32,136 nt of DNA from Utricularia gibba (Eukaryota > Plantae > Magnoliophyta): the NCBI GenBank assembly GCA_002189035.1, contig NEEC01000288.1:1-32136 (forward strand). Reading direction: 5' to 3'. A program made the translations under genes and the position numbers. How positions within the stretch are numbered: the first letter of the stretch is position 1; each line of letters starts with the position of its first letter. Under the pieces are notes generated by a model. That model had not been told where the DNA came from, ran no database searches, and saw nothing but the letters and a program-made list of their open reading frames with translations. Of this stretch, positions 1 through 32,136 are shown in pieces.

Positions 1-3000
1 AAAAATATACGCTCGATCCGCAGCATACCTAACGTTCGAATGCTAATAAAAAATATTAAAATAAAAAATACGCGCTCGATCCGCATTTATACTTAAGGAT
101 CGAATGATAATAAAAATATTTAAAGTAAAAAAATAGCAAATATGATCTGAATCATAACCAAGGATCGAATGCTAATTAAATTGACTAAAGTAAAAATACA
201 CACTCCATCCAAAGTACAACTGAGGATCAAATGGTAATAATTAAGTCAAAGAAGCTTTCACAGTTATCCTACGGTTTAATAAATAATGCATTTCAATTAT
301 TTATAATTTAATAAACCTATATCATATGATTATGATTAGAGATGGGCCTGGGTTGGATCCATTCAGGTTCGGACCCAACCCGATGAAATTCTGGGTATTA
401 CAGTTTGCATGACCCATGGGGTTGTCTTTCTGTTCAACCCGAACGGGTTAAACCCTACGGGTTTTGATTGGGCCCGAACCGAACCAAGGGTTTATCAATT
501 TTATTTTTTATTTTTGGCTTATTGTATTTTATGGGTTGTTTTCTTTTTTTCCACGGCCGTATGGCCTTGTGGCTGCTGCTCGAGCACGCGGGCATTAACC
601 AAGCCCATGTGGCCTCGTGGTGCTGCTGCGTATGCACACGGGCTGGGGGTCGCGCCGGGCATGAGCCCAAAGTCAGTTTTAGCCCGGCGAAAAAAGGGAT
701 GCATTTCTTAGCGTTGGGTTATCACGAGCCGCCTAATTTTTTTTCGTGGAACACCATCTAGTTTTGTGGGGGGCGCTCTCGAGGGGCCCTTGGCTTGGGC
801 CCCGGGTTCGGTCTGGCTGATGAGCCCACTCTGGTCCCACTCGGCGAAAATCGTGACACATTTGTTGAAATTAGGATGTCACGTGCACCCAACACGGTTT
901 TTTTCAACAACACGCTTTATACTTGTGGAGACGCTCTCGGGGGGCACTCGAATCTTCCCATACGTCGTACCAGGCTCGAGCGTAAAGTCATTGTAGCCCG
1001 GCAAAGAAAGTGATGCATTTATTAACTTTGGGTTGTCACGAGCCGCCTAAATGGTTTTCCATGGAACACCTTCTAGTTTTGGGGGGGAGGGGAGCGGGCG
1101 CTGCGCCTCGTCCGGGCCCCGGGAGCCCGGTCCCGTCCGACTCGACGAAAATCGTGATGCATTTGTTGAAGTTAGGATGTCACGAGAACCGCACACGGTT
1201 TTTTTCAACAACACACTTTATACTTAAGGAGGAGCTCTCGGGGGGGCACCCTGATCGGGCCGGAGGTCGTGCCGAACTCAGGCCCAAAGTCAGCAGTAGC
1301 GCGCCAAAAAAAGTGATGCATTATTAACGTTGGTTGTGACGAGACGCGTATATGGTTTTTGAAGGAACACCTCCTCGTATTGAGGCGGGCGCTCTCGAGG
1401 GGCCTTGGCCCGGGCCCCGGGTTCGGACGGGCTCATGGGCCCACTCGACGAAAATCATGATGCATTTGTTGAAATTGGGATGTCACGTGCACCCCACATT
1501 TGTTGAGCGAGGACGGCCAATTTTAGAGACTCGATGGGCCATTCTTCGATCAGCGTCCTACTATCTAGTTCAAACTCAAAGTCACATTATTCTTGCACAA
1601 TTTCGTATGAATGAATATGGGATATGATCCGTTGGAAGCCCAAGTGTTAGAGAATTTTACTGAATCTGCTGAGCAAGGGGTTGTGAGTTCATAACAGCTG
1701 TTGAAACCTCTCCAGGGTGGTGTGCGTGGCGTGATGAGCTTTCTACAATGACAAAAAAAAAATATTTTTATAATCATGTGATATATGTTTATTAAAATAT
1801 AAATAATGTAAATACGTTAGTTATTAAAGCATATACTACATGTGAAAGTTTCTTAGTTTTTAATTTTATTAGCATTCGACCCTTAGTTATACTTTGTTTA
1901 GATTCCAATCGAGTGTATATTTTTTATTTGAACGATTCTATTTGCATTCGATTCTAAGATATGATGCGGATCGAGCGTATATTTTTTATTTTAATATTTT
2001 TATTGGCTTTCGGTCTTTAGACATGATTCGGATCGAGTGGAGATGGTTTACTTGAAACTTGTGTTAACGCTCGATCCTTAGGAGCAATGTGGAGCGTGTT
2101 TACATTGCAAGGGCACACGGGCGTGGGTTGTGCGTAAACCACGCCCGTGTGGCATGGCATTGTAATGTATACACGTTCTAAATTGCTCCTAACGGTGGAA
2201 CGCTAATTAAGATTTAAAATAAATGAATATGCACTCGATCCAAAGTATACCTAAGGATCTAAGGCTAATAAAAATATGAGAGTGAAAAATATACGCTCGA
2301 TCCGCAGCATACCTAACGTTCGAATGCTAATAAAAAATATTAAAATAAAAAATACGCGCTCGATCCGCATTATACTTAAGGATCGAATGATAATAAAAAT
2401 ATTTAAAGTAAAAAAATAGCAAATATGATCTGAATCATAACCAAGGATCGAATGCTAATTAAATTGACTAAAGTAAAAATACACACTCCATCCAAAGTAC
2501 AACTGAGGATCAAATGGTAATAATTAAGTCAAAGAAGCTTTCACAGTTATCCTACGGTTTAATAAATAATGTATTTCAATTATTTATAATTTAATAAACC
2601 TATATCATATGATTATGATTAGAGAATGGGGGGTCCATTCAGGTTCGGACCCAACCCGATGAAATTCTGGGTATTACAGTTTGCATGACCCATGGGGTTG
2701 TCTTTCTGTTCAACCCGAACGGGTTAAACCCTACGGGTTTTGATTGGGCCGAACCGAACCAAGGTTTATCAATTTTATTTTTTATTTTTGGCTTATTGTA
2801 TTTATGGTTGTTTTTCTTTTTTCCACGGCCGTATGGCCTTGTGGCTGCTGCTCGAGCACGCGGCATTAACCAAGCCATGTGGCCTCGTGGTGCTGCTGCG
2901 TATGCACACGGGCTGGGGGTCGCGCCGGGCATGAGCCCAAAGTCAGTTTTAGCCCGGCGAAAAAAGGGATGCATTTCTTAGCGTTGGGTTATCACGAGCC

Positions 3001-6000
3001 GCCTAATTTTTTTTCGTGGAACACCATCTAGTTTTTTGGGGGGGCGCTCTCGAGGGGCCCTTGGCTTGGGCCCCGGGTTCGGTCTGGCTGATGAGCCCAC
3101 TCTGGTCCCACTCGGCGAAAATCGTGACACATTTGTTGAAATTAGGATGTCACGTGCACCCAACACGGTTTTTTCAACAACACGCTTTATACTTGTGGAG
3201 ACGCTCTCGGGGGGCACTCGAATCTTCCCATACGTCGTACCAGGCTCGAGCGTAAAGTCATTGTAGCCCGGCAAAGAAAGTGATGCATTTATTAACTTTG
3301 GGTTGTCACGAGCCGCCTAAATGGTTTTCCATGGAACACCTTCTAGTTTTGGGGGGGAGGGGAGCGGGCGCTGCGCCTCGTCCGGGCCCCGGGAGCCCGG
3401 TCCCGTCCGACTCGACGAAAATCGTGATGCATTTGTTGAAGTTAGGATGTCACGAGAACCGCACACCGTTTTTTTCAACAACACACTTTATACTTAAGGA
3501 GGAGCTCTCGGGGGGCACCCTGATCGGCCGGAGGTCGTGCCGAACTCGGGCCCAAAGTCAGCAGTAGCGCGCCAAAAAAAGTGATGCATTTATTAACGTT
3601 GGGTTGTGACGAGACGTATATGGTTTTTGAAGGAACACCTCCTCGTATTGAGGCGGGCGCTCTCGAGGGGCCCTTGGCCCGGGCCCCGGGTTCGGACGGG
3701 CTCATGGGCCCACTCGACGAAAATCATGATGCATTTGTTGAAATTGGGATGTCACGTGCACCCCACATTTGTTGAGCGAGGACGGCCAATTTTAGAGACT
3801 CGATGGGCCATTCTTCGATCAGCGTCCTACTATCTAGTTCAAACTCAAAGTCACATTATTCTTGCACAATTTCGTATGAATGAATATGGGATATGATCCG
3901 TTGGAAGCCCAAGTGTTAGAGAATTTTACTGAATCTGCTGAGCAAGGGGTTGTGAGTTCATAACAGCTGTTGAAACCTCTCCAGGGTGGTGTGCGTGGCG
4001 TGATGAGCTTTCTACAATGACAAAAAAATATTTTTATAATCATGTGATATATGTTTATTAAAATATAAATAATGTAAATACGTTAGTTATTAAAGCATAT
4101 ACTACATGTGAAAGTTTCTTAGTTTTAATTTTATTAGCATTCGACCCTTAGTTATACTTTGGATGGAGTGTGCATTTTTATTTTAATCATTTTAATTAGC
4201 ATTCGATCCTTGGTTAGATTCCAATCGAGTGTATATTTTTATTTGAACGATTCTATTTGCATTCGATTCTAAGATATGATGCGGATCGAGCGTATATTTT
4301 TTATTTTAATATTTTTATTGGCTTTCGGTCTTTAGACATGATTCGGATCGAGTGGAGATGGTTTACTTGAAACTTGTGTTAACGCTCGATCCTTAGGAGC
4401 AATGTGGAGCGTGTTTACATTGCAAGGGCACACGGGCGTGGGTTGTGCGTAAACCACGCCCGTGTGGCATGGCATTGTAATGTATACACGTTCTAAATTG
4501 CTCCTAACGGTGGAACGCTAATTAAGATTTAAAATAAATGAATATGCACTCGATCCAAAGTATACCTAAGGATCTAAGGCTAATAAAAATATGAGAGTGA
4601 AAAATATACGCTCGATCCGCAGCATACCTAACGTTCGAATGCTAATAAAAATATTAAAATAAAAAATACGCGCTCGATCCGCATTATACTTAAGGATCGA
4701 ATGATAATAAAAATATTTAAAGTAAAAAAATAGCAAATATGATCTGAATCATAACCAAGGATCGAATGCTAATTAAATTGACTAAAGTAAAAATACACAC
4801 TCCATCCAAAGTACAACTGAGGATCAAATGGTAATAATTAAGTCAAAGAAGCTTTCACAGTTATCCTACGGTTTAATAAATAATGTATTTCAATTATTTA
4901 TAATTTAATAAACCTATATCATATGATTATGATTAGAGATGGGCCTGGGTTGGATCCATTCAGGTTCGGACCCAACCCGATGAAATTCTGGGTATTACAG
5001 TTTGCATGACCCATGGGGTTGTCTTTCTGTTCAACCCGAACGGGTTAAACCCTACGGGTTTTGATTGGGCCCGAACCGAACCAAGGGTTTATCAATTTTA
5101 TTTTTTATTTTTGGCTTATTGTATTTTATGGTTGTTTTTCTTTTTTCCACGGCCGTATGGCCTTGTGGCTGCTGCTCGAGCACGCGGGCATTAACCAAGC
5201 CCATGTGGCCTCGTGGTGCTGCTGCGTATGCACACGGGCTGGGGGTCGCGCCGGGCATGAGCCCAAAGTCAGTTTTTAGCCCGGCGAAAAAAGGGATGCA
5301 TTTCTTAGCGTTGGGTTATCACGAGCCGCCTAATTTTTTTTCGTGGAACACCATCTAGTTTTGTGGGGGGCGCTCTCGAGGGGCCTTGGCTTGGGCCCCG
5401 GGTTCGGTCTGGCTGATGAGCCCACTCTGGTCCCACTCGGCGAAAATCGTGACACATTTGTTGAAATTAGGATGTCACGTGCACCCAACACGGTTTTTTC
5501 AACAACACGCTTTATACTTGTGGAGACGCTCTCGGGGGGCACTCGAATCTTCCCATACGTCGTACCAGGCTCGAGCGTAAAGTCATTGTAGCCCGGCAAA
5601 GAAAGTGATGCATTTATTAACTTTGGGTTGTCACGAGCGCCTAAATGGTTTTCCATGGAACACCTTCTAGTTTTGGGGGGAGGGGAGCGGGCGCTGCGCC
5701 TCGTCCGGGCCCCGGGAGCCCGGTCCCGTCCGACTCGACGAAAATCGTGATGCATTTGTTGAAGTTAGGATGTCACGAGAACCGCACACCGTTTTTTTCA
5801 ACAACACACTTTATACTTAAGGAGGAGCTCTCGGGGGGCACCTGATCGGCCGGAGGTCGTGCCGAACTCGGGCCCAAAGTCAGCAGTAGCGCGCCAAAAA
5901 AAGTGATGCATTTATTAACGTTGGGTTGTGACGAGACGCGTATATGGTTTTTGAAGGAACACCTCCTCGTATTGAGGCGGGCGCTCTCGAGGGGCCCTTG

Positions 6001-9000
6001 GCCCGGGCCCCGGGTTCGGACGGGCTCATGGGCCCACTCGACGAAAATCATGATGCATTTGTTGAAATTGGGATGTCACGTGCACCCCACATTTGTTGAG
6101 CGAGGACGGCCAATTTTAGAGACTCGATGGGCCATTCTTCGATCAGCGTCCTACTATCTAGTTCAAACTCAAAGTCACATTATTCTTGCACAATTTCGTA
6201 TGAATGAATATGGGATATGATCCGTTGGAAGCCCAAGTGTTAGAGAATTTTACTGAATCTGCTGAGCAAGGGTTGTGAGTTCATAACAGCTGTTGAAACC
6301 TCTCCAGGGTGGTGTGTGGCGTGATGAGCTTTCTACAATGACAAAAAAAATATTTTTATAATCATGTGATATATGTTTATTAAAATATAAATAATGTAAA
6401 TACGTTAGTTATTAAAGCATATACTACATGTGAAAGTTTCTTAGTTTTTAATTTTATTAGCATTCGACCCTTAGTTATACTTTGGATGGAGTGTGCATTT
6501 TTATTTTAATCATTTTAATTAGCATTCGATCCTTGGTTAGATTCCAATCGAGTGTATATTTTTATTTGAACGATTCTATTTGCATTCGATTCTAAGATAT
6601 GATGCGGATCGAGCGTATATTTTTTATTTTAATATTTTATTGGCTTTCGGTCTTTAGACATGATTCGGATCGAGTGGAGATGGTTTACTTGAAACTTGTG
6701 TTAACGCTCGATCCTTAGGAGCAATGTGGAGCGTGTTTACATTGCAAGGGCACACGGGCGTGGGTTGTGCGTAAACCACGCCCGTGTGGCATGGCATTGT
6801 AATGTATACACGTTCTAAATTGCTCCTAACGGTGGAACGCTAATTAAGATTTAAAATAAATGAATATGCACTCGATCCAAAGTATACCTAAGGATCTAAG
6901 GCTAATAAAAATATGAGAGTGAAAAATATACGCTCGATCCGCAGCATACCTAACGTTCGAATGCTAATAAAAATATTAAAATAAAAATACGCGCGCTCGA
7001 TCCGCATTATACTTAAGGATCGAATGATAATAAAATATTTAAAGTAAAAAAATAGCAAATATGATCTGAATCATAACCAAGGATCGAATGCTAATTAAAT
7101 TGACTAAAGTAAAAATACACACTCCATCCAAAGTACAACTGAGGATCAAATGGTAATAATTAAGTCAAAGAAGCTTTCACAGTTATCCTACGGTTTAATA
7201 AATAATGTATTTCAATTTTTATAATTTAATAAACCTATATCATTGATTATGATTAGAGATGGGCCTGGGTTGGATCCATTCAGGTTCGGACCCAACCCGA
7301 TGAAATTCTGGGTATTACAGTTTGCATGACCCATGGGGTTGTCTTTCTGTTCAACCCGAACGGGTTAAACCCTACGGGTTTTGATTGGGCCCGAACCGAA
7401 CCAAGGGTTTATCAATTTTATTTTTTATTTTTGGCTTATTGTATTTTATGGTTGTTTTCTTTTTTTTCCACGGCCGTATGGCCTTGTGGCTGCTGCTCGA
7501 GCACGCGGGCATTAACCAAGCCCATGTGGCCTCGTGGTGCTGCTGCGTATGCACACGGGCTGGGGGTCGCGCCGGGCATGAGCCCAAAGTCAGTTTTAGC
7601 CCGGCGAAAAAAAGGATGCATTTCTTAGCGTTGGGTTATCACGAGCCGCCTAATTTTTTTTCGTGGAACACCATCTAGTTTTGTGGGGGGGCGCTCTCGA
7701 GGGGCCCTTGCTTGGGCCCCGGGTTCGGTCTGGCTGATGAGCCCACTCTGGTCCCACTCGGCGAAAATCGTGACACATTTGTTGAAATTAGGATGTCACG
7801 TGCACCCAACACGGTTTTTTCAACAACACGCTTTATACTTGTGGAGACGCTCGGGGGGCACTCGAATCTTCCCATACGTCGTACCAGGCTCGAGCGTAAA
7901 GTCATTGTAGCCCGGCAAAGAAAGTGATGCATTTATTAACTTTGGGTTGTCACGAGCCGCCTAAATGGTTTTCCATGGAACACCTTCTAGTTTTGGGGGG
8001 AGGGGAGCGGGCGCTGCCTCGCCTCCGGGCCCCGGGAGCCCGGTCCCGTCCGACTCGACGAAAATCGTGATGCATTTGTTGAAGTTAGGATGTCACGAGA
8101 ACCGCACACCGTTTTTTTCAACAAACACACTTTATACTTAAGGAGGAGCTCTCGGGGGGGCACCCTGATCGGGCCGGAGGTCGTGCCGAACTCGGCCCAA
8201 AGTCAGCAGCAGTAGCGCGCCAAAAAAAGTGATGCATTTATTAACGTTGGGTTGTGACGAGACGCGTATATGGTTTTTGAAGGAACACCTCCTCGTATTG
8301 AGGCGGGCGCTCTCGAGGGGCCCTTGGCCCGGGCCCCGGGTTCGGACGGGCTCATGGGCCCACTCGACGAAAATCATGATGCATTTGTTGAAATTGGGAT
8401 GTCACGTGCACCCCACATTTGTTGAGCGAGGACGGCCAATTTTAGAGACTCGATGGGCCATTCTTCGATCAGCGTCCTACTATCTAGTTCAAACTCAAAG
8501 TCACATTATTCTTGCACAATTTCGTATGAATGAATATGGGATATGATCCGTTGGAAGCCCAAGTGTTAGAGAATTTTACTGAATCTGCTGAGCAAGGGGT
8601 TGTGAGTTCATAACAGCTGTTGAAACCTCTCCAGGGTGGTGTGCGTGGCTGATGCTTTCTACAATGACAAAAAAATATTTTTATAATCATGTGATATATG
8701 TTTATTAAAATATAAATAATGTAAATACGTTAGTTATTAAAGCATATACTACATGTGAAAGTTTCTTAGTTTTTAATTTTATTAGCATTCGACCCTTAGT
8801 TATACTTTGGATGGAGTGTGCATTTTTATTTTAATCATTTTAATTAGCATTCGATCCTTGGTTAAGATTCCAATCGAGTGTATATTTTTTATTTTGAACG
8901 ATTCTATTTGCATTCGATTCTAAGATATGATGCGGATCGAGCGTATATTTTTTATTTTAATATTTTTATTGGCTTTCGGTCTTTAGACATGATTCGGATC

Positions 9001-12000
9001 GAGTGGAGATGGTTTACTTGAAACTTGTGTTAACGCTCGATCCTTAGGAGCAATGTGGAGCGTGTTTACATTGCAAGGGCACACGGGCGTGGGTTGTGCG
9101 TAAACCACGCCCGTGTGGCATGGCATTGTAATGTATACACGTTCTAAATTGCTCCTAACGGTGGAACGCTAATTAAGATTTAAAATAAATGAATATGCAC
9201 TCGATCCAAAGTATACCTAAGGATCTAAGGCTAATAAAAATATGAGAGTGAAAAATATACGCTCGATCCGCAGCATACCTAACGTTCGAATGCTAATAAA
9301 AAATATTAAAATAAAAAATACGCGCTCGATCCGCATTATACTTAAGGATCGAATGATAATAAAAATATTTAAAGTAAAAAAATAGCAAATATGATCTGAA
9401 TCATAACCAAGGATCGAATGCTAATTAAATTGACTAAAGTAAAAATACACACTCCATCCAAAGTACAACTGAGGATCAAATGGTAATAATTAAGTCAAAG
9501 AAGCTTTCACAGTTATCCTACGGTTTAATAAATAATGTATTTCAATTATTTATAATTTAATAAACCTATATCATATGATTATGATTAGAGATGGGCCTGG
9601 GTTGGATCCATTCAGGTTCGGACCCAACCCGATGAAATTCTGGGTATTACAGTTTGCATGACCCATGGGGTTGTCTTTCTGTTCAACCCGAACGGGTTAA
9701 ACCCTACGGGTTTTGATTGGGCCCGAACCGAACCAAGGGTTTATCAATTTTATTTTTTATTTTTGGCTTATTGTATTTTATGGTGTTTTTTCTTTTTTTC
9801 CACGGCCGTATGGCCTTGTGGCTGCTGCTCGAGCACGCGGGCATTAACCAAGCCCATGTGGCCTCGTGGTGCTGCTGCGTATGCACACGGGCTGGGGTCG
9901 CGCCGGGCATGAGCCCAAAGTCAGTTTTAGCCCGGCGAAAAAAGGGATGCATTTCTTAGCGTTGGGTTATCACGAGCCGCCTAATTTTTTTTCGTGGAAC
10001 ACCATCTAGTTTTGTGGGGGGGCGCTCTCGAGGGGCCCTTGGCTTGGGCCCCGGGTTCGGTCTGGCTGATGAGCCCACTCTGGTCCCACTCGGCGAAAAT
10101 CGTGACACATTTGTTGAAATTAGGATGTCACGTGCACCCAACACGGTTTTTTTCAACAACACGCTTTATACTTGTGGAGACGCTCTCGGGGGGCACTCGA
10201 ATCTTCCCATACGTCGTACCAGGCTCGAGCGTAAAGTCATTGTAGCCCGGCAAAGAAAGTGATGCATTTATTAACTTTGGGTTGTCACGAGCCGCCTAAA
10301 TGGTTTTCCATGGAACACCTTCTAGTTTTGGGGGGGAGGGGAGCGGGCGCTGCGCCTCGTCCGGGCCCCGGGAGCCCGGTCCCGTCCGACTCGACGAAAA
10401 TCGTGATGCATTTGTTGAAGTTAGGATGTCACGAGAACCGCACACGGTTTTTTTCAACAACACACTTTATACTTAAGGAGGAGCTCTCGGGGGGCACCCT
10501 GATCGAGCCGGAGGTCGTGCCGAACTCAGGCCCAAAGTCAGCAGTAGCGCGCCAAAAAAAGTGATGCATTTATTAACGTTGGGTTGTGACGAGACGCGTA
10601 TATGGTTTTTGAAGGAACACCTCCTCGTATTGAGGCGGGCGCTCTCGAGGGGCCCTTGGCCCGGGCCCCGGGTTCGGACGGGCTCATGGGCCCACTCGAC
10701 GAAAATCATGATGCATTTGTTGAAATTGGGATGTCACGTGCACCCCACATTTGTTGAGCGAGGACGGCCAATTTTAGAGACTCGATGGGCCATTCTTCGA
10801 TCAGCGTCCTACTATCTAGTTCAAACTCAAAGTCACATTATTCTTGCACAATTTCGTATGAATGAATATGGGATATGATCCGTTGGAAGCCCAAGTGTTA
10901 GAGAATTTTACTGAATCTGCTGAGCAAGGGGTTGTGAGTTCATAACAGCTGTTGAAACCTCTCCAGGGTGGTGTGCGTGGCGTGATGAGCTTTCTACAAT
11001 GACAAAAAAAATATTTTTATAATCATGTGATATATGTTTATTAAAATATAAATAATGTAAATACGTTAGTTATTAAAGCATATACTACATGTGAAAGTTT
11101 CTTAGTTTTTAATTTTATTAGCATTCGACCCTTAGTTATACTTTGGATGGAGTGTGCATTTTTATTTTAATCATTTTAATTAGCATTCGATCCTTGGTTA
11201 AGATTCCAATCGAGTGTATATTTTTTATTTGAACGATTCTATTTGCATTCGATTCTAAGATATGATGCGGATCGAGCGTATATTTTTTATTTTAATATTT
11301 TTATTGGCTTTCGGTCTTTAGACATGATTCGGATCGAGTGGAGATGGTTTACTTGAAACTTGTGTTAACGCTCGATCCTTAGGAGCAATGTGGAGCGTGT
11401 TTACATTGCAAGGGCACACGGGCGTGGGTTGTGCGTAAACCACGCCCGTGTGGCATGGCATTGTAATGTATACACGTTCTAAATTGCTCCTAACGGTGGA
11501 ACGCTAATTAAGATTTAAAATAAATGAATATGCACTCGATCCAAAGTATACCTAAGGATCTAAGGCTAATAAAAATATGAGAGTGAAAAATATACGCTCG
11601 ATCCGCAGCATACCTAACGTTCGAATGCTAATAAAAAATATTAAAATAAAAAATACGCGCTCGATCCGCATTATACTTAAGGATCGAATGATAATAAAAA
11701 TATTTAAAGTAAAAAAATAGCAAATATGATCTGAATCATAACCAAGGATCGAATGCTAATTAAATTGACTAAAGTAAAAATACACACTCCATCCAAAGTA
11801 CAACTGAGGATCAAATGGTAATAATTAAGTCAAAGAAGCTTTCACAGTTATCCTACGGTTTAATAAATAATGTATTTCAATTATTTATAATTTAATAAAC
11901 CTATATCATATGATTATGATTAGAGATGGGCCTGGGTTGGATCCATTCAGGTTCGGACCCAACCCGATGAAATTCTGGGTATTACAGTTTGCATGACCCA

Positions 12001-15000
12001 TGGGGTTGTCTTTCTGTTCAACCCGAACGGGTTAAACCCTACGGGTTTTGATTGGGCCCGAACCGAACCAAGGGTTTATCAATTTTATTTTTTATTTTTG
12101 GCTTATTGTATTTTATGGTTGTTTTTCTTTTTTTCCACGGCCGTATGGCCTTGTGGCTGCTGCTCGAGCACGCGGGCATTAACCAAGCCCATGTGGCCTC
12201 GTGGTGCTGCTGCGTATGCACACGGGCTGGGGGTCGCGCCGGGCATGAGCCCAAAGTCAGTTTTAGCCCGGCGAAAAAAGGGATGCATTTCTTAGCGTTG
12301 GGTTATCACGAGCCGCCTAATTTTTTTTCGTGGAACACCATCTAGTTTTGTGGGGGGGCGCTCTCGAGGGGCCCTTGGCTTGGGCCCCGGGTTCGGTCTG
12401 GCTGATGAGCCCACTCTGGTCCCACTCGGCGAAAATCGTGACACATTTGTTGAAATTAGGATGTCACGTGCACCCAACACGGTTTTTTCAACAACACGCT
12501 TTATACTTGTGGAGACGCTCTCGGGGGGCACTCGAATCTTCCCATACGTCGTACCAGGCTCGAGCGTAAAGTCATTGTAGCCCGGCAAAGAAAGTGATGC
12601 ATTTATTAACTTTGGGTTGTCACGAGCCGCCTAAATGGTTTTCCATGGAACACCTTCTAGTTTTGGGGGGGAGGGGAGCGGGCGCTGCGCCTCGTCCGGG
12701 CCCCGGGAGCCCGGTCCCGTCCGACTCGACGAAAATCGTGATGCATTTGTTGAAGTTAGGATGTCACGAGAACCGCACACGGTTTTTTTCAACAACACAC
12801 TTTATACTTAAGGAGGAGCTCTCGGGGGGGCACCCTGATCGGCCGGAGGTCGTGCCGAACTCGGGCCCAAAGTCAGCAGTAGCGCGCCAAAAAAAGTGAT
12901 GCATTTATTAACGTTGGGTTGTGACGAGACGCGTATATGGTTTTTGAAGGAACACCTCCTCGTATTGAGGCGGGCGCTCTCGAGGGGCCCTTGGCCGGGC
13001 CCCGGGTTCGGACGGGCTCATGGGCCCACTCGACGAAAATCATGATGCATTTGTTGAAATTGGGATGTCACGTGCACCCCACATTTGTTGAGCGAGGACG
13101 GCCAATTTTAGAGACTCGATGGGCCATTCTTCGATCAGCGTCCTACTATCTAGTTCAAACTCAAAGTCACATTATTCTTGCACAATTTCGTATGAATGAA
13201 TATGGGATATGATCCGTTGGAAGCCCAAGTGTTAGAGAATTTTACTGAATCTGCTGAGCAAGGGGTTGTGAGTTCATAACAGCTGTTGAAACCTCTCCAG
13301 GGTGGTGTGCGTGGCGTGATGAGCTTTCTACAATGACAAAAAAAATATTTTTATAATCATGTGATATATGTTTATTAAAATATAAATAATGTAAATACGT
13401 TAGTTATTAAAGCATATACTACATGTGAAAGTTTCTTAGTTTTTAATTTTATTAGCATTCGACCCTTAGTTATACTTTGGATGGAGTGTGCATTTTTATT
13501 TTAATCATTTTAATTAGCATTCGATCCTTGGTTAAGATTCCAATCGAGTGTATATTTTTTATTTGAACGATTCTATTTGCATTCGATTCTAAGATATGAT
13601 GCGGATCGAGCGTATATTTTTTATTTTAATATTTTTATTGGCTTTCGGTCTTTAGACATGATTCGGATCGAGTGGAGATGGTTTACTTGAAACTTGTGTT
13701 AACGCTCGATCCTTAGGAGCAATGTGGAGCGTGTTTACATTGCAAGGGCACACGGGCGTGGGTTGTGCGTAAACCACGCCCGTGTGGCATGGCATTGTAA
13801 TGTATACACGTTCTAAATTGCTCCTAACGGTGGAACGCTAATTAAGATTTAAAATAAATGAATATGCACTCGATCCAAAGTATACCTAAGGATCTAAGGC
13901 TAATAAAAATATGAGAGTGAAAAATATACGCTCGATCCGCAGCATACCTAACGTTCGAATGCTAATAAAAAATATTAAAATAAAAAATACGCGCTCGATC
14001 CGCATTATACTTAAGGATCGAATGATAATAAAAATATTTAAAGTAAAAAAATAGCAAATATGATCTGAATCATAACCAAGGATCGAATGCTAATTAAATT
14101 GACTAAAGTAAAAATACACACTCCATCCAAAGTACAACTGAGGATCAAATGGTAATAATTAAGTCAAAGAAGCTTTCACAGTTATCCTACGGTTTAATAA
14201 ATAATGTATTTCAATTATTTATAATTTAATAAACCTATATCATATGATTATGATTAGAGATGGGCCTGGGTTGGATCCATTCAGGTTCGGACCCAACCCG
14301 ATGAAATTCTGGGTATTACAGTTTGCATGACCCATGGGGTTGTCTTTCTGTTCAACCCGAACGGGTTAAACCCTACGGGTTTTGATTGGGCCCGAACCGA
14401 ACCAAGGGTTTATCAATTTTATTTTTTATTTTTGGCTTATTGTATTTTATGGTTGTTTTTCTTTTTTTCCACGGCCGTATGGCCTTGTGGCTGCTGCTCG
14501 AGCACGCGGGCATTAACCAAGCCCATGTGGCCTCGTGGTGCTGCTGCGTATGCACACGGGCTGGGGGTCGCGCCGGGCATGAGCCCAAAGTCAGTTTTAG
14601 CCCGGCGAAAAAAGGGATGCATTTCTTAGCGTTGGGTTATCACGAGCCGCCTAATTTTTTTTCGTGGAACACCATCTAGTTTTGTGGGGGGGCGCTCTCG
14701 AGGGGCCCTTGGCTTGGGCCCCGGGTTCGGTCTGGCTGATGAGCCCACTCTGGTCCCACTCGGCGAAAATCGTGACACATTTGTTGAAATTAGGATGTCA
14801 CGTGCACCCAACACGGTTTTTTCAACAACACGCTTTATACTTGTGGAGACGCTCTCGGGGGGCACTCGAATCTTCCCATACGTCGTACCAGGCTCGAGCG
14901 TAAAGTCATTGTAGCCCGGCAAAGAAAGTGATGCATTTATTAACTTTGGGTTGTCACGAGCCGCCTAAATGGTTTTCCATGGAACACCTTCTAGTTTTGG

Positions 15001-16701
15001 GGGGAGGGAGCGGGCGCTGCGCCTCGTCCGGGCCCCGGGAGCCCGGTCCCGTCCGACTCGACGAAAATCGTGATGCATTTGTTGAAGTTAGGATGTCACG
15101 AGAACCGCACACGGTTTTTTTCAACAACACACTTTATACTTAAGGAGGAGCTCTCGGTGGGGCACCCTGATCGAGCCGGAGGTCGTGCCGAACTCAGGCC
15201 CAAAGTCAGCAGTAGCGCGCCAAAAAAAGTGATGCATTTATTAACGTTGGGTTGTGACGAGACGCGTATATGGTTTTTGAAGGAACACCTCCTCGTATTG
15301 AGGCGGGCGCTCTCGAGGGGCCCTTGGCCCGGGCCCCGGGTTCGGACGGGCTCATGGGCCCACTCGACGAAAATCATGATGCATTTGTTGAAATTGGGAT
15401 GTCACGTGCACCCCACATTTGTTGAGCGAGGACGGCCAATTTTAGAGACTCGATGGGCCATTCTTCGATCAGCGTCCTACTATCTAGTTCAAACTCAAAG
15501 TCACATTATTCTTGCACAATTTCGTATGAATGAATATGGGATATGATCCGTTGGAAGCCCAAGTGTTAGAGAATTTTACTGAATCTGCTGAGCAAGGGGT
15601 TGTGAGTTCATAACAGCTGTTGAAACCTCTCCAGGGTGGTGTGCGTGGCGTGATGAGCTTTCTACAATGACAAAAAAAATATTTTTATAATCATGTGATA
15701 TATGTTTATTAAAATATAAATAATGTAAATACGTTAGTTATTAAAGCATATACTACATGTGAAAGTTTCTTAGTTTTTAATTTTATTAGCATTCGACCCT
15801 TAGTTATACTTTGGATGGAGTGTGCATTTTTATTTTAATCATTTTAATTAGCATTCGATCCTTGGTTAAGATTCCAATCGAGTGTATATTTTTTATTTGA
15901 ACGATTCTATTTGCATTCGATTCTAAGATATGATGCGGATCGAGCGTATATTTTTTATTTTAATATTTTTATTGGCTTTCGGTCTTTAGACATGATTCGG
16001 ATCGAGTGGAGATGGTTTACTTGAAACTTGTGTTAACGCTCGATCCTTAGGAGCAATGTGGAGCGTGTTTACATTGCAAGGGCACACGGGCGTGGGTTGT
16101 GCGTAAACCACGCCCGTGTGGCATGGCATTGTAATGTATACACGTTCTAAATTGCTCCTAACGGTGGAACGCTAATTAAGATTTAAAATAAATGAATATG
16201 CACTCGATCCAAAGTATACCTAAGGATCTAAGGCTAATAAAAATATGAGAGTGAAAAATATACGCTCGATCCGCAGCATACCTAACGTTCGAATGCTAAT
16301 AAAAAATATTAAAATAAAAAATACGCGCTCGATCCGCATTATACTTAAGGATCGAATGATAATAAAAATATTTAAAGTAAAAAAATAGCAAATATGATCT
16401 GAATCATAACCAAGGATCGAATGCTAATTAAATTGACTAAAGTAAAAATACACACTCCATCCAAAGTACAACTGAGGATCAAATGGTAATAATTAAGTCA
16501 AAGAAGCTTTCACAGTTATCCTACGGTTTAATAAATAATGTATTTCAATTATTTATAATTTAATAAACCTATATCATATGATTATGATTAGAGATGGGCC
16601 TGGGTTGGATCCATTCAGGTTCGGACCCAACCCGATGAAATTCTGGGTATTACAGTTTGCATGACCCATGGGGTTGTCTTTCTGTTCAACCCGAACGGGT
16701 T

Positions 16702-16709
16702 AAACCCTA
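16702..16709 (+). promoter_or_regulatory. Telo-box motif AAACCCTA (one per monomer; 450-457 in copy 1)
   Basis: Exact match to the plant telo-box. Function is untested. Confidence 0.35.
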
Positions 16710-16720
16710 CGGGTTTTGAT

Positions 16721-16726
16721 TGGGCC
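16721..16726 (+). promoter_or_regulatory. Site II motif TGGGCC (second copy at 16595-16600)
   Basis: Exact match to the TCP-binding site II consensus TGGGCY, starting 12 bp after the telo-box. A hexamer can occur by chance. Confidence 0.3.
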
Positions 16727-16812
16727 CGAACCGAACCAAGGGTTTATCAATTTTATTTTTTATTTTTGGCTTATTGTATTTTATGGTTGTTTTTCTTTTT
16801 TTCCACGGCCGT

Positions 16813-16895
16813 ATGGCCTTGTGGCTGCTGCTCGAGCACGCGGGCATTAACCAAGCCCATGTGGCCTCGTGGTGCTGCTGCGTATGCACACGGGC
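16813..16895 (+). repeat. Two-copy degenerate direct repeat, 48-bp offset
   Basis: ATGGCCTTGTGGCTGCTGCTCGAGCACGCGGGC (16813-16845) versus GTGGCCTCGTGGTGCTGCTGCGTATGCACACGGGC (16861-16895). Confidence 0.8.
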
Positions 16896-16896
16896 T

Positions 16897-17760
16897 GGGG
16901 GTCGCGCCGGGCATGAGCCCAAAGTCAGTTTTAGCCCGGCGAAAAAAGGGATGCATTTCTTAGCGTTGGGTTATCACGAGCCGCCTAATTTTTTTTCGTG
17001 GAACACCATCTAGTTTTGTGGGGGGGCGCTCTCGAGGGGCCCTTGGCTTGGGCCCCGGGTTCGGTCTGGCTGATGAGCCCACTCTGGTCCCACTCGGCGA
17101 AAATCGTGACACATTTGTTGAAATTAGGATGTCACGTGCACCCAACACGGTTTTTTCAACAACACGCTTTATACTTGTGGAGACGCTCTCGGGGGGCACT
17201 CGAATCTTCCCATACGTCGTACCAGGCTCGAGCGTAAAGTCATTGTAGCCCGGCAAAGAAAGTGATGCATTTATTAACTTTGGGTTGTCACGAGCCGCCT
17301 AAATGGTTTTCCATGGAACACCTTCTAGTTTTGGGGGGGAGGGGAGCGGGCGCTGCGCCTCGTCCGGGCCCCGGGAGCCCGGTCCCGTCCGACTCGACGA
17401 AAATCGTGATGCATTTGTTGAAGTTAGGATGTCACGAGAACCGCACACGGTTTTTTTCAACAACACACTTTATACTTAAGGAGGAGCTCTCGGTGGGGCA
17501 CCCTGATCGAGCCGGAGGTCGTGCCGAACTCAGGCCCAAAGTCAGCAGTAGCGCGCCAAAAAAAGTGATGCATTTATTAACGTTGGGTTGTGACGAGACG
17601 CGTATATGGTTTTTGAAGGAACACCTCCTCGTATTGAGGCGGGCGCTCTCGAGGGGCCCTTGGCCCGGGCCCCGGGTTCGGACGGGCTCATGGGCCCACT
17701 CGACGAAAATCATGATGCATTTGTTGAAATTGGGATGTCACGTGCACCCCACATTTGTTG
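16897..17760 (+). repeat. GC-rich block of ~150-bp subrepeats in an alternating A/B (~305-bp dimer) pattern
   Basis: GATGCATTT-like anchors at 16950 (A), 17108 (B), 17264 (A), 17408 (B), 17567 (A) and 17714 (B); spacing 158, 156, 144, 159, 147. A type continues TATTAAC.TTGGGTTGT(C/G)ACGAG and B type TGTTGAA.TT(A/G)GGATGTCACG. Copy 1 equivalent is ~646-1510. Confidence 0.92.
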
Positions 17761-18109
17761 AGCGAGGACGGCCAATTTTAGAGACTCGATGGGCCATTCT
17801 TCGATCAGCGTCCTACTATCTAGTTCAAACTCAAAGTCACATTATTCTTGCACAATTTCGTATGAATGAATATGGGATATGATCCGTTGGAAGCCCAAGT
17901 GTTAGAGAATTTTACTGAATCTGCTGAGCAAGGGGTTGTGAGTTCATAACAGCTGTTGAAACCTCTCCAGGGTGGTGTGCGTGGCGTGATGAGCTTTCTA
18001 CAATGACAAAAAAAATATTTTTATAATCATGTGATATATGTTTATTAAAATATAAATAATGTAAATACGTTAGTTATTAAAGCATATACTACATGTGAAA
18101 GTTTCTTAG

Positions 18110-18350
18110 TTTTTAATTTTATTAGCATTCGACCCTTAGTTATACTTTGGATGGAGTGTGCATTTTTATTTTAATCATTTTAATTAGCATTCGATCCTTG
18201 GTTAAGATTCCAATCGAGTGTATATTTTTTATTTGAACGATTCTATTTGCATTCGATTCTAAGATATGATGCGGATCGAGCGTATATTTTTTATTTTAAT
18301 ATTTTTATTGGCTTTCGGTCTTTAGACATGATTCGGATCGAGTGGAGATG
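18110..18350 (-). repeat. Four ~62-bp modules (inverted orientation) in the left palindrome arm
   Basis: GGATCGAG-like cores at 18149, 18211, 18273 and 18335; spacing exactly 62. Confidence 0.9.
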
Positions 18351-18382
18351 GTTTACTTGAAACTTGTGTTAACGCTCGATCC

Positions 18383-18497
18383 TTAGGAGCAATGTGGAGC
18401 GTGTTTACATTGCAAGGGCACACGGGCGTGGGTTGTGCGTAAACCACGCCCGTGTGGCATGGCATTGTAATGTATACACGTTCTAAATTGCTCCTAA
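18383..18497. other. 115-nt central hairpin at the palindrome axis
   Basis: TTAGGAGCAAT/ATTGCTCCTAA is a perfect 11-bp stem. The next 22 positions give 17 Watson-Crick pairs, 3 G.U pairs and 2 mismatches. The inner perfect 13-bp stem is CACACGGGCGTGG (18419-18431)/CCACGCCCGTGTG (18444-18456), with loop GTGCGT at 18435-18440. Confidence 0.92.
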
Positions 18498-18529
18498 CGG
18501 TGGAACGCTAATTAAGATTTAAAATAAAT

Positions 18530-18830
18530 GAATATGCACTCGATCCAAAGTATACCTAAGGATCTAAGGCTAATAAAAATATGAGAGTGAAAAATATACG
18601 CTCGATCCGCAGCATACCTAACGTTCGAATGCTAATAAAAATATTAAAATAAAAAATACGCGCTCGATCCGCATTATACTTAAGGATCGAATGATAATAA
18701 AAATATTTAAAGTAAAAAAATAGCAAATATGATCTGAATCATAACCAAGGATCGAATGCTAATTAAATTGACTAAAGTAAAAATACACACTCCATCCAAA
18801 GTACAACTGAGGATCAAATGGTAATAATTA
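18530..18830 (+). repeat. Five ~62-bp modules in the right palindrome arm
   Basis: CTCGATCC-like cores at 18539, 18601, 18663, 18728 (degenerate TATGATCT) and 18790 (CTCCATCC); spacing 62, 62, 65, 62. Confidence 0.9.
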
Positions 18831-21800
18831 AGTCAAAGAAGCTTTCACAGTTATCCTACGGTTTAATAAATAATGTATTTCAATTATTTATAATTTAATA
18901 AACCTATATCATATGATTATGATTAGAGATGGGCCTGGGTTGGATCCATTCAGGTTCGGACCCAACCCGATGAAATTCTGGGTATTACAGTTTGCATGAC
19001 CCATGGGGTTGTCTTTCTGTTCAACCCGAACGGGTTAAACCCTACGGGTTTTGATTGGGCCCGAACCGAACCAAGGGTTTATCAATTTTATTTTTTATTT
19101 TTGGCTTATTGTATTTTATGGTTGTTTTTCTTTTTTTCCACGGCCGTATGGCCTTGTGGCTGCTGCTCGAGCACGCGGGCATTAACCAAGCCCATGTGGC
19201 CTCGTGGTGCTGCTGCGTATGCACACGGGCTGGGGGTCGCGCCGGGCATGAGCCCAAAGTCAGTTTTAGCCCGGCGAAAAAAGGGATGCATTTCTTAGCG
19301 TTGGGTTATCACGAGCCGCCTAATTTTTTTTCGTGGAACACCATCTAGTTTTGTGGGGGGGCGCTCTCGAGGGGCCCTTGGCTTGGGCCCGGGTTCGGTC
19401 TGGCTGATGAGCCCACTCTGGTCCCACTCGGCGAAAATCGTGACACATTTGTTGAAATTAGGATGTCACGTGCACCCAACACGGTTTTTTCAACAACACG
19501 CTTTATACTTGTGGAGACGCTCTCGGGGGGCACTCGAATCTTCCCATACGTCGTACCAGGCTCGAGCGTAAAGTCATTGTAGCCCGGCAAAGAAAGTGAT
19601 GCATTTATTAACTTTGGGTTGTCACGAGCCGCCTAAATGGTTTTCCATGGAACACCTTCTAGTTTTGGGGGGAGGGGAGCGGGCGCTGCGCCTCGTCCGG
19701 GCCCCGGGAGCCCGGTCCCGTCCGACTCGACGAAAATCGTGATGCATTTGTTGAAGTTAGGATGTCACGAGAACCGCACACGGTTTTTTTCAACAACACA
19801 CTTTATACTTAAGGAGGAGCTCTCGGTGGGGCACCCTGATCGAGCCGGAGGTCGTGCCGAACTCAGGCCCAAAGTCAGCAGTAGCGCGCCAAAAAAAGTG
19901 ATGCATTTATTAACGTTGGGTTGTGACGAGACGCGTATATGGTTTTTGAAGGAACACCTCCTCGTATTGAGGCGGGCGCTCTCGAGGGGCCCTTGGCCCG
20001 GGCCCCGGGTTCGGACGGGCTCATGGGCCCACTCGACGAAAATCATGATGCATTTGTTGAAATTGGGATGTCACGTGCACCCCACATTTGTTGAGCGAGG
20101 ACGGCCAATTTTAGAGACTCGATGGGCCATTCTTCGATCAGCGTCCTACTATCTAGTTCAAACTCAAAGTCACATTATTCTTGCACAATTTCGTATGAAT
20201 GAATATGGGATATGATCCGTTGGAAGCCCAAGTGTTAGAGAATTTTACTGAATCTGCTGAGCAAGGGGTTGTGAGTTCATAACAGCTGTTGAAACCTCTC
20301 CAGGGTGGTGTGCGTGGCGTGATGAGCTTTCTACAATGACAAAAAAAATATTTTTATAATCATGTGATATATGTTTATTAAAATATAAATAATGTAAATA
20401 CGTTAGTTATTAAAGCATATACTACATGTGAAAGTTTCTTAGTTTTTAATTTTATTAGCATTCGACCCTTAGTTATACTTTGGATGGAGTGTGCATTTTT
20501 ATTTTAATCATTTTAATTAGCATTCGATCCTTGGTTAAGATTCCAATCGAGTGTATATTTTTATTTGAACGATTCTATTTGCATTCGATTCTAAGATATG
20601 ATGCGGATCGAGCGTATATTTTTTATTTTAATATTTTTATTGGCTTTCGGTCTTTAGACATGATTCGGATCGAGTGGAGATGGTTTACTTGAAACTTGTG
20701 TTAACGCTCGATCCTTAGGAGCAATGTGGAGCGTGTTTACATTGCAAGGGCACACGGGCGTGGGTTGTGCGTAAACCACGCCCGTGTGGCATGGCATTGT
20801 AATGTATACACGTTCTAAATTGCTCCTAACGGTGGAACGCTAATTAAGATTTAAAATAAATGAATATGCACTCGATCCAAAGTATACCTAAGGATCTAAG
20901 GCTAATAAAAATATGAGAGTGAAAAATATACGCTCGATCCGCAGCATACCTAACGTTCGAATGCTAATAAAAAATATTAAAATAAAAAATACGCGCTCGA
21001 TCCGCATTATACTTAAGGATCGAATGATAATAAAAATATTTAAAGTAAAAAAATAGCAAATATGATCTGAATCATAACCAAGGATCGAATGCTAATTAAA
21101 TTGACTAAAGTAAAAATACACACTCCATCCAAAGTACAACTGAGGATCAAATGGTAATAATTAAGTCAAAGAAGCTTTCACAGTTATCCTACGGTTTAAT
21201 AAATAATGTATTTCAATTATTTATAATTTAATAAACCTATATCATATGATTATGATTAGAGATGGGCCTGGGTTGGATCCATTCAGGTTCGGACCCAACC
21301 CGATGAAATTCTGGGTATTACAGTTTGCATGACCCATGGGGTTGTCTTTCTGTTCAACCCGAACGGGTTAAACCCTACGGGTTTTGATTGGGCCCGAACC
21401 GAACCAAGGGTTTATCAATTTTATTTTTTATTTTTGGCTTATTGTATTTTATGGTTGTTTTTCTTTTTTCCACGGCCGTATGGCCTTGTGGCTGCTGCTC
21501 GAGCACGCGGGCATTAACCAAGCCCATGTGGCCTCGTGGTGCTGCTGCGTATGCACACGGGCTGGGGGTCGCGCCGGGCATGAGCCCAAAGTCAGTTTTA
21601 GCCCGGCGAAAAAAGGGATGCATTTCTTAGCGTTGGGTTATCACGAGCCGCCTAATTTTTTTTCGTGGAACACCATCTAGTTTTGTGGGGGGCGCTCTCG
21701 AGGGGCCCTTGGCTTGGGCCCCGGGTTCGGTCTGGCTGATGAGCCCACTCTGGTCCCACTCGGCGAAAATCGTGACACATTTGTTGAAATTAGGATGTCA

Positions 21801-24800
21801 CGTGCACCCAACACGGTTTTTTCAACAACACGCTTTATACTTGTGGAGACGCTCTCGGGGGGCACTCGAATCTTCCCATACGTCGTACCAGGCTCGAGCG
21901 TAAAGTCATTGTAGCCCGGCAAAGAAAGTGATGCATTTATTAACTTTGGGTTGTCACGAGCCGCCTAAATGGTTTTCCATGGAACACCTTCTAGTTTTGG
22001 GGGGGAGGGGAGCGGGCGCTGCGCCTCGTCCGGGCCCCGGGAGCCCGGTCCCGTCCGACTCGACGAAAATCGTGATGCATTTGTTGAAGTTAGGATGTCA
22101 CGAGAACCGCACACGGTTTTTTTCAACAACACACTTTATACTTAAGGAGGAGCTCTCGGTGGGGCACCCTGATCGAGCCGGAGGTCGTGCCGAACTCAGG
22201 CCCAAAGTCAGCAGTAGCGCGCCAAAAAAAGTGATGCATTTATTAACGTTGGGTTGTGACGAGACGCGTATATGGTTTTTGAAGGAACACCTCCTCGTAT
22301 TGAGGCGGGCGCTCTCGAGGGGCCCTTGGCCCGGGCCCCGGGTTCGGACGGGCTCATGGGCCCACTCGACGAAAATCATGATGCATTTGTTGAAATTGGG
22401 ATGTCACGTGCACCCCACATTTGTTGAGCGAGGACGGCCAATTTTAGAGACTCGATGGGCCATTCTTCGATCAGCGTCCTACTATCTAGTTCAAACTCAA
22501 AGTCACATTATTCTTGCACAATTTCGTATGAATGAATATGGGATATGATCCGTTGGAAGCCCAAGTGTTAGAGAATTTTACTGAATCTGCTGAGCAAGGG
22601 GTTGTGAGTTCATAACAGCTGTTGAAACCTCTCCAGGGTGGTGTGCGTGGCGTGATGAGCTTTCTACAATGACAAAAAAAATATTTTTATAATCATGTGA
22701 TATATGTTTATTAAAATATAAATAATGTAAATACGTTAGTTATTAAAGCATATACTACATGTGAAAGTTTCTTAGTTTTTAATTTTATTAGCATTCGACC
22801 CTTAGTTATACTTTGGATGGAGTGTGCATTTTTATTTTAATCATTTTAATTAGCATTCGATCCTTGGTTAAGATTCCAATCGAGTGTATATTTTTTATTT
22901 GAACGATTCTATTTGCATTCGATTCTAAGATATGATGCGGATCGAGCGTATATTTTTTATTTTAATATTTTTATTGGCTTTCGGTCTTTAGACATGATTC
23001 GGATCGAGTGGAGATGGTTTACTTGAAACTTGTGTTAACGCTCGATCCTTAGGAGCAATGTGGAGCGTGTTTACATTGCAAGGGCACACGGGCGTGGGTT
23101 GTGCGTAAACCACGCCCGTGTGGCATGGCATTGTAATGTATACACGTTCTAAATTGCTCCTAACGGTGGAACGCTAATTAAGATTTAAAATAAATGAATA
23201 TGCACTCGATCCAAAGTATACCTAAGGATCTAAGGCTAATAAAAATATGAGAGTGAAAAATATACGCTCGATCCGCAGCATACCTAACGTTCGAATGCTA
23301 ATAAAAAATATTAAAATAAAAAATACGCGCTCGATCCGCATTATACTTAAGGATCGAATGATAATAAAAATATTTAAAGTAAAAAAATAGCAAATATGAT
23401 CTGAATCATAACCAAGGATCGAATGCTAATTAAATTGACTAAAGTAAAAATACACACTCCATCCAAAGTACAACTGAGGATCAAATGGTAATAATTAAGT
23501 CAAAGAAGCTTTCACAGTTATCCTACGGTTTAATAAATAATGTATTTCAATTATTTATAATTTAATAAACCTATATCATATGATTATGATTAGAGATGGG
23601 CCTGGGTTGGATCCATTCAGGTTCGGACCCAACCCGATGAAATTCTGGGTATTACAGTTTGCATGACCCATGGGGTTGTCTTTCTGTTCAACCCGAACGG
23701 GTTAAACCCTACGGGTTTTGATTGGGCCCGAACCGAACCAAGGGTTTATCAATTTTATTTTTTATTTTTGGCTTATTGTATTTTATGGTTGTTTTTCTTT
23801 TTTTCCACGGCCGTATGGCCTTGTGGCTGCTGCTCGAGCACGCGGGCATTAACCAAGCCCATGTGGCCTCGTGGTGCTGCTGCGTATGCACACGGGCTGG
23901 GGGTCGCGCCGGGCATGAGCCCAAAGTCAGTTTTAGCCCGGCGAAAAAAGGGATGCATTTCTTAGCGTTGGGTTATCACGAGCCGCCTAATTTTTTTTCG
24001 TGGAACACCATCTAGTTTTGTGGGGGGGCGCTCTCGAGGGGCCCTTGGCTTGGGCCCCGGGTTCGGTCTGGCTGATGAGCCCACTCTGGTCCCACTCGGC
24101 GAAAATCGTGACACATTTGTTGAAATTAGGATGTCACGTGCACCCAACACGGTTTTTTCAACAACACGCTTTATACTTGTGGAGACGCTCTCGGGGGGCA
24201 CTCGAATCTTCCCATACGTCGTACCAGGCTCGAGCGTAAAGTCATTGTAGCCCGGCAAAGAAAGTGATGCATTTATTAACTTTGGGTTGTCACGAGCCGC
24301 CTAAATGGTTTTCCATGGAACACCTTCTAGTTTTGGGGGGGAGGGGAGCGGGCGCTGCGCCTCGTCCGGGCCCCGGGAGCCCGGTCCCGTCCGACTCGAC
24401 GAAAATCGTGATGCATTTGTTGAAGTTAGGATGTCACGAGAACCGCACACGGTTTTTTTCAACAACACACTTTATACTTAAGGAGGAGCTCTCGGGGGGC
24501 CCTGATCGAGCCGGAGGTCGTGCCGAACTCAGGCCCAAAGTCAGCAGTAGCGCGCCAAAAAAAGTGATGCATTTATTAACGTTGGGTTGTGACGAGACGC
24601 GTATATGGTTTTTGAAGGAACACCTCCTCGTATTGAGGCGGGCGCTCTCGAGGGGCCCTTGGCCCGGGCCCCGGGTTCGGACGGGCTCATGGGCCCACTC
24701 GACGAAAATCATGATGCATTTGTTGAAATTGGGATGTCACGTGCACCCCACATTTGTTGAGCGAGGACGGCCAATTTTAGAGACTCGATGGGCCATTCTT

Positions 24801-27800
24801 CGATCAGCGTCCTACTATCTAGTTCAAACTCAAAGTCACATTATTCTTGCACAATTTCGTATGAATGAATATGGGATATGATCCGTTGGAAGCCCAAGTG
24901 TTAGAGAATTTTACTGAATCTGCTGAGCAAGGGGTTGTGAGTTCATAACAGCTGTTGAAACCTCTCCAGGGTGGTGTGCGTGGCGTGATGAGCTTTCTAC
25001 AATGACAAAAAAAATATTTTATAATCATGTGATATATGTTTATTAAAATATAAATAATGTAAATACGTTAGTTATTAAAGCATATACTACATGTGAAAGT
25101 TTCTTAGTTTTTAATTTTATTAGCATTCGACCCTTAGTTATACTTTGGATGGAGTGTGCATTTTTATTTTAATCATTTTAATTAGCATTCGATCCTTGGT
25201 TAAGATTCCAATCGAGTGTATATTTTTTATTTGAACGATTCTATTTGCATTCGATTCTAAGATATGATGCGGATCGAGCGTATATTTTTTATTTTAATAT
25301 TTTTATTGGCTTTCGGTCTTTAGACATGATTCGGATCGAGTGGAGATGGTTTACTTGAAACTTGTGTTAACGCTCGATCCTTAGGAGCAATGTGGAGCGT
25401 GTTTACATTGCAAGGGCACACGGGCGTGGGTTGTGCGTAAACCACGCCCGTGTGGCATGGCATTGTAATGTATACACGTTCTAAATTGCTCCTAACGGTG
25501 GAACGCTAATTAAGATTTAAAATAAATGAATATGCACTCGATCCAAAGTATACCTAAGGATCTAAGGCTAATAAAAATATGAGAGTGAAAAATATACGCT
25601 CGATCCGCAGCATACCTAACGTTCGAATGCTAATAAAAAATATTAAAATAAAAAATACGCGCTCGATCCGCATTATACTTAAGGATCGAATGATAATAAA
25701 AATATTTAAAGTAAAAAAATAGCAAATATGATCTGAATCATAACCAAGGATCGAATGCTAATTAAATTGACTAAAGTAAAAATACACACTCCATCCAAAG
25801 TACAACTGAGGATCAAATGGTAATAATTAAGTCAAAGAAGCTTTCACAGTTATCCTACGGTTTAATAAATAATGTATTTCAATTATTTATAATTTAATAA
25901 ACCTATATCATATGATTATGATTAGAGATGGGCCTGGGTTGGATCCATTCAGGTTCGGACCCAACCCGATGAAATTCTGGGTATTACAGTTTGCATGACC
26001 CATGGGGTTGTCTTTCTGTTCAACCCGAACGGGTTAAACCCTACGGGTTTTGATTGGGCCCGAACCGAACCAAGGGTTTATCAATTTTATTTTTTATTTT
26101 TGGCTTATTGTATTTTATGGTTGTTTTTCTTTTTTTCCACGGCCGTATGGCCTTGTGGCTGCTGCTCGAGCACGCGGGCATTAACCAAGCCCATGTGGCC
26201 TCGTGGTGCTGCTGCGTATGCACACGGGCTGGGGGTCGCGCCGGGCATGAGCCCAAAGTCAGTTTTAGCCCGGCGAAAAAAGGGATGCATTTCTTAGCGT
26301 TGGGTTATCACGAGCCGCCTAATTTTTTTTCGTGGAACACCATCTAGTTTTGTGGGGGGCGCTCTCGAGGGGCCCTTGGCTTGGGCCCCGGGTTCGGTCT
26401 GGCTGATGAGCCCACTCTGGTCCCACTCGGCGAAAATCGTGACACATTTGTTGAAATTAGGATGTCACGTGCACCCAACACGGTTTTTTCAACAACACGC
26501 TTTATACTTGTGGAGACGCTCTCGGGGGGCACTCGAATCTTCCCATACGTCGTACCAGGCTCGAGCGTAAAGTCATTGTAGCCCGGCAAAGAAAGTGATG
26601 CATTTATTAACTTTGGGTTGTCACGAGCCGCCTAAATGGTTTTCCATGGAACACCTTCTAGTTTTGGGGGGAGGGGAGCGGGCGCTGCGCCTCGTCCGGG
26701 CCCCGGGAGCCCGGTCCCGTCCGACTCGACGAAAATCGTGATGCATTTGTTGAAGTTAGGATGTCACGAGAACCGCACACGGTTTTTTTCAACAACACAC
26801 TTTATACTTAAGGAGGAGCTCTCGGTGGGGCACCCTGATCGAGCCGGAGGTCGTGCCGAACTCAGGCCCAAAGTCAGCAGTAGCGCGCCAAAAAAAGTGA
26901 TGCATTTATTAACGTTGGGTTGTGACGAGACGCGTATATGGTTTTTGAAGGAACACCTCCTCGTATTGAGGCGGGCGCTCTCGAGGGGCCCTTGGCCCGG
27001 GCCCCGGGTTCGGACGGGCTCATGGGCCCACTCGACGAAAATCATGATGCATTTGTTGAAATTGGGATGTCACGTGCACCCCACATTTGTTGAGCGAGGA
27101 CGGCCAATTTTAGAGACTCGATGGGCCATTCTTCGATCAGCGTCCTACTATCTAGTTCAAACTCAAAGTCACATTATTCTTGCACAATTTCGTATGAATG
27201 AATATGGGATATGATCCGTTGGAAGCCCAAGTGTTAGAGAATTTTACTGAATCTGCTGAGCAAGGGTTGTGAGTTCATAACAGCTGTTGAAACCTCTCCA
27301 GGGTGTGTGCGTGGCGTGATGAGCTTTCTACAATGACAAAAAAAATATTTTTATAATCATGTGATATATGTTTATTAAAATATAAATAATGTAAATACGT
27401 TAGTTATTAAAGCATATACTACATGTGAAAGTTTCTTAGTTTTTAATTTTATTAGCATTCGACCCTTAGTTATACTTTGGATGGAGTGTGCATTTTTATT
27501 TTAATCATTTTAATTAGCATTCGATCCTTGGTTAAGATTCCAATCGAGTGTATATTTTTTATTTGAACGATTCTATTTGCATTCGATTCTAAGATATGAT
27601 GCGGATCGAGCGTATATTTTTTATTTTAATATTTTTATTGGCTTTCGGTCTTTAGACATGATTCGGATCGAGTGGAGATGGTTTACTTGAAACTTGTGTT
27701 AACGCTCGATCCTTAGGAGCAATGTGGAGCGTGTTTACATTGCAAGGGCACACGGGCGTGGGTTGTGCGTAAACCACGCCCGTGTGGCATGGCATTGTAA

Positions 27801-30800
27801 TGTATACACGTTCTAAATTGCTCCTAACGGTGGAACGCTAATTAAGATTTAAAATAAATGAATATGCACTCGATCCAAAGTATACCTAAGGATCTAAGGC
27901 TAATAAAAATATGAGAGTGAAAAATATACGCTCGATCCGCAGCATACCTAACGTTCGAATGCTAATAAAAAATATTAAAATAAAAAATACGCGCTCGATC
28001 CGCATTATACTTAAGGATCGAATGATAATAAAAATATTTAAAGTAAAAAAATAGCAAATATGATCTGAATCATAACCAAGGATCGAATGCTAATTAAATT
28101 GACTAAAGTAAAAATACACACTCCATCCAAAGTACAACTGAGGATCAAATGGTAATAATTAAGTCAAAGAAGCTTTCACAGTTATCCTACGGTTTAATAA
28201 ATAATGTATTTCAATTATTTATAATTTAATAAACCTATATCATATGATTATGATTAGAGATGGGCCTGGGTTGGATCCATTCAGGTTCGGACCCAACCCG
28301 ATGAAATTCTGGGTATTACAGTTTGCATGACCCATGGGGTTGTCTTTCTGTTCAACCCGAACGGGTTAAACCCTACGGGTTTTGATTGGGCCCGAACCGA
28401 ACCAAGGGTTTATCAATTTTATTTTTTATTTTTGGCTTATTGTATTTTATGGTTGTTTTCTTTTTTTCCACGGCCGTATGGCCTTGTGGCTGCTGCTCGA
28501 GCACGCGGGCATTAACCAAGCCCATGTGGCCTCGTGGTGCTGCTGCGTATGCACACGGGCTGGGGTCGCGCCGGGCATGAGCCCAAAGTCAGTTTTAGCC
28601 CGGCGAAAAAAGGGATGCATTTCTTAGCGTTGGGTTATCACGAGCCGCCTAATTTTTTTTCGTGGAACACCATCTAGTTTTGTGGGGGGGCGCTCTCGAG
28701 GGGCCCTTGGCTTGGGCCCCGGGTTCGGTCTGGCTGATGAGCCCACTCTGGTCCCACTCGGCGAAAATCGTGACACATTTGTTGAAATTAGGATGTCACG
28801 TGCACCCAACACGGTTTTTTCAACAACACGCTTTATACTTGTGGAGACGCTCTCGGGGGGCACTCGAATCTTCCCATACGTCGTACCAGGCTCGAGCGTA
28901 AAGTCATTGTAGCCCGGCAAAGAAAGTGATGCATTTATTAACTTTGGGTTGTCACGAGCCGCCTAAATGGTTTTCCATGGAACACCTTCTAGTTTTGGGG
29001 GGGAGGAGCGGGCGCTGCGCCTCGTCCGGGCCCCGGGAGCCCGGTCCCGTCCGACTCGACGAAAATCGTGATGCATTTGTTGAAGTTAGGATGTCACGAG
29101 AACCGCACACGGTTTTTTTTCAACAACACACTTTATACTTAAGGAGGAGCTCTCGGTGGGGCACCCTGATCGAGCCGGAGGTCGTGCCGAACTCAGGCCC
29201 AAAGTCAGCAGTAGCGCGCCAAAAAAAGTGATGCATTTATTAACGTTGGGTTGTGACGAGACGCGTATATGGTTTTTGAAGGAACACCTCCTCGTATTGA
29301 GGCGGGCGCTCTCGAGGGGCCCTTGGCCCGGGCCCCGGGTTCGGACGGGCTCATGGGCCCACTCGACGAAAATCATGATGCATTTGTTGAAATTGGGATG
29401 TCACGTGCACCCCACATTTGTTGAGCGAGGACGGCCAATTTTAGAGACTCGATGGGCCATTCTTCGATCAGCGTCCTACTATCTAGTTCAAACTCAAAGT
29501 CACATTATTCTTGCACAATTTCGTATGAATGAATATGGGATATGATCCGTTGGAAGCCCAAGTGTTAGAGAATTTTACTGAATCTGCTGAGCAAGGGGTT
29601 GTGAGTTCATAACAGCTGTTGAAACCTCTCCAGGTGGTGTGCGTGGCGTGATGAGCTTTCTACAATGACAAAAAAAAATATTTTTATAATCATGTGATAT
29701 ATGTTTATTAAAATATAAATAATGTAAATACGTTAGTTATTAAAGCATATACTACATGTGAAAGTTTCTTAGTTTTTAATTTTATTAGCATTCGACCCTT
29801 AGTTATACTTTGGATGGAGTGTGCATTTTTATTTTAATCATTTTAATTAGCATTCGATCCTTGGTTAAGATTCCAATCGAGTGTATATTTTTTATTTGAA
29901 CGATTCTATTTGCATTCGATTCTAAGATATGATGCGGATCGAGCGTATATTTTTTATTTTAATATTTTTATTGGCTTTCGGTCTTTAGACATGATTCGGA
30001 TCGAGTGGAGATGGTTTACTTGAAACTTGTGTTAACGCTCGATCCTTAGGAGCAATGTGGAGCGTGTTTACATTGCAAGGGCACACGGGCGTGGGTTGTG
30101 CGTAAACCACGCCGTGTGGCATGGCATTGTAATGTATACACGTTCTAAATTGCTCCTAACGGTGGAACGCTAATTAAGATTTAAAATAAATGAATATGCA
30201 CTCGATCCAAAGTATACCTAAGGATCTAAGGCTAATAAAAATATGAGAGTGAAAAATATACGCTCGATCCGCAGCATACCTAACGTTCGAATGCTAATAA
30301 AAAATATTAAAATAAAAAATACGCGCTCGATCCGCATTATACTTAAGGATCGAATGATAATAAAAATATTTAAAGTAAAAAAATAGCAAATATGATCTGA
30401 ATCATAACCAAGGATCGAATGCTAATTAAATTGACTAAAGTAAAAATACACACTCCATCCAAAGTACAACTGAGGATCAAATGGTAATAATTAAGTCAAA
30501 GAAGCTTTCACAGTTATCCTACGGTTTAATAAATAATGTATTTCAATTATTTATAATTTAATAAACCTATATCATATGATTATGATTAGAGATGGGCCTG
30601 GGTTGGATCCATTCAGGTTCGGACCCAACCCGATGAAATTCTGGGTATTACAGTTTGCATGACCCATGGGGTTGTCTTTCTGTTCAACCCGAACGGGTTA
30701 AACCCTACGGGTTTTGATTGGGCCCGAACCGAACCAAGGGTTTATCAATTTTATTTTTTATTTTTGGCTTATTGTATTTTATGGTTGTCTTTCTTTTTTT

Positions 30801-32136
30801 CCACGGCCGTATGGCCTTGTGGCTGCTGCTCGAGCACGCGGCATTAACCAAGCCCATGTGGCCTCGTGGTGCTGCTGCGTATGCACACGGGCTGGGGGTC
30901 GCGCCGGGCATGAGCCCAAAGTCAGTTTTAGCCCGGCGAAAAAAAGGGATGCATTTCTTAGCGTTGGGTTATCACGAGCCGCCTAATTTTTTTTCGTGGA
31001 ACACCATCTAGTTTTGTGGGGGCGCTCTCGAGGGGCCCTTGGCTTGGGCCCCGGGTTCGGTCTGGCTGATGAGCCCACTCTGGTCCCACTCGGCGAAAAT
31101 CGTGACACATTTGTTGAAATTAGGATGTCACGTGCACCCAACACGGTTTTTTCAACAACACGCTTTATACTTGTGGAGACGCTCTCGGGGGGCACTCGAA
31201 TCTTCCCATACGTCGTACCAGGCTCGAGCGTAAAGTCATTGTAGCCCGGCAAAGAAAGTGATGCATTTATTAACTTTGGGTTGTCACGAGCCGCCTAAAT
31301 GGTTTTCCATGGAACACCTTCTAGTTTTGGGGGGGGAGGGAGCGGGCGCTGCGCCTCGTCCGGGCCCCGGGAGCCCGGTCCCGTCCGACTCGACGAAAAT
31401 CGTGATGCATTTGTTGAAGTTAGGATGTCACGAGAACCGCACACGGTTTTTTTCAACAACACACTTTATACTTAAGGAGGAGCTCTCGGTGGGGCACCCT
31501 GATCGAGCCGGAGGTCGTGCCGAACTCAGGCCCAAAGTCAGCAGTAGCGCGCCAAAAAAAGTGATGCATTTATTAACGTTGGGTTGTGACGAGACGCGTA
31601 TATGGTTTTTGAAGGAACACCTCCTCGTATTGAGGCGGGCGCTCTCGAGGGGCCCTTGGCCCGGGCCCCGGGTTCGGACGGGCTCATGGGCCCACTCGAC
31701 GAAAATCATGATGCATTTGTTGAAATTGGGATGTCACGTGCACCCCACATTTGTTGAGCGAGGACGGCCAATTTTAGAGACTCGATGGGCCATTCTTCGA
31801 TCAGCGTCCTACTATCTAGTTCAAACTCAAAGTCACATTATTCTTGCACAATTTCGTATGAATGAATATGGGATATGATCCGTTGGAAGCCCAAGTGTTA
31901 GAGAATTTTACTGAATCTGCTGAGCAAGGGGTTGTGAGTTCATAACAGCTGTTGAAACCTCTCCAGGGTGGTGTGCGTGGCGTGATGAGCTTTCTACAAT
32001 GACAAAAAAAATATTTTTATAATCATGTGATATATGTTTATTAAAATATAAATAATGTAAATACGTTAGTTATTAAAGCATATACTACATGTGAAAGTTT
32101 CTTAGTTTTTTAATTTTATTAGCATTCGACCCTTAG

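Follow-up and report, generated by a model that had tools for sequence, protein, structure and literature searches.

The window analyzed here, a 32,136-bp stretch of Utricularia gibba DNA, is occupied from end to end by a single array of tandem repeats of about 2,334 bp, as seen both in its composition profile and with Tandem Repeats Finder (TRF). Each 2.33-kb unit contains a 0.9-kb hairpin-forming palindrome that is real and far beyond chance. We consider it probable that the array is a recently amplified mosaic macrosatellite in which an older, foldback-type palindrome is a passenger. An earlier note on this sequence read the unit inside out, as a long-TIR element whose copies are joined end to end at the palindrome centers. 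The anatomy of the unit, the relative ages of its parts and the position-by-position pairing of its subrepeats, all of which bear on this choice, can be read directly from the DNA and are described first.

The tandem array and its monomer

The array (1-32136) comprises approximately 13.8 copies of the monomer and overruns both ends of the window; it is given without strand, and all features described below are on the forward strand. The first nucleotide of the window corresponds to 16254, within a right arm of the palindrome, and the last one lies within a left arm. The motif that marks the palindrome center occurs 13 times, from 2133 to 30101, with a spacing of 2,315-2,336 bp.

Uniformity was assessed by aligning the 12 monomers that extend from one center to the next. 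Variable columns number 97 in this alignment; 62 of these are indels, nearly all of a single nucleotide. Monomers m4 to m12 differ on average by 1.2 substitutions over 2.3 kb (a divergence of about 0.05%), with five monomers showing none, and m1 to m3 are shorter and noisier. The variants at 17449 and 17532 are true ones, shared between some of the in-phase copies. The array thus described has the features of a macrosatellite: a head-to-tail, non-coding unit of kilobase scale, with high identity between units and devoid of coding signal. A search of the array against Rfam matched no family.

The palindrome and the DNA between palindromes

We use the palindrome at 15687-16585 as reference. Its left arm (15687-16098) spans 412 nt and its right arm (16105-16585) 481 nt, on either side of a 6-nt loop, GTGCGT (16099-16104), which is identical in all 13 copies. 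The next palindrome has its left arm at 18023-18434 and its loop at 18435-18440. The earlier note had placed inverted arms at 16105-16585 and 18023-18434, enclosing 1,437 bp, and these coordinates are exact. The central GTGCGT that it described is found at both loop positions, and pairing does run right up to the loop, with one mismatch among the first 16 positions.

Folded as single-stranded DNA, the segment 15660-16612 forms one long hairpin, paired from 15687 through 16585, with an energy of -232.6 kcal/mol, compared to -84.9 +/- 4.4 for shuffled sequences (z = -33). Alignment of the two arms leads to the same conclusion: the score is 328 in inverted orientation, against 24 in direct orientation and 22 +/- 2.6 for shuffles. 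About 84% of the aligned arm columns are identical over a palindrome of approximately 0.9 kb in total. The right arm contains an extra block of about 67 nt, equivalent to one module, which adjoins the central domain.

Three domains follow one another from the center outward in each arm, in the order given by the earlier note (unique end, 62-bp modules, AT-rich part). The unique central domain (16052-16098 on the left, 16105-16156 on the right) measures 48-51 bp, with a GC content of 45-56%; it had been put at about 90 bp, and the measured length is closer to 50 bp. The second domain consists of tandem 62-bp modules, about 4.4 in the left arm (15780-16051) and about five in the right arm (16157-16470), covering 272-314 bp with 30-32% GC. 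The outer domain (15687-15779 and 16471-16585) is non-modular and AT-rich, with 18-23% GC over 93-115 bp. Modules match by position across the arms, with values of 0.90 for L5/R5, 0.84 for L3/R3 and 0.71 for L4/R4, and the rearranged, least-conserved modules are those that adjoin the palindrome center. Each module has a short inverted core of its own, GGATCGA ... TCGATCC. By analogy, these cores seem similar to motifs that recur in the TIRs of Galileo, Tetris and Tm1 and are bound by transposase.

The outer edges of the palindrome are discrete. They had been described as fading out; instead, the outermost 50 arm columns are the best-paired stretch of all (88%), the first eight positions all pair, and pairing falls to chance immediately beyond ATAATCAT/ATGATTAT, with 4 of 10, 5 of 20, 9 of 30 and 16 of 50 positions complementary past the edge. 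The claim that these edges bear no TSD stands, as no convincing duplication is present there: the best candidate, TTATAA/TTATGA, matches at five of six positions and is equalled in 15% of random placements. Arm identity in successive segments, starting at the outer edge, is about 88-91, 70, 90, 71, 84, 69 and 83%. A gradient of arm conservation was considered as an indicator of phase and set aside, since these values are not monotonic.

Taken as a candidate foldback element, the segment 15687-16585 thus displays long, multi-domain inverted arms including tandem subrepeats, as well as discrete termini, of which the right one lies 3 bp from a transposon-like terminus and could be a breakpoint. 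It is flanked by no TSD of the kind found in Tetris and Tm1 (8-10 bp).

The 1.44 kb between two palindromes is a patchwork. It opens with a segment resembling an orphan transposon end (16589-16750), which begins TAGAGATGGGCC 3 bp past the palindrome edge and contains CGGGTT/AACCCG hexamers in both orientations. By comparison with TIR consensus sequences, this end may be a hAT-type terminus. No partner TIR for this TAGAG... end was found within the monomer when up to four mismatches were allowed. A T-rich and GC-rich spacer separates it from an older GC-rich satellite (16891-17762), in which A and B units of about 150 bp form dimers of about 300 bp, with approximately three dimers in all. TRF reports a period of 298-302 here, and five families of direct repeats (D1-D5) are spaced by 300-315 and 159 bp. 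Next comes a unique tail, about 260 bp long (17763-18022), which ends in an A/T run right before the following palindrome.

An open frame of 46 codons (17742-17882) extends into the tail. It was considered as a candidate dead PIF/Harbinger transposase tail, given a likeness to such tails; Pfam, the word-indexed protein search and the atlas gave no match in support of this idea. More generally, the ORFs of the enclosed region have no relatives in the same three resources, a 206-aa ORF has none in the word-indexed protein search, and six ATG-started ORFs have no exact match in a collection of 15 billion proteins. Since the enclosed ORFs lack relatives in these searches and lie among a transposon-like end and subrepeats, the interior is not gene-fragment cargo; it looks like heterochromatic debris rather than captured genes. 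The Pack-MULE-like cargo proposed in the earlier note is therefore not borne out, with no gene fragment found in the 1,437 bp. A Pack-MULE was also rejected as a candidate for the whole unit, as its interior holds no gene fragment and neither a TSD nor a spacer of 9-11 bp is present.

Origin of the palindrome and of the array

Two observations order the events. The arms of the palindrome differ by at least 16%, plus the 67-nt block, against a divergence of about 0.05% between monomers. This places the origin of the palindrome long before the last round of amplification, unless concerted evolution has kept a long-lived array uniform. In addition, since modules pair by position across the arms, the 62-bp array had diversified before it was duplicated in inverted orientation.

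We infer from this anatomy that the palindrome is a passenger of transposon origin, and propose the following scenario. Before amplification, the palindrome would already have been an old, imperfect inverted duplication of a diversified array of 62-bp modules, most probably a foldback-type element or MITE that is no longer active, or otherwise a local inverted duplication. It would have lain in a heterochromatic mosaic together with the orphan transposon-like end, about six 150-bp satellite units and the unique tail, and a 2.33-kb stretch of this mosaic would then have been amplified head to tail as a single unit. Unequal exchange or replication-based amplification are likely routes, and rolling-circle copying of an extrachromosomal circle, opened in an arbitrary phase, is a possible one. 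Amplification would have been very recent, or homogenization very efficient. The discrete and well conserved outer edges, which are like conventional foldback termini, count in favor of this scenario, as does the remainder of the monomer, in which unrelated pieces without coding relatives stand side by side. Read from the outside, the domain order of the palindrome also agrees with that of canonical foldback elements (PMC4079207). The lack of a flanking TSD counts against it, as does the absence of any solitary copy of the palindrome from the window, and so does the right edge: arm homology ends no more than 3 bp from the orphan transposon-like terminus, so that the sharpness of this edge could be that of an insertion breakpoint.

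The same lack of a TSD would be natural if the palindrome had never been mobile. It would then have arisen by local inverted duplication of a segment containing a 62-bp minisatellite, for instance through template switching or hairpin-capped break repair, and would later have been swept into the amplified unit. A tiny loop, with rearranged and least-conserved modules beside the center, is what one expects of stabilized palindromes. The absence of relatives in the collections searched is also consistent with this history, and carries little weight since plant DNA is scarce or absent in these: a motif shared by the left and right arms had no exact match in metagenome, prokaryote-genome and viral contigs, and a gapped motif from the central domain had none in metagenome contigs. 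Against this history, the three-domain arms contain repeated GGATCGA ... TCGATCC cores, which resemble the subterminal repeats to which transposase binds in foldback, Galileo and Tm1-type elements. We regard a never-mobile palindrome as possible, although rather unlikely.

A tandem array is circularly permuted, so that a monomer with an internal palindrome and an end-to-end series of long-TIR elements are one and the same sequence. Read inside out, the monomer would be a complete, non-autonomous foldback-type element of 2.33 kb with TIRs of 481 and 412 bp around a 1,437-bp interior, the left arm and loop of the next palindrome (18023-18440) becoming the 3' TIR and a spacer. Head-to-tail joining would have resulted from double insertion at one site, or from circularization followed by rolling-circle copying, and each junction would consist of TIR, spacer and TIR. 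Several features agree with this reading: the sharp center; the same 6-nt spacer at 13 of 13 junctions, like in the hobo array of strain I03; the putative termini, ...GGGCGTGG(GTT) and (AAA)CCACGCCC..., which are complementary at 15 of 16 positions; a domain order that, read from the center, also suits a foldback TIR; and outer edges without TSD. The nearness of the right edge to the orphan transposon-like terminus, which may make this edge an insertion breakpoint and not the end of an element, also leaves room for it.

We looked for an internal asymmetry between the two phases, and the features examined in the window favor neither. The termini at the outer edges are just as good a pair, again with 15 of 16 positions complementary, and the foldback domain order appears, on comparison with known elements, to fit equally well from either side of an arm. 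An identical spacer at all junctions is also what any amplified unit would give. As center and outer edge are equally sharp, the asymmetry from which the inside-out reading was drawn is absent. Other observations are adverse. We know of no plant superfamily whose usual TSD length is 6 nt, or 12 nt with GTT/AAA counted, and the termini carry no superfamily motif that we recognize. The interior is made of satellite and transposon debris, not of gene fragments. TIRs at 84% identity beside monomers at more than 99.9% would imply a junction made by transposase and then a long period of concerted evolution. Finally, neither a solitary copy nor an autonomous partner is known. In our judgment, this reading is improbable.

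Least credible of all is an artefact of assembly, in which the array itself, or the close identity between its monomers, would have been produced by collapsed or over-polished long reads: the prevalence of 1-nt indels among inter-monomer differences (62 of 97 variable columns) and the noisier first three monomers, typical of the vicinity of a contig end, point in this direction, but 13 in-phase copies with a few true variants in common (17449 and 17532) argue against it and the palindrome, which sits within the monomer, cannot stem from mis-joining.

Comparison with known systems

Under the preferred reading, a mosaic macrosatellite with a passenger palindrome, the array would be one more composite satellite. 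Long composite monomers are known in plants, an example being the St-type centromeric repeats of potato, which measure 1-5 kb. Like these, the array has a kilobase-scale monomer built from transposon and other debris and is very homogeneous; unlike the 2.33-kb monomer, the potato repeats derive mainly from retrotransposons. What sets the present array apart is a strongly hairpin-prone palindrome of 0.9 kb that recurs at 2.33-kb intervals over tens of kilobases, and we know of no report of a composite plant satellite with such a palindrome in every unit. The array is thus a natural test case for the tolerance of plant chromosomes to long palindromes, and its hairpins may give rise to small RNAs.

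The mechanism by which the inside-out reading turns a transposon into an array is already known from Drosophila, as are satellites derived from foldback elements (Tetris). Drosophila arrays of whole DNA transposons include that of hobo in strain I03, P-element tandems and the heterochromatic Bari1 cluster (McGurk & Barbash 2018, PMC5932611). In the hobo array, one 8-nt motif, hobo's duplication, is present at every junction; double insertion followed by expansion has been shown in Drosophila, and, for Bari1, a rolling-circle mode of replication has been put forward (PMC5932611). If the inside-out reading were true, the Utricularia array would resemble these in having a whole TIR element as monomer and one identical short spacer per junction, and in having expanded by unequal exchange or rolling-circle copying. 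It would differ in several respects. hobo, P and Bari1 are known to be mobile and have copies dispersed in the genome, with a spacer that is the TSD of the family (8 nt for hobo), whereas here the spacer is 6 nt and we know of no dispersed copy, family or transposase. In addition, the TIRs would be 0.4-0.5 kb long, creating a 0.9-kb palindrome at each junction. In that event, the Drosophila route from transposon to satellite would extend to plants and to long-TIR elements, the array would be, to our knowledge, the first example in plants of an entire DNA transposon turned into a macrosatellite, and it would form a ready-made series of cruciform-prone sites.

The palindrome itself is best compared to foldback transposons, whose canonical organization comprises flanking, tandem-repeat, inner and middle domains (PMC4079207). 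Modular TIRs are found in Drosophila FB, Galileo, Tetris and Tm1, and in the plant elements FARE, SoFT and Tnr8. The palindrome shares with these elements long imperfect arms in which a unique flanking domain, tandem subrepeats and an inner domain succeed one another, a number of modules that is unequal between arms and a lack of coding capacity. It departs from them in that it has no TSD, which is 8-10 bp in Tetris and Tm1, and in that its middle domain is reduced to 6 nt; furthermore, no second locus is known, and its sequence is not similar to the families tested.

The TIR-220 satellite of Drosophila virilis, which derives from Tetris, also places a foldback-type sequence within a satellite array (PMC4079207). 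In Tetris, however, it is an internal 220-bp subrepeat that became the satellite, whereas in Utricularia the 62-bp modules stay at four to five per arm and the whole palindrome-containing unit of 2.33 kb was amplified (PMC4079207 for Tetris).

Hairpins within the palindrome

Within each 62-bp module of the palindrome arms (window 16157-16470 and 15780-16051), an AT-rich spacer is flanked by the module's 7-bp inverted core, GGATCGA ... TCGATCC, and the module is therefore a small hairpin within the large one. Each central domain, adjoining the 6-nt loop, also contains a 7-bp hairpin, GCAATGT / ACATTGC. Across the 13 palindrome centres, a single difference is observed: at the final one (window 30091-30135), the right half-site has lost 1 nt, giving CCACGCC-GTG.

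Palindrome right edge and remaining monomer segments

Only 3 bp past the right edge of the palindrome begins a transposon-terminus-like sequence (window 16586-16750), which starts with TAGAGATGGGCC and in which CGGGTT/AACCCG hexamers are present. No partner TIR was found in the monomer for this TAGAGATGGGCC terminus-like sequence. The point where arm homology stops may be an insertion breakpoint.

Further along, the tail part of a 46-codon open frame (window 17742-17882) is reminiscent of the C terminus of PIF/Harbinger transposases from plants; identification as such a transposase tail was supported by neither Pfam, word search nor atlas. Every monomer also harbors about three dimers of 300 bp (window 16891-17762), built from an older A/B repeat of about 150 bp. 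Copies of this repeat are 60-89% alike, a divergence far above that observed between monomers.

Variation and composition along the array

The first three centre-to-centre monomers, m1, m2 and m3 (window 1-9098), are shorter (2315, 2322 and 2329 bp, respectively) and noisier than the others. They contain numerous 1-nt deletions and, in m3, clustered substitutions adjoining indels; a few variants (17449, 17532) are common to all three. This noise could reflect either poorer consensus quality close to a contig end or older variants on one of the array's sides. GC skew is positive in all 1-kb bins (0.03-0.125; window 1-32136), so that the plus strand of the whole monomer favors G over C.
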